Of a DNA stretch of 64,000 bases, positions 1-64,000 are shown piece after piece. Location of the stretch: positions 17,918,001 to 17,982,000 of the forward strand of contig NC_092347.1 of NCBI RefSeq assembly GCF_963676685.1, in the 5' to 3' direction. The stretch comes from Mytilus edulis (taxonomy: Eukaryota). Each line of letters opens with the position of its first letter. Position 1 is the stretch's first letter. Made by a program: the position numbers and the translations under genes. The notes beneath the pieces were generated by a model. The model ran no database searches, was not told where the DNA came from, and saw only the letters and a list, made by a program, of their open reading frames with translations.

Positions 1-1760
1 TGTAAAGAAATTATACTATATCAATTACAATTTAATTCAAAACTATCATGTGTATGAAATTCTGTGTTTCTCATAAAAAAATATAAAAGTTATAAAGCTG
101 TGCCAAAATATATTGATATTGATAGTATAATAGTCTCAGAGACTGAGTTAAGCAACTTTAATCAATAGTTTGATACAATCCATAAAAAAATAGGGAATTA
201 TTTACACCAATCAATAAGATGTAACCAAAAGTCTCGCAATGCGTGTGGAATAAGAAAATTTTCCATTTGGGATCAATATTTTTCTGTCAGCTGTTCCAGC
301 GGGTCCGTAGTAATTATTGTAAAAGTAAGGATTTCGGTCATAGCTGGTCTGGTTCAGATCCATAGTTTAGAAATCGGTCAATGGCGGACGATTGCAAGAA
401 AATTTACAAAAATAAACGATGTTTGACAAGTTATTTGGAAAGGAACATGACGTTTTTAATGCAATAAATGGATTAAACATTTACTGGAGGCAACTTTTAT
501 CATGTTTAAATGAAGTAACAAACTTTTTTGCCGCCGAAATTTAGGCTGATGTACGTTTTCGAGTAACAATCACTGGAACTTGCGGAAATGCACGAAGTGA
601 TAAAAAGTTTTATTTTTATCAAATAACCTGCTACACACTGCAAAGACAATGCTTCAACCTCTTTTCTTAAGATAATGAATCGTTTATGTCGGAATTTCTT
701 TAATTATCAATAAAAAATTGATGTTTCATCAACTTGGTAAAAAATGAAAATGTCCGATGACAGAAGCGACTGAAAGCGAATATCGTCAAGTACAAGGCGA
801 CTTGTTTTTGTTTTTGGGGGTTAGGGAAAGCGAAGTGATGGTCGGGAAAGCGACTTCTTCGCCCAAGTCGCCTGGTAGCGTGAGCCCTGTGTATCACTAC
901 CAGTACCTCTTTGCTTAACTATACACTTTTTTATTGTTTTTATTGTAAACAAATGGCCCACTCATTTGACAACATGGCCAGTGATATTGTTGCCTTTTTT
1001 CAAAACTACCTCTATAGTTTAAGTTATCACAGATGAAACCTTTGAACTGGGGTTATTGTTAATGTTCATGCAGTCAATATAATAACTGTCCTATGGCTAT
1101 GCAGTTACATCCTAGATGTTCATCCCCTTTTTTTAACAATTATTGTTACAAAAAAATAATTCATACAGACTTTGTCCCCATTTACAGGTAATGCCTGCCT
1201 CGTATTATCTTTAAAATTACCTCTCAAGTAGATGAAAAGCTATAGTGTAAAAAAATTATCTGATTATATTATTGCTGAATCTGAAAAACAATTACTTTCC
1301 CGCCGTAATTAGTTTTCCTGGTAGCCGAATTTAAATTATCGTATAGAGCTAAGGAGTAATAAAATAGGGTACCAGTTCTGACACTATTTTTACCTTTACA
1401 TAGAAAACTTGATTGCACAACCACTGAAGAAAACAGCTGACAGTGACAGTACAGTTATAATTAACATGATATTGAAACGAAAGAACCACTAAACCATTTA
1501 CACGTAAGATTGTTTCCAATTTTTAATTTAATTGTTTTCAAACTTGAAAAGGTACCCTTTTTGTGTCATTTTGACCCGAGACTACTATAAGTTATAACAC
1601 AGTTATCAGGTTATGTCTTATAGTAGGTCCGAGACCACAATTATTTCGTAGTGCATTTCTTTAACAACATAAATGAAAATAAAAAAAATCCCACCTGTAC
1701 TTTCTCAAAGAAACTTTAACAGTGTGTTGTACTACTTTTGGGACAAATTATATCAAAATT

Positions 1761-2383
1761 CAGGGATCCACGATGGCGGAAGACAATTTAACGATGTCGC
1801 AGGTCATTTGACGATGGCGCAAGACATTTGAACAATGGCGCAAGACATTTGAACGGCGGGGCGCCATCGTTCAAATGTCTTGCGCCATCGTCAAATGACC
1901 TGCTCCATTGTTCAAATGTCTTCCGCCATCGTCAAATGACCTGCGCCATCCTTAAATTGTCTTCCGCCATCTTTCAAAACTGTTATCGTTTTAGTAGCCC
2001 GACGCCATTTTTTTTAGCAATTATAATCAAATGCATGTAATTGCATAACCCTCAGGCTTTTTTATATTATAATCCAATACAGTTCTAACACCTGAGGGAT
2101 ATCTGGATTAAGATCGCTAATCACTTGTACCTGAGCTTGTACAGTCATTCTCGACTAAAGTGGGGGGCATGAAGGCTTGGCCTTTGAAGTTATACTTCTA
2201 TTTTATAGTATTTACAATGAAAATTCAAATAAATATAATTTAAATAAGCAATGAGTTAGCATGTTCACCAATCCTTATGTGGAGTGATGGTATACTTTGT
2301 TCACGCTTCACTGTACGGCGTACGCACGGTTTGTGATGGTGAAATTTCCTCCATGGTTCAATTTTCATCCATGGAGATCCCTG
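1761..2383. mobile_element. Non-autonomous TIR element (CAGGGATC termini) with an internal fold-back array, inserted into an older repeat
   Basis: Starts CAGGGATC (1761) and ends GATCCCTG (2383). Flanks aaatt/aagtt may be a 5-bp TSD with one mismatch. The internal region 1772-1970 is a long imperfect palindrome of ~20-bp subrepeats. Confidence 0.5.
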
Positions 2384-2827
2384 AAGTTATAGAAAACTTC
2401 ATCGGCTCTAACTCAAAATATGGACAATTTTATGTTATAGGGCGTCGTGAAATCTTTTGACAGCTTCCGAAGTGCTAATTTTAAACCTTTTTCAGCTGGA
2501 CCACATCACTACTTTCCTTAAAAATTCTGGACCCAAATTTTTTTACAGTGTAATTTCACCCCCCTACTTGCAATTTGAGGCATTAAACATGGAGAAATAA
2601 ATTTGGAAGGGGTATAAAAATTAATGGCAAGTTACCCACTGTCAACACTAGGGACTATATTTGTGAACAACGAAAATCAAAAAATCAAGGGACGACAATT
2701 GTGGTCTCAGACCAGTAGTATCAGTTTTGACATCTATGAAAATGAGGAGTTTGTTTATGTTGGTAACATGCTGATTTCTTTCAGTTTAATTGTATATTTA
2801 TTTATCAGTTTATAGTGGATTGGGAAA

Positions 2828-2905
2828 CAACTGAATAAGTTATGACAACTAAACAGCTGAATAAGTTATGACAACTTAAAACAGCTGAATAAGTTATGAC
2901 AACTT
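2828..2905. repeat. Minisatellite, ~26-bp unit x3 (aacagctgaataagttatgacaact)
   Basis: Three direct copies visible in the sequence. Confidence 0.85.
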
Positions 2906-3088
2906 ATATCAATCCCTTTCCACTTTGTGACTGCTGCCTTGTAGCGGCATAATAGTCAGCTCTTTTTCAAAATCTACAAGCTCTTAGGAACACCAAGTTT
3001 ATGTAAAAGTTTATGTCAATCATAAATAATGTTGTTGTGGTCCTAATTTGATAAATTTTGTTTGTAGTGGCTTATATATGGATATCGT

Positions 3089-4243
3089 ATGCCAATAGAA
3101 ATGCCAAAAGTAAGAACAAAGAGGACTAAAACTGTGAAGTATATACCTTATGCCTCTGGCTATGTTCCTCCTACCAACAGAGAACACATTGAAGCTGTGG
3201 GGTGTGATGGTTTTGTACCACCTGAATTTAATTGTCAGCCTGATAAAGATTTTATATGTTTCAATCCAATTCCGACACCAACAAGTATTGATGATTGGTT
3301 AGCACAGTATGTTGCTCCTGGTCAGACCTATGCTGACTATTTATCGACATGCTCATGGTTATCACCAAGTCCGGTCAATGGTATAAATCAGAAGTTTATT
3401 CCAACTGGTACAAATCTAGGTGACAAATATCCTGACGGGAAAATATATCTTTTACCGATTGGGAAATTTAGTGGCAAAGGCTTTATCCACTTCAATGAAC
3501 TAGCAAGTTTTGCTGAAATATATTTAGGAATACCTGTTGTTATCCTAAATGGAATTGATATTGATGTGAATTTCACAGATAAAAAAGTTTATTGGACAAA
3601 TAGTGTTTCGGAAAGCTCATCTAATGGTGAGAGTTCAATACCTCCTAGCAATATAGCTTTGGAAAGTAGATTCTATGGCAAACATCACCAGATAGGAATA
3701 GCCAGTTTGTTATATATGCTTCGTCAAAATATTCCCAAAGATGCCTTGTCAGTGATTGGATTAACAATGAGTGATTTATACAGAGAACAATCAGACTTAT
3801 TTGTTGCTGGTTGGGCTGCAGGTGGAGATCATGTGGCAGTATTCAGTTTCTTCCGTTATGATCCATCACTAACTTTTTCCAATGCTTATTGGTATAATAT
3901 TCGTAGAAATCAGCGTATGTCTCAGGAGCATATTCAGAAGCTTACATTCCAAAGAAGTTGTAAATTACTTGTGCATGAGATAGGGCACTTATTGGGTATC
4001 GGACATTGCATATTCTTTGAGTGTTGCATGAATGGTTCTGGACATTTAGAAGAAGATTTTCGTCAGCCTATGCATTTATGTCCAGTGGATTTACATAAAC
4101 TTCAAACACTTGTGGGATTTAATGTTTTAACAAGATATGAAAATCTCCTCAAATTTTATCAGCATCATGGTATGAATGAAGAAGCTGAATGGATTTCTAG
4201 ACGTATTGACTTTATAAAAAATGCACCAGTAGAAATAATTTAA
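3089..4243 (+). CDS. AMZ2: Archaemetzincin-2-like zinc metalloprotease (peptidase M54), copy 1, 384 aa, single coding exon
   Basis: Contains HEIGHLLGIGHC-x4-C-x-M (HExxHxxGxxH plus Met-turn), DDWLAQ...GQT, KIYLLPIG, IGLTMSDLY, AVFSFFRY and PMHLCPVDLHKL, all typical of eukaryotic archaemetzincins. A splice acceptor (ttttgtttgtag) ends at 3067, just before the ATG. Confidence 0.92.
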   Translation: MPIEMPKVRTKRTKTVKYIPYASGYVPPTNREHIEAVGCDGFVPPEFNCQPDKDFICFNPIPTPTSIDDWLAQYVAPGQTYADYLSTCSWLSPSPVNGINQKFIPTGTNLGDKYPDGKIYLLPIGKFSGKGFIHFNELASFAEIYLGIPVVILNGIDIDVNFTDKKVYWTNSVSESSSNGESSIPPSNIALESRFYGKHHQIGIASLLYMLRQNIPKDALSVIGLTMSDLYREQSDLFVAGWAAGGDHVAVFSFFRYDPSLTFSNAYWYNIRRNQRMSQEHIQKLTFQRSCKLLVHEIGHLLGIGHCIFFECCMNGSGHLEEDFRQPMHLCPVDLHKLQTLVGFNVLTRYENLLKFYQHHGMNEEAEWISRRIDFIKNAPVEII

Positions 4244-4854
4244 AATCTGTTCTATATCATTATCACTTTCATTGACATTGTTTTAGTTTGCTACATGTAC
4301 TATATATTAAAAGAATTTCCATCTTTATTTTTTATTTTGAGAGCAATAGCAGTATATCATCTTTTGTGTCAAATATAGCATTGAAAATGATACTGTTAGT
4401 GAGAGAGAGAACATCAGGGTTAATATGAACATAACAAAAATGATAGGTTTTTTTATAATCGAACCTTTCTCATCCATTGATAGCTCTTATATGAACTCCT
4501 ATACCACGTGCAGTGCTAGTATACTAATATTGTTTAAAAAAAAAAAGGCTATTTATCCATTAAAATCCACATTTTTTTGTTTTTTACCAAGACTGGGAGC
4601 AGATTTAAAATGTAAGTAAGATACAATAGTCTTTTAACAACATTACATGGGAGATAACTCAATCTTATTCTGTTTACAACTATAATAGTAGCACTGTAAA
4701 GGTAAACTTTACAAAAGTGTTATGACAAACCAGATTTTACCAATGCATATACATGTCAATCATAAAAGGCATGTCTTTTGGCTTTTGGAATGCTATATTA
4801 CTGTATAACATAAAACATAAGCAATTTCTCCCATTTCAATTGCAGAAACTGAAG

Positions 4855-6000
4855 ATGCCTAAAATAAAGAAAACAAAGGTGAACAGTAAATATGTACCAT
4901 ATGCATCAGGATTTAGACCTCCAAACAAAGATAAACAACTCAAGGCTATTGGCTTTGATAGTGGTGTTCCACTAGAATACCATGCATTGAAACATGACAA
5001 TTTTGAATTCTTCAAACCAGTTCCTAAACCTACAAATATAGATGACTGGTTAGCACAATACAATGAGGAAGGACAAACCTACAAACAGTTTCTACAGGAT
5101 TGTCCGTGGATATCATCTAGGAAGAGAAAGAGTTTGAAACAGAGATTTGTTCCTGAAGGAACCAACATACTGGAGAAATATCCAGATGGTAAAATTTATA
5201 TTGTACCTGTTGGAAAATTTGATGGCCATCATTACTTCTATTTTGATGAGCTTGCCAAGTTTGCTGAGATCTATTTAGGAGTTCCTGTATCTACATTGCC
5301 GGGTGTAGATCTTGATGTCAAAAGTAATGATAGAAAAGCATTATGGGTAGAACATCCATCAGAGGCAAGTCAGTTGAAAAGCAATACAAAGAGAAGTAGT
5401 TCAAGAACAAAACAACACACATTAGAAAGTAGATTTAAAGGCACTCAATATCAGTTGGGTGTTAAAGATTTACTGAAAATGCTTCATCTCAAAATTCCAG
5501 ATGATGCACTTTGTTTGATTGGGTTGACTATGAGTGATTTGTTTTGTGATGATACAGATCTCTTTGTGGCAGGAATGGCTGCTGGAAATCATCGTGTGGC
5601 TATCTTTAGCTTTTATCGTTACAATCCTTCCCTGTCATTTTCACAAGCTGATTGGTTTGATGTTACCATGGACAAAAAACAGACGCAAGAAAACATTCGA
5701 AAGATTATGTTTCAAAGAAGTTGTAAACTTTTAGTTCATGAAATTAATCATCTTTTAGGCATTGATCATTGTATATTTTATGACTGTTGTATGAATGGGT
5801 CGGGTCATCTTTCAGAAGATTTCCGTCAGCCTATGCATCTTTGTCCTGTTGATCTACACAAACTTCAGAAATTAGTTGGCTTTGATATACTTATAAGATA
5901 TAACAAATTATTGAAATTCTATGAGAAACATGACATGGAAGATGAAAAGGAGTGGGTTTCAAAGAGAATCAAAATGATTGGACAGATTTCCAAATCATAA
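4855..6000 (+). CDS. AMZ2: Archaemetzincin-2-like zinc metalloprotease (peptidase M54), copy 2, 381 aa, single coding exon
   Basis: Contains HEINHLLGIDHC-x4-C-x-M and is colinear with copy 1. The start is moved from the ORF-track 4753 to ATG 4855 (MPKIKKTK aligns with MPKVRTKRTK of copy 1), because a clear acceptor tttctcccatttcaattgcag ends at 4845. Confidence 0.92.
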   Translation: MPKIKKTKVNSKYVPYASGFRPPNKDKQLKAIGFDSGVPLEYHALKHDNFEFFKPVPKPTNIDDWLAQYNEEGQTYKQFLQDCPWISSRKRKSLKQRFVPEGTNILEKYPDGKIYIVPVGKFDGHHYFYFDELAKFAEIYLGVPVSTLPGVDLDVKSNDRKALWVEHPSEASQLKSNTKRSSSRTKQHTLESRFKGTQYQLGVKDLLKMLHLKIPDDALCLIGLTMSDLFCDDTDLFVAGMAAGNHRVAIFSFYRYNPSLSFSQADWFDVTMDKKQTQENIRKIMFQRSCKLLVHEINHLLGIDHCIFYDCCMNGSGHLSEDFRQPMHLCPVDLHKLQKLVGFDILIRYNKLLKFYEKHDMEDEKEWVSKRIKMIGQISKS

Positions 6001-6150
6001 AATCAAGAGCAGTAAGTGTAAAGTCAAAGCAGTTGAAGTTATCTCCCCTAGTGCATGTTTATGTTAATTTACAATGTGTGGAGATGTTGACCTTATTTGT
6101 ATTTATCATATCCTTGGATTCTTTAAATCATAATCGATAATAGTTATATA

Positions 6151-7908
6151 TGTTACAGTGAATTTGTATAATCAGTGATTATGTAGAATCCCTGAAATTT
6201 TCAGGGATTATGTAGAATCACTGGCTAGTTTAGGGATTATATAGAATCCCTAAGATTTTCAGGGATTATGTATAACTGAAATGAAGAAATTGTTTTATTT
6301 GTAATGAAATGAATAAAAGTAAAATAATTATAAACATAAATTGTAATATGTTATGCACAATTTATCAAAATGATAACCCCAATGTTTTTAGAATGTTAGG
6401 CACAATATATCAAAATGTTTAACACAATGTATTAAAATAATATGCTTCACATCTGTTTTTACTACAATATCCACATTTAAAAAACCTTTTCCTTCACATA
6501 TTGAAGCAGATTTTACGACACACCTAAGAGAAATAAAAAGTTCATTAAAAATATTTGTAGGTACTCCCCAAAAAAGGGAAATAGCAACCTCGACCTAGTT
6601 GGAGCAAGATACCATGTTTTGTGACCAGGTGATATCCTTCTTCAGATTTTTTGTAAACAATTGCCATTATGTTTTTTGGGTTTCCCTTTCCTTTTTTACC
6701 CTGTGGAATTGTTATGAGAATATTACACTAAATGCACAATTACTTTATATACGAGTGTTTCATTTCATGTTCATCTTCACGTAAATTAATGAGAAAAAAA
6801 TAATGTTCAAACTTTATCATGTTAGCATGAAGATAGGATGATCTAAGATATCTAATTATGTGTCCTGAATTTAGGACGAAAAATGCGATATATCCTATGA
6901 TAAGAGAGCTTCAAGAACATGACTTAAGATAAAGACTTGTATTAAGATGGTCTTAGGACACGTCCTAATCCTAAGATAGCTTTAAGAACACTACCCCTGC
7001 TTCCTATAAAATTTTGGCTAATGTGGCGTAAATCAAACAACAATCAATCAATCCTATAAAATTTTGTTTTGATTTCAATCCTTAGTTCTGCCTGTTTTTC
7101 TATTAAATTTAGATGGGTAAGTTCTCTTCTTGTTCATTTGCACAAAAATAAATGAAAAATAATCTTCTTCACCATTTGTTTTTACAAATAGAACATGAAT
7201 ATCCGTTTGATACTGGCTTTTAATAAACAAACAATACATGTAAAGTTATCTCTATATAAGTGGAATTTTGGTGTTATTCATTTTGAAGTCTTCAACTTTT
7301 ATCTCAAAACCCTGTGTTAGTTTAAGAAATAATTCTTTCATGCCATGCTCTATGCTCATTTTAACATGGGTAGGCATTATATTTGTTAATATCTTCATAC
7401 CGAGCAATAGAGAGGTATTAAATGTTTACAAATATAATGCCTATTCATGTTAAATGAGCATAGAGCATGGCATGATAGAATAATTTCAATTCTAATAGGA
7501 ATATTTTGAACTTTTGTACTTCGAAGCGGACCTATAGTAGATGGTCAAAATGTCGCCATATTGATTTGATGAACAAAAACGTTATAGAAAAATCAACAGT
7601 TTATAAATAAAAAAAGAACAGAAACATTTAAACTTACTTTTAGAATGTTTTTATTTAATTTCCTAGCGAGCAACATCAACAAAAATGTTTATTTTGATCT
7701 CTGGCGTTGTTCAAAATTCATCTGACGTTGCAATTTCAATTGTGACGTCAATCACGTGCAGCCCATGTTCTATTAGAATTAGAACATGGCTTTGTACCCA
7801 AAGCTAAAGAAGAATGTCATATTTGAATATATCATTAGGGATTATATATAATTACTAAGGATTTTAGTGATTCTACATAATCCCTGATTATACAAATTCA
7901 CTGTAACA
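6151..7908. mobile_element. Non-autonomous TIR DNA transposon with TGT...ACA termini (Ginger-like by terminus), containing nested fragments
   Basis: TGTTACAGTGAATTTGTATAATCAG(T/G)GATTATGTAGAATC at 6151 is mirrored at ~7868-7908. Flanks are tata/taaa, and gattatgtagaatc subterminal repeats are present. The superfamily call is inference from the termini only. Confidence 0.65.
7327..7487. repeat. Hairpin/MITE-like inverted repeat with ~60-bp arms
   Basis: tcatgccatgctctatgctcattttaacatg...ggcattatatttgt is mirrored by acaaatataatgcc...catgttaaatgagcatagagcatggcatga. Confidence 0.7.
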
Positions 7909-8189
7909 TAAATACATGTTCTTGGGGACCAAATGAAAGTCAATGTTTTGGAAAATGAAAAAAGCTCAATTTTATCACCAGATTTTCGTTAAAAAAATAC
8001 CAGTTAATAATTAGATGATTTGAATTATGATTATGAATTATAAAAAATATACAAATTATATATATGGCAAATGTAAGGTTCAGATTTTATAATCATGTAA
8101 ATTAGTGGTGTTCTTGATTTCGGCAACTTTCATTATATTAAAGCAATAATTTCTGAAATTACAGTATATTATTTGCCAACTCTAAATAT

Positions 8190-8788
8190 TGGTTATAGTT
8201 TTCAAACAATAACTTGTGTTTAAGTGTATGAATCTCTTTGAAATTATACCACAAGTTTCCATATCATGAAGGCATGGTTAGTATTGACTCTGGGGGTTTT
8301 TGCTCAAATTTCTTTTTGGAATTAGGGGCAAAAGGGCCAAAAAAAGGGAAACTGGTCAATGGACAATTAAGACAATTTTAAAAAGCAGTGTTAGTGAGTT
8401 AATTCAAAAACATTTGACATACAATGTTGGTTATGTTCTGATTTACCTTTCTTACACTACTTGTAAATTATGTTTAAAGAAATGTCAGGTTTTAGACTAA
8501 TTGCAAAAAAAAGGGGGGTGGTAGCAGCTTTCATTTTTATTCCAAATTTCTCAAGTTCCAAATTTTTGAAAAGTTTTAAGAAGAAATCTTTAATTGCACA
8601 ATATTGCTCAATAGATTTGTAAGATCTTGACATTTGTTTTGTGTCAGAAACTCATTATGTCAAAAATTTGATCGCAATCCAAATTCAGGGCTGTATCAAT
8701 CTTGAATGTTGTGTCCATACTTGCCCCAACTGTACAGGGTTCAACCTCTACGGTCGTATGAAGCTGCGCCCTGTTGAGCACCTGGTTC
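8190..8788 (+). mobile_element. Degenerate partial copy of the Helentron/HINE-like family seen at 10638 and 13741
   Basis: Shares ggaattaggggc.aaagggcc and the 3' end tgtgtcagaaac...cttgaatgttgtgtccatacttgcccc...cggtcgtatgaagctgcgccctg...cacctggtt. Left boundary is approximate. Confidence 0.7.
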
Positions 8789-10637
8789 AAAAGAGCTGAG
8801 ATGGATAGAAATTGACATAATGCAAGTGCAACTATACATGTACATGTATAAGATATAGATTGATTTTGGGACATTCAAATACCAAATGGAAAATACATGT
8901 TAGTCTCTTTTGTAAAAATTCTTATAACAAGTAATTTTTCCAACAGTTACACAGACATTCTATAGAAATATTTTCAACCTGAAATAGGATTACAGATATA
9001 TAAGTATTCATTTTATAAGTAGATATAGGAAGATGTGGTATGAGTGCCAATGTGGTTGATTTCTTTCCGATGCAGCTCATAAGATAATGGCATTGTGATG
9101 TAAATAAAAACTATATACCGTATATAAACATTTTATTAAAGATTAATTGATTTCATATGAAAGTAAGGACTTCAGAAAACTTGTATGGTCTGAAATTAGA
9201 AAAAGTTGAGCAAAAATAAAAATCAATCTCTTAAAGGATACCTTGTATGAAAAGTAAGTACTAAGAGGACTACCAGAAGGCCATCAAACATAAGGGTTAA
9301 AAGAATACAAGAAAGATCAACAGTAGTCCACCAAATATTGCACTGAAAACTGAATATAGTCTTTAGGAAACCCACCAATGATCGAAGATGGAATCAGGTG
9401 GACTGGAAGGGTAAGAATTTCCTGTGTATTTTATGTAATAAATTTTTTAAAAAGTGTAAATTTTACAAAAGCTGCTTTTTATGAATGTAACTAAAAAAAA
9501 TTAAAAGGGAAATGTTTAAATATTTTTCACATTCTCCAATTTAAAAGACATATTTTAAATGGTCATGTACACAAGTACCTATAGTTTGTTGTTTTAGTGT
9601 TGATATGTTCAGCATTTTTCTATATTGAATATGATATGTGCAACCGTTTATTAAACTATCTTTATTGAAAAACTGTGATATACTGTGCATGCTCAGGGAT
9701 TATTATATTCAATAAATCGTTAAAATAGAAACATCTTTATATTTATTTTCCGATACAGTTAGTGGTCTTGTCATATATATTGGAAATTGTTGTGAGAAAC
9801 TCTCAATATGATTTGTGACTTTCCTGTGACATAAGTCATAGAAGGCCAGAAATAGGGATAACTATCTTGTGGCGGTTTATACTACCGGTACTTGTATAAA
9901 GCTTTTTATTGCATAAGGTAGAAGTCCTAGATGCTTCATACCTTATTTTGAGATTTGTTATGAGACTAAGATTTCGTCTGCCATATGTCCATTGCATTTG
10001 ACCTCATTTTCATGGTTCATCAACTGCTTGAAAAAAAAGAAAGTTCTTTTGTCATGTGAATTTAAAATGATTAATAGGATAATTATATTTGGGTTCCTTG
10101 CAAGGTCTTCATTTCCATCATATAGGGTTCACCTGACCTTTGTCTCGTTTCATAGATCAGTGATCAAAGTTTGAATCATCAAACTAACAGTTACTTGATT
10201 AGGTCTGTTTCTCAGATAACAGTAAGTCAACTACATGTGGTGTATATAATAACTGTAAGGGGTACATGCAAGCCTGGCAGGTTTCATCTGATAGATGCTG
10301 ATATTTGGCCCCATGTTCATGGTTCATTGATCAATGTTAAATTTTAACTGATTTTTATTTATTTTGGGATGAAAGGCAAGCTGCTGCAAAACAGTGTCTG
10401 TTCATCAACATGAAAGGGCTTATGTGTTCTCAGTACTGAGTTTAGAATGTTCAGTAGCAAAAAAAATGTTCATTATATGAATTTGAGTTATTTCCCTTTG
10501 AACAAAAATTAATTTCTTTATCCTTTGAACTCTTGTTTAGAGCTGTTGTAATGCCTAAATATAGTATCCATACTTGTTCAACTCTTCAGGTATCTGGTTT
10601 GCTGTCACTCTGATGCCTCCTGTTTGTGTTTGTTCTG

Positions 10638-12621
10638 TTTTTATACGACCGCAAAATTTGAAAAAATTATCGTCGTATATTGCTATCACGTTTGCGTCGT
10701 TGTCTGCGTCGTCGTCGTCGTCCGAATACTTTTAGTTTTCGCACTCTAACTTTTGTAAAAGTGAATGGAAATCTATGAAATTTTAACACAAGGTTTATGA
10801 CCACAAAAGGAAGGTTGGTATTGATTTTGGGAGTTTTGGTCCCAACATTTTAGGAATTAGGGGCCAAAAAGGGCCCAAATAAGCATTTTCTTGGTTTTCG
10901 CACTATAACTTTAGTTTAAGTTAATAGAAATCTATGAAATTTTGACACAAGGTTTATGACCACAAAAGAACGGTTGGGATTGATTTTGGGAGTTTTGGTT
11001 TCAACAGTTTAGGAATTAGGGGCCAAAAAAGGGCCCAAATAAGCATTATTCTTGGTTTTCGCACAATAACTTTAGTTTAAGTAAATAGAAATCAATGAAA
11101 TTTAAACACAATGTTAATGACTACAAAAGGAAGGTTGGTATTGATTTTGGGAGTTTAGGTCCCAGCAGTTTAGGAATTAGGGGCCAAAAAGGGACCCAAA
11201 TAAGCATTTTTCTTGGTTTTCGCACCATAACGTTAGTATAAGTAAATAGAAATCTATGAAATTTAAACACAAGGTTTATGACCATAAAAGGAAGGTTGGT
11301 ATTGATTTTGGGAGTTTTGGTCCCAACAGAATAAGGGGCCCAAAGGGTCCAAAATTAAACTTTGTTTGATTTCATCAAAATTGAATAATTGGGGTTCTTT
11401 GATATGCCAAATCTAACTGTCATGACTGTGTATGTAGATTCTTAACTTTTGGTCCTGTTTTCAAATTGGTCTACATTAAGGTCCAAAGGGTCCAAAATTA
11501 AACTTAGTTTGATTTTGACAAAAAATGAATCAGTTAGGTTCTTTGATATGCTGAATCTAAAAATGTACTGAGATTCTTGATTATTGGCCCAGTTTTCAAG
11601 TTGGTCCAAATCGGGGTCCAAAATTAAACTTTGTTTGATTTCATCAAAAATTGAATAAATGGGGTTCTTTGATATACCAAATCTAACTGTGTATGTAGAT
11701 TCTTCATTTTTGGTCCTGTTTTCAAATTGGTCTACACTAAAGTCCAAAGGGTCCAAAATTAAACTTAGTCTGATTTTAACAAAAATTGAAATCTTGGGGT
11801 TCTTTGATATGCTGAATCCAAAAATGTACTTAGATTTTTTATTATGGGCCCAGTTTTCAAGTTGGTCCAAATCAGGATCTAAAATTATTATATTAAGTAT
11901 TGTGCAATAGCAAGTCTTTTCAATTGCACAGTATTGCGCAATGGCAAGAAATATCTAATTGCACAATATTGTGAAATAGCAAATTTTTTTTAAATTAGAG
12001 TTATCTTTCTTTGTCCAGAATAGTAAGCAAGAAATATCTAATTGCAAAATATTGTGCAATAGCAAGATTTTTTTTTAATTGGAGTTATCTTTCTTTGTCC
12101 AGAATCAACTTAAATCTTTGTTATATACAATATACAATGTATATTCACTTTTTACTACCAACTGATAAATTAAAATAATCTTTACCATTCAGTGATAACA
12201 AGCAGTTTTTTTACATCTTAATATTTTATGATGTATTTAAATGAGTAGTTATTGTTGCAAACTCCATTAGAAATTTTAATTGAGATTAGTTTTGGAATAA
12301 GGGAAAGGGGGATGTGATTAAAAAAATTGGGTTCAATTTTTCTCATTTGAAATTTCATAAATAAAAAAGAAAATTTCTTCAAACATTTTTTTGAGAGGAT
12401 TAATATTCAACAGCATAGTGAATTGCTCTAAGAGAAAACAAAAATTTTAAGTTCATTAGAACACATTCATTCTGTGTCAGAAACCTATGCTGTGTCAACT
12501 ATTTAATCACAATCCAAATTTAGAGCTAAATCCAGCTTGAATGTTGTGTCCATACTTGCCCAAACGTTCAGGGTTCAACCTCTGCGGTCGTATAAAGCTA
12601 CGCCCTGCGGAGCATCTGGTT
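10638..12621 (+). mobile_element. Non-autonomous Helentron-associated (HINE/DINE-1-like) element with internal satellite arrays
   Basis: Subterminal inverted repeats TTTATACGACCGCA (10640-10653) and TGCGGTCGTATAAA (12583-12596). It has a (GTC)n microsatellite near the 5' end, a short GC-rich 3' tail and T-rich insertion ends. Internal arrays: ~160-bp unit x~3.6 (10768-11340) and ~270-bp unit x2 (11345-11880). Confidence 0.8.
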
Positions 12622-13740
12622 CAAATATTTGAAGCAATAGGTCTACAATATATTTGGTATATGGAATGATTGCTATGACCCTCTGCTATGTGCACAAGTA
12701 TATCTGGCAGATATTTACTTACTAGTAACTTGACCCCATTCTAATGATTCATTGGTAAATGTTGAGTTTTGTTAGTTTTGTCCTCTCCTCAGATACTACC
12801 AGCAATAAGGTAACTTTACTTTGTGTATCATCTGACCTTGACCTGATTTCCGTGGTACATTCGTCAGTGTTAAGTTTCCCCTGTGAAATTCGTTTTTAGA
12901 TACTTTAAGTTATAAGTGAACTATATATGGTGCATGGAAGGATTACAAAGTGTTCTTGTCTGGCAGGTACCATCTGACCTTGACTTCATGTTCATTTTTC
13001 ATTGGTGGATGTCAGGTTTCCTGGTTAAATTTGTTTCCATATATATTGTAAGCATTAGGTTAACTATATTTGGTCAATGGAATGATTGTAAGGTGAAAAT
13101 GTTTGTCTGGCAAGTGTCATCTGGCCTTGACCTTATTTTCGTGGTTTATTGGGCAAAATTTAGTTTTCGTGGTTTAGTCTGTTTCTTGGATACTAAAACC
13201 AATTGGTTAAATTTGTTTGGTGTATGCAATAGTTTTTAAGTATGAATAAGAAGATGTGGTATGAGACCACTCTGCATCCAAATTATAATGTGTAAAACTT
13301 TAACCATTATAGGTCAAAGTATGGCCTTCAAGACGGAGCATTGGCTCACACCGAACAGCAAGCTATAAAGGGCATAAAACGACTAATTGTAAAACAATTC
13401 AAACAGGAAAGCCAACAGTCTTATCTGTTTAAAAACTAGAAACAAGAAACACGTATGAACCACACAAACAAACGATAACCACTGGCCGTGACAACAGGTG
13501 CAAACAAAAGCAACTGGTTGAAATGTATTAAAATGGCACTAACCTTCATCTTTAAGATTTAATTAATCTGAGACTTTTGTATGGTCTCTAACGACTGCCA
13601 AATGTGTATTATAAACTTCCATGGTTTTCCAAAGCTGGATTTGTGTATATAAGTCAGTGTTAATTATAAAGATTCCGTGGTATCAGGCTATCAGTTTTTC
13701 CAGGTTGTGTTGGTCAAATCGTGAATAAGTTTTTTGTTGG

Positions 13741-14958
13741 TTTTTAGACGACCGCAAAAAAATGTTTGCGTAGTATATTGGTATGATGTTGTCGTCTGCG
13801 TCGTCGTCGTCCGAAGACGCATTTAGTTTTCGGACAATAACTTTAATTTTAGTGAATGGATCTCTATAAATTTTAAAAAGAAGGTTCAATACCACTAAAG
13901 GAAGGTTGGGATTGATTTTGGGGGTTGTGGTCCAAATAGTTTAGGAATTACGGGCCAAAAAAAGGTCCAACTAAGCATTTTTTTGGTTTTCGCAGCTATT
14001 ACATTTAAACACAAGGTTACTATTATATAAACCTCAAAAGAAAGGTTGGGACTGATTTTTTGAGTTTTGATCCAAACAGTTTATGAATTAGGGGCCAAAA
14101 TTAAAAATTGAACTATTGGGGTGCCTTGATATGCCGAACCTAACCGTGTATTTAAAATTTTTATTTTCGGTCCCGTTTTCAAATTGGTCTACATTAAGGT
14201 CCAAAGGTTATATATATATCTTTATTCTCGTAAACCAAAGTACAATGGTACAGAGACATATACAAATAAATTAACATAGTATAAATTTTAAATACAAATG
14301 TAAAAATAGAGACATAAAGTGATTACCCAGGAGATTCTAGGCATTTAATAATAATTCTTATAAACTTGCACAAATTGTTTAGTTCAGACGGGTTGCTACT
14401 ATTCATGAGACCTTGAAATTTTAGAATATAGGTTCCAAAATTAAATTTAGTTTGATTTTAACCAAAATTGAATTCGTGGGATTCTTTGATATGCTGAATC
14501 TTAACATGTACTAAGATTTTTGATTATGAAGGCAGTTTTCAAGTAAGTCCAAATCGAGGTTAAAAATTAAACTTTGAATATATGAGGTTCTTTGATGTGC
14601 TGAATCTTGCTTGGGCCCAGATATCAAATTGTTCAGCATTTAGGACTGAAGGGTTCAAAATTGAACTTTATTACATTTCTTCAAAAATTTAATTCTTGGG
14701 GTTCTTTTATATGCTGAATCTTACCATGTATTTTGATTTTGGATATTGGACCATAATAGGTAAATGTCCAATTTAAAAGTTTTTAAGTTCTTAGACCACA
14801 ATCATTCTGTGTCAGAAACCTATGGTGTGTCAACTATTTAATCACAATCCAAATTCAGAGCTGTATCAAGCTTGAATATTGTGTCCATACATGCCCCAAC
14901 TGTTCATGGTTCAACTTCTGCGGTCGTATAAAGCTGAGCCCTGCGAAGCACCTGGTTT
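13741..14958 (+). mobile_element. Second, shorter copy of the same HINE-like family, interrupted by a LINE 3' fragment
   Basis: Starts tttttagacgaccgcaaaa with (GTC)n and ends tgcggtcgtataaagctgagccctgcgaagcacctggtt. Colinear with 10638-12621 but has fewer satellite units. Confidence 0.8.
14210..14430 (-). mobile_element. 5'-truncated LINE 3' end inserted in the HINE copy
   Basis: The - strand reads ILKFQGLMNSSNPSELK..., resembling ORF2 C-termini of non-LTR retrotransposons, followed by AATAAA and a (TA)n tail. It splits the host motif ggtccaaag|ggtccaaaatt, with a possible aggtt duplication. Confidence 0.5.
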
Positions 14959-16979
14959 TCTTCGTCTTAAGATTAAAATGATTTCATGTGCTGATGGCAA
15001 TTAATAGGATTACAGAATGCACATCCTCCTTTCAAAAACAACTATTAGATTTATCAACTTTTGTTGCCAGTTTGCTAATTCCTATCTTATGTGACTTATG
15101 TCAATTTCAGTATATCTTTCGATAGTTAAATGACGTTTTGTGTATTTTTTTTCAACATATTCTGGTCCAAGTAAGATATAAATTGCAGCATCAGCAGATA
15201 GTTGTGGTAGTGACAGTAGTCTTTTAAGTGTGTTTTTGTGAGGGTTTTTTTTTTTTTTTTTGGGGGGGGGGGGGGTATGTCTGGTTTTAAAAGTGTTGTT
15301 GGGAATTTCAATTTCATAAAGCATTCTTGGTGCCACAGATGTTCTTAAAAGTTTGTATGCTATCAATATATTTGTTCAATCATAATTAAAACCTACATTT
15401 AGTCTTTATTCGAACTATTTAATATTCATTAGCTATTTACTCGGAATATGTACCAACATTGCAATATCTTGCAGTCGCTTTTGATTTATTAGAAAACATC
15501 CAAACACGTACACAATGTGTTACAAGAGGTCATTATTCATAACATATACTAAATATGACAAAAATTAACATGGGATTAAATACAAATAATTTAAATATCA
15601 TTTGATAATGCGTCTTAATTTGGTTGAGGAGTATTCTAAGGTTTCTTCTAAGATTATACTCATGGGTAAAGCTGAGAATCGAACACTTAAAGTTTATATA
15701 TTCTTTTAATATTATCAAACCTTAAATAAATAGAGGCATTAACATTTTGGAAGTGGATTAATCATTAATCCTTCTAACATTTGATCTGGGATTAATTTAC
15801 ACCTGACCAATTCCATTAATTTTTGTTCTTATAAATCCTTTTCTGAAAAATTCAACTTTTTAATTTAATTTAATTAAAACGGAATTAATTAATCAGTGAA
15901 TAGGTGCAATAAACACGTAAAATAGCTTTACACTTCGGGGTTAACGACACTTTTAAATAATGGTTAATTGGATGGAGGGACAGTTATCTTACATAAATTT
16001 ATGTGTCAAATTAGTCAAATAATAGCGGTATAAAAATTGTATTGTGTTTTCGGCGGACATGACCCCTGAGCCAGACTTTTATTACACACCGAATGTTGAA
16101 ACACCATTTCAAGACTGAACCAACCTTCGTTAGTATCTCTTTAAACGTTTATTTTGTACAGTTATAATGTATTATGTAAATTTATGCAACTGTCAAAATG
16201 TTTATCCAATTACAGTACTTCAAATCTTGATTGAAAACATAGAGACCTTAAATACAAAACATTAAATATTCTGAAGTCATTTGCGATATATATTAGATAC
16301 CTTATGTTTCAAGTTGGTTTCATTACCAACTATAAATTCTAATTAACAAAACGTGACGTATTTATCTTTTCAAATATATATTTAGTTATTTTAAATTTAC
16401 AATTATGGTCTTAATTTTAAATTTGATATCTGTTATTGGAAAAAAATTCTTCACACGACTATGAATACTTAATTATTTTAAAAAATAATCTTCTGAATAC
16501 AATGGCCATTTAAGTTGGGTTAATCTCTATTAATCCATAATAAACCGTAATCCACAATAAATCCATTCGCTGTCGTCATTTAACAACAAGTTTGGTCGGA
16601 GATGTGTCAAATTAATTTTATAGGAAATATAAGTGAAAATTAAGAGGTAAGAATATTTTTACTTATTTTCATAGAACAGAAATTGAATTTCGGGCAAGAT
16701 TTTCATATGGCACCCCACCAAACTAAAAAAAAACAATAATATATTACAGTTTATTCTGTAGGGTAAAATATGAAACTCTTTCCGAATTTCGTAGAATTGG
16801 TTTCATGAAGTATTACCGGGTCAAAACCAAATGACTTCAAGATGGAAGACTTTAAAACGAGAAAACAATACAATGAAATAAATAATTATATATTTTTTCA
16901 AATACAAATATGTTTTACGAATCATAAAACTGGAAGACTTTGAAACGAGAGAATATCACAAAGAAATAAGTAATTATAC

Positions 16980-17312
16980 ATTTATTTAAATAAAAATATG
17001 TTTTACGAAACATAAGATGTGGTTTGATTGCCAATAAAATGAATAACATGGAAATGTATTTTCAAGAAGAACTTACGGTAAATAGATTCAAAATATTTAA
17101 ATAAAAATATGTTTTACGTAACATAAGATGTGGTTTGATTGCCAATAAAACGAATAACATGGAAATGTATTTTCAAGAAGAACTTACGGTAAATAGATTC
17201 AAAATATTTAAATAAAAATATATTTTACGTAACACAAGACGTGGTGTGATTGCCAATGAAACGAATAACATGAAAATGTATTTTCAAAAAGAACTTACGG
17301 TAAATAGATTCA
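16980..17312. repeat. Tandem repeat, 111-bp unit x3, preceded by a related ~87-bp duplication
   Basis: aaataaaaatatgttttacg...agatgtggtttgattgccaat...gaacttacggtaaatagattca recurs at about 16989, 17100 and 17211. Confidence 0.85.
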
Positions 17313-17778
17313 TAATGGCTTAACATATCCCTGTCTGTTTATACCACAGAACTACTGTTTGTTTTGTCACAGGGGAAAAGTAGTTAGAGGCCAGGGGCAG
17401 TGCATGTGCTTAACAAATAGCTGTTTTATTTTGTCAAACAGAAAACAGTAGGTAGAGCGCCAGAATTTTCCACCAAAAAACATGTCTAAATTTTTTCCAC
17501 CAAAAAACATGTCTAAATTATAGCCAAACTATGCAGGCACCTATAGACGAAAAGGTAAATACCAACCTTATTAAAAGATTCAAAAAGTCCATAAAATTTT
17601 ACAAAATCAAACGTGAGTCTATGTCAACTAACAGAACAAATGGAACACAACTGTCATATTCCTGACCTGGTCTTTGAAAAACAAATGTTTTTCGATTCAC
17701 GCTTAAACTTTACTGTATTCTTGACTATTCACGGTTGTAGAAACGAAGATTTTGTAGACACTTTTTTTTTACTTTCAG

Positions 17779-19770
17779 ATGTCTAAACTGGCTAATAGGA
17801 TATTGAATAGCGACAAAGAGGTTGCGGCTGTCAAGTACAATATTAAAGAACAACGATGTCTGAAGAAAAATTTAGTGACCTTGGATGCCGAAGCACAATA
17901 TTCTGTGAAACTAATCGATATGGAAAACAGAGGGATGAAGGTTTTCTATAGACGATTTAGAGACAAAGTTTCCAAAATCAAAACTCATTTGAAAGTGAAC
18001 GAGGTCACAAGACTTAAAGATCTCGAGGCAACCGGCCGACTAAGTCCTCCTCAGAACACAGTTAATACAACTTCTATGTTACGTATAGCAGACGCAGAAA
18101 AACGTTTGAAATTACAGGGTCGAGAACATCTTCGGAAAACTAAAAGTGCTTTTACAAGCAGGAGTGTGGAAGCTATTCAGGAAAGTAAGAGCAATTCTGT
18201 CATGTCAGGAACTTTTGATAGCCATTTCAATGAAAGCGAATCTGTTCATCGACTTTCAACATCTCATCGACCTTCAACATCTGCATTGGATAGTAAATTA
18301 AACGGTTCCCGTGAAAGCATATCTAAAAAGCGTCAGAGTATTGAATCCTTAGATAGACCACAGTTTTTTAAATCTAAAACATGTGATGCAATTATACAAG
18401 AGTCTGATTTCGTAGAAAAAATTGAAAGCAAGGAAATTCTAACTTCCCCGCTCGAACATACTACAGAAAAATATGAACCATCGAAATGTACGGGAATATG
18501 TATAGTTTATGGAGAAAAACCTACCGAAACTTACAAACCTGTAGTCAAGGAACCAGAAAAAGAAGACACCCCAAACAAAAAAATGAGCTTGACTTTTAAT
18601 TTCATAGAAACAGGAAATGTTAATTCGCCACGTATTATGAACAAAACAAGTAGTGTTGAGAATGAAATGCCAAAGAAAGAGGAGGATACCGTTAGTCAAA
18701 GTCCACGTCAATGTAACGACGTAAACAATGGCACACTTACCGTGAATCCTATAGAGGACATGCTGGATGAATCAAATGGAACAAAACATGAGATACCCGA
18801 TACTAATGATAACAAAGAACAGAAAAGTGGTGCAGTAAATCATGATTCAAATAATAACACAACTCCAAGAAAAACTTCACAACACAAGACGACTAATCAG
18901 TTTTCCAGAACATGTCGTCACAAGAAGCACCAAAACGAAACACGAGGTAAAGATGACACAACCAAGCTTAGGAAAACGGAACAAAAACCCAAACCACTGG
19001 AAAACAAACAGGACAGTGATATTAAAAATAATTGTCAAAAGGATAAAACTTTACATACAAATGCCGGTCGTGATTCGCCCGTATCTATAAAAAGTTACAA
19101 TAAAGTTGCCGTCCCTCGAACTCGAAACGGCCAATCGAAAAGTGCACGATCCAATTTCGAGAGGCAGTCAAGAAAAAAGTCGTGTAATAGTAGCCCGGAA
19201 CGACGAAGTTTCTCCGCTACGGGAAAATCCACGAATTTCGCACAAATGACCAAACAGTACTCATGCCATAGCAGTATTGATAAAGAGGCAATGAAAATCC
19301 AGGAATCCAGGATGTCTTTCAGCATCTCCGATGGTTTGTTTAGTTTGGGTGATGACCCGTACGAAGAGCGCAGACAACTTCTTCTGATGGACGAACACAA
19401 TAGATTTGTAATTTTGTTACATAAGAAGGAAGACTATCTAGAAAGAATAGAAGAGTATATCAAAAAACAGTTGGAGGAATCCCTATACGGATGTCCTGAT
19501 GGAGCTGTTGGCGGGAAGAAGAAGACTAAATCACCAAAGGATATCTGGGACGAATTAAAACATTGTCGGTATCTTAGAACCGATGACGAGGAGGATATTG
19601 ATCTGTCGCAGGTTGTAACTCTCGCTTCGGAACAAATTAAAAGTAAACAAGGACTTAAGTATAAACCACTGTTTGGTAGACAAAAGAGCAAGAAAACAGT
19701 TACAGTGGAACCCAAAAAGACAGAGGACAATAAAAGTAAAGATCCGGTTAACTCGGATTCTCTGGGTTAG
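17779..19770 (+). CDS. Uncharacterised 663-aa protein: N-terminal helical/coiled-coil region, long polar low-complexity centre, C-terminal WDELKHCRYLR motif
   Basis: A 1992-bp uninterrupted ORF in AT-rich DNA, with the ATG immediately after a strong acceptor (ttttttttttactttcag). No catalytic motif recognised. Confidence 0.8.
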   Translation: MSKLANRILNSDKEVAAVKYNIKEQRCLKKNLVTLDAEAQYSVKLIDMENRGMKVFYRRFRDKVSKIKTHLKVNEVTRLKDLEATGRLSPPQNTVNTTSMLRIADAEKRLKLQGREHLRKTKSAFTSRSVEAIQESKSNSVMSGTFDSHFNESESVHRLSTSHRPSTSALDSKLNGSRESISKKRQSIESLDRPQFFKSKTCDAIIQESDFVEKIESKEILTSPLEHTTEKYEPSKCTGICIVYGEKPTETYKPVVKEPEKEDTPNKKMSLTFNFIETGNVNSPRIMNKTSSVENEMPKKEEDTVSQSPRQCNDVNNGTLTVNPIEDMLDESNGTKHEIPDTNDNKEQKSGAVNHDSNNNTTPRKTSQHKTTNQFSRTCRHKKHQNETRGKDDTTKLRKTEQKPKPLENKQDSDIKNNCQKDKTLHTNAGRDSPVSIKSYNKVAVPRTRNGQSKSARSNFERQSRKKSCNSSPERRSFSATGKSTNFAQMTKQYSCHSSIDKEAMKIQESRMSFSISDGLFSLGDDPYEERRQLLLMDEHNRFVILLHKKEDYLERIEEYIKKQLEESLYGCPDGAVGGKKKTKSPKDIWDELKHCRYLRTDDEEDIDLSQVVTLASEQIKSKQGLKYKPLFGRQKSKKTVTVEPKKTEDNKSKDPVNSDSLG

Positions 19771-22700
19771 AGATGATGTTACTTTACATTATTATAGTAC
19801 TATTTTTTTCATGTTAGCTCTTTAAATTAAATCTGTTAATAATAATATATGTTCTTGTTCAAAATTGTGAGGATTTTCCCCCAGCCTGTGACATTTATGT
19901 CAAGGAAGCGAGAAATAGTTGTTGTTGGTTCAAGTTTTGTCAACTTTGTTTTTTGTAAATTGTCATGTTATAAATTAGGCCGTTGGTTTTCCGTTTTGGT
20001 ATGTTTGTCATTTTTTAAATTGGGGCCTTAAAATAGCCGGGCGACTGTACAGTATGGGTTTTTCTCATAGTTTACGTCCGTACGATGTCCTATAATTGCT
20101 TAGATCAACTTCTTTTGAACAATGACTGATATTAACTGTTGTCTCATTGGCAAACCTATTCAGACATCAATAACTTTGTCAAACCTTTAATGTATTTTAT
20201 GAATGTTGGACAGAATCTTTTTTTTTTTCATTACCAATAGACATATATATATCCAGAGCAAAATAATAAAACTATTTATTTTTCATTTTCCCTTATTTTC
20301 CTGATAAAAAAAAACTTAATTTTTACCGCAGTTTGCAAGTTAAAGTTTGTTACACATCAAATACTTCTATAACCCATCGCTAATGAAAAGGAGGTTGTTG
20401 TTCGGTGTGAGTAAATGCTCTGTGTTGAAGACCATACATTCACCTATAATTGTTTGATATTTACACTTTGTGACTTGGATGGAGATTTATCTATTTGGCA
20501 CTCATACCACATCTTATTTCTATAAAATCTTTGTTGTTTAATATTTTCATGTCCCTGGTTTCCATTATTTAAATGACATGACTGATGGATGGAACATTTT
20601 TTTTTACAGTTAACATTTACGGACAGTATGTGATTACTTTTTTTTACATGATACATTGTAAACCTTCATGGATCGTTATGAACTTGGACTGAATCTAATC
20701 TTCAAGATCAAGCAACAACATATAGTTATAGAAAAAGTTTTATTTCATTCTTGACATCTGTATGTTGCTGAAAAATTGACTCAACCTTTAATTTGTCGAT
20801 ATGACACTTGTAACTGACAACAACAAATACAGGCGACATGAAAATTAAAAGTTAGGAGTGATATAGCACTCAGCGACATAAAGAATTTTAACGCGTAAAG
20901 ATTCGTCATCTGTTTGAATATCAAATGTGATAACCCAGGCTTTGGGTGGAGTTCGTGTTGCTCATTTTTCTAGTTTTTTGTTGTTTGTCTTTTCGTCGTT
21001 TTAGATCGTTTTAGATCTTTGCCATGGCGTTGTCTGTTGACTATATGAACTTTTGAGTTTAAATATCCGTTTGGTATCAGCAGCCTCTCTTTCACCACTA
21101 TTTTTGTTTTACTTTAAACAATTGCTTAAAGTACTTTTCCAATTTTATGTGTAAATCTTAATTTGAAACTCTTTGTGTGAATATCGTGTACAGCGGTTAC
21201 GGAATCTGAGCAGTACGCGTTCAAAAAGGCTAGTAGACCCAAAAAGGAAAATCCACTAAAGGAATAGTTTCAACAAACCATTGTTCAAAAATTAGATAAT
21301 TTTGCACCTCAGACGCCTGGGCATATTTTCATTTTCTCCCAATTTAGTTTTTAGTAACAGTCTGTATAATAACAAAAAGTAAAACAAAGAAAAAAGAAGG
21401 GTTCAACGCTTTAAACACTTTTCTAGCCCTGATTGATTTTCTGTACCAATCACAATATTGCCTGCATGATTCTTCACTTTTGATATTCATGTGTTCTATG
21501 TCTTTGGTTTACAACTGACTGGCTGTAGTCATAATGTAACTTTAATTCATTGGTCCGTTAAAAAGTGCTTTAATACCGAGGGGAACGGCTTGATTTTATA
21601 TCACCAGGTTCAGTATTATTTGAGCAATTGCACCGAAGCATTCGTTAATACGGGATTGTTAATTATAAATAAAAGGGGATGAAATAAGAAGGACCATCAA
21701 TCAAACACTTTAGTCGAAGAAACTGAACAGAAAATACAATTGCCAAAAAGTAAAACATTGGAAAGACAGTCAACAAAACATTACAAAATTAAAGGCTGAA
21801 CAACAACACCAACTCCTCCCCAAAAACTGAATTTTCACTCAGATGCTCAGGAAGAACAGCAGTTCATGCTCAACCATTGGCACCAGATGTGCTGCTCATG
21901 GCAAGTAAAAAAACAACGATAAGTTTAGTCGTTGATACCACATCCGAAAAAAAACAAAACGGTATTATGGATATACGATCAATGAAATTCATATTGTCAT
22001 CTGTGACACATATATTCCATAACGATCAAACAAATCACAATCATCCGCAGAACTTACCACAACTGTATTTCCGTTTGGACTGTATTGGTTAACTGGGGTA
22101 ATGAGGCAGCAGTCCCCATCAAGGATATTATGATAGGAAAACGAAAAACCTGGAAGATCGTATTAACTGGGGGAAATTCTGCATTGTCCCATTTCTATTC
22201 TAGCTCCTGGTCGATGTTAAAAGAAAAAGGTTGAGATTTATCATTAGAATAAAAGATATTTTTTTGTCATTTTGTCGTTTGGTCGCTGTTCTATAGAGAC
22301 TTATAGACGTTTACTCCCTACGAATCATTCATGTGTTTAAGTTTTTTTTTTTATTATCGACTATAACTGACACTAATCATGGTATCAGAAAAGAATCCTA
22401 TACACCTTAATATAACACAAGGTCTGAAATCCTCGAAGACAAAAACATGGAGATCTGACACACACCGTGTATCCTGATCTGAAATCCTCAAAGACAAAAA
22501 CATATTATAATATATAGATGTATACTAATGTGTGAAATTGGATAAAACTATTTTCGTGATTTCAATCGCCTCTCCCTTGATCATGTACACAAATTCAGTT
22601 AAACACAAGGTCGAATCTAACTGAATTAAAAAAAATAAACCAAATAAAATACAAAAATTCCAGCTATCACGAGTTTTAGGCAGTATACTCAGTATATCCT

Positions 22701-23574
22701 AGTATATCCTGTATGTGTTTAAACTCGGAAAACTATACCAACTGTGTAGTAGAGTTCGCATAAAATATGACAATTGCTTGACTCGGTTAATTCAAGCCAT
22801 CCATGCCGTGAGTCAAATAAAAATGTTAAATGATTCTGTTAAAATAAATAAAAAATTTCGATTCAAAACGTTTTCGTCCTTGCTTAGCTGATCGAATTCT
22901 CTCTCACCAAACAAAAAATCTAGGATAAAAAAAAATTAACCACTTGAAAAAGTGTGTTAAGAAATAAGCCAAAAACCAGGTTTAGTCTTATATGTTCTAT
23001 TTTAGAAACTTCAGCCATTTTTGTTGGACATAATCAAAACACCCGTGTTCGATGTTTCCCTTCATTGTATATTTTACTGTATATTTCCTACTGGGGACGG
23101 ATAAAGATCGATAAAGTTAGTCCCATTTGGTCCAGAACCGTCTATAAGATTTCTTGGATTTATGATTTAATTTTCTTGAAAAATCATTCAAGCTTATGTA
23201 ATCTTCTATATACACAAATACAATGACTGGTTTCAAATTACTACTTTGAGAGATAAATGATATTCACTGACTTATTGTCCGACCCTATCCTTACCATCAA
23301 AATCTTTTTACATAAAATTGTTTCCCCCCCCCCCCCCCCCACTTTGAATGGATGCCGTCAAGTGAGGAGACTACAATTTTAACTTCTGATTGGACCCATA
23401 TGTGATGGAAATTCCCAACCTGTGTATGCATCTACTTATACATGTGTAACATATCAATTCTAAATAGTAATTCCCCAACAATATTAAAAATTGTTGTCAA
23501 CTATTTGAATGAATACTTGTTGGTGAGAAACTCAAGTCATTAAAGATTGCATATTTTGGCGTTAATATTGAGTC

Positions 23575-24248
23575 ACTGATAAGGTCTTTGCATCGGAACT
23601 AAACACATTTATTCTAAAATACAGTTGTTGGCATGACACGGGTTATGTTCTTCTCATATATGTTATGATGGTATGATACTAAACCCCTAACGGGAAGGAT
23701 TGTGCCTGATGTTCATATGATGAAATCATAATCTTTCAGTCAGTTTAATTGAAGTCTGGAGCTGGCATGTCAGTTAACTGCTAGTAGTCTGTTGTTATTT
23801 ATGTATTATTGTCATTTTGTTTATTTTCTGTGCGGGTTACATCTTCTGACATCAGACTCGGATTTCTCTTGAACTGAATTTTAATGTGCGTATTGTTATG
23901 CGTTTACTTTACTACAGTTGGTTAGAGGTATAGGGGGAGGGTTGAGATCTCACAAACATGTTTAACCCCGCCGCATTTTTGCGCCTGTCCCAAGTCAGGA
24001 GCCTCTGGCCTTTGTTAGTCTTGTATTATTTTAATTTTAGTTTCTTGTGTACAATTTGGAAATTAGTATGGCGTTCATTATCACTGGACTAGTATATATT
24101 TGTTTAGGGGCCAGCTGAAGGACGCCTCCGGGTGCGGGAATTTCTCGCTACATTGAAGACCTGTTGGTGACCCTCTGCTGTTGTTGTTTTTTATTTGGTC
24201 GGGTTGTTGTCTCTTTGACACATTCCCCATTTCCATTCTCAATTTTAT
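23575..24248. mobile_element. Interspersed SINE-like/non-autonomous repeat
   Basis: GC-richer block. Its segment gttgagatctcacaaacatgtttaaccccgccgcatttttgcgcctgtcccaagtcagg recurs in reverse at ~56925-56990. Class not determined. Confidence 0.55.
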
Positions 24249-24445
24249 CATTACTAAAAGGTACTTGATTTCTGTAATAATTTATATGCTTCTCTTTTAT
24301 TTTTATACATTTCTCTCATAATTATCCACTGTCACTCCTTCATTGTATATATGTTATTATAGTTTGTCTTTAATTTGTTGCCATAACCATTTATTGTCAA
24401 TGCGTTAGTGCTAATAAAGTTATCTTATCTTATAATGTATCATTA

Positions 24446-24497
24446 CGCCAGACGCGCGTTTCGTTTACATAGATATACAGAAGACTCATCAGTGACG
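24446..24497 (-). ncRNA. Type I hammerhead ribozyme motif in a Penelope/retrozyme-type repeat remnant
   Basis: The - strand reads cgtca-CTGATGA-gtct...aaac-GAA-ACGCGCGT-C-tggcg: intact core, palindromic stem III and a GUC cleavage triplet. Stem II is weakened by a mismatch and a longer loop. Confidence 0.65.
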
Positions 24498-25625
24498 GTC
24501 ATATAAAAAAGTTAGAGAGCCAAACAAGTATAAAGTTGAATAGCATGGATGACCCAAAATTCCAAAAAGTTGTGCCAAATACAACTATTAAAGGTAATCC
24601 ATGCATGGGATAAGAACATCCTTATCCTCTATCTATCAAGCACCTAATTGTCAAAAATGAGAGTACGCGGTGAAGGGCTGTGGATTTTTTTTATGAAAAT
24701 TTCCATATGTTTAGCATTGAATAAACACAAGGATACATAATCTTTATCTATAACAAAAGCTGTATAGATAAAGAGGTCCGTTGTTTAAGATATTTTTGGT
24801 ATTTAGCTGTATAGAAAAAAGTCCGTTGTCTGTTGTATAAGATATTATTTCTTTGGTATTTAGCTGTAGAAATTCATTTAGTCGGTAACACGTTTTAAAA
24901 ATAGGAGTCCTTCAGGTTATAACAAAGATGTAAAAGACAAAAATGGTAGGCAAGAACAACAAATTCTTAATTTTTTGGCACACATTTATACTTAAAACAT
25001 TGTACAAATAATGTTATTCGGAGAAAAATGACTTAAATGTAATGTGTTGTTTAAAAAACAAAGTTGCATAAAATATATGCGTAAGTATTAAACAAGTTAC
25101 AAAGATGTAGTGCAGATAAATGTTACAGAGTCGGAGATCTATATATATCTTGAATCCTTTGTTTTTCAAGGAATAACAGCAACGTCGGAACATGATGACA
25201 ATTGACAGTACCTATCAGTATGTGCCCTCAAGTCAAATTAACATTCCCGTTTGAGATGAGCACCGTGCTCTGACTATGCGAGAATATTCATCTTATCGCT
25301 ATTTGTCATTGGCATTACTAGATATCACACAGGTTCCTGTAAAATTTTGACTTCATAAAACTATATATCTGAGGCCAGAATTGAAAAGTGATTGTTGTAT
25401 GCGTCAAAAGTTCAAGCGTCTGGGTCAGCCGGGATTAGCGATAAGGTGTATTGCATCCAATTTTAACAGTGCACATGACACCTATAGAATCCATGATAAA
25501 TATGTGATAATCTCTCTGTCTTAAAGCAGATTTCTTACCATGGTTCTTGTGAGATGAAATAACAATTTTAAATGCAATAATTTGATAAAATAGATAATTG
25601 AGATTGATGAATTGAAAAAGTAATG

Positions 25626-27108
25626 GGCTATTTTGTTGGGTTCAGCAAAATAGCCTCCTAGGTGCTATTTTCCCGGTTCAGGCAAAATAGTGATCTATAT
25701 TGAGTTTGGCTATTTTGCCGGTCCAAATTAAGATTTTCAGTATATAAGAATAGAAAAAATATAGAAAAATAAACTTTAATAAGAATATCTCTAAACAAGT
25801 ATGACTTCTTTATAACTTTAGACAGAACCTGCATATTAAAATTGATACTCTTTATGTATTAAGAAGTCTCTAAAACTATATGTATTTTTTAAAACACTTT
25901 TACAAAACATAAATATTAAAATTGATAGTTAAAAAAATATATAACAAGCATGCAAACCTATATAAAAAAATCGACATTCTAATTAAAACTTTAAAATAAA
26001 ATATCCTATAGGTTCTAAAACAATTCAACAAGCTCAAAATGTTTAACAAGTGTAACAAAACCATACGAAAGATGTTGCCACTGAAGACATAAACTGCACA
26101 TGACACTGGTTTCTTTTGCGTCTGCATTGCTTTTGCAAAAATTACAGATATATAAATTCAACTCAACTTTGACACAATAAATGCTGTTGATCGATTTCCA
26201 AGCATCTTCTGTGCAATATTTCTTTATTAATCTTATATTAACTAGTTTGTCTACACATGAAGTTGAAACCATTTCAGGGCAAGTTTCTACCTGTTCCTCT
26301 TTTATCACAAGACCGTCATCAACTGCTGACTTTGCTGTTTCTTTTCCAACAAACCATTCTAATATAATCACATCAGTCTCTTTAGACGCTTTTTGATCAA
26401 AAGTAATACATTTAGTGCCCACCTTTTGGGTAATCCTATTACAGTTTGTTGTAATTCCCTTTGGTCTGCCACGCTTTTTCATTGTAGGTGGTAAAACTAT
26501 ACTTGAAATCGTTTCAGCAGAGTTCAATGTTCAAATTGAATGTCATCTCTCGCTGATTCGATTTCACCACTTTCACTACATTGACTATCGGTTCTACTTT
26601 CCGCTTGTTCATTCAGATCTCAACTTCCCTTTGTGATTCCATTTGATCAGATGTTTCCACTTTAAGAAATTCCACCACTAAGCAATGCTTTCCATCATTC
26701 CAATGTTTTTATATATTTTGTAAAGTGAATGATTTTGTTTCAATAATTGTTTTCTGTATCTTCCGAAACCAAAGTTGCAATCTGCTGGGAAAGAAGCTGT
26801 GTTTGTCTGTATTTCTCACTTTGTGACAATTTATGGCTATGTTTTGGAGTGCTAATAATAGAAGATCATGATTTTAATTCTTCAGAGGGAAGCATATTGA
26901 CATTTAGCCCTATATCCAATTTGTATATAAATAATTTCATAGAAATATTTTTAATTTCAAATAGTCGGATTAAAAATCTGAAATAGGACCGGCAACATAG
27001 CAAAACTCTATATAGATCGCTATTTTGGCGGAGCTGACAAAATAGCCCCTAGGAGACTATTTTGCCGCAGCCGGCAAAATAGCCACTGCCGGCAAAACAG
27101 CCACTGCC
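25626..27108 (-). mobile_element. Internally deleted DNA transposon (MULE-like) with ~100-bp TIRs and a transposase C-terminal remnant
   Basis: 25626-25725 (ggctattttg...ctcctagg...gatctatat...ttgccggtcc) is the inverse of 26986-27085. The - strand ORF 26015-26527 has an AT-hook (KKRGRPKG) and a degenerate PHD-like finger (YICNFC...MCSLCLQWQH). Confidence 0.7.
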
Positions 27109-28685
27109 TTTTTAAAATACATTTTAATCAGTGTGTATAATATACCTGAAAACTTACTAAAAATGGACCAAAAATGTATTTGTATATATATTTCAGAATT
27201 ATCCTCCAATATCTAATTTCTTTAGTGTAATATGAAGTATGTGTAGGTTTCGGCATGGGAATTTTCCAGTCAGAAGACTAACTACAAATATGTAGATGTA
27301 CAAGTGTTATGTAACTTGAAGTAAAGGTATAGTTATTTTATGATTCATGAATCATTGTTATGTTGTTTATTTAAAAATGTCAGTCATTATTTAAAGAATT
27401 AATCTGCACTATAAATGAATTAAATGTAAAGGATGGGAAAATGCCATAATCAATATGAAATGTCAATTCTGAGCATCTGATTATTGAACCATAGTAAGGT
27501 AGACTAAGAGAACAAGATAATTGTAAAGATTTGTCTTATAAATAGTAAAGGCTGTCCCAGGTTAGGGGCTGGTTCCAGGCTCACTAAAAAATTTTAACAC
27601 TGCCCATGTACCTGACCCAAATCATGAGCCTGTAATTCAAAGGTTGTCATTTTTATCTCACTCACGGTATATTTTCTGATAGTTTTGTACATGGCTGCTA
27701 GTTTTTTTAATTTGAATTCTATCAGATTAATCATTTTTGGGCTATTTATAGCTAACTAAATGGTATTGGTCTTGTCCATTGTTGAAGGTTGTTTATATCA
27801 AGGTTATTTTGGTCTATGTTGGATAGTTGTCTTATTGGCAATCAAACCACATCGTAGTGTTTTTAATACACATGTACCAGCTGGGAAACCATAAATACAT
27901 GATTTGTACTGACTAATTTTGTTAGATGATAATGTTGTAAAAGAGCAGAAATTACTGATTTGGTGTATAAATTTGGTTTGACTGCTACATACTCCCTCTT
28001 TAAAGCTGTTTATGATAGCATTGTTTCTAATTTGAAGGCTTACAATTGGAAAATATTGGTTGAAGTCTTGAAATACAGACGCATAAAGATTTGATTGGTT
28101 TTATTTTATGTCTAGAGATGACTTTTTTTGTTTATTTGGGAAACAACAAAACTGCATCCAAAATTTAATATTGCTGAGTTATCTCCCATTGTAAAAACTG
28201 ATTTGATTATGCTTGAAATCATTAGAAACACTCAAACAGTTTCTGACTGGATTCATTATTATTATATTGGTTTGTTGCTGATTTCATCAAGAGACATATT
28301 ACTTGAAATGTTATTTGCACATTGCTTTTTTGTAGGAATCAAGCATTTATGGTGTATTTTGAATGTATGGATGAAAATTTGTCCTTTTTCCAGAGTTTAT
28401 CAAATTGAAACATTTCAACAGTCAAGAACATTTTTCCAAAACCAATATGTCAAAAAATATATCTACTCTTAACACCATATTTCAAAAGGACAAAAAATAT
28501 TTATATGATAACAGAGACAAACTCTGATGAGGACACTCATCAAATTTCATGACTATCATTTTTCTCAATTATTTCTAGCCATCATTGCTAGTGTTTTTAT
28601 ATGTCTTTATAAAGAACATTTATTTGGCAATGAAATGTTCTGAAAATGTTTAATTGAAAGCATATTTTAAGGTGATCCTTGAAAG

Positions 28686-31600
28686 ATGGATGAAAACTCA
28701 GAAAAGACAAGGATTGTAGAGGTGTTGAGGTTATTATTCAGGTCATCAGAAGAGGAGGTTATAACCAAGCTTACAAACAACCTTGACCTGTTGGATGTAC
28801 AGTTTGGATATGGTAATAATAAATCTTTTATACATGTTTATTATGATGGAGCATTAGAAGTTGTTAGGGGGTAACAAAAATAAAATGTACTCCACAGTGC
28901 CATTGAAATTGGGGAAAAAACGGGCTAAAAGTGATAATTGATGCATTTCAGTTTAGTTTGACATTTGAGTGCTATAATCTACCTAATTCTTCCGCAATGG
29001 TGATAATAACTATTTTTTAAAACCTGAAGCACATAGGAAGAACTGTTTATAGCAGAACATGTAATACCTCATCTTTGAATATTGAAGATAAAATCTAAAA
29101 TTGTTTCAGTTAATTAATTTATTTTAGTTACTGATGGTTGTTTGACTGTTTTTGTCGAGCTTTCGACTTTAGTCGAAAAAGCGAGACTAAACGATCCTAC
29201 ATTTTGTCGTCGTCGGCGGCGTCCACAAATATTCACTCTGTAACCATACTGGATTTCTACCAAACTTGGACAGAAGCTTGTTTATGATCATAAGATAGTA
29301 TCCAGAAGTAAATTTTGTGAAAATAAAATTCCATTTTTTCCGTATTTTACTTATAAATGGATTTAGTATTTCTGTGGGAAAACATTACATTCACTCTGCG
29401 GTTAAAGTTATTAAAATTTTAAAAACTTAAAGTCTTTCTTAAACTATCCTGGATTTCTACCAAACTTGGACAGAAGCTTGTTTATGATCATTAGATAGTA
29501 TCCAGAAGTAAATTTTGTTAAACGATAAATCCATTTTTTCCGTATTTTACTTTAAATGGACTAGGAAACACACATTCACTCTGTGGTTAAATTTTTTAAA
29601 ATTTTGATAACTTTCTTATACTATTTTTAATTTGTACCAAACTTGGACAGAAGCTTGTTTATGATCAAAAGCTAGTATCTAGAAGGAAATTTTGTGAATA
29701 TTATGTACCTGTGTATCTGTATTTTACTTATAAATGGACTTAGTTATTCTTCCGGTTAACATTACATCCATATAGTTAAAGTTTTTAAAACATTTATTAG
29801 ATTCATAAGCTATCCTGGATTTTTTCAAAACTTGGACAGAAGCTTCTTACAATCAAAAGATAGTATCAAGCGGAATATTTTTATTGATTTTTTCCCTCAT
29901 TTTTGTTGAGCCTGCAATTTACAGCAAAAGTAGGCGAGACGCTGGGTTCCAACCTTACAAATTTTTTAATCAATGATACTTTCTGAAGAAACAGTTCATG
30001 AAAACTTTTTTCATGCTGTTTAAAAAACATATTCTTTAGGTTGATATTCTTGTGTAGTGTTGAAAATTTTATCCATAAACAATTTTTTTGTGATTTATTT
30101 TGTCATACAAATTAAATTTCACACATACTTTCTTTCAAACTTTTACTAATTATTTTTTAGTCAATCATAATATTTCAATTTTCCTGTAACTTTTCATAAA
30201 TGTTTTTTTTTATTATTTTTTAGAATATCTATCAGATTCACCCTGTGTATGTATGAAGATGTTAGAACAAGTCAAACATAATGGACATATATTTCATCCA
30301 GAAAAAGTTGTGGAATTTATACTTCACGGAAAATGTAGTCATGTGACAAACCAAAGTAATCCCAGATTTATTCGTCAAGCAAGGACAACATTCCTTATTG
30401 TATCTTGTATTTTACAAAAATTTGACATTATTAAATTCTTAACAGACAATGGTGTTTTATTAAATCAGAAGACATCATCTATGAGTCTCACTCCGCTTCA
30501 TGCCGCTATTTTAAGTAAAAACATGAACATTTTCAATTTTTTCCTATTATCAGGCGTTGATGTCAATGCTACCTGTACTCCATGTACGAATAAAGTTTCT
30601 AGTCTTATGTTAGCTGTATTAGAAGGTGCTGAAGATATGGTGGAAATTCTACTTGATCACCCCAATATAAACAAATCTTACATTAACACTCAAAGTAAAA
30701 CAGCTTTGTGTTGTGCTGCGGAAATTAACTCAGTACGACTTGTTGATAAGTTGATTAAAGCAGGACTAAAAGCTACGAACATGACAATTTGTAAAGCTGT
30801 ACAAACAAACAATGCTGAGTTGTTACAACTAGTGGTCAGTTCCAGACGATACTTTGTTCCACAGTTTCAAACATATGCTTTACATACTGCTGTCAAGCTA
30901 AGTAAGTTGTTTACTAGGTATTGTCAAATACTGTGGATTCATTAATATTTGTCGGATACTAATTTCTCTTGGATTAAGTGGGTACAGAGGTACATGTACC
31001 ACAAATTTAAATGTTCAATGAAATACAAATTGTTGAAAGGAACTTATACAGACTTTGCCAAAACAACAAAATTAAATATCCACGAAAATGCAAATTTTCC
31101 TCTATCAACGTAAAATTTCTCTCCCATAGACTCAATGTAAACAAAAGGGGAAAACAAAACAAAAATTCCCTACCTACTTACCCTATTTTTTTTCAAGGAT
31201 GTAATAGGAAACACTCATATTGTTTTATTTGGCCTGAGTGAGATAAATCTGTAATTATTATACATCTGTTTCAGGTAACAAAAAGATGCTGAAGCTTCTT
31301 CTTGATAGAGGTTTTCATTTCAATCATGGGACAGACAAACTATATGATCAGGAATCTTTACATTTGGCTGTTCTTCGTAACGATGAAGATATGGTTAAAA
31401 TTCTGCTGAATCATCAAATAAAACTTGACAATGAACTAAATGGCTATACAGCTTTGGATTGGGCAGAATTGATGGATTATGATGGTATTATTGAAATGAT
31501 CAAAAACGAATACAGGCTGAGATGTATAAAGCCACAAGATAAGAAAGACAGGAAGTGTATTATTGATGCACTCTTTGAAAGAGATGGAATAAACAGATCT

Positions 31601-32290
31601 AGTGTTATCAGAAAATTGGCGTCAAAAGGGTTTGATATCAACAGTCACAGTAACGAAGGTCTAACAATGCTGCATGAAGCTGTGTTTGATCACGATTCTG
31701 ATTCACTAAAGGTACTCCTAGAACTGGGAGCAAATCCAGATATAAATTCTACATCTTTACCAAATAGAACACCATTGTATGATGCTGTTTCAAATGGAAA
31801 CATCATGGCAGCAAGATTGCTTTTAGATGCTAATGCCTCCATGGATTTTATTGTAAAATATGAAGAGAATGTTATAGGAAATGACATTAATGACGATGAT
31901 AATGGCTACATAGTACCTCCAGAAGAACTCCCGTTAGAACGATCTGTGTTATGTGCTGCAATCTGCAGAAATTTAACTGACATGGTCTGGTTGTTGTTGT
32001 CTTCAGGGTATAATATACAGCAAGAAAAAAAGACATCTTTACAGTGGATGATTGAGAAAAGTAAAAGTGATAATATTCGACAATGGTTATCATGTAATGT
32101 AGAAAGTCCTCAAAATCTCTTGATTTGTTGTAGAGACTATATCAGAAAACTGTACAAATATGATTTGAAATTGTTTGTTGAAAATCAGTGTATACCACAG
32201 CATTTAAAAGACAAACTTTTGTTAAAGGATATATTGTATAGAGATGTAAGAAGCTCACAGAGATTTTGCCACTGGAAAAATATTTATTAA
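28686..32290 (+). CDS. Ankyrin repeat and SOCS box protein (ASB-like), 3 coding exons, 606 aa
   Basis: Exons 28686-28812, 30224-30901 and 31275-32290, all with GT/AG borders and matching phase 1/1 (1821 nt). Ankyrin repeats include LTPLHAA, KTALCCAA, SLHLAV, GYTALDWA, GLTMLHEAV and RTPLYDAV. C-terminal SOCS box: PQNLLICCRDYIRK...IPQHLKDKLL. Confidence 0.9.
29149..29968 (+). mobile_element. HINE/Helentron-type non-autonomous element with ~180-bp internal tandem units, in ASB intron 1
   Basis: Starts tttttgtcgagctttcgactttagtcgaaa with a (GTC/GGC)n tract. ccaaacttggacagaagctt recurs four times, and the end is T-rich. Confidence 0.7.
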
Positions 32291-34803
32291 TGTTTAACAT
32301 GTACACATGATCAGGGACAAAAAGGTCCATTTATATCAGATGTATAAACTCTTGCTTCAGTACCTTTTTTAAAAGATCAGTTTGTATTCAGCTTCCACTT
32401 CACTAGTCAGTATAACAGCTTTTAGAGAAGATTATAATTTTAGACAATCAAAGTTTATAGAAATCTGTTTACTATTTTTGTTCTTTTAAATGTCCTTTAA
32501 TATGGCAGGTGAATTTAGGTTTACAATTAAATTTTGTTTTTGTGTTTACTTGAAAGTTCATTTCACAGAGATCAGTATTGTCACACCACTAATATTTAAC
32601 CGCTAAACTCTGTATCTGTTGAAATTCTTATCAACCCAGTTCTAAGATGATATTTTTAGTATATTTCCATTTTAAGGTTGATTTTTACAGACTATATTCA
32701 CAATGTAAAGGAGTTTGTGTTCCATAAATTACTTTAAATCATTGTTTGATATTTACTGGTACTTGGAATTTCTCAAAATAACATGCCAGATGTCTCAAGT
32801 GAACTGTTTACTTATCCCTAACCCCAATTGAGATTTTGTTGTCTTACTTAAAGAACGTTTTCAATATCAACCAGTATTGAAATCATGAAGTTAAGTATTT
32901 TTTTTTGCTAATTTTTAAATATGTTTCAGCCCATTCATCTAAAATGGGCCAATTGCATTTATAACTTTATTTGCATACACCAAACTCGTAATAATGCTCA
33001 TAAAGAATGCAATCAAAATGTTGATAATAAGGATTCATTTTGACCTAATTTGATCTAAGTATATAGGAGTTGCAATGTTTAAATTCCTGTTTAAACCATC
33101 AGATGAAGCATTTATGAATAAAAAAAATACACCAGGTATTTATTCATAACCTTTTCAGAACATGCATTTATGTCAGGAATTCATATATTCCTTTCATATA
33201 CTGGTAACTATTTTTAGAATGACATTGTTTACATACAATATGTTTTGTTTAATCTTTTGTTATTTTTTTTAATACCATACATGTATTTTCTTTTACATGA
33301 TTTTATATAGTTATCTAGAATGAAGTTTTTGAATTTATTATTATATGATCTTTACATGTGTGTCTTTTCTATCATTTGCATTTTTGCCATCTTTGTCTCA
33401 CCTTAACAAAGTTACGAAGGCAATGCTGAGATGTTTTATTTCCAGCAGCATCAACACATTGGTACAGTCATGACAGTTTATGGGATGCACTAATGCTAAT
33501 TCAACAATAATTGGTATTTAGTTGTATATGTATTGGCAAATCTCATTTTAATGAAGACTATTGACCTTGAATATTTTACATAGTTCATGTAGTTTACATG
33601 TTAGAAGGTTTGGTCATTTGCTTAATTAAGATGACCCACTTATTGTAAGACAATGATATTACCAATGATTACCATATCATTATTTCAAGAAGTTTGTTTG
33701 GCTGTGAACTTTCATTCGTGGTGTATTGGAATTGGCTTTGAATCTTTTGCATACTTTTACAAGTTTGCCGGTAAGTTTTGACAATTTAAATTTCAACATT
33801 TGCACTATCAAAGTTTCATACAGGAAAAAGATGTCTCTGTGTGAACAGTTTATAGCAGTTTATAGAGAAAACAGAGTTTGAAGAAATCTCAAAAGAATCT
33901 TGGACCCAAAACCTAAAGTGTTGGTACTCAAATAATTTTTCAGGGTAATTGAAAGGCACAAGATACTGTCAATTCAGATTTTTTTGTGTACTTTTATTTT
34001 TGCAAATTTCAAAGAAGTGATAAAGATGTGAGATGGCTTATTGTGGTTTAATTAAGTATTATAATTTTGCATACAAATAGTGCCATCAAATTTCAAAATG
34101 AGAGTTTTTATTATCAGCCACCTATTCTGACACAATTTTTCTGGATTTACAGTGCTTATAATGCCTTCATTTGATTTTTGTATATCTTTACTTTGCTTTG
34201 CATAATACCTTTTTATGTTTACTCTGTCAGTGTACTGATTAATATTAGTAAATGTTTTGTGTGATACTGGTGAAAGTATTTGTTATTTTGATATTTTTTC
34301 TATAGATTTACTATGCAAGAATGTTAAAGAAGTTGACTGGTAAAATAAATACTTTAGAAACTCTGTAAAGTGTTAGGTTTTTTTTTTGGAAATCACATCA
34401 ATAAGATTAACCTCAACACTACATTCTACACAATGACCCATTGTCATATTTTTCTGTCATGATTATTAGAAAACTAAATTGTGGATTAAAGCTTAAAGTC
34501 CCAACCTGTTTTCCTATAGGCAGTGACAATTCAACACTTCTTTTTTTTCATATCTTTTAATTGTCTTTTAACATCTGTACAATAATTTTGTATACATGAA
34601 TAAGTTTGTATTCTACATTTCTTATCTTTACATGTCAGCCAATGCAGTCATTATGCCCTCTGTTTTTGAAGTACAGCACTTTGTGATATGTTTATTTGTA
34701 TCATTTGTCCTCGACTCAACCAGTGTGGCTAAACTTGCCATGTAACCCAATGGTAACCTTACATGTAACTGCTGTTGTCTATTATGAATTAATTGTATCT
34801 TTA

Positions 34804-37800
34804 TTATGTGATAGTTTCTTGACACAAAAAAACTGGTGCATCCATTCCACTTGTCCAAACAACATAAGGAAATCCATTAAATGTCTTATCTTTTTCTAGA
34901 GGATCTTTCCAGCTTGCAACAGTAGTACCTGCACCATACTCACCCTGTAAAATCAGAAATAAAGTGGGGGAAATTCAAAAGTAATTCAAATTATGTCCAA
35001 TATTTTTGGCCTTGGAAAGTTGCATCAAGGAGGTTCAATATATACAAGATCAAATAACCACCTTGGTAGCATATACTGAACTGAGAAATGTAACAATTAT
35101 ATTGATTTCAAGAAACTGCAATATTCAATCAGAATTCCAATTATTTTAACGTTATATAATACAATATTTTGATGAATTTGTTTTTATCTGATATTTAAAC
35201 ATTTCAACAATTTAAGATCAGCTTAGGAATAATACTGTTACATCATAGCTCTACTGTTTCATGGTTTATGTATACATGTTTAAAACTGATAAAAAATACC
35301 TTCATGTTAACTGCTATTATAGAAATTTCAAAATAATCAGTGCATCTATCTTTCATATCACTGATGACAATATTACATGCTTCTTTAGGTTCCTTTCCCT
35401 AAAATAATAAAAAGTGTCAATTAATTTAAACTGTAATATATATCCACAAATTAAAACAGAATATTTAAAAAAGCAATTATGGCAAGCCCATACAGATAAC
35501 TGAATTTATCAAGAAAGTTTAAGCTTAAAAATCACATATTCTCTTAGTCAATAAACTAATGACTTCAGATGACTACCTATTTGAGTAACAGAAACTCACC
35601 TCATGAAATGTTTGACATAGCTTGAGAAAAAGATATTCATCACCACTACAACATGCTGCACCACAAACCTGTTTGTGTAACAGAACCACATGGTATGCTA
35701 GACAGAACTTTAGAATGAAATCTCCATCGCCACTACAACATGCTGCACCACCTTACTGTTTGAGTAACAGAACCACGTGGAATGCTGGACAGAACTTTAG
35801 AATGAAATCTCTATCATCACTACTACATGCTGCTGCGCACCATCAAGTTGAACCCGTTTGAGAAACTGACCCACGTGGAATGCTAGACAAACTTTAGAAT
35901 GAAATCTCCATCGCCACTACAACATGCTGCACCACCTATAGCTACCTGTTAAAGTAACTGACCCACGTGGAATGCTGGACAGAACTTTAGAATGAAATCT
36001 CCATCGCCACTACTACATGCTGCAACCTACCTGTTTAAGTAACTGAACTACGTGGAATGCTAGACAGAACTTTAGAATGAAATCTCCATCGCCACTACAA
36101 CATGCTGCACCACCTACCTGTTTGAGTAATTAAACCACGTGGAATGCTGAACTGAACTTTAGAATGAAATCTCCATCACCACTACAACATGCTGCACCAC
36201 CTACCTGTTTGAGTAACAGAACCACGAGGAATGCTGGACAGAACTTTAGAATGAAATCTCCATCGCCACTACAACATGCTGCACCACCTACCTGTTTGAG
36301 CAACAGAACCACGTGGAATGCTGGACAGAACTTTAGAATGAAATCTCCATCGCCAATACAACATGCTGCACCACCTACCTGTTTGAGTAACAGAACCACG
36401 TGGAATGCTGGACAGAACTTTAGAATGAAATCTTTATCATCACTACTACATGCTGCACCACCAACCCGTTTGAGTAACTGAACCACGTGGAATGATGGAC
36501 AGAACTTTAGAATAAAATCTCCATCGCCACTACAACATGCTGCTCCACCTACCCGTTTGAGTAACAGAACCACGTGGAATGCTGGACAGAACTTTAGATG
36601 AAATCTTCATCGCCACTACAACATGCTGCACCAACTACCTATTTAATTAACTGACCCACGTGGAATGCTAGACAGAACTTTAGAATCAAATCTCCATCGC
36701 CACTACAACATGCTGCACCACTTACCTGGTTGAGTAACTGAACCTCATGGAATGCTGGACAGAACTTTAGAATGAAATCTCAATCACCACGACAATATGC
36801 TGCACCACCTACCTGTTTGAGTAACAGAACCACGTGGAATGCTGGACAGAACTTTAGAATGAAATCTCTATCGCCACTACAACATGCTGCACCACCTACC
36901 TGTTTGAGTAACTGAACCACGTGGAATGCTGGACAGAACTTTAGAATGATATCTCTATCGCCACTACAACATGATGCACCCACCTATTTAAGTAACTGAC
37001 CCACGTGGAATGCTGGACAGAACTTTAGAATGAAATCTCCATCATCACTACTACATGCTACACCACCAACCTGTTTGAGTAACTGAACCCCGTGGAATGC
37101 TGGACAGAACTTGAGAATGAAATCTCCATCGCCATTACATCATGCTGCACTACCTACCTGTTTGAGTAACTGAACCACGTGGAATGTTGGACAGAACTTG
37201 AGAATGAAATCTCCATCGCCACTACATCATGCTGCACCACCTACTTGTTTGAGTAACAGAACCACGTGGAATGCTGGACAGAAATTTAGAATGAAATCTC
37301 CATCGCCACTACAACATGCTGCTCCACGGTCACCTACCTGTTTTAGTGACAGAACCACGTGGAATGCAGGACAGAACTTTAGAATAAAATCCCCATCACC
37401 ACTACAAAATGCTGCACCAACTACCTGTTTGAGTAACAGAACCACGTGGAATGATGGACAGAATTTTATAATGAAATCACCATCACCACTACAACATGCT
37501 GCTCCACCTACCTGTTTTAGTGACAACCACGTGGAATGCTGGACAGAACTTAAGAATGAAATCACCATCACCACTACAAAATGCTGCACCAACTACCTGT
37601 TAGAGTAACAGAACCACGTGGAATGATCGACAGAACTTTACAATGAAATCACCATCACCACTACAACATGCTGCTTCACGTACCTGTTTTAGTGATAGAA
37701 CCACGTGGAATTCTGGACAGAACTTAAGAATGAAATCACCATCACCACTACAAAATGCTGCGCCAGCTACCTGTTTGAGTGAGAGAACCACGTGGAATGA

Positions 37801-40800
37801 TGGACAGAACTTAAGAATGAAATCACCATCATCACTACAAAATGCTGCACCAACTACCTGTTTGAGTTACAGAACCACGTGAAATGATGGACAGAACTTA
37901 AGAATGAAATCACCATCACCACTACAAAATGTTGCACCAACTACCTGTTTGAGTTACAGAACCACGTGGAATGATGGACAGAACTTAAAATTAAGTCTCC
38001 ATCACCACTAAAACATGCTGCAACACCTACCTGTTTCAGTAACTGAACCACGTGGAATGCTGGACAGAACTTAAGAATGAAGTCACTATCACCACTACAA
38101 CACACTGCACCACCTACCTGTTTAAGGAACTGTACCACTTGGTATGCTGGACAGTCTTTTAGAATAAAATCGCCATCGCCACTACAACATGCTGCACCAC
38201 CTACCTGTTTGAGTAACTGAACTACGTGGAATGCTGGACAGAACTTTAGAATAAAATCTCCATCGCCAGTACAACATGCTGCACCACCAGAAACATCTGA
38301 AACCAGACAAAAACAAAGTGAATTATAGGCATTTTAAATAGGCCATAAAAAAATCTTGAAATCTGATTTTGCAGATACCGAAATACCTCTTATGAATTGT
38401 GAGTAATTATAAGCCTGAGATTATTACATGTCAGATAAATGTTCAATACGTCCTTATCTGTATTTAAACCAACCCCTTAAGAGTTATATTGTCTAGACTT
38501 ACCAGCATACAAACCATTGCCTGGAAGTGCACTGTCTCCAACTCTACCAGGATGTTTATTCGGCATCCCACTAGTTGATACGCCTAAACAAATAAAAATG
38601 GAAGGTATTCAGTACAGTGAATCTGGTGTCGACATTTCTGTACTACAGTATCAACTTCATACTACATTTAATCTTGACAGGAACTTTAAGTGTATTATTG
38701 TTCGAACGTGTATTATCTCATATAAATTTGATAATAAATCCTTGAAACGTTCAAAATTATGTCATATTTTGCTATACGAAAAAAAATATAGAAATTTTGC
38801 ATCATTACTTTTGCTTAATAAATCTGTGACATAATTTTAATATGCCTGTATATATACTTTGAATGACGATTGAAAAATTCCATCTTTAATAACGTCAACA
38901 TAAAACTAATGATACTAACCACAAGAAATGTCATCACCATCCAAAACAATCAGTCCTAGTGTATCATGACATTGGGGTGGCATTTCTCCATTAGTCTGAA
39001 AGTGATATTTATAGATTATCGTTGATCATCTCAACGAGATTGTTTTTCTCGGTTGAGCCCGTACGGCGAAAGCGAGAAAAGCAATCGAGTTGAGATGACC
39101 AAGGATAATCTGTTTATCGCTATTTTACCTATGACGACGTTGTCAATTTCACGTCAATTTCATTAGGAACGCCACGTGCCTCCTTGGTTTCTAGCGGTAA
39201 TTTTCCATCTCAAGCGAGTATCATGATATGAAAAATTATTTCAAAAAAAAGATCAAAGGAAAAATGCACAAAATAGCGATAATCTCTTATATTCCGGGTT
39301 TGGTAAAATAGAAAAGTAAAAGAGAAGAATAAAACAAAAACAAATTTCAAACACATTTCAGTTTAAAATTATAAAAAAACATGTTTACTGTAAAGGACCT
39401 TTAATATAAATACCGGTGCTCCAATTTTTTTTCCAACTTAGTTAAAATCTAAGGAATAGTACCAAAAATATATTTACATCTTCACTGGCAAGGTCAGGAT
39501 TAAACGTAAATCCTTCTTTTTCTGCAAATATTCTCGCCCCATCTGCTGTCAACATACTGTGAGTACAACGTTCCATAACACTTCTAGCCACAGAGATTGG
39601 TTTTGAAAATCTAAATAAAAAAGAAACTATAGACGAGGAGGTCCCTGATTTCCACTTCCCTATTATGCCATTTTCCGCAGGCGGAAATTTCAGTCAAAAG
39701 AATTTAAATTCAAGATATGTATTATCAAGCTCTTCTACCTTTAGAAATATGAAGATTTATACAAAATGCTAATGATGATTCACCACACTATATAGCCAAG
39801 ATGTAATAAAATTCGCTGGACCCATGAAGGGAGAAATTTATTACAGATATGTTTGCCCCCAGGATATTGTGAATCTTAAAAATTTTATTTAAGGAAACGT
39901 GCAGAAGATTTACAATTACATTAAAAAATGTGTCAGATATTGATTGCCTTTTTTGAAATTGGTTATATATACAAGATTAGATTGTAGATGTGTTTGGTTC
40001 ATTGGACACGCAAAGAGATATATTGCAATACATCGTAGAATTTTGATTAGATATGGAAGTCTACTGTTCGTATAACATAAAAAAAAAAAAACTCAACCGA
40101 CCCTTTTAGTGCAGTTACAGCTCCAAATTGCAAATGTCGTCCATTCATTACAGCGGCGTCCATTTCCAAAAATCCATGTGAATTTCTCGGTCCGCCAACG
40201 CCAACAATACAGGGACCGTACTTCATGTTTTCTTCAATGCCTATTTAAATAAGGAAAATTGTTTTATGATTCATGAAAGTCTAATTCTCCAACAAACACA
40301 CACACGCATGTATCAATGTATGTCTTATATCTCAAAACGTCAAAGGGGATTCCCAGCATGAGCAATCACGGTACGATGTGGTGACTTGCTGGTATATCAG
40401 ACCACCAAATAATCCATATCTATTCAACTAAATTTTGCAATTTTCACAGCTTTCTTAAACAAGAGTGAACACGCTGAAATGTCTCGCCTTCTTTACTAAT
40501 CATTCATATTATGTTGATAGACCTAAATATAAAGTTTTATTACAACTGTCACATAAACACAACATTAACCTAAAAAAAAACATTGATCAATGAACCATGA
40601 AAATGAGGTCAAGGTCAGAAGAACCATGCCAGGCAGACATGTACAGCTAACAATTCTTCAATACAACAAATATAGTTGACTTATTGCTTATAAATTAAGA
40701 AAAACAGACCAAAACACAAACATTTTAACACTTAGCAATGGACCGTGAAAATGAGGTCAAGGTCAAATAAAACCTGCGTAACAGACTTATAGATCATAAA

Positions 40801-43800
40801 ATATTTCCATACACCAAATATAGTTGACCAAATGCATAAAGTATTAGAAAAATAGACCAAAACTCAAAAACTTAACTTTGACCACTGAACCAAGAAAATG
40901 AGGTCAAGGTCAGTTCTATTGCTTATAGTATCTGAGATATGGACTTGACCACAAAACTTAACCTTGTTCACTGATCCATGAAATGAGGTCGAGGTCAAGT
41001 GAAAACTGTCTGACGGGCATGAGGACCTTGCAAGGTACACACATACCAAATATAGTTATCCAACTACTTATAATAAGAGAGAATTTAACATTACAAAAAC
41101 TTTTTTTTTTCAAGTAGTCACTTAACCAGGAAAATGAGGTCAAGGACATTAGACATGCGACTGACGGAAAGTTCGTAACATGAGGCATCTATATACAAAG
41201 TATGAAGCGTCCAGGTCTTCTGCCTTCTAAAATATAAAGCTTTTAAGAAGTTAGCTAACGCCGCCGCCGCCGGATCACTATCCCTATGTCGAGCTTTCTG
41301 CAACAAAAGTTGCAGGCTCGACAAAAATTACCGGAGTTTAACTTCATAAAAAACAGATATATCACAGCTGGCACTGGTTTGTATCCATAGGAAGGTCGAC
41401 TATCCATAGCTTCTATTACAATATGGATAGTCGACTTTCCCATGGATAGAAACAAGTGCCCGCTGTGAGGTATATCCTGAATTGCATTTATATACCACCT
41501 TTCAACGTCATGCCAATTTCCAATTAACCTATGTTTAAAGTCTTGCAAGAAAGAACTGTGTTTCGGAAGACAAGAACTACTAACAATAGCCCCTGGGTTT
41601 CTCAGGGGAAATAAAAAAATGTCGGAGTAGGGCTTCTTTTACCGTGATACATTCTAAATTCGAGAGAGTGAATTGGTGGTCTGACACCTACAAAGATACG
41701 CTTATTTTGATGTTATTTTCATATATTGTTCACTAGAATTGTTCATCCCTGAAAACAATAGTCGACTCCCTTAATGTGTTTACTGCCAATATACTTTTTT
41801 CGGTAATGTTATTTACATGAACCCTGTATGCAGACATAGGAAGATAAGGTATGAGTTGCAATGAGACAACTATCCACCCATGTTACAATTTGCAAAAGTA
41901 AACCATTATAGGTACGGTCTTCAAAACGGTGCTTTGGCTCACACCGAATAATCTTTATAAAAAGGATGTATGTATCCACTTTTTTTTTTAACTCATAGTC
42001 TACTAAACCAATAGAAATGTTACTATGTAGACATAGGAAGATGTAGTAAGAGTGGCAATGAGAAAGCTATCCATACATGTCACAATTTATAAAAGTAACC
42101 CATTATATATAGGTCAAAGTATGGTCTTCAAAACGGTGCTTTGACTCACACCGAATAATCTATATAAAAAGGATGTATGTATCCACTTTTTTTTAATTCA
42201 TAGTCTACTAAACCGATAGAAAACGATGTTCATGGTTTTGTTTTCGATATGGAATTGTAGTTCTGAGGGCCCTCATGGGGTTTTTGATTATGTGATTACT
42301 TGGCCGTTTTTTTAATGATTATTTGATTATTAAGCCAAATATTTCATGATTATTTGATTACCTAGGACTGTATTTTTAGTTTATGATTATTTGATTACTA
42401 AAGATAAGCAAATATTTAATGATTATGTGATTATATTGGCAAAAAAATGGTGATTATGTGATTACTAGGACCCCCCCATGAGGGGCCTCAGTTCTGTGTT
42501 CTCCAACTGTATGGAAAACATCTTTAATAAAAGCGATCATATTTATATTGTATGAATCTTGTACCATAAAAATGGAATTACACTCAAAAACAGTGTACTT
42601 ATTTAAAAATTATTCACTTTTCTCAAATTGTATACAGACTTGCTAGTTGAGCAAATTATAATTGCTATGATTTTCCCGTTATGTCTGAATCAGGAACTGG
42701 TTGTACGGTTCCTCCTTTCCTCTAAAATTTTGTTCTTGCGGTTATTTTTTAAAATTCAGTTTTCTTACTTTCTTTTATTTTATGAGTTCTTGTTTTTATT
42801 CATATAATCTTACCAAAAAAAAAATCCAGTTTTTGAGTGCTGGTCCCCTACCAGAGGGGCAGCAGATATAAATTAAAAAATCGATAAAAAGAAGGGAGTT
42901 CCATGAACCAAACGCTTCTAGTTAAATGTTTCAACAATGTATGACTTTGAAAAAATAGAACATTTTATTCAGTGTCCTAATTTCGTTGACCGACAGGTGA
43001 AATTGCTTTTTCTAAAGAAACTAAGGAACAAATATTGCCAATTAGTAAACACAGTCTGGTTTAAGTGTCAACATAGGCGGTAGGAAATCAGTAACTCGGC
43101 ATTATTTCATGTTCATTTACCCTATATATACGATTTGACATGCACTTTTTTGTCGAATTGGAAAATTTCTAAATAAGACGATTATTTGTTTTCATTTACA
43201 ATTAAAGGCCCCGAAGGACTAAAACCTGAAATGACAATAACATTAAGGATTACTAAATAAATCTTATTCAATAAAATATGATATACATATATACACATAT
43301 GGGGGTTGCAATCTTTTCATTACATATTTTAATAAATGGCTCGCCGCTTTTGGTTTAAGAAATAAACTCATCATAGATACCAGAACTGATGTATTTGCGC
43401 CAGACGCGCGTTTCGTCTACAAAAGACTCACCAGTGACGCTCGAATCTAAAAAAAGGTAAATAGGCCAAATAAAGTACAAAGTTGAAGAGCACTGAAGTC
43501 AAGTATTGAAAAGTATTGCCAAATACATTATAATTATTGCATTTTAAAACTTTCATAAAAACTAGATATAAAACTAAGAAGATGCGGCAGAATTATGATT
43601 GCCACTGAGATACATATACCAATCAGAGACCAAACTGGCAAATGATCGACATACAGATGTCTTCAGTAAGTTTATTTTCGGGTAAAATTAAGTCCTTTAC
43701 AAATTTGGATTAAAAACCTCCAAGACCGCGCCGGATTATCAGGCTGAAGTTAAACAAATGTCCTTGTCCCTTGTTGTCTCCGTTACATAAATAGGTTGTT

Positions 43801-45329
43801 TACATGTTTATATCGTGAACGGGTAACAGGTACTCGACAGGCAAACATTTAGCTCCGAGGTGTTTATATATGTCCCGAATGTCTTCCTGGATCTGGCATT
43901 TCATACCACACACTTTATACTAATAGAAGGAAGCTAATTTAATGACACTTGAACAGTTATTTATTTTAGATATATAAATCGTGTTTTTGTTACTTATGGG
44001 AAATATCAAGTGTTTGTGAATAGTTTAATCATGGAATAATCTGAAACAAAAATAGTGTAATAAACACAGTAAGTAGAAAACAATAACAATACACTATAAA
44101 ATACTCCAAACCATCACTAAAACCCCAGCAAAGCTACATGTACATCGTTCTTTGAACCGATTCATATGATATTCTTGCAGGGACAGATCGAGACTCATAA
44201 AACCATGTATACCGTAATATTTTCTGCTTTTTTACGACAGTTTTCTGTATTCAAGTACTTAACTATAGCAGAGACATATGTCTCTGACTATATGAACTAT
44301 AAAGAAAATATGAACCCAAATACTAGTATGTTTATTATAATAAACTGTTTTAATACAATCTACGGTACTAATTCATATTAGATACATCAATACACGTTTA
44401 TTTCATTTTTGGTTTATATCAATCTCGCGCGGCGGATGACTAGAGACACATAGTATTATTGCCAATTTGATATTATCATATGCGTCTCTGATCTGAACAA
44501 TTATAATCTGGGACTGTTATACTAATAGCAGTCCCAGTAATGATACGGTAAAATAAAAACAGAACTTGATTTATTATTTACATCATACTGAAATTATGTC
44601 TTACCGGCAACAGAGACATATATACACATGTGTATATATGTCTCTGCCGGCAATAAACTAAATCATAATTATATATACCAATCAACGGCAATGATACGCT
44701 TTTCTTTTTAATGTTTTCAATTTTCAATTTTAAAGTTCACTAGTCTAAGATTTTTCAGATGCAGTAAGTAGAAAACAATAACAATACACTATAAAATACT
44801 CGGCCAAACCTTCAGTTAACTGTGTGATCCCAGTATTTTACTACGGCTCCGGCCGTGTTTTCAAAAGCAAAATAATTACATGTAAACTGCAGAGGAAATA
44901 TATGATATATAATTTTTATTTTTTTTAAATCGGAAATAATATACATGAATTAATTATTCAATCAATCAATCAATCACACACAATCAATCAATCATTTAAT
45001 TAACCAATAATTAATCAATCAATCTACAAATCACGGACCAATTAAATGATTATTCGCGAGTAATTACAGCGTATCTATTCTAAAAAGATTACCGTTAGCA
45101 TAATATATTCAAGCACTTAGCTTCACGAAAAGAAAGTAAGACACTGAGTAGTTTTAAAGAGCTTTATTGGTTGTTAATAAATTAAAAACTTGAAAAAGTA
45201 GACAACAAACTCACTGTTAATCCCCTTTTCTATTGAATCAATCGACGACTGACTTGATAAAAGTGCATCCCTAGCTGTAGTTACCGCTTCTTTTGAAAAA
45301 CTCCAAGTTCCTAATATTACTTTGTTCAT
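34804..45329 (-). CDS. Type-2 asparaginase family Ntn hydrolase (N(4)-(beta-N-acetylglucosaminyl)-L-asparaginase/isoaspartyl peptidase-like), 8 exons, 291 aa
   Basis: Exons on the - strand: 45329-45215, 40240-40102, 39610-39478, 38995-38920, 38583-38503, 38296-38205, 35398-35300, 34944-34804. All have GT/AG borders and consistent phases (876 nt). Translation includes ILGTWSF, VGVGGP, EMDAAVMNG, FGAVTALKG, PISVARSVME, HSML, GARIFAEKEGF, the HD|TLG autocleavage site, GVSTSG, GRVGDS, GLYAD, GAACCTGDGDFILKFCPAFHVVQLLKQG and GEYGAG. Confidence 0.92.
35573..38288. repeat. 87-bp tandem array (~31 units) made of exon 6 of the asparaginase-like gene plus its GTAG donor
   Basis: The - strand unit is GTGGTGCAGCATGTTGTAGTGGCGATGGAGATTTCATTCTAAAGTTCTGTCCAGCATTCCACGTGGTTCTGTTACTCAAACAGGTAG (29 codons). 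The rightmost unit is the real exon, and units degenerate towards 35573. Confidence 0.95.
39013..39285. mobile_element. Small MITE-like element in asparaginase intron 3
   Basis: Ends AGATTATCG...CGATAATCT, with internal inverted segments (tcatctcaac / gttgagatga). Confidence 0.5.
40457..41327 (-). mobile_element. HINE/Helentron-type non-autonomous element in asparaginase intron 1
   Basis: The - strand begins tttttgtcgagcctgcaacttttgttgcagaaagctcgaca with (GGC)n. The internal unit aaaatgaggtcaaggtca repeats, and it ends aggcgagacatttcagcgtgttcactcttgttt. Degenerate relatives lie at ~9900-10350 and ~12625-13240. Confidence 0.75.
41830..42222. repeat. Tandem duplication (~200 bp x2) of a SINE-like fragment
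   Basis: agacataggaagat...ggtcttcaaaacggtgcttt...cacaccgaataatct...catagtctactaaacc occurs twice. The same aagatgtggtatga.tgccaat family recurs at ~9030, 13250, 20500 (reverse), 47990 and 52525. Confidence 0.8.
42265..42489. mobile_element. 225-bp MITE with GAGG termini and a 6-bp TSD
   Basis: Left end GAGGGCCCTCATGGGG, right end CCCCATGAGGGGCCTC. AGTTCT is duplicated at 42259-42264 and 42490-42495, and the interior is made of TGATTA repeats. Confidence 0.75.
43397..43440 (-). ncRNA. Type I hammerhead ribozyme motif with a mutated core, same repeat family as 24446
   Basis: The - strand reads gcgtca-CTGGTGA-gtct tttgt agac-GAA-ACGCGCGT-C-tggcgc. All three stems are present, but the core reads CUGGUGA instead of CUGAUGA. 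Confidence 0.6.
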
Positions 45330-45490
45330 TTGGTTTGTCAAGTGATCGCGAAGGAACATTGAGTTACTTCCCCTACAGGAAGTAGTATTGACCAGAATGT
45401 TTACAGATACAGAATTATTTCAGGAATGTTTACAAAGGGTGTTTTACATTGTATAAGCCCTTTCAATCTAATTATGTTTTACATGTAAGT
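45330..45490. promoter_or_regulatory. Candidate bidirectional promoter and candidate first non-coding exon of the PAM gene
   Basis: Inverted ETS-like cores TACTTCC (45365-45371) and GGAAGTA (45378-45384) lie just upstream of the - strand ATG. A + strand donor ACAT|GTAAGT is at 45484/45485. Inference only. Confidence 0.35.
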
Positions 45491-48114
45491 TATTTTAATC
45501 ACGAATTTAATGTTCTTTTTCTAAATGATTAAAACAGCGCTGTGGAGAACTCAAAATATAGTGTCATATGGTTACGTGACGGAGGCCTGTGCACAGTTTG
45601 TGTAGTAGGATCTTGGGTACATGGCACCTGGTTAAATCGGCACCAGGTCAAATCGACACCTATTTAAAGTTAATTCGGCATCATAATCATAAAATATTTG
45701 ATATAATCTGGGAACAGTCATATATACGTTCCTGATATATTAATATATATTAAAACAAGGATTTGTATATAAACTTAGTCTTACTTACTGATTATATACT
45801 TTTTATCGCACCACAGGTAAATAAACGTATTTACACTTTTGGTATTTAGCTGAATCTTGCCTCCGAATGACCTTAGATCTACTCCGAATCACCTTTTGAT
45901 GTCAAGCAACAATCACTTTTAAATTGTAGACTTCAAATAATTTAAATTATGATGTCAAAGTTTACGGGAACCTGTGTGATTTTACGTAATGGCGGACAAA
46001 TTTGCATACAAGTGGAAATACATCTATTGTAATGTTGTGATTGGTTTAACGCCGCCACATGATGACCCCCTGTGAGAGCGTAGGGGTTAGTAAATTTCTT
46101 ATGGGGTTCATGACGTGTTAACTTAATGGTGACGTCATCTTTTAATGTTGTTGTGTTTTCATTGTCTATTTTTCGACAAAACGCAGCATAAAAAGTCCAG
46201 CGTGCGATAAATTTCGTTATACAGTTCATTTGTTTGTACGTTCATTTATCTGTTCGGCTGTTTGTCCGTCCATTCATCCGTTCGTCCGTTTGTGCCCCTT
46301 TAGGTTAAAGTTTTTGGTCAAGGTAGATTTTGATGAAGCTGTATTCCAATCAACTTGACACTTACAAAATGTAGTACACATGTTCCCTGTGATACGATCT
46401 TTCTAATTCTAATGCCAAATTATTTTTTTTTACCCCAATTTACATGGTCCACTGAACATATAAAATGATAGTGCCAGTGGGGCTTCCATATTCTATGGAC
46501 ACATTCTTGTTTTGAAGATGTCCTTATAATAGTTTAATCACATGAAGATAAGAACTAAGCATTCAACAGTTCAATGATACATTTGTATATATAAGAACAT
46601 GAAGAAAACAAAATTTTGTGTAAAAACCATTACAGTCCAGCCTTTATTTATATGCTCAGCCTGTAAATTAAATCTTCCTTCAATTGTTACATAAACCTCT
46701 TTGTTTCTACACATACATTTGAAGTTGAGTATTTTGGATAAATGTCTGCCTCCCCTGTAGAGGGCATCATGTCACTTTTGTCAATGAATAACAACTCTTA
46801 GTTAAAAAAATATGTACAGTAACTGACTAATTCTGTGTTTTAAAAGTGTACCATATATAATATATGAATGCATGAGATGCCATGGGGATTATATTCTACA
46901 TATGCTCTCCTTTTAGGACTGGTTGTTACTATACACAGACACATTTTTCCTAAATTTTTCATAAGAAGCAATCCCTATATATTTGAGTGTTACCGGTAAA
47001 TAAAATTGAAAATGGAAAACATTTTCAATTCAAATGATATCCATGGTAATAAACTGTTATAGTAATATAACAGCTTGTTGCATGTGGAAGGATATTCTTG
47101 AATACAAGAAGTACATGTACAATGCATTATATCTTCTTTCAGTTTATTCTGAGTGGTCCTTAAAAAGTTTGATAGATATGATGGTACATATGTATCTATA
47201 GAATCCATTTAAAGGTGTAACATACATGTATGTGATGTAAATGTACCTAAATGGTTGCATTTTGCACTTAGAGTTGGGATCTATATATTCCAAAACAGGG
47301 GTGGTAACTACATGCAGGGACATAGATATACCATGTATACTGTTCCCAGCTACATGTATGTAGGGGTAAATTCAGTAAAAAATCTCCCATCGACTTTAAA
47401 TAATGTTAATCTATGTTTTGAATTAAAATTCATACCTGATTTCTATACTATTAAACGAGAAGACCTCATTTTTGGTGTCGCTTCTCTTCTTTCCAGAATA
47501 AATTAATCAACACGCCTCTGTGTCCTATAGGTACAGTGCATAGTCGCATTTGTCATCCATTCATATGATTATTCAGATTGAGTTATTTTAGGAGAAAAAC
47601 AAGAAAAAAGGCATCCGGATATTGTCCCGTCATTGTACGAAATTTTAAGTCAGATTAGGCTTCCGGTTTGCGTTTTTCTGTATACTTTGAACATACATAT
47701 ACTACGAATAAAGTGTATTTTCAGAATTTTATCTGCTATCATTTTCAAGTTTACTATCAACGGCAGTCACAGAGTTTATTAAATAGAGAGGGTCTGTATA
47801 CTATATCAATGCTCATCATGGATTGATTAGTAAACTTAGAATTGAAAGTAAATACGCTTTATTTATATAGTAATGAATGTTCATAATATACAGATAAGCG
47901 CTAAAATTATTCATGTGAACTTTTGATACTTTTTCTGAAATTCTCCAGTCATTAAATCTTTTACAAAATTCATTGATTACATGAAAAAAAGAAGATGTGG
48001 TATGATTGCCATGTTAAGACAACTCTCCACAAGACACCAAAATGACACAGATATTAACAACTATAGGTCACCGTACGGCCTTCAACAAAGAGCAAAGCCC
48101 ATACCGCATACTCA

Positions 48115-48501
48115 GCATCTGGTGCAAGAAAATTGGGACCGTTAATTTAATTACTACCACTGGGTCGATGCCTCTGCTGGTGGACTATTAGTCCCCGGGG
48201 GTATCACCAGCCCAGTAGCCAGTACTTCGGTACTGGCATGAAGTACGGATTTTTTGTGTTATTAAAATTTGCTGTTACAAAATATTAGAAATTATTATAA
48301 ATTAAGGAATGTATCTCCCTCATGCAAAGCTCTGATTCCTTTCACGGATTTGGTTATACTTTTTGGACCTTTTGGATTATAGCTCTTCATCTTTTATATA
48401 AACTTTGGATTTCAAATATTTTGGCCACGAGCATCACTGAAGAGACATGTATTGTCGAAATGCGCATTTGGTGCAAGAAAATTGGGACCGTTAATTTAAT
48501 T
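48115..48501 (+). mobile_element. Non-LTR retrozyme-like monomer (349-nt unit with ~37-bp terminal direct repeat)
   Basis: gcat(c/t)tggtgcaagaaaattgggaccgttaatttaatt occurs at 48115-48152 and 48464-48501. It contains a complete hammerhead and interrupts a SINE-like repeat spanning ~47990-48635. Confidence 0.75.
48431..48474 (+). ncRNA. Type I hammerhead ribozyme
   Basis: Stem I gcatca/tggtgc; core CTGAAGA (48437-48443); stem II GACA-tgtat-TGTC; GAA; palindromic stem III ATGCGCAT; NUH triplet AUU with predicted cleavage after 48468. Confidence 0.8.
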
Positions 48502-50975
48502 CAAAAGGCCTGAAATGACAATGTAAAACAATGCAAACGAGAAAACTAGCGGCCTTATTTATGTACAAAAAATGAACGAAAAACAAATATGTAACACTTA
48601 AACAAACGACAACCACTGAATTACAGGCTCCTTACTTAAAAAAATATTTATAACATACTAAAGGTATGTTCATATGGAAATTGATAGAAAACCAAAAATT
48701 GGGAACTTTGGAAATAAAGGTGGAGGGTAAAAAAAAAATTTTCCTGTCCCCAATAACCTATGACTTATGATACTTTTGCTGAAATTCTCCAGTCATTCTG
48801 TATTTTACAAAATTCTTCCAACAACACTTTGCATACTTTAAACTACGCTCTGAATGCCCGCGATTTCGCGGGTGTGTTCTAGTAAATGTAGCTTTAGAAA
48901 TTAGAAGCTTTCATATATCATTCATAAAAGTACAAATGTAGTCCCATCTTTTGCAACAATAAAAACATAGGGTCATGCATCATTTTTGGGCATTCACATG
49001 GCCTTGTTTACAAACACTTTTGATTTGTACTGAATTCATTTACTGACCCCATTGCTTTTCAACCCTGTAGTAAAAACATTAGCACATCAGCATTTTTAAA
49101 TATTTTTTTTCCCCGACATAGTCGGTATAGTTTCGGTTTGTGCCCTTTGAACTTAAGGACGCTTAACTATGGAAACAGAATACGCATGCTCGAAAATCCT
49201 TTCTGTGATTGGACAAAATGCTGTCATGGTGGGTGATTTGGTTGTGTTTGAAAAAACGTCTCGTTAATTATATCGTGATGGAAAGCAAGTGAAAAACTAT
49301 AAATATTTGAACTAGATCTTACAAGGATTTATATTTTTATTAAAATGATTGTTTCTCCAATAGTTTTTTGCATCCGTGACAGCTGTTTATTCGGGACAAT
49401 TATATAATTATTAATGTCAACTTTGTTGTACAAACGTACATGTACATGACTTTTAGAACGCACCTACGCATGTGAGATTTTCGCGGGGTTTTGGTGAATG
49501 TAAACAGAAAGATACGAGGACCGAGAATACTGAACACAAACAGAGAAAACATTATTTAAATGGTATCTTTGTGCTTCTGAAGGTTATCGAAATGATAGTT
49601 TTAAACATATATATTCAAATTTAAATACGTCGGATATCTTTTTTAAAGATAGTTCTTGTTAACTCTAGTGTTGATTTATCTATCAAAAAATATTTATGAC
49701 AAACATTATCAACCAATCAGAAGACCACAGGACAAAACTCTCCCCTAAATGTATATGTATTTACTGACCCTGTAAATATTTGATAGTCTGGATGGGGTTT
49801 ATAGAAAAGAGAATAATGGACTAAATCAAAAATGGAGTGCAATATATGACTTCTATAGTATAAAGAATAACTGTAGAAAAAAGAGTTAGGTACTAGTACT
49901 GTACTGATTACAGAAATGAACGATGTACAGAATTAAGAAATGATACAGTTATAAATAAATCATAATAATAAAATAATTTTCATGAGAAACTTGATGAATA
50001 ATTAGTATAAATCTTTACAAATACTGCAATATAAGAATTATTACAATTTTACATATTAACATTCTGGCATTAAATACATACTGGTTAAATTACAGAATGC
50101 AAAGTAAACATTATTAAATGGTAAAGAAAAATCTCCCCAAAATTAACAAATACAGGAATGAAGAACCTTAAACATGATGAATTATGAGCCTGTAAATATA
50201 AATAAAAAATTGAAAACTTTGAAAAATAACTTTTTACAAACATGTGTATAACATGTGTTTAATACATGTTCATTGCTTGAGTGCTGTTATATTAAAGATT
50301 TTAGTTTACCACATTGGCATGACTGACGAATGTACAATATAGTATAATGTATATAAAGATGCAATTTCGGTTTTATACTTTTTAAACTTTGCTTACAGTA
50401 CATATCACCGACAAATACATTTGTATAAATTAAGAAGAAATATGTAGGGATTAAGTTTAAAAAAAACCAAATGAGGGATTAATCATATTTATGCTCCATT
50501 ATAATATGTATTTAATTTATCTATGTCTTTAAACTGTTGTTATATATCCTGTTTCCCAGTTTACATTAAAACTGACACGTAACACTACAACAGGTTTATT
50601 ATTTCTTATTATATGTTACAAAGTTGCACATTTGTATCTTTATCTGATAGATAGCACAGCTTATACATGTTATATGAAAACTTTAATTGCATCAATTAAT
50701 TACCAAAGAAAACAATAATGTTAAGTTACACATGACTACACATGCACATTTGTTACATTGTCTGCTTCACAGTTAATTTGTAATACTTTGAACAAAATCT
50801 AAGGTTATTTTATCTTAAAGAAATTTAATCTCATTTTATTACAGAAATGGCTCTTGAAGAAGTATTTTGATACAGTTAATTTCTAAAGAACAGAACATAC
50901 TATCTGGAATTAAGTGAACAGCATATTTTGCAACTTATATTTTCAAGTGATATATATACAAGACAAGACTGAGTG

Positions 50976-53900
50976 ATGGCTTCTGTGGACTTATTTCTTT
51001 ATGTTTTTGTGACGTTACTTTGTTTGTTTGACTTTGGATTTACACAAGCAGTTATTTCACAGTCAATAGATATCACAATGAAAGGAGCCAATGTCACTAA
51101 GGTAAGGAAGAATTTTTAGCAGAGTTCAAGGTCAGATTTAAACTTTGCCTAATGCAATTTATTCTTAAGTAAACCATGGGTACATGTACAAATGTAGAAG
51201 GGCAGGCGAAACATGTAGACCATAGCAAATAAAATTGCAGACCATTTGAAGTGTTGTTGTCAATTTTGAGTATTATTTTAATGATGAAATTCATTTGCAT
51301 AATTTGACAACCCTGCATACCAAGGTACAAAATGTATCCACTTCAGGGACTCTAACAAAATGATTCACACAGGCGTTGGTTCACCACATGGAGTTTAAAT
51401 GTAGAAGGGGTTTATTCCCAAAATTCACTCAATAGTTGCGCTTCATGTTTAAAGAAGATTTTGTGATACTTTGTTGTATATTATTTAGTAAGTCATGGGT
51501 AGGAGGGTAGGGGGAGGGGTTTTATTCCATAAATTGCCTCAATAATTTGGATCTACATGTACCGGTATCTGTTTGAAGAATTTGTTATCCATACATTAAG
51601 TTAGTTTCAGCTGATTATACAGTACTGTAATTCTTTGACCTCATGAGATAACTTTAAACAATGCTTTATGACTCAAATGCAGATACAGGAGTACACCTTA
51701 TTCTATGTCCCAACTTAGGATACTTTTATTTCTAGTCACTGTATGTGTGTCCCCTTGTCCGTCCAGCTTTAGGTTAAATTTTTTGGTGAATTAGAAGTCC
51801 AATCAACTTGAAACTTAGTGCACATATTTCCTATGATAAAATTGCTCTAATTTTAATGCCAAATTAGAGTGTTGACCCCAATTTCACAGTCCACTGAACG
51901 TGGAAAATGATACTGTAAACCGGGAAATTTTCGCGCCGTCTTTATTTCGCGATTTACTAACACAATCCAAGTTCGCGCCGTTTAGAATTCGCGATTTCCC
52001 TGTGGTCTATATAAATATTTTCATAAATGATTTTCAAAAGTGAACAGCTATAATAAATCCTAAATCAAGTCATCAAATCAATCATAAATCTTTTGTTTTC
52101 GGTTTATTAATCATGTTAATGTTAGAGTAGATTAAAAGTTTGTCATGTTTGCTTGTAAAAACACATACACAATATCAGAAAAGTACGACTGATTAGGAAT
52201 GAATTAGAAAAAATGCTGTCAGGATTAATGCTAATTTTTCGATCGTTTGATCTGATTAATCTGTATAGTAGATTCAACGAGGTGATACTTTTATTACTGA
52301 TTGACATGTGTCATTAACATAATGGTAATGAGTGTTGTTTATATAACATGATACATAATGATCGCTTATGAGATTACTGATTTGAGTTAAAGACATGACT
52401 TCTAACATTGCTTTTCATTACAGTGATTACGATATACAGTTATGATTTCAGTTATATATGTGTCGTCTATAAAATCAATTTTATGCAATAGTGCTATAGA
52501 TATTCTATCCACATATATATAAGAAGCTGTGGTATGAGTGCCAATGAGGCAACTCTCCATCTAAGTCACGATTTGTAAAAGTAAACTGAATAAAAAGAGT
52601 TAACTTGATATTTTCGCTGTCGTTTTATTTTCGCGGTTCAATGCTTACCGCGAAAATAGCGAAAATTAAACTACCGCGAAAATTTCCCTGTTTACAGTAG
52701 TGCGAGTGGGGCATCCTTGTTCTATGGACACATTTGTGTTTAAAATATTTAACAAATAATTATTACATGTGTAACCATGTCTACCCCTGCTTTTAAAAGC
52801 AGCAATATATTATGATGGGGAGTCCATTAGTCTATCTGTCAATCTGTGACGTACAAAATGTACATCCTTCTGTCAATCTTCTGTTTTCCAACTGCTCCTG
52901 AACTGCTTGAAAATTATAAACTTTTCTCAACCTTCATGTAGTTTTAGTTTGATTATTACAAAAATTCTGAACAGAAAATTTAAACCACTATTTATATGTA
53001 GGAAGTTGTACATGTACATATATACAGCACAGTTAATCTTAAACTGAATAGGTAAATTGGAAATACATTTACTATAATCTAGAGGCTCAGAATTTTAGTG
53101 ACTTTTTAATGATAATTTTTTTCATAATGTTTTATCATTACATGTACATGAAAGTGGTAAATACAAATGTTCATGAACTTGCTGATTGAGGTTCTTATCT
53201 TCTTTTAAGCTCACCTGGCCGGAAGGGCCAAGTGAGCTTTTCTCATCACTTTGCGTCTGTCATCCGTCGTCGTTGTCTGACGTCGTCTGTTAACTTTTAC
53301 AAAATCTTTTCCTCTGAAACTACTATGCCAAATTTTACCAAACTTAGCCACAATCATCATTGGAGTATCTAGTTTAAAAAATGTGTCCGGTGACCCGGCC
53401 AACCAACCAAGATGGCCACCATGGCTAAAAATAGAATATAGGGGTAAAATGTAGATTTTGGCTTATAACTCTGAAACCAAAGCATTTAGAGCAAATCTGA
53501 CATGGGGTAAAATTGTTATCAGGTCAAGATCTATCTGCCTGCCCTGAAATTTTCTGATGAATTGGACAACCTGTTGTTGGGTTGCTGCCTATGAATTGGT
53601 AATTTTAAGGAAATTTTGCCGTTTTTGGTTATTATCTTGAATACTATTAATATAGATAGAGATAAACTGTCAACAGCAAAAATGTTCAGCAAAGTAAGAT
53701 CTACAAATAAGTCAACATGACCTAAATGGTCAGTTGACCCCCTCAAAGAGTTATTGCCCTTTATAGTCAATTTTTAACAATTTTCATTAATTTTATAAAT
53801 TTTTGTAAATTTTTACAAAATATTTTCCTCTGTGTAACTAAAGGCCAAGTTTATTATAGATGGAGAAAATTGCAAGTAGCAAGAATGTTCAATAAAGTAA

Positions 53901-56900
53901 GATCTATAAACACATCACCATCATCAAAACACAATTTTGTCATGAATCCATCTGTGTCCTTTGTTTAATACATGTATGCACATAGACCAAGGTGAGCGAC
54001 ACAGGCTCTTAAGAGTCTCTATTTTTTTTTTCTTCTAAATTTTATGTTATATTTTTTTCAGCATGACGAATATTTATGCAGTGGACATCGATTACCTCGA
54101 GGAGATACATACATAGGTAGGTACTGGTGAACTACACATGTGCAAACTACATATATTTCATCAACACTTGATTTGCATAAACACAATATTAATGTTATAC
54201 TTATTTAATTAACATTACACAGGAGACAAAATAACTCATTCTTAGATATTCGTATTAATGTACAAATGTAATAACATCACTGCCCAAGGTTAGGGTGATG
54301 GTTGACATTTTATTATTAAGTAGCAATCTAAGATGAAGTTTTAACCTCTTAAATTATCTAGATGTATACAGTGATTTGTGTAGTTATTTGACTGCTACGA
54401 TTTTCCAATACAAAAAAAACTACTGTCGTAATATTTTCCAATACAAAAAAACTACTGTGGTAATATTTTCCAATACAAAAAAACTACTGTGGTAATATTT
54501 TCCAATACAAAAAAACTACTGTGGTAATATTTTCCAATACAAAAAAACAACTGTTGTAATATTTCAGTTCATTGCTTGTCTTTCTGTGGATTTATAACTA
54601 TTAGATACTGTAATAGTCTTTTTGCACTTATTCTATAATTGATTTCCACCTCTATTGGTTTTATGAAAATAAGACATATACAGATTCTTTATTCCTCAAA
54701 CACCATATAGTTACAATGGTACAAAGAACTTCTTTAAAAAGTATAACATATAACATAAACACAAATAACATGATATATAAAGGTTAAGAATAATTATATT
54801 ACTATAAGTTTTTATTAAAGAAATTGTAGCGGGTTTGTTAGGAATCTCAATAAGTTTTCTCCTTCTAATCAATACTTCATTATCATAAATTGGTTAGAGA
54901 GTAGTGATAAATAATCTGTGTTGACGAAGGTGATGTAAATGACAAATTCACAATGGTAATTAAATTCATCAGATATTTGACTCAGTATTGATAGCTATAA
55001 CCAGATGGTATTGATGGGAGTAAGATAAACGTTGACAGAAATAGAAACTAATGTCTTCTGCATTAAAAAATTAAATTATATTTATTTTATCATTCTGTTT
55101 TACATCATTTGATCAAATCTACTAAAGATTGATCAAGAAAGCGATAAATGATCTATTCACCTGGACAAATTGTTAAAGTCAAAAAATCTGATCAATTCTA
55201 CAAATGTCAGGGGTTAATTTCCAAGATACAGGAAATGGTGTTTTCTTTTGGAAATGATTTTAGAGCAATGGTCCTTCCTTTTAGGAAAGTTGTCACAATT
55301 CCAGCTATTTTATTGATTAAGAATTGGAAAGTCAGGCGTTCTGTCTCTATAGACATGAATAATGGTGATAGATGCTGGAATAATCTGTCGTAGCTCATTC
55401 CACTTAAATCTGGAGAGTTCAGATTGCTCAGAACATTTTTGTAATGTGCAATATATTTTAGTCATGTTCTTCGAATTCTTCATATTTAGTCCCAATTTTA
55501 CAAATTTATGTTTTTAATTTTTTGGGTAAATTTTTACTTTTATTCCAAGAAAGTAAAGATTCAACCCCAAACTTCTGTTAAAAAATAAATTTCAGAATAA
55601 TCAATAAGTCAAATGATATACTTGTTTTTCAAAATCTGTGGAAATCTTTTATTGATAATTTAACTCTTTTCATACATGTATATACATTTGAGAGTTTAAT
55701 ATTCCATCCACTTAATATATTTCATTTGAGGAACTAGTAGAAATGTAATACACCATGGCTACTTTAGTCTCTATACATGTTTAAGATGTAGTTTCCTGTC
55801 AGTAACTGAGACATCTTTGGGCATGTCTTTCTTCTGTTTATTAGATTAAAAATACATCTTCTAGTAAAACCAGATACTCTAATAATGTTTTATTGTTAAT
55901 GAAATAATCTGAGGCTGCATATGTTCAAATGAACCATACATTGAAACAGAACATATAACAGCTTCCCTTCTTAAGACACTAATGTAGAATCTAAATAAGA
56001 AAATATACAGGTTCATTTTGCAATTGATGTGACTGATTTAAACCAATACATTGACCACCTAAAAAACCACATACATATATGGGGTGTTTTTTATAGGAAT
56101 GGCTCTTATATTTTTATGAACTCACTAGTTATGTTCAATGACATTGTTTACAAATAATCAAATTAAGAAATAAGCTGTTCAGAAACATGTGATAGCAGCA
56201 TGACCAGGGGACTAACGATTTTGGTTACATTGTGTACTTTGTAAAACATTTGATAAACTCCTTTTCAATTTTGCTTAGCTGCTATTAGATGTATTTTAAA
56301 TACACTTGTATTTTTTTCCTCGTTAATTACAAATTAATCTCAAATTGTTTTTCAACTTTGATAAAAATCCCCTTGTTTTTACCTAAACAGAAAACATAAT
56401 TTTTACATGGTTTGATTTTTTCCCCTGATTATTGAACTTTTAATGCGATACTGAATAGATATGCTAGAGTCATATAGATTGTAATTACGTGCAGGAAAAT
56501 AATCATATTAATAACATGGACTGTAAGATTGATGATGCATAATGTTATGTATATAGAAATTGGAAATCATAGATTGTAGAGATATAAATAATAACTTTGT
56601 GTCAATATCTTCACTTCCTTAATCACAGAACATGGTAATTCTTAGCATGATTTTGTGGTATTCACAGTTATGAAATCTTGTTGCCTAAGGAGATGTTTGC
56701 CAATTTGCGTAAACATATTTATTGGAGAGAAAAAACAAAAATATACATATTTTCCAATTGAAATGACAAGATAAATGTCTAGCATTAATTATTCAACAGC
56801 ACAAACCCCATTCATTGTATATATAATGTTATATAAACAGAGAGTAAAATGGTGGTCACAATAGACTCCAAATCATATTCATGTAAATGAACTTAAATTT

Positions 56901-59900
56901 AAAAAAAAAACAAGACTTACAAAATCCTGACTTGGGACGGATGCAAAAATGCAGCGGGTTAAACACGTTTTGTGAGACCTCAACCCATTACCCAACAGGT
57001 TTTTTTTATCCTAACTTTTATGCCTATATGCTACAAATAGAATTGAAACTTATGTTTTGGACAAACAAGAATTCTAAGAAAAAAGCTGATTTCCTAATGC
57101 AAGTAGAGTAAGACTTTGGTTAGCTTGCTTGCTTTGTTTGTATATTGTACAATTGTAATTGGGATACCATTCAATTAAATTTAAATATAAATACGATAAA
57201 AAAAAAACAGGTTTAACTATGCATGTCTATATTGTTTACAGATGTCAATCTTTATTACAATGTTTTAGTTAACTGTTTTACAAACAAAGCAAGCAATCAA
57301 ACCAAAGTCTTACTCTACAAGCAGTAAGAAACTAGCCCTAATGGAAATACTTTCTTAATATGTTCCTTGATTACACATATCCATAGAAAAGTGCAAGAAC
57401 AACTGTATTAGTGGATATTGCTTAGTAATGCTTACTTGTAGCATCAATTCATTATTGTATAAACTATATATAATGTTTTAAAACTAAATTTATTTTGTCT
57501 AATTTCAGTCCAATTTGAAGCAATACAAGACATTGGTCAAGCTCATCATATTTTATTATTTGGATGTTCAGAACCAGCTAAAACTGATCCTACATGGTAA
57601 TGTGTCGTTTTATATATAAGGTTTTATATGACGCTTTTAAGCTGAATGAATATTAACCAATTTAACAGTCTCGGAAAGTATTTTTTGAAACCCTAATAAA
57701 AAGTAGTGGACAATTATAACACATGAAAAGATACATGAAAGATACCAGATTTATAATTTGTACAACATTTTTCAGTATTATACAGTTGATTGGTTGATCA
57801 TTGTAACATTGTTTACATTAATGATTATGTCCTGTGGCAAACATTTCATGAATGTTCAGGACAAGAACCATTTATACAACAAATCAATTCAGCAGGTTTT
57901 ATAATTTTGTATGTATGTGGTACTGGTAGGATAAGAAATGTTGTCTTTCAATATGCATCTCTCTGTAAAGCCTTTGAATGCCTGTCCCATGGTAAGGCCA
58001 GGATTTTTTAATTTGTTGGTTTACGGATCCCCCGACCCGATTTTGTAGATTTCCAGAATAAAAATAAAATTGACTTTTCATGCTTTTTTATTCCCGCCGA
58101 CCCTAAGAAATGCATTATCCCTGAAAAATAATTAAAATAATTTTTTTTTATGAAATGAAATGTATTAATCACTAACAAAATTGATAACACTTGCTGTTGT
58201 GAAAAAATAAAACTTCCAGTTTACGTTTTTAAATATAGACAAATCAATTATCATAATAACTGACCTTGAAATGTCGTTTGCACAAATAATTTTGCGGAAC
58301 GAAACTTGTGTTTAAAACCAATTACACAATAACTTCGTTTCCCTATGTCATCAGTCCGTAAGATGCATCATCTCATAGAAATAGACTTGTTCAAATGTGG
58401 ATAGGTTGAAGGCATCAAGTTGAAGTATTGAATATTAACAAATCATTTGGAATTTTCTTGTTTCATAGATAATAAAAAAATTATCGTCCATTTGGATAAA
58501 AAAAACGGGAATGCGAGACAACAGATTGACCCGATAATCTCGTTTTTCCAATGGACGAGTCTATTAGGTTTTTGACACGTGTGTTGAAACTTATTTTCGT
58601 ACGACGTTTTTACATTTTTTTTCTTTATCAGTTTTCGTGCTTGAAGATCATTATTCACCAAGTTTTCTGGAATTGATTAAGAGCTACACGAATCTATTTT
58701 TCTTGTTTCTGAAATGACGATTTAATTTCATCTTTGTCCGTGCACCCCCCTTTTTTTTACTGTAACTTATTAGACAATGTCAACAGCTGAGCAATAATAT
58801 TTCATTGAACTAAAATTTAAGAAATGATGATAAAATGGCATAACAAACATACTGTTAGAAAGGTGAAATATATATTGATTTTGCATATTTTTCTGTTTTC
58901 AAAGATGATTTTTTTCTTTTTTTTTCCCGACCGACCGACCCGACTTTTTCATGGGGAAAATCCGTAAACCAACAAATTAAAAAACCGTGGCCTAAGGCAT
59001 CAGATAAACACCACATATCCCAACTGGCACTATAAACTTCTTGACAAAACATGTAAAAGAATTTAATGCTTTCATGAGGGGGGATAGGACCTTTATCGGG
59101 ACTCCGTGATCAGGTTATCATGAAATGAGAAAGCAACACATAGAATTATCATGAAATTAGAAGGAGACACGTGGCATTATGAAATGTGAAGGATATACAT
59201 GATATTATTATGAGATTGGAAGACACATTACATTTTCATAAGAATAACCAAGACACATTATATTATCATTTAATTTATATATGGTCATGACTCTTTATTG
59301 GATAATTTATGTATGTATAGTTGATACTATATACTGTATTACATTTAAAAAAAAAATGAATTACCAAAATATTGTTTGTGTACATTTATAATTATGTTTT
59401 GTACCATTTATAATACAGGCATTGTGGCCAGATTTGCAAGTCCACAGAACAAATTTTATTTGCCTGGGCAAAGAATGCCCCACCACTTACTTTGCCTAAA
59501 GGTTAGCTTTTTTTGTTTGTTGATAAGTATTTAAGAGTTACATGTTTTATTTTAATGAAGAGCTTATATTTAGATGTAATACTGAGGCAAACATTATTTA
59601 CATGTCAAGGTTTAAAGTTAAGTTTTAATTGAAAAAAGATGATGTGATATGGGGTATGAAGCATATAAAACATCTGAACAAAGACGGATAACATGAATTA
59701 TACATGTATAGCACAAAAAGGCTGCTGAAAAAGGTAGCTCAACATCCGAAATATCTTTTCTATAAATCCAGAATTATAAGAAACTCTTTCCTCAAAGCAA
59801 TTTCCAATAGGTTCCTGTTAAAGGTCTAGAACTTAAGTTATTTTCAAACTATTGAAGGTTATATCATAAAATCAGTAATAAAAGTGATTTCACAAGGAAT

Positions 59901-62900
59901 CATTTACATTTTAAAAATAATCAAAGGATTTTTTATTAATTTCGTTGCTGATATTTGTTTAAAGCTGCAAGGTTAGGCTTTGTGACAAAGATTTTGCTTT
60001 TGATATGTATTAATACTATTAATTAATTTAGCTGAAGTATTCAAATCATGACAAATACAAACTATTAAAATTATATTTTTTGAATATTTCAGATGTTGGA
60101 TTCCATGTCTCAGGAAGTTCTAATATTGCCTATATAGTGGTGCAAATACATTATGCTAAGCCTCTTTTAAGTAAGTACATTTTATCATTATCATTTGGTT
60201 AACAAAACCTTATAATCTGTTTTTCATAGAAAACTTTTATATTTTGTACCTTTAATGTCTACTTTATACATGAGTGTTATTATGAAAACAAATTGCACTG
60301 CTTATATTGGTAAAGGTTTGAAAATGTCATTTAAAAAAATATTTCTTATCAAATTTAGTATAAAATAAGTCGACCAGGGCTGTTCCATTAAAATATACAT
60401 GGAGCCTTTGGAAATCTCAAATTTGGATGTGTGTCAAGTACAGTGAAAATGTAAGTTAAATATTAAGTTTGCCTCTAAAGGTGGTAAGAATGTTTTGAAT
60501 GTGTCTTCCCCAGGTTACATGTATGCTTAAATGGAACGGCGCAGAGTTAAATCTATAAGAATATCCTCTTTATATGCTGCATTATGAATAAAAGGAGAAC
60601 CAAGATAAATGCAATGAGACAGCAACCCAATAAAAACAAAATGTAATAATTGTTAAAAAGGTTAAGCAATATATGTTTTATATAAGTGTGTCTAAAGAAT
60701 TATTGTGTTCAAGTTGATTTGAAAAATGAAGCTTTGAGTCTTTAACACATTTGAAGTTACACAACACTTGCTCTGATGATTGATAATTGATGGGTGCATA
60801 CAAGAATGACATGTTAGGTAGGATTTGTTTTATGTGCTGGTTCACAATGTAACAATCAGCAGGGATATATGACAAACATTGACTCATCCTACCTTGACAC
60901 ATTGTTCTGACTCAAAGCCAACTTGTTTTGCTCTAACCATGTAAATGCAGTATGCTTAGTGGAGAAGCAGCCAATACAAATTTTAAAGTCTATGGTTTCA
61001 TGTGATTGGGGATCAAACTCCAGAACTCTTGGCAAGTGCAATACCACTGTGGTTACTTGCTTTGACACAATCTATATGACTGAATATTAAATAAGTATAT
61101 ACATTTTGTATATAAATACATATGACAAATAGAAGATATGAAAACGGTTAAGAAATTTAATGTGGTAGTGAGAATTGATTCGATACAATGTTTTTGCATA
61201 TTTTTGTTGTAAGAAATTCATCAATTATAAATATTCTTGTAACTGAAAAGAATTTGTAGATATGAACTATTCTAAGCATATAATTAGACTTAAGTTTAGG
61301 TTACACATATTACAATATAACTTTCTGTATTTGTAGAAGGTGATAGACCAGACCGTTCAGGGATCAAATTACATGTTACAAATCAGAAGTAAGTCCAGTA
61401 TTCAATTATATAAATTTATGCCTGCCACAGATTTTGCTACATATTTTGCATTTGCATATAGGTTTGGCATGCCACAAAACCAGGTTCAACCCACCATATT
61501 TTCCTTTAAAAATGTCCTGTACCAAGTCAGGAATATAGCCATTGCTATATTTTAGTTCGTTTCTGTGTGTGTTACATTTTAACGTTGTGTTTCTGTTGTG
61601 TCGTTTGTTTTCTCTTATCTTTGAGTGTGAATTCACATTACTATAAGACGTGTCACGGTACTTATCTATCCCAAATTCATGTATTTTGGTTTTGATGTTA
61701 TATTTGTTATTCTCAAAGGATTTTGTCTAATGCTTAATCTGTTTCTGTGTGTGTGTTACATTTTAATGTTGTGTCGTTGTTCTCTTATATTTAATGCGTT
61801 TCCCTCAGTTTTAGTTTGTTACCCCTATTTTGTTATTTGTCCATGGATTTATGAGTTTTGAACAGCGGTATACTACTGTTGCCTTTATTTACATAAAGAA
61901 TAGAAAGGGTCATCTTACATACTTAAAACTTAATTGAAGAAAGATGACAACTTTTCCAACCATTGTTTAGTTATTTATTTGAAGCAAAGTGTAGTGTTAA
62001 CAGAGGAAAAACAATATACAGTCGACTTTCGTTATGTCGAAGTCAGCCGGACCAGAGAAATATTTCGAGATACACGTAGTTCGACTCAAACGAACACCGG
62101 AAGTTCGACAATCTAAGGGACACAACTCTTGCTTAGCTTGGTAAAGCTAAAATAAATCCGGGTGAATATGACAAGGAGATCGATATTCTAGTATCAGATC
62201 GATGTATTTGTATGTCACAGTCTTTTATTATTATAATGACTGTTATTTTTACTTATTCAATTGTTTCAATTAAAAAAAAATCCTATGGCTTTTCCAAGAG
62301 AGTAATTTCCAATCGACAGTTTCGTAATTCAGGTCGCTAATAGCTGACAAAATTGTTTATTCTCGGATACAAGAGATTTAAGAAAATTATGATTTCTATT
62401 CATTTTGTTTTATCTCACTCTTTGTTTTCAAAAGAACATATAATAAGATTAAAGACGCTGTTTGAGTAGTTTTTAGGTGATCATCAACGGAGGCATAATC
62501 CTCACTTTATACACACCCAAGCTCATTAGTGTAAATCACAAATTGATTGTTTTGTAAACAATTAAAATACTTTTTCATGAACATTAAAAATTTATCACTA
62601 ATTATTTATAAAAATTCTACAAAAGATAATCTTAGGAAAACACTCATGGAAATAGCATGTCATAAATCAATACAGTGGTCAGTGACCGGAAATTTAATTA
62701 CACGTGTATTGTCAGATTAACTCTTCAATCCATTTAAATCCCGGAGGTCATGTTTTGACATATGTGTATTAGTTCGAGATGAAAAATGATTTTTGAATGC
62801 TTTCGTTAACCTTGGGACCGTAAATTTAGTTCGACTCAACCGAAATTTCGACTCATCCAATTTCGACTCATCAGGAGTCGAATTACATACTTTTGTATGG

Positions 62901-63654
62901 AATAAAGTTCGGGACCACGTGAAAACTTCGACTCATCCGAAATTTCGAGTCAACCGAGTTCGAGACAACGAGAGTTAACTGTATGTATTCCCTTATAATT
63001 TTGATATTTTGGTGTACATGGTATAACAGATGATTTACTTTATTTTTATTTGAAATTTTATTTTTCAGACAATTTTTTGAAGCAGGGATTTATTTATTGC
63101 TATCATATAGTACAATTATTAGACCTCAACAGAAAAGTAAGTTATTAATTGTTAGTTATATCAAGTTTTAGAGTGCACAGACTTGTAATAATCATATCTA
63201 CAGGCCAATAGAATCTAACTAAAAGTTTTGTAAAATTCAACTTGGATCTATAGATTCAAAAGTTCAGCGTGGAGACTGCTGTGGCAAAGTGTTGTCTATT
63301 CTTTTGTTCACTGAGAATGTTGTGGTATAAACTATCCACCAGAGACCAAGTGATATAGAAGCTAGCAACTATAGGTCAACAATGAGCAAAGCCAATACAA
63401 ATGCACAATATTAGGTCCCACTTATTGTTTAGTGTTTGAATGGCAACCAACCCTGTGATAGAATGCATTAAAATCAGACAAATTACCACATTTATAGTAA
63501 TTGGTGCTTCAGAGGTATTAATTTTCACTGCAGATTCATGAAATAAAATTTAAGTGTTTTATTATTTCAGAAGTTCATTCCGACATTTCTTGTGAATTTA
63601 AAGCTTCTGGTAATATTTACCCATTTGGATACAGAACACATGCCCATAGTTTAA
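50976..63654 (+). CDS. PAM: Peptidylglycine alpha-hydroxylating monooxygenase (PHM domain of PAM), first 8 coding exons, 3' partial
   Basis: Exons 50976-51101, 54062-54116, 57509-57596, 59419-59501, 60093-60170, 61337-61388, 63069-63136 and 63571-63654, with GT/AG borders and consistent phases. Signal-peptide-like MASVDLFLYVFVTLLCLFDFGFTQA, then DEYLC, AHHILLFGC (CuH His pair), ILFAWAKNAPPLTLPKDVGF, VVQIHY (third CuH His), DRSGI, AGIYLL and PFGYRTHAHSL (CuM His pair). Monofunctional PHM versus bifunctional PAM cannot be decided from this window. Confidence 0.92.
51913..52697. mobile_element. MITE with TA target-site duplication (Tc1/mariner-type) in PAM intron 1
   Basis: TA|CTGTAAACCGGGAAATTTTCGCG ... 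CGCGAAAATTTCCCTGTTTACAG|TA. It is inserted in a repeat whose uninterrupted form is present at ~46450-46510. Confidence 0.85.
53203..54021 (+). mobile_element. HINE/DINE-1-like non-autonomous element in PAM intron 1
   Basis: 5' ttttaagctcacctggcc...ggccaagtgagc hairpin, then a (GTC)n-like tract. The 3' subterminal IR ccaaggtgagc is followed by the hairpin ggctcttaagagtc and a T run. Confidence 0.8.
54400..54564. repeat. Minisatellite, ~32-bp unit x5 (attttccaatacaaaaaaactactgtggtaat)
   Basis: Direct tandem copies with no spacers. Confidence 0.9.
57996..58992. mobile_element. ~1-kb non-autonomous TIR element with TAA TSD (PIF/Harbinger- or Zator-type) in PAM intron 3
   Basis: TAA|GGCCAGGATTTTTTAATTTGTTGGTTTACGGAT ... 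ATCCGTAAACCAACAAATTAAAAAACCGTGGCC|TAA. Confidence 0.85.
62019..62981. mobile_element. MITE with CAGT termini and TA TSD (Tc1/mariner/pogo-type) in PAM intron 6
   Basis: TA|CAGTCGACTTTCGTTATGTCGAAGTC ... GAGTTCGAGACAACGAGAGTTAACTG|TA, with ttcgactca subterminal repeats. Confidence 0.8.
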
Positions 63655-64000
63655 GTAAGTAATTATATATGTTGGAAGATATTTCAAGGTAATGATTCAA
63701 TGTTTTGTACATCTAAAACAAAAATAGATAATGGAATTATCATTCAATCTAAAACTAGTCTAGGATTTATCAATTATTATTGGCTGCCAATCAATAAATG
63801 TAGATTATATGACCTTTTTCTGTCTTTTCGTTCTTATTATCAGTTGATTATTTTCTTATGTAAGAAAAAAATAAAAATACTGTAGTCTAAGAAAAATTCT
63901 AATTGGAAAGTCCCTTATCCAATAGCAAAATCAAAAGCTCAAACACATCAAATGAATGAAAAACAACTGTCTTATTCCTGACTTGGTATAAAACATACCC

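What the first reader, a model, noticed from the sequence alone, without database searches (positions are those of the whole stretch)
35573..38296. An intron built from ~30 tandem copies of the preceding exon plus its own splice donor
Seen: exon 6 of the asparaginase-like gene (38296-38205, -) is followed directly by about 30 copies of an 87-bp unit. Each unit is the last 83 nt of that exon plus GTAG, so most junctions recreate CAG|GTAGGT or a close variant. Because 87 nt is 29 codons, the frame is preserved: the second and third donors (exon ends 38118 and 38031) are reached with no stop or frameshift and would add 29 or 58 aa (VGGAACCSGDGD...LKQ). The third extra copy has a 1-nt deletion. 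Each junction also offers AG|GTGGT in the same phase (1) as the real acceptor, so a unit could in principle be spliced as an alternative exon 6. Established: tandem duplication of AGGT-containing exonic DNA is a proposed route to new introns and splice sites. Inference: this is a natural ladder of near-identical competing donors that must either be silenced or generate length/sequence variants in an active-site segment of the enzyme.
Basis: partly seen in the sequence, partly recalled or inferred. Interest (0 to 1): 0.82.

Follow-up and report, generated by a model that had tools for sequence, protein, structure and literature searches.

The report
Splice-donor minisatellite in mussel AGA intron
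An intron of a mussel aspartylglucosaminidase-like gene is filled with about 30 decaying tandem copies of the preceding exon's end plus its splice signal, a repeat type already known from human F7 and amphioxus, and the assembled RNA available uses only the first, authentic signal.

Summary
Exon 6 (38296-38205, minus strand) of an Asparaginase_2/aspartylglucosaminidase-like gene is followed by 30 more copies of an 87-bp unit. The unit is the last 83 nt of the exon plus GTAG. The array makes up about 94% of a 2,806-nt intron. Twelve copies repeat the authentic donor CAG|GTAGGT exactly, and one is a perfect CAG|GTAAGT.

- The intron is older than the array. A paralog has an intron at the same codon, and a fragment from another bivalve reads on into an apparent intron (GT) after the homologous Gln codon. 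The acceptor side is 174 nt of unique sequence.
- Assembled RNA contigs from three studies all join 38205 to 35398. No other joint touches the array.
- The copies look like decaying pseudo-exons. Fourteen of 30 carry stops or frameshifts, and their internal acceptors are pyrimidine-poor.

This is a known kind of repeat: a minisatellite whose first unit spans an exon-intron boundary. Examples are human F7, IFI6, CBS, LMNB2 and PDGFA, and the amphioxus "mirages". The scan has already noted many such arrays in other genes of this same mussel genome.

Two things are particular to this one. The unit is nearly a whole exon and stays in frame. The copies also keep an ancestral Ser codon where the live exon now has Thr in the TGxGD active-site motif.

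Contigs cannot exclude rare use of the decoy donors.

The parts
38503..38583 (-). Exon 5 of the AGA-like gene (GVSTSGMPNKHPGRVGDSALPGNGLYA); donor CTG|GTAAGT
   Evidence: RNA joints 38296|38503 and 38582|38919 (cut +1) in X18, X19 and X15; PF01112 match of 29.2 bits; sequence
38205..38296 (-). Exon 6, 92 nt, phase 1 to 0 (DVSGGAACCTGDGDFILKFCPAFHVVQLLKQ). It encodes the TGxGD active-site motif. Its last 83 nt are unit 0 of the array. Authentic donor CAG|GTAGGT.
   Evidence: alignment to human aspartylglucosaminidase 1apy_B 46-72
35399..38204 (-). Intron 6, 2,806 nt, GT..AG, removed as one piece in all RNA contigs
   Evidence: Joint 'skips 2806', CT..AC on the + strand, in X18, X19 and X15
35568..38200 (-). 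30 extra 87-bp units (u01-u30). Edge units are diverged (about 81-82% within u01-03 and within u26-30); interior blocks u04-10 and u11-25 are homogenised (about 90%). 14 of 30 carry stops or frameshifts.
38027..38200 (-). Units u01 and u02: intact, in-frame copies ending in CAG|GTAGGT (decoy donors at exon ends 38118 and 38031). Using them would add 29 or 58 aa.
   Evidence: no RNA contig lies on 38003-38163
36718..36729 (-). Decoy donor with full consensus, CAG|GTAAGT (exon end would be 36726); stronger on paper than the authentic donor, yet no joint is seen there
35399..35572 (-). Unique 3' tail of the intron with pyrimidine tract and acceptor (ttttattattttag|GG). The remnant of the original short intron; it follows ...AATAG GTAG TCATCTG.
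35300..35398 (-). Exon 7 (GKEPKEACNIVISDMKDRCTDYFEISIIAVNMK)
   Evidence: Joints 35397|38204 and 34943|35299 (cut +1) in three RNA runs

Best explanation
This is a junction-spanning ('mirage' or F7-IVS7 type) intronic minisatellite. An 87-bp segment running from nt 10 of exon 6 to nt 4 of the following, already existing, phase-0 intron was duplicated in tandem. Slippage or unequal exchange then amplified it to about 30 copies, which expanded the intron from about 180 nt to 2,806 nt. The copies are pseudo-exons that decay roughly neutrally and are homogenised in the interior of the array but not at its edges. Although 12 copies carry a donor identical to the authentic one and one carries a better one, the spliceosome pairs the exon 6 acceptor with the first donor downstream. 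The whole array is then removed with the intron and the normal enzyme is made. The array, the intron's age and the dominant junction are shown by the data. Inferred from the human F7 work: the first donor wins by position (5'-to-3' first-come selection or exon definition), not because the others are repressed.
For: Array anatomy. The unit occurs only at this locus in the genome.

Dominant junction: contigs of three RNA runs from three studies join 38205|35398. The true RNA-Seq runs X18 and X19 have no depth anywhere in the array, and none of the three has depth on units 1-2.

The array is real: DNA run X5 (another species label) and sample X15 carry unit-specific sequence with 0-2 mismatches.

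The intron is older than the array: the C3 paralog has an intron at the same codon and phase. A Logan ORF from another bivalve reads LISQ and then on into V..., which fits a GT donor there. The acceptor half of the intron is unique sequence.

Decay of the copies: 14 of 30 units have stops or frameshifts. Unique substitutions by codon position are 20/29/34, not different from uniform (p=0.21). Stops occur at or above the neutral expectation, 5 against 3.

Weak internal acceptors: 9.5 pyrimidines in 20, against 12-17 for this gene's real acceptors.

Array dynamics: identity is 0.90 within the interior blocks and about 0.81-0.82 within the edge blocks, as described for amphioxus mirages (PMC3087553).

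Precedent for use of the first donor only: F7, LMNB2 and PDGFA (PMC1557585).
Against: All RNA evidence is assembled contigs, which drop rare variants. Minor use of decoy donors cannot be excluded, least of all products with premature stops that are degraded.

Unique substitutions show a mild excess of synonymous changes (28 against 19 expected, p=0.02). This was not corrected for transition bias and could hint at some past coding constraint.

Run X15 (RNA by guess only) has contigs inside the array at depths of 2-9. I read these as pre-mRNA or genomic DNA background, because non-repeat intron is also covered at 2-3. That is not proven.

Copy number and length polymorphism were not verified with long reads.
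Confidence: 0.8

Rival explanations
1. The decoy donors are used at a low level. Donors 2 and 3 would give in-frame +29 or +58 aa isoforms that duplicate the oxyanion-loop segment. Deeper donors would give transcripts with premature stops that are removed by NMD. Either could be splicing noise or a means of down-regulating the enzyme.
For: Donors at 38118 and 38031 have the same 9-mer as the authentic one and are reached in frame. In human IFI6 and CBS the first two pseudo-sites of comparable arrays are used constitutively (PMC1557585). Contigs cannot show absence.
Against: No joint, loose end or contig among those listed supports it in the three RNA runs (one search left 41 further loose ends unlisted), and depth on 38003-38163 is zero. 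In F7, LMNB2 and PDGFA only the first site is used.
Confidence: 0.12
2. The array is removed stepwise by recursive splicing. Each unit end, ...AAACAG|GTAGGT, juxtaposes an acceptor-like AG with a regenerated donor (a zero-length-exon ratchet point), and the final mRNA is identical to the canonical one.
For: The motif is present at most junctions. The final product would be the observed junction.
Against: The pyrimidine content before these AGs is low, 10.4 in 20. The intron is only 2.8 kb, far below the sizes at which recursive splicing is known to matter (my own knowledge, not checked here). No intermediate is seen, and none could be seen in contigs.
Confidence: 0.04
3. Units act as alternative or mutually exclusive versions of exon 6: exon 5 joins to AG|GTGGTG of unit n, and that unit's donor joins to exon 7.
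For: The phase is compatible, and 16 of 30 units are open in the exon frame.
Against: Units abut without any intron between them. Internal acceptors are pyrimidine-poor and 9 of 30 lack the AG. All RNA contigs carry the exon 6 sequence proper, joined 38503|38296. Nearly half of the units are broken.
Confidence: 0.02
4. The length of the array is an assembly artefact.
For: No read spanning the 2.7 kb was examined. In X5 two bins of the array have no contigs.
Against: The units differ from one another by about 10-18% and have private indels, the opposite of a collapsed or stuttered assembly. Unit-specific stretches recur with 0-2 mismatches in independent runs.
Confidence: 0.03

Closest known systems
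Human F7 IVS7 37-bp VNTR, and the like in IFI6 (6-16), CBS IVS13, LMNB2 (100 bp x 10-15) and PDGFA intron 4 (81 bp x 16-18), as listed in Borensztajn et al. 2006, PMC1557585
   Same: The first monomer spans the exon-intron boundary, so the authentic donor is followed by many identical pseudo-donors. In F7, LMNB2 and PDGFA only the most upstream site is used, as in the contigs here. Unit size (87 bp) and copy number (about 30) are in the range of LMNB2 and PDGFA.
   Different: In F7 the unit holds 4 nt of exon and 33 nt of intron. Here it holds 83 nt of exon (90% of the exon) and only 4 nt of intron, and its length is a multiple of three, so the first two decoys would give in-frame insertions. 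The host is a bivalve. No mutational test of donor choice was done here.
Amphioxus 'mirage' minisatellites (Adh3, and globins BflGb6 and BflGb9; Ebner et al. 2010, PMC3087553)
   Same: Tandem duplications of exon-intron boundaries with large exonic parts (150-160 bp units). Regular splicing is undisturbed. Interior units are homogenised and edge units excluded, the pattern seen here.
   Different: Far more copies here (30, against 1-6 in the globins). Length or somatic instability was not tested here.
Intron gain by tandem duplication of an AGGT-containing exon segment (Rogers model; Hellsten et al. 2011, PMC3265369; potato RdRp, PMC4974935)
   Same: A tandem duplication includes exonic sequence next to a splice signal.
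   Different: No new intron was made. The intron position is shared with a paralog, and the acceptor is not part of the duplicated unit.

Membership tests
Junction-spanning intronic minisatellite ('mirage' / F7-IVS7 type) | Head-to-tail tandem array of a 10-200 bp unit inside an intron | tested here: met
   Period 87, 30.3 copies, 87% matches; it lies within the intron defined by RNA joints
Junction-spanning intronic minisatellite ('mirage' / F7-IVS7 type) | The first unit spans the exon-intron boundary, so the authentic 5' splice site is reiterated | tested here: met
   Unit 0 is exon 6 nt 10-92 plus GTAG. 25 decoys match the consensus at 7 or more of 9 positions, and 12 are identical to the authentic 9-mer.
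Junction-spanning intronic minisatellite ('mirage' / F7-IVS7 type) | Normal splicing from the most upstream donor; pseudo-sites silent or nearly so | tested here: met
   Only the 38205|35398 joint in contigs of X18, X19 and X15. Sensitivity is limited to what was assembled.
Junction-spanning intronic minisatellite ('mirage' / F7-IVS7 type) | Concerted evolution in the interior and diverged edge units | tested here: met
   Within-block identity is 0.90 for u04-10 and u11-25, and 0.81-0.82 for u01-03 and u26-30
Junction-spanning intronic minisatellite ('mirage' / F7-IVS7 type) | Length polymorphism between alleles or individuals | not testable with these tools
   Only short-read contigs could be laid and the single read-laying run is used. 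No second haplotype copy was found in the assembly.
Intron created by tandem duplication (AGGT model) | The intron is absent at that position in relatives that lack the duplication | tested here: not met
   The C3 paralog has an intron at the same codon and phase. A Logan fragment from another bivalve reads LISQ and then on into V..., which fits a GT donor and an intron there.
Intron created by tandem duplication (AGGT model) | Donor and acceptor both derive from the two copies of the duplicated segment | tested here: not met
   The acceptor and its pyrimidine tract lie in 174 nt of unique sequence, 35399-35572
Recursive-splicing ratchet sites | A strong 3' splice site (pyrimidine tract plus AG) directly followed by a 5' splice site, with stepwise lariats | tested here: inconclusive
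   The AG|GTAGGT motif is present but the pyrimidine tract is weak, 10.4 in 20. Lariats are not testable here.
Asparaginase_2 (PF01112) / aspartylglucosaminidase-like Ntn hydrolase (the host gene) | Exons match the family profile; nucleophile Thr in HDTLG; TGxGD motif | tested here: met
   Exon-wise PF01112 matches at C4:17956501-17956587, C4:17957505-17957636 and others. HDTLG is in exon 4. Exon 6 aligns to 1apy_B 46-72. Mollusc orthologs are named N(4)-(beta-N-acetylglucosaminyl)-L-asparaginase-like.

The most novel reading that the evidence does not exclude
The ladder is not fully silent. A small share of transcripts would use donors 2 or 3, giving enzyme variants with a duplicated oxyanion-loop segment (+29 or +58 aa). 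Others would use deeper donors that end in premature stops, so that array length would tune the output of the enzyme through NMD. Because earlier notes of this scan report many such donor-anchored arrays in this mussel genome, a shared process that seeds minisatellites at 5' splice sites would be the more interesting general reading.
Probability: 0.1. Interest if true: 0.5.

Novelty: new member of a known kind. Interest (0 to 1): 0.22.

Why it matters
On its own this is one more example of a known repeat type, apparently harmless to the gene, so its value is modest.

It could still serve as a natural test bed for 5' splice site choice outside vertebrates. It offers 12 identical decoy donors and one stronger one, spaced 87 nt apart, with the first two in frame. 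The array also dates and records the exon's past: the copies keep the ancestral Ser codon of the mollusc CCSGDGD motif, while the live exon now has Thr.

If the scan's earlier notes hold, such arrays are unusually common in this genome. That frequency would deserve a genome-wide study more than any single locus does.

Tried and rejected
- **Word-based protein search** with the 158-aa open frame of the array. It found no protein carrying more than one unit, only single-exon matches to mollusc AGA-like proteins and one Logan fragment. The search sees only proteins of 87-276 aa, so full-length isoforms were out of reach.
- **Exact-pattern scan of metagenome contigs** with a 32-nt junction motif: no match.
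- **Zhuo et al. 2007** (PNAS, tandem arrays as a source of human introns): not held in the library, so it is cited only through a reference list.
- **Literature searches for the AGA Thr257/Gly258 role** gave nothing specific. The oxyanion-hole role of the Thr and Gly is taken from a review of Class 2 asparaginases (PMC8256714). Mapping it onto the TGxGD motif is my inference.
- **Coding-constraint test on the units**. The crude pN/pS of 0.55 is inflated by shared ancestry. Counts of unique events show no codon-position effect and only a mild synonymous excess. I do not read this as selection.
- **Reads.** The runs laid were held as contigs, not raw reads, so starts, levels and rare junctions could not be measured.
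- **Assembly-artefact and alternative-exon readings** were considered and rejected on the evidence given under the rival explanations.
Full report
**What is there.**
Tandem Repeats Finder reports a single array at 35638-38288 with period 87, 30.3 copies and 87% matches. Reading the minus strand and cutting at a conserved anchor gives 31 units. Unit 0 is the last 83 nt of exon 6 (38296-38205) plus the first four intron bases, GTAG. Units u01-u30 follow without a gap down to about 35568. After the last, degenerate unit comes 174 nt of unique sequence that ends in the pyrimidine tract and acceptor of exon 7 (35398). The unit DNA is found nowhere else in the 1.37-Gb genome.

**The host gene.**
Exon-by-exon matches to Pfam Asparaginase_2 identify a mollusc aspartylglucosaminidase-like Ntn hydrolase. 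So do the HDTLG nucleophile motif in exon 4 and the alignment of exon 6 to human aspartylglucosaminidase 1apy_B residues 46-72. Named relatives occur in Pomacea, Crassostrea virginica and Pinctada. Exon 6 carries the TGxGD motif. In Class 2 asparaginases a Thr and a Gly form the oxyanion hole (PMC8256714); assigning them to this motif is my inference. Run labels say mollusc, and earlier notes of the scan call the genome a Mytilus mussel. I did not verify the species.

**Which donor is used.**
The single read-laying run put Logan contigs of three RNA runs from three studies, plus one DNA run of another species label (X5), on 34300-39100. The RNA runs were X18 and X19 (RNA-Seq) and X15 (RNA by guess).
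- All three RNA runs contain one spliced contig that joins 38583-38503, 38296-38205, 35398-35300 and the last exon.
- The joint across the array 'skips 2806' with GT..AG ends on the minus strand, that is 38205|35398.
- No other joint touches the array.
- X18 and X19 have no depth anywhere inside the array, and none of the three covers units 1-2 (38003-38163).
- X15 has a few contigs inside the array at depth 2-9. It also covers non-repeat intron at depth 2-3, so I read these as pre-mRNA or genomic DNA background.
- Contigs show presence, not absence. Rare or NMD-degraded isoforms remain possible.

**Is the array real.**
The units differ from each other by 10-18% and carry private indels, which an assembly stutter would not produce. 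X5 has contigs with 0-2 mismatches at 36100-36208, 36569-36717, 37121-37217 and 37572-37710. X15 has contigs at 35782-35919 and 37110-37226. The total length was not checked by spanning reads.

**Did the duplication make the intron? It did not.**
The Asparaginase_2 paralog on C3 has a phase-0 intron at the same codon (TLLEQ|gtaaaa ... cag|GKSVQEA, against QLLKQ|gtaggt ... tag|GKEPKEA). A Logan ORF from another bivalve reads ...HLISQ and then on into V..., which fits a GT donor and an intron there. The acceptor half of the intron is not part of the repeat. The simplest history is an intron of about 180 nt that began GTAGTCATCTG..., into which the 87-bp segment (exon nt 10-92 plus GTAG) was duplicated and then amplified. 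The array is now 94% of the intron.

**State of the copies.**
- Twelve decoys repeat the authentic 9-mer CAG|GTAGGT. One (exon end 36726) is the full consensus CAG|GTAAGT. Twenty-five match the consensus at 7 or more of 9 positions. The donor 9-mer therefore does not explain why the first site wins.
- The GT columns are neither destroyed nor specially kept: 1-2 changes per column against a mean of 2.3.
- Fourteen of 30 units have a stop or frameshift in the exon frame.
- Unique substitution events fall 20/29/34 on codon positions 1/2/3, not different from uniform (p=0.21). Stops are at or above expectation, 5 against 3. There is a mild synonymous excess (28 against 19, p=0.02), not corrected for transition bias.
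- The AG in front of each unit has 9.5 pyrimidines in the 20 nt upstream, against 12-17 for the gene's real acceptors, and 9 of 30 units lack the AG. Use of a unit as a cassette exon is therefore unlikely.
- Edge units are the most diverged (about 0.81-0.82 within u01-03 and within u26-30). Interior blocks u04-10 and u11-25 are 0.90 alike, and lag-2 identity in u04-11 hints at a 174-bp dimer. This is the usual turnover pattern of a minisatellite.

**A small bonus.**
Almost all units have AGT (Ser) where exon 6 has ACT (Thr) in CC[S/T]GDGD. Pomacea, C. virginica and Pinctada orthologs all have CCSGDGD. By parsimony the array preserves the ancestral exon, and the live exon changed Ser to Thr after the founding duplication. 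The exon differs from the array consensus at 4 of 83 positions. That is similar to the mean divergence of units from their consensus, about 8%, so the array is old. This fits its presence under several species labels.

**Comparison with what is known.**
Borensztajn et al. [quoted passage not shown] Their examples:
- F7 IVS7: 37 bp, 5-9 copies.
- IFI6: 25 pseudo-sites.
- CBS: 15-20 repeats.
- LMNB2: 100 bp, 10-15 copies.
- PDGFA: 81 bp, 16-18 copies.

In F7, LMNB2 and PDGFA only the first donor is used. In IFI6 and CBS the first two pseudo-sites are also used. Their mutational work argues for 5'-to-3' selection of the first competent donor rather than repression of the others. Ebner et al. 2010 (PMC3087553) describe amphioxus 'mirages' with large exonic parts, undisturbed splicing and edge-excluded homogenisation. 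The intron-gain-by-duplication model (PMC3265369 and PMC4974935) does not apply here, for the reasons given above.

Earlier notes of this scan list several other donor-anchored arrays in this same genome (DPM1, ASCC3, an Sp gene, protease genes), followed up with the same verdict. I took the term 'mirage' from them and checked the paper. I had found the F7 paper independently.

**Verdict.**
It is a new member of a known kind and of low to moderate interest. It stands out only because the unit is nearly a whole exon and in frame, and because it preserves the exon's ancestral state.

**Limits.**
Only contigs were laid, so there is no sensitivity to rare isoforms. One metagenome pattern scan found nothing.

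Noticed in passing
window 39003-39150 (minus strand): A palindromic MITE-like element of about 148 nt. It folds into a hairpin (dG -28.5 kcal/mol, z -7.4) and has at least 2,526 first-look candidates in the genome; the 40 scored are about 95% identical. Contig depth there is in the hundreds to tens of thousands in all runs. The element ends 7 nt upstream of the AG acceptor of exon 4 (38995), so the branch point and pyrimidine tract of that acceptor lie in or at the edge of the insertion. Even so, the exon is spliced normally in the RNA contigs.
   Followed up: partly
window 38269 (codon ACT in exon 6) against the same column of units u01-u30: The array copies keep AGT (Ser), as in the Pomacea, Crassostrea and Pinctada orthologs (CCSGDGD). 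The live exon has ACT (Thr), the residue of canonical aspartylglucosaminidases. The intron array is thus a fossil of the ancestral exon sequence.
   Followed up: partly
G000:C8:25.74-25.79 Mb; C3:54.909-54.915 Mb; C3:63.84 Mb; C105: The genome holds several other Asparaginase_2 genes. C8 has a tandem cluster whose members have a different exon structure: RVGDS...RFLPS is a single exon with a donor after FLPS. C3 has an ASRGL1-like gene that shares the intron position after LLEQ.
   Followed up: partly
window 48115-48501: Another first-stage note on this window reports a 349-nt retrozyme-like unit with a hammerhead ribozyme. I did not examine it.
   Followed up: no
window 10735-11887, 16843-17316, 40579-40912, 41827-42222, 54400-54564: Other, shorter tandem repeats in the window, with periods of 32-261 and 2-5 copies. 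I did not check whether any of them abuts an exon.
   Followed up: no
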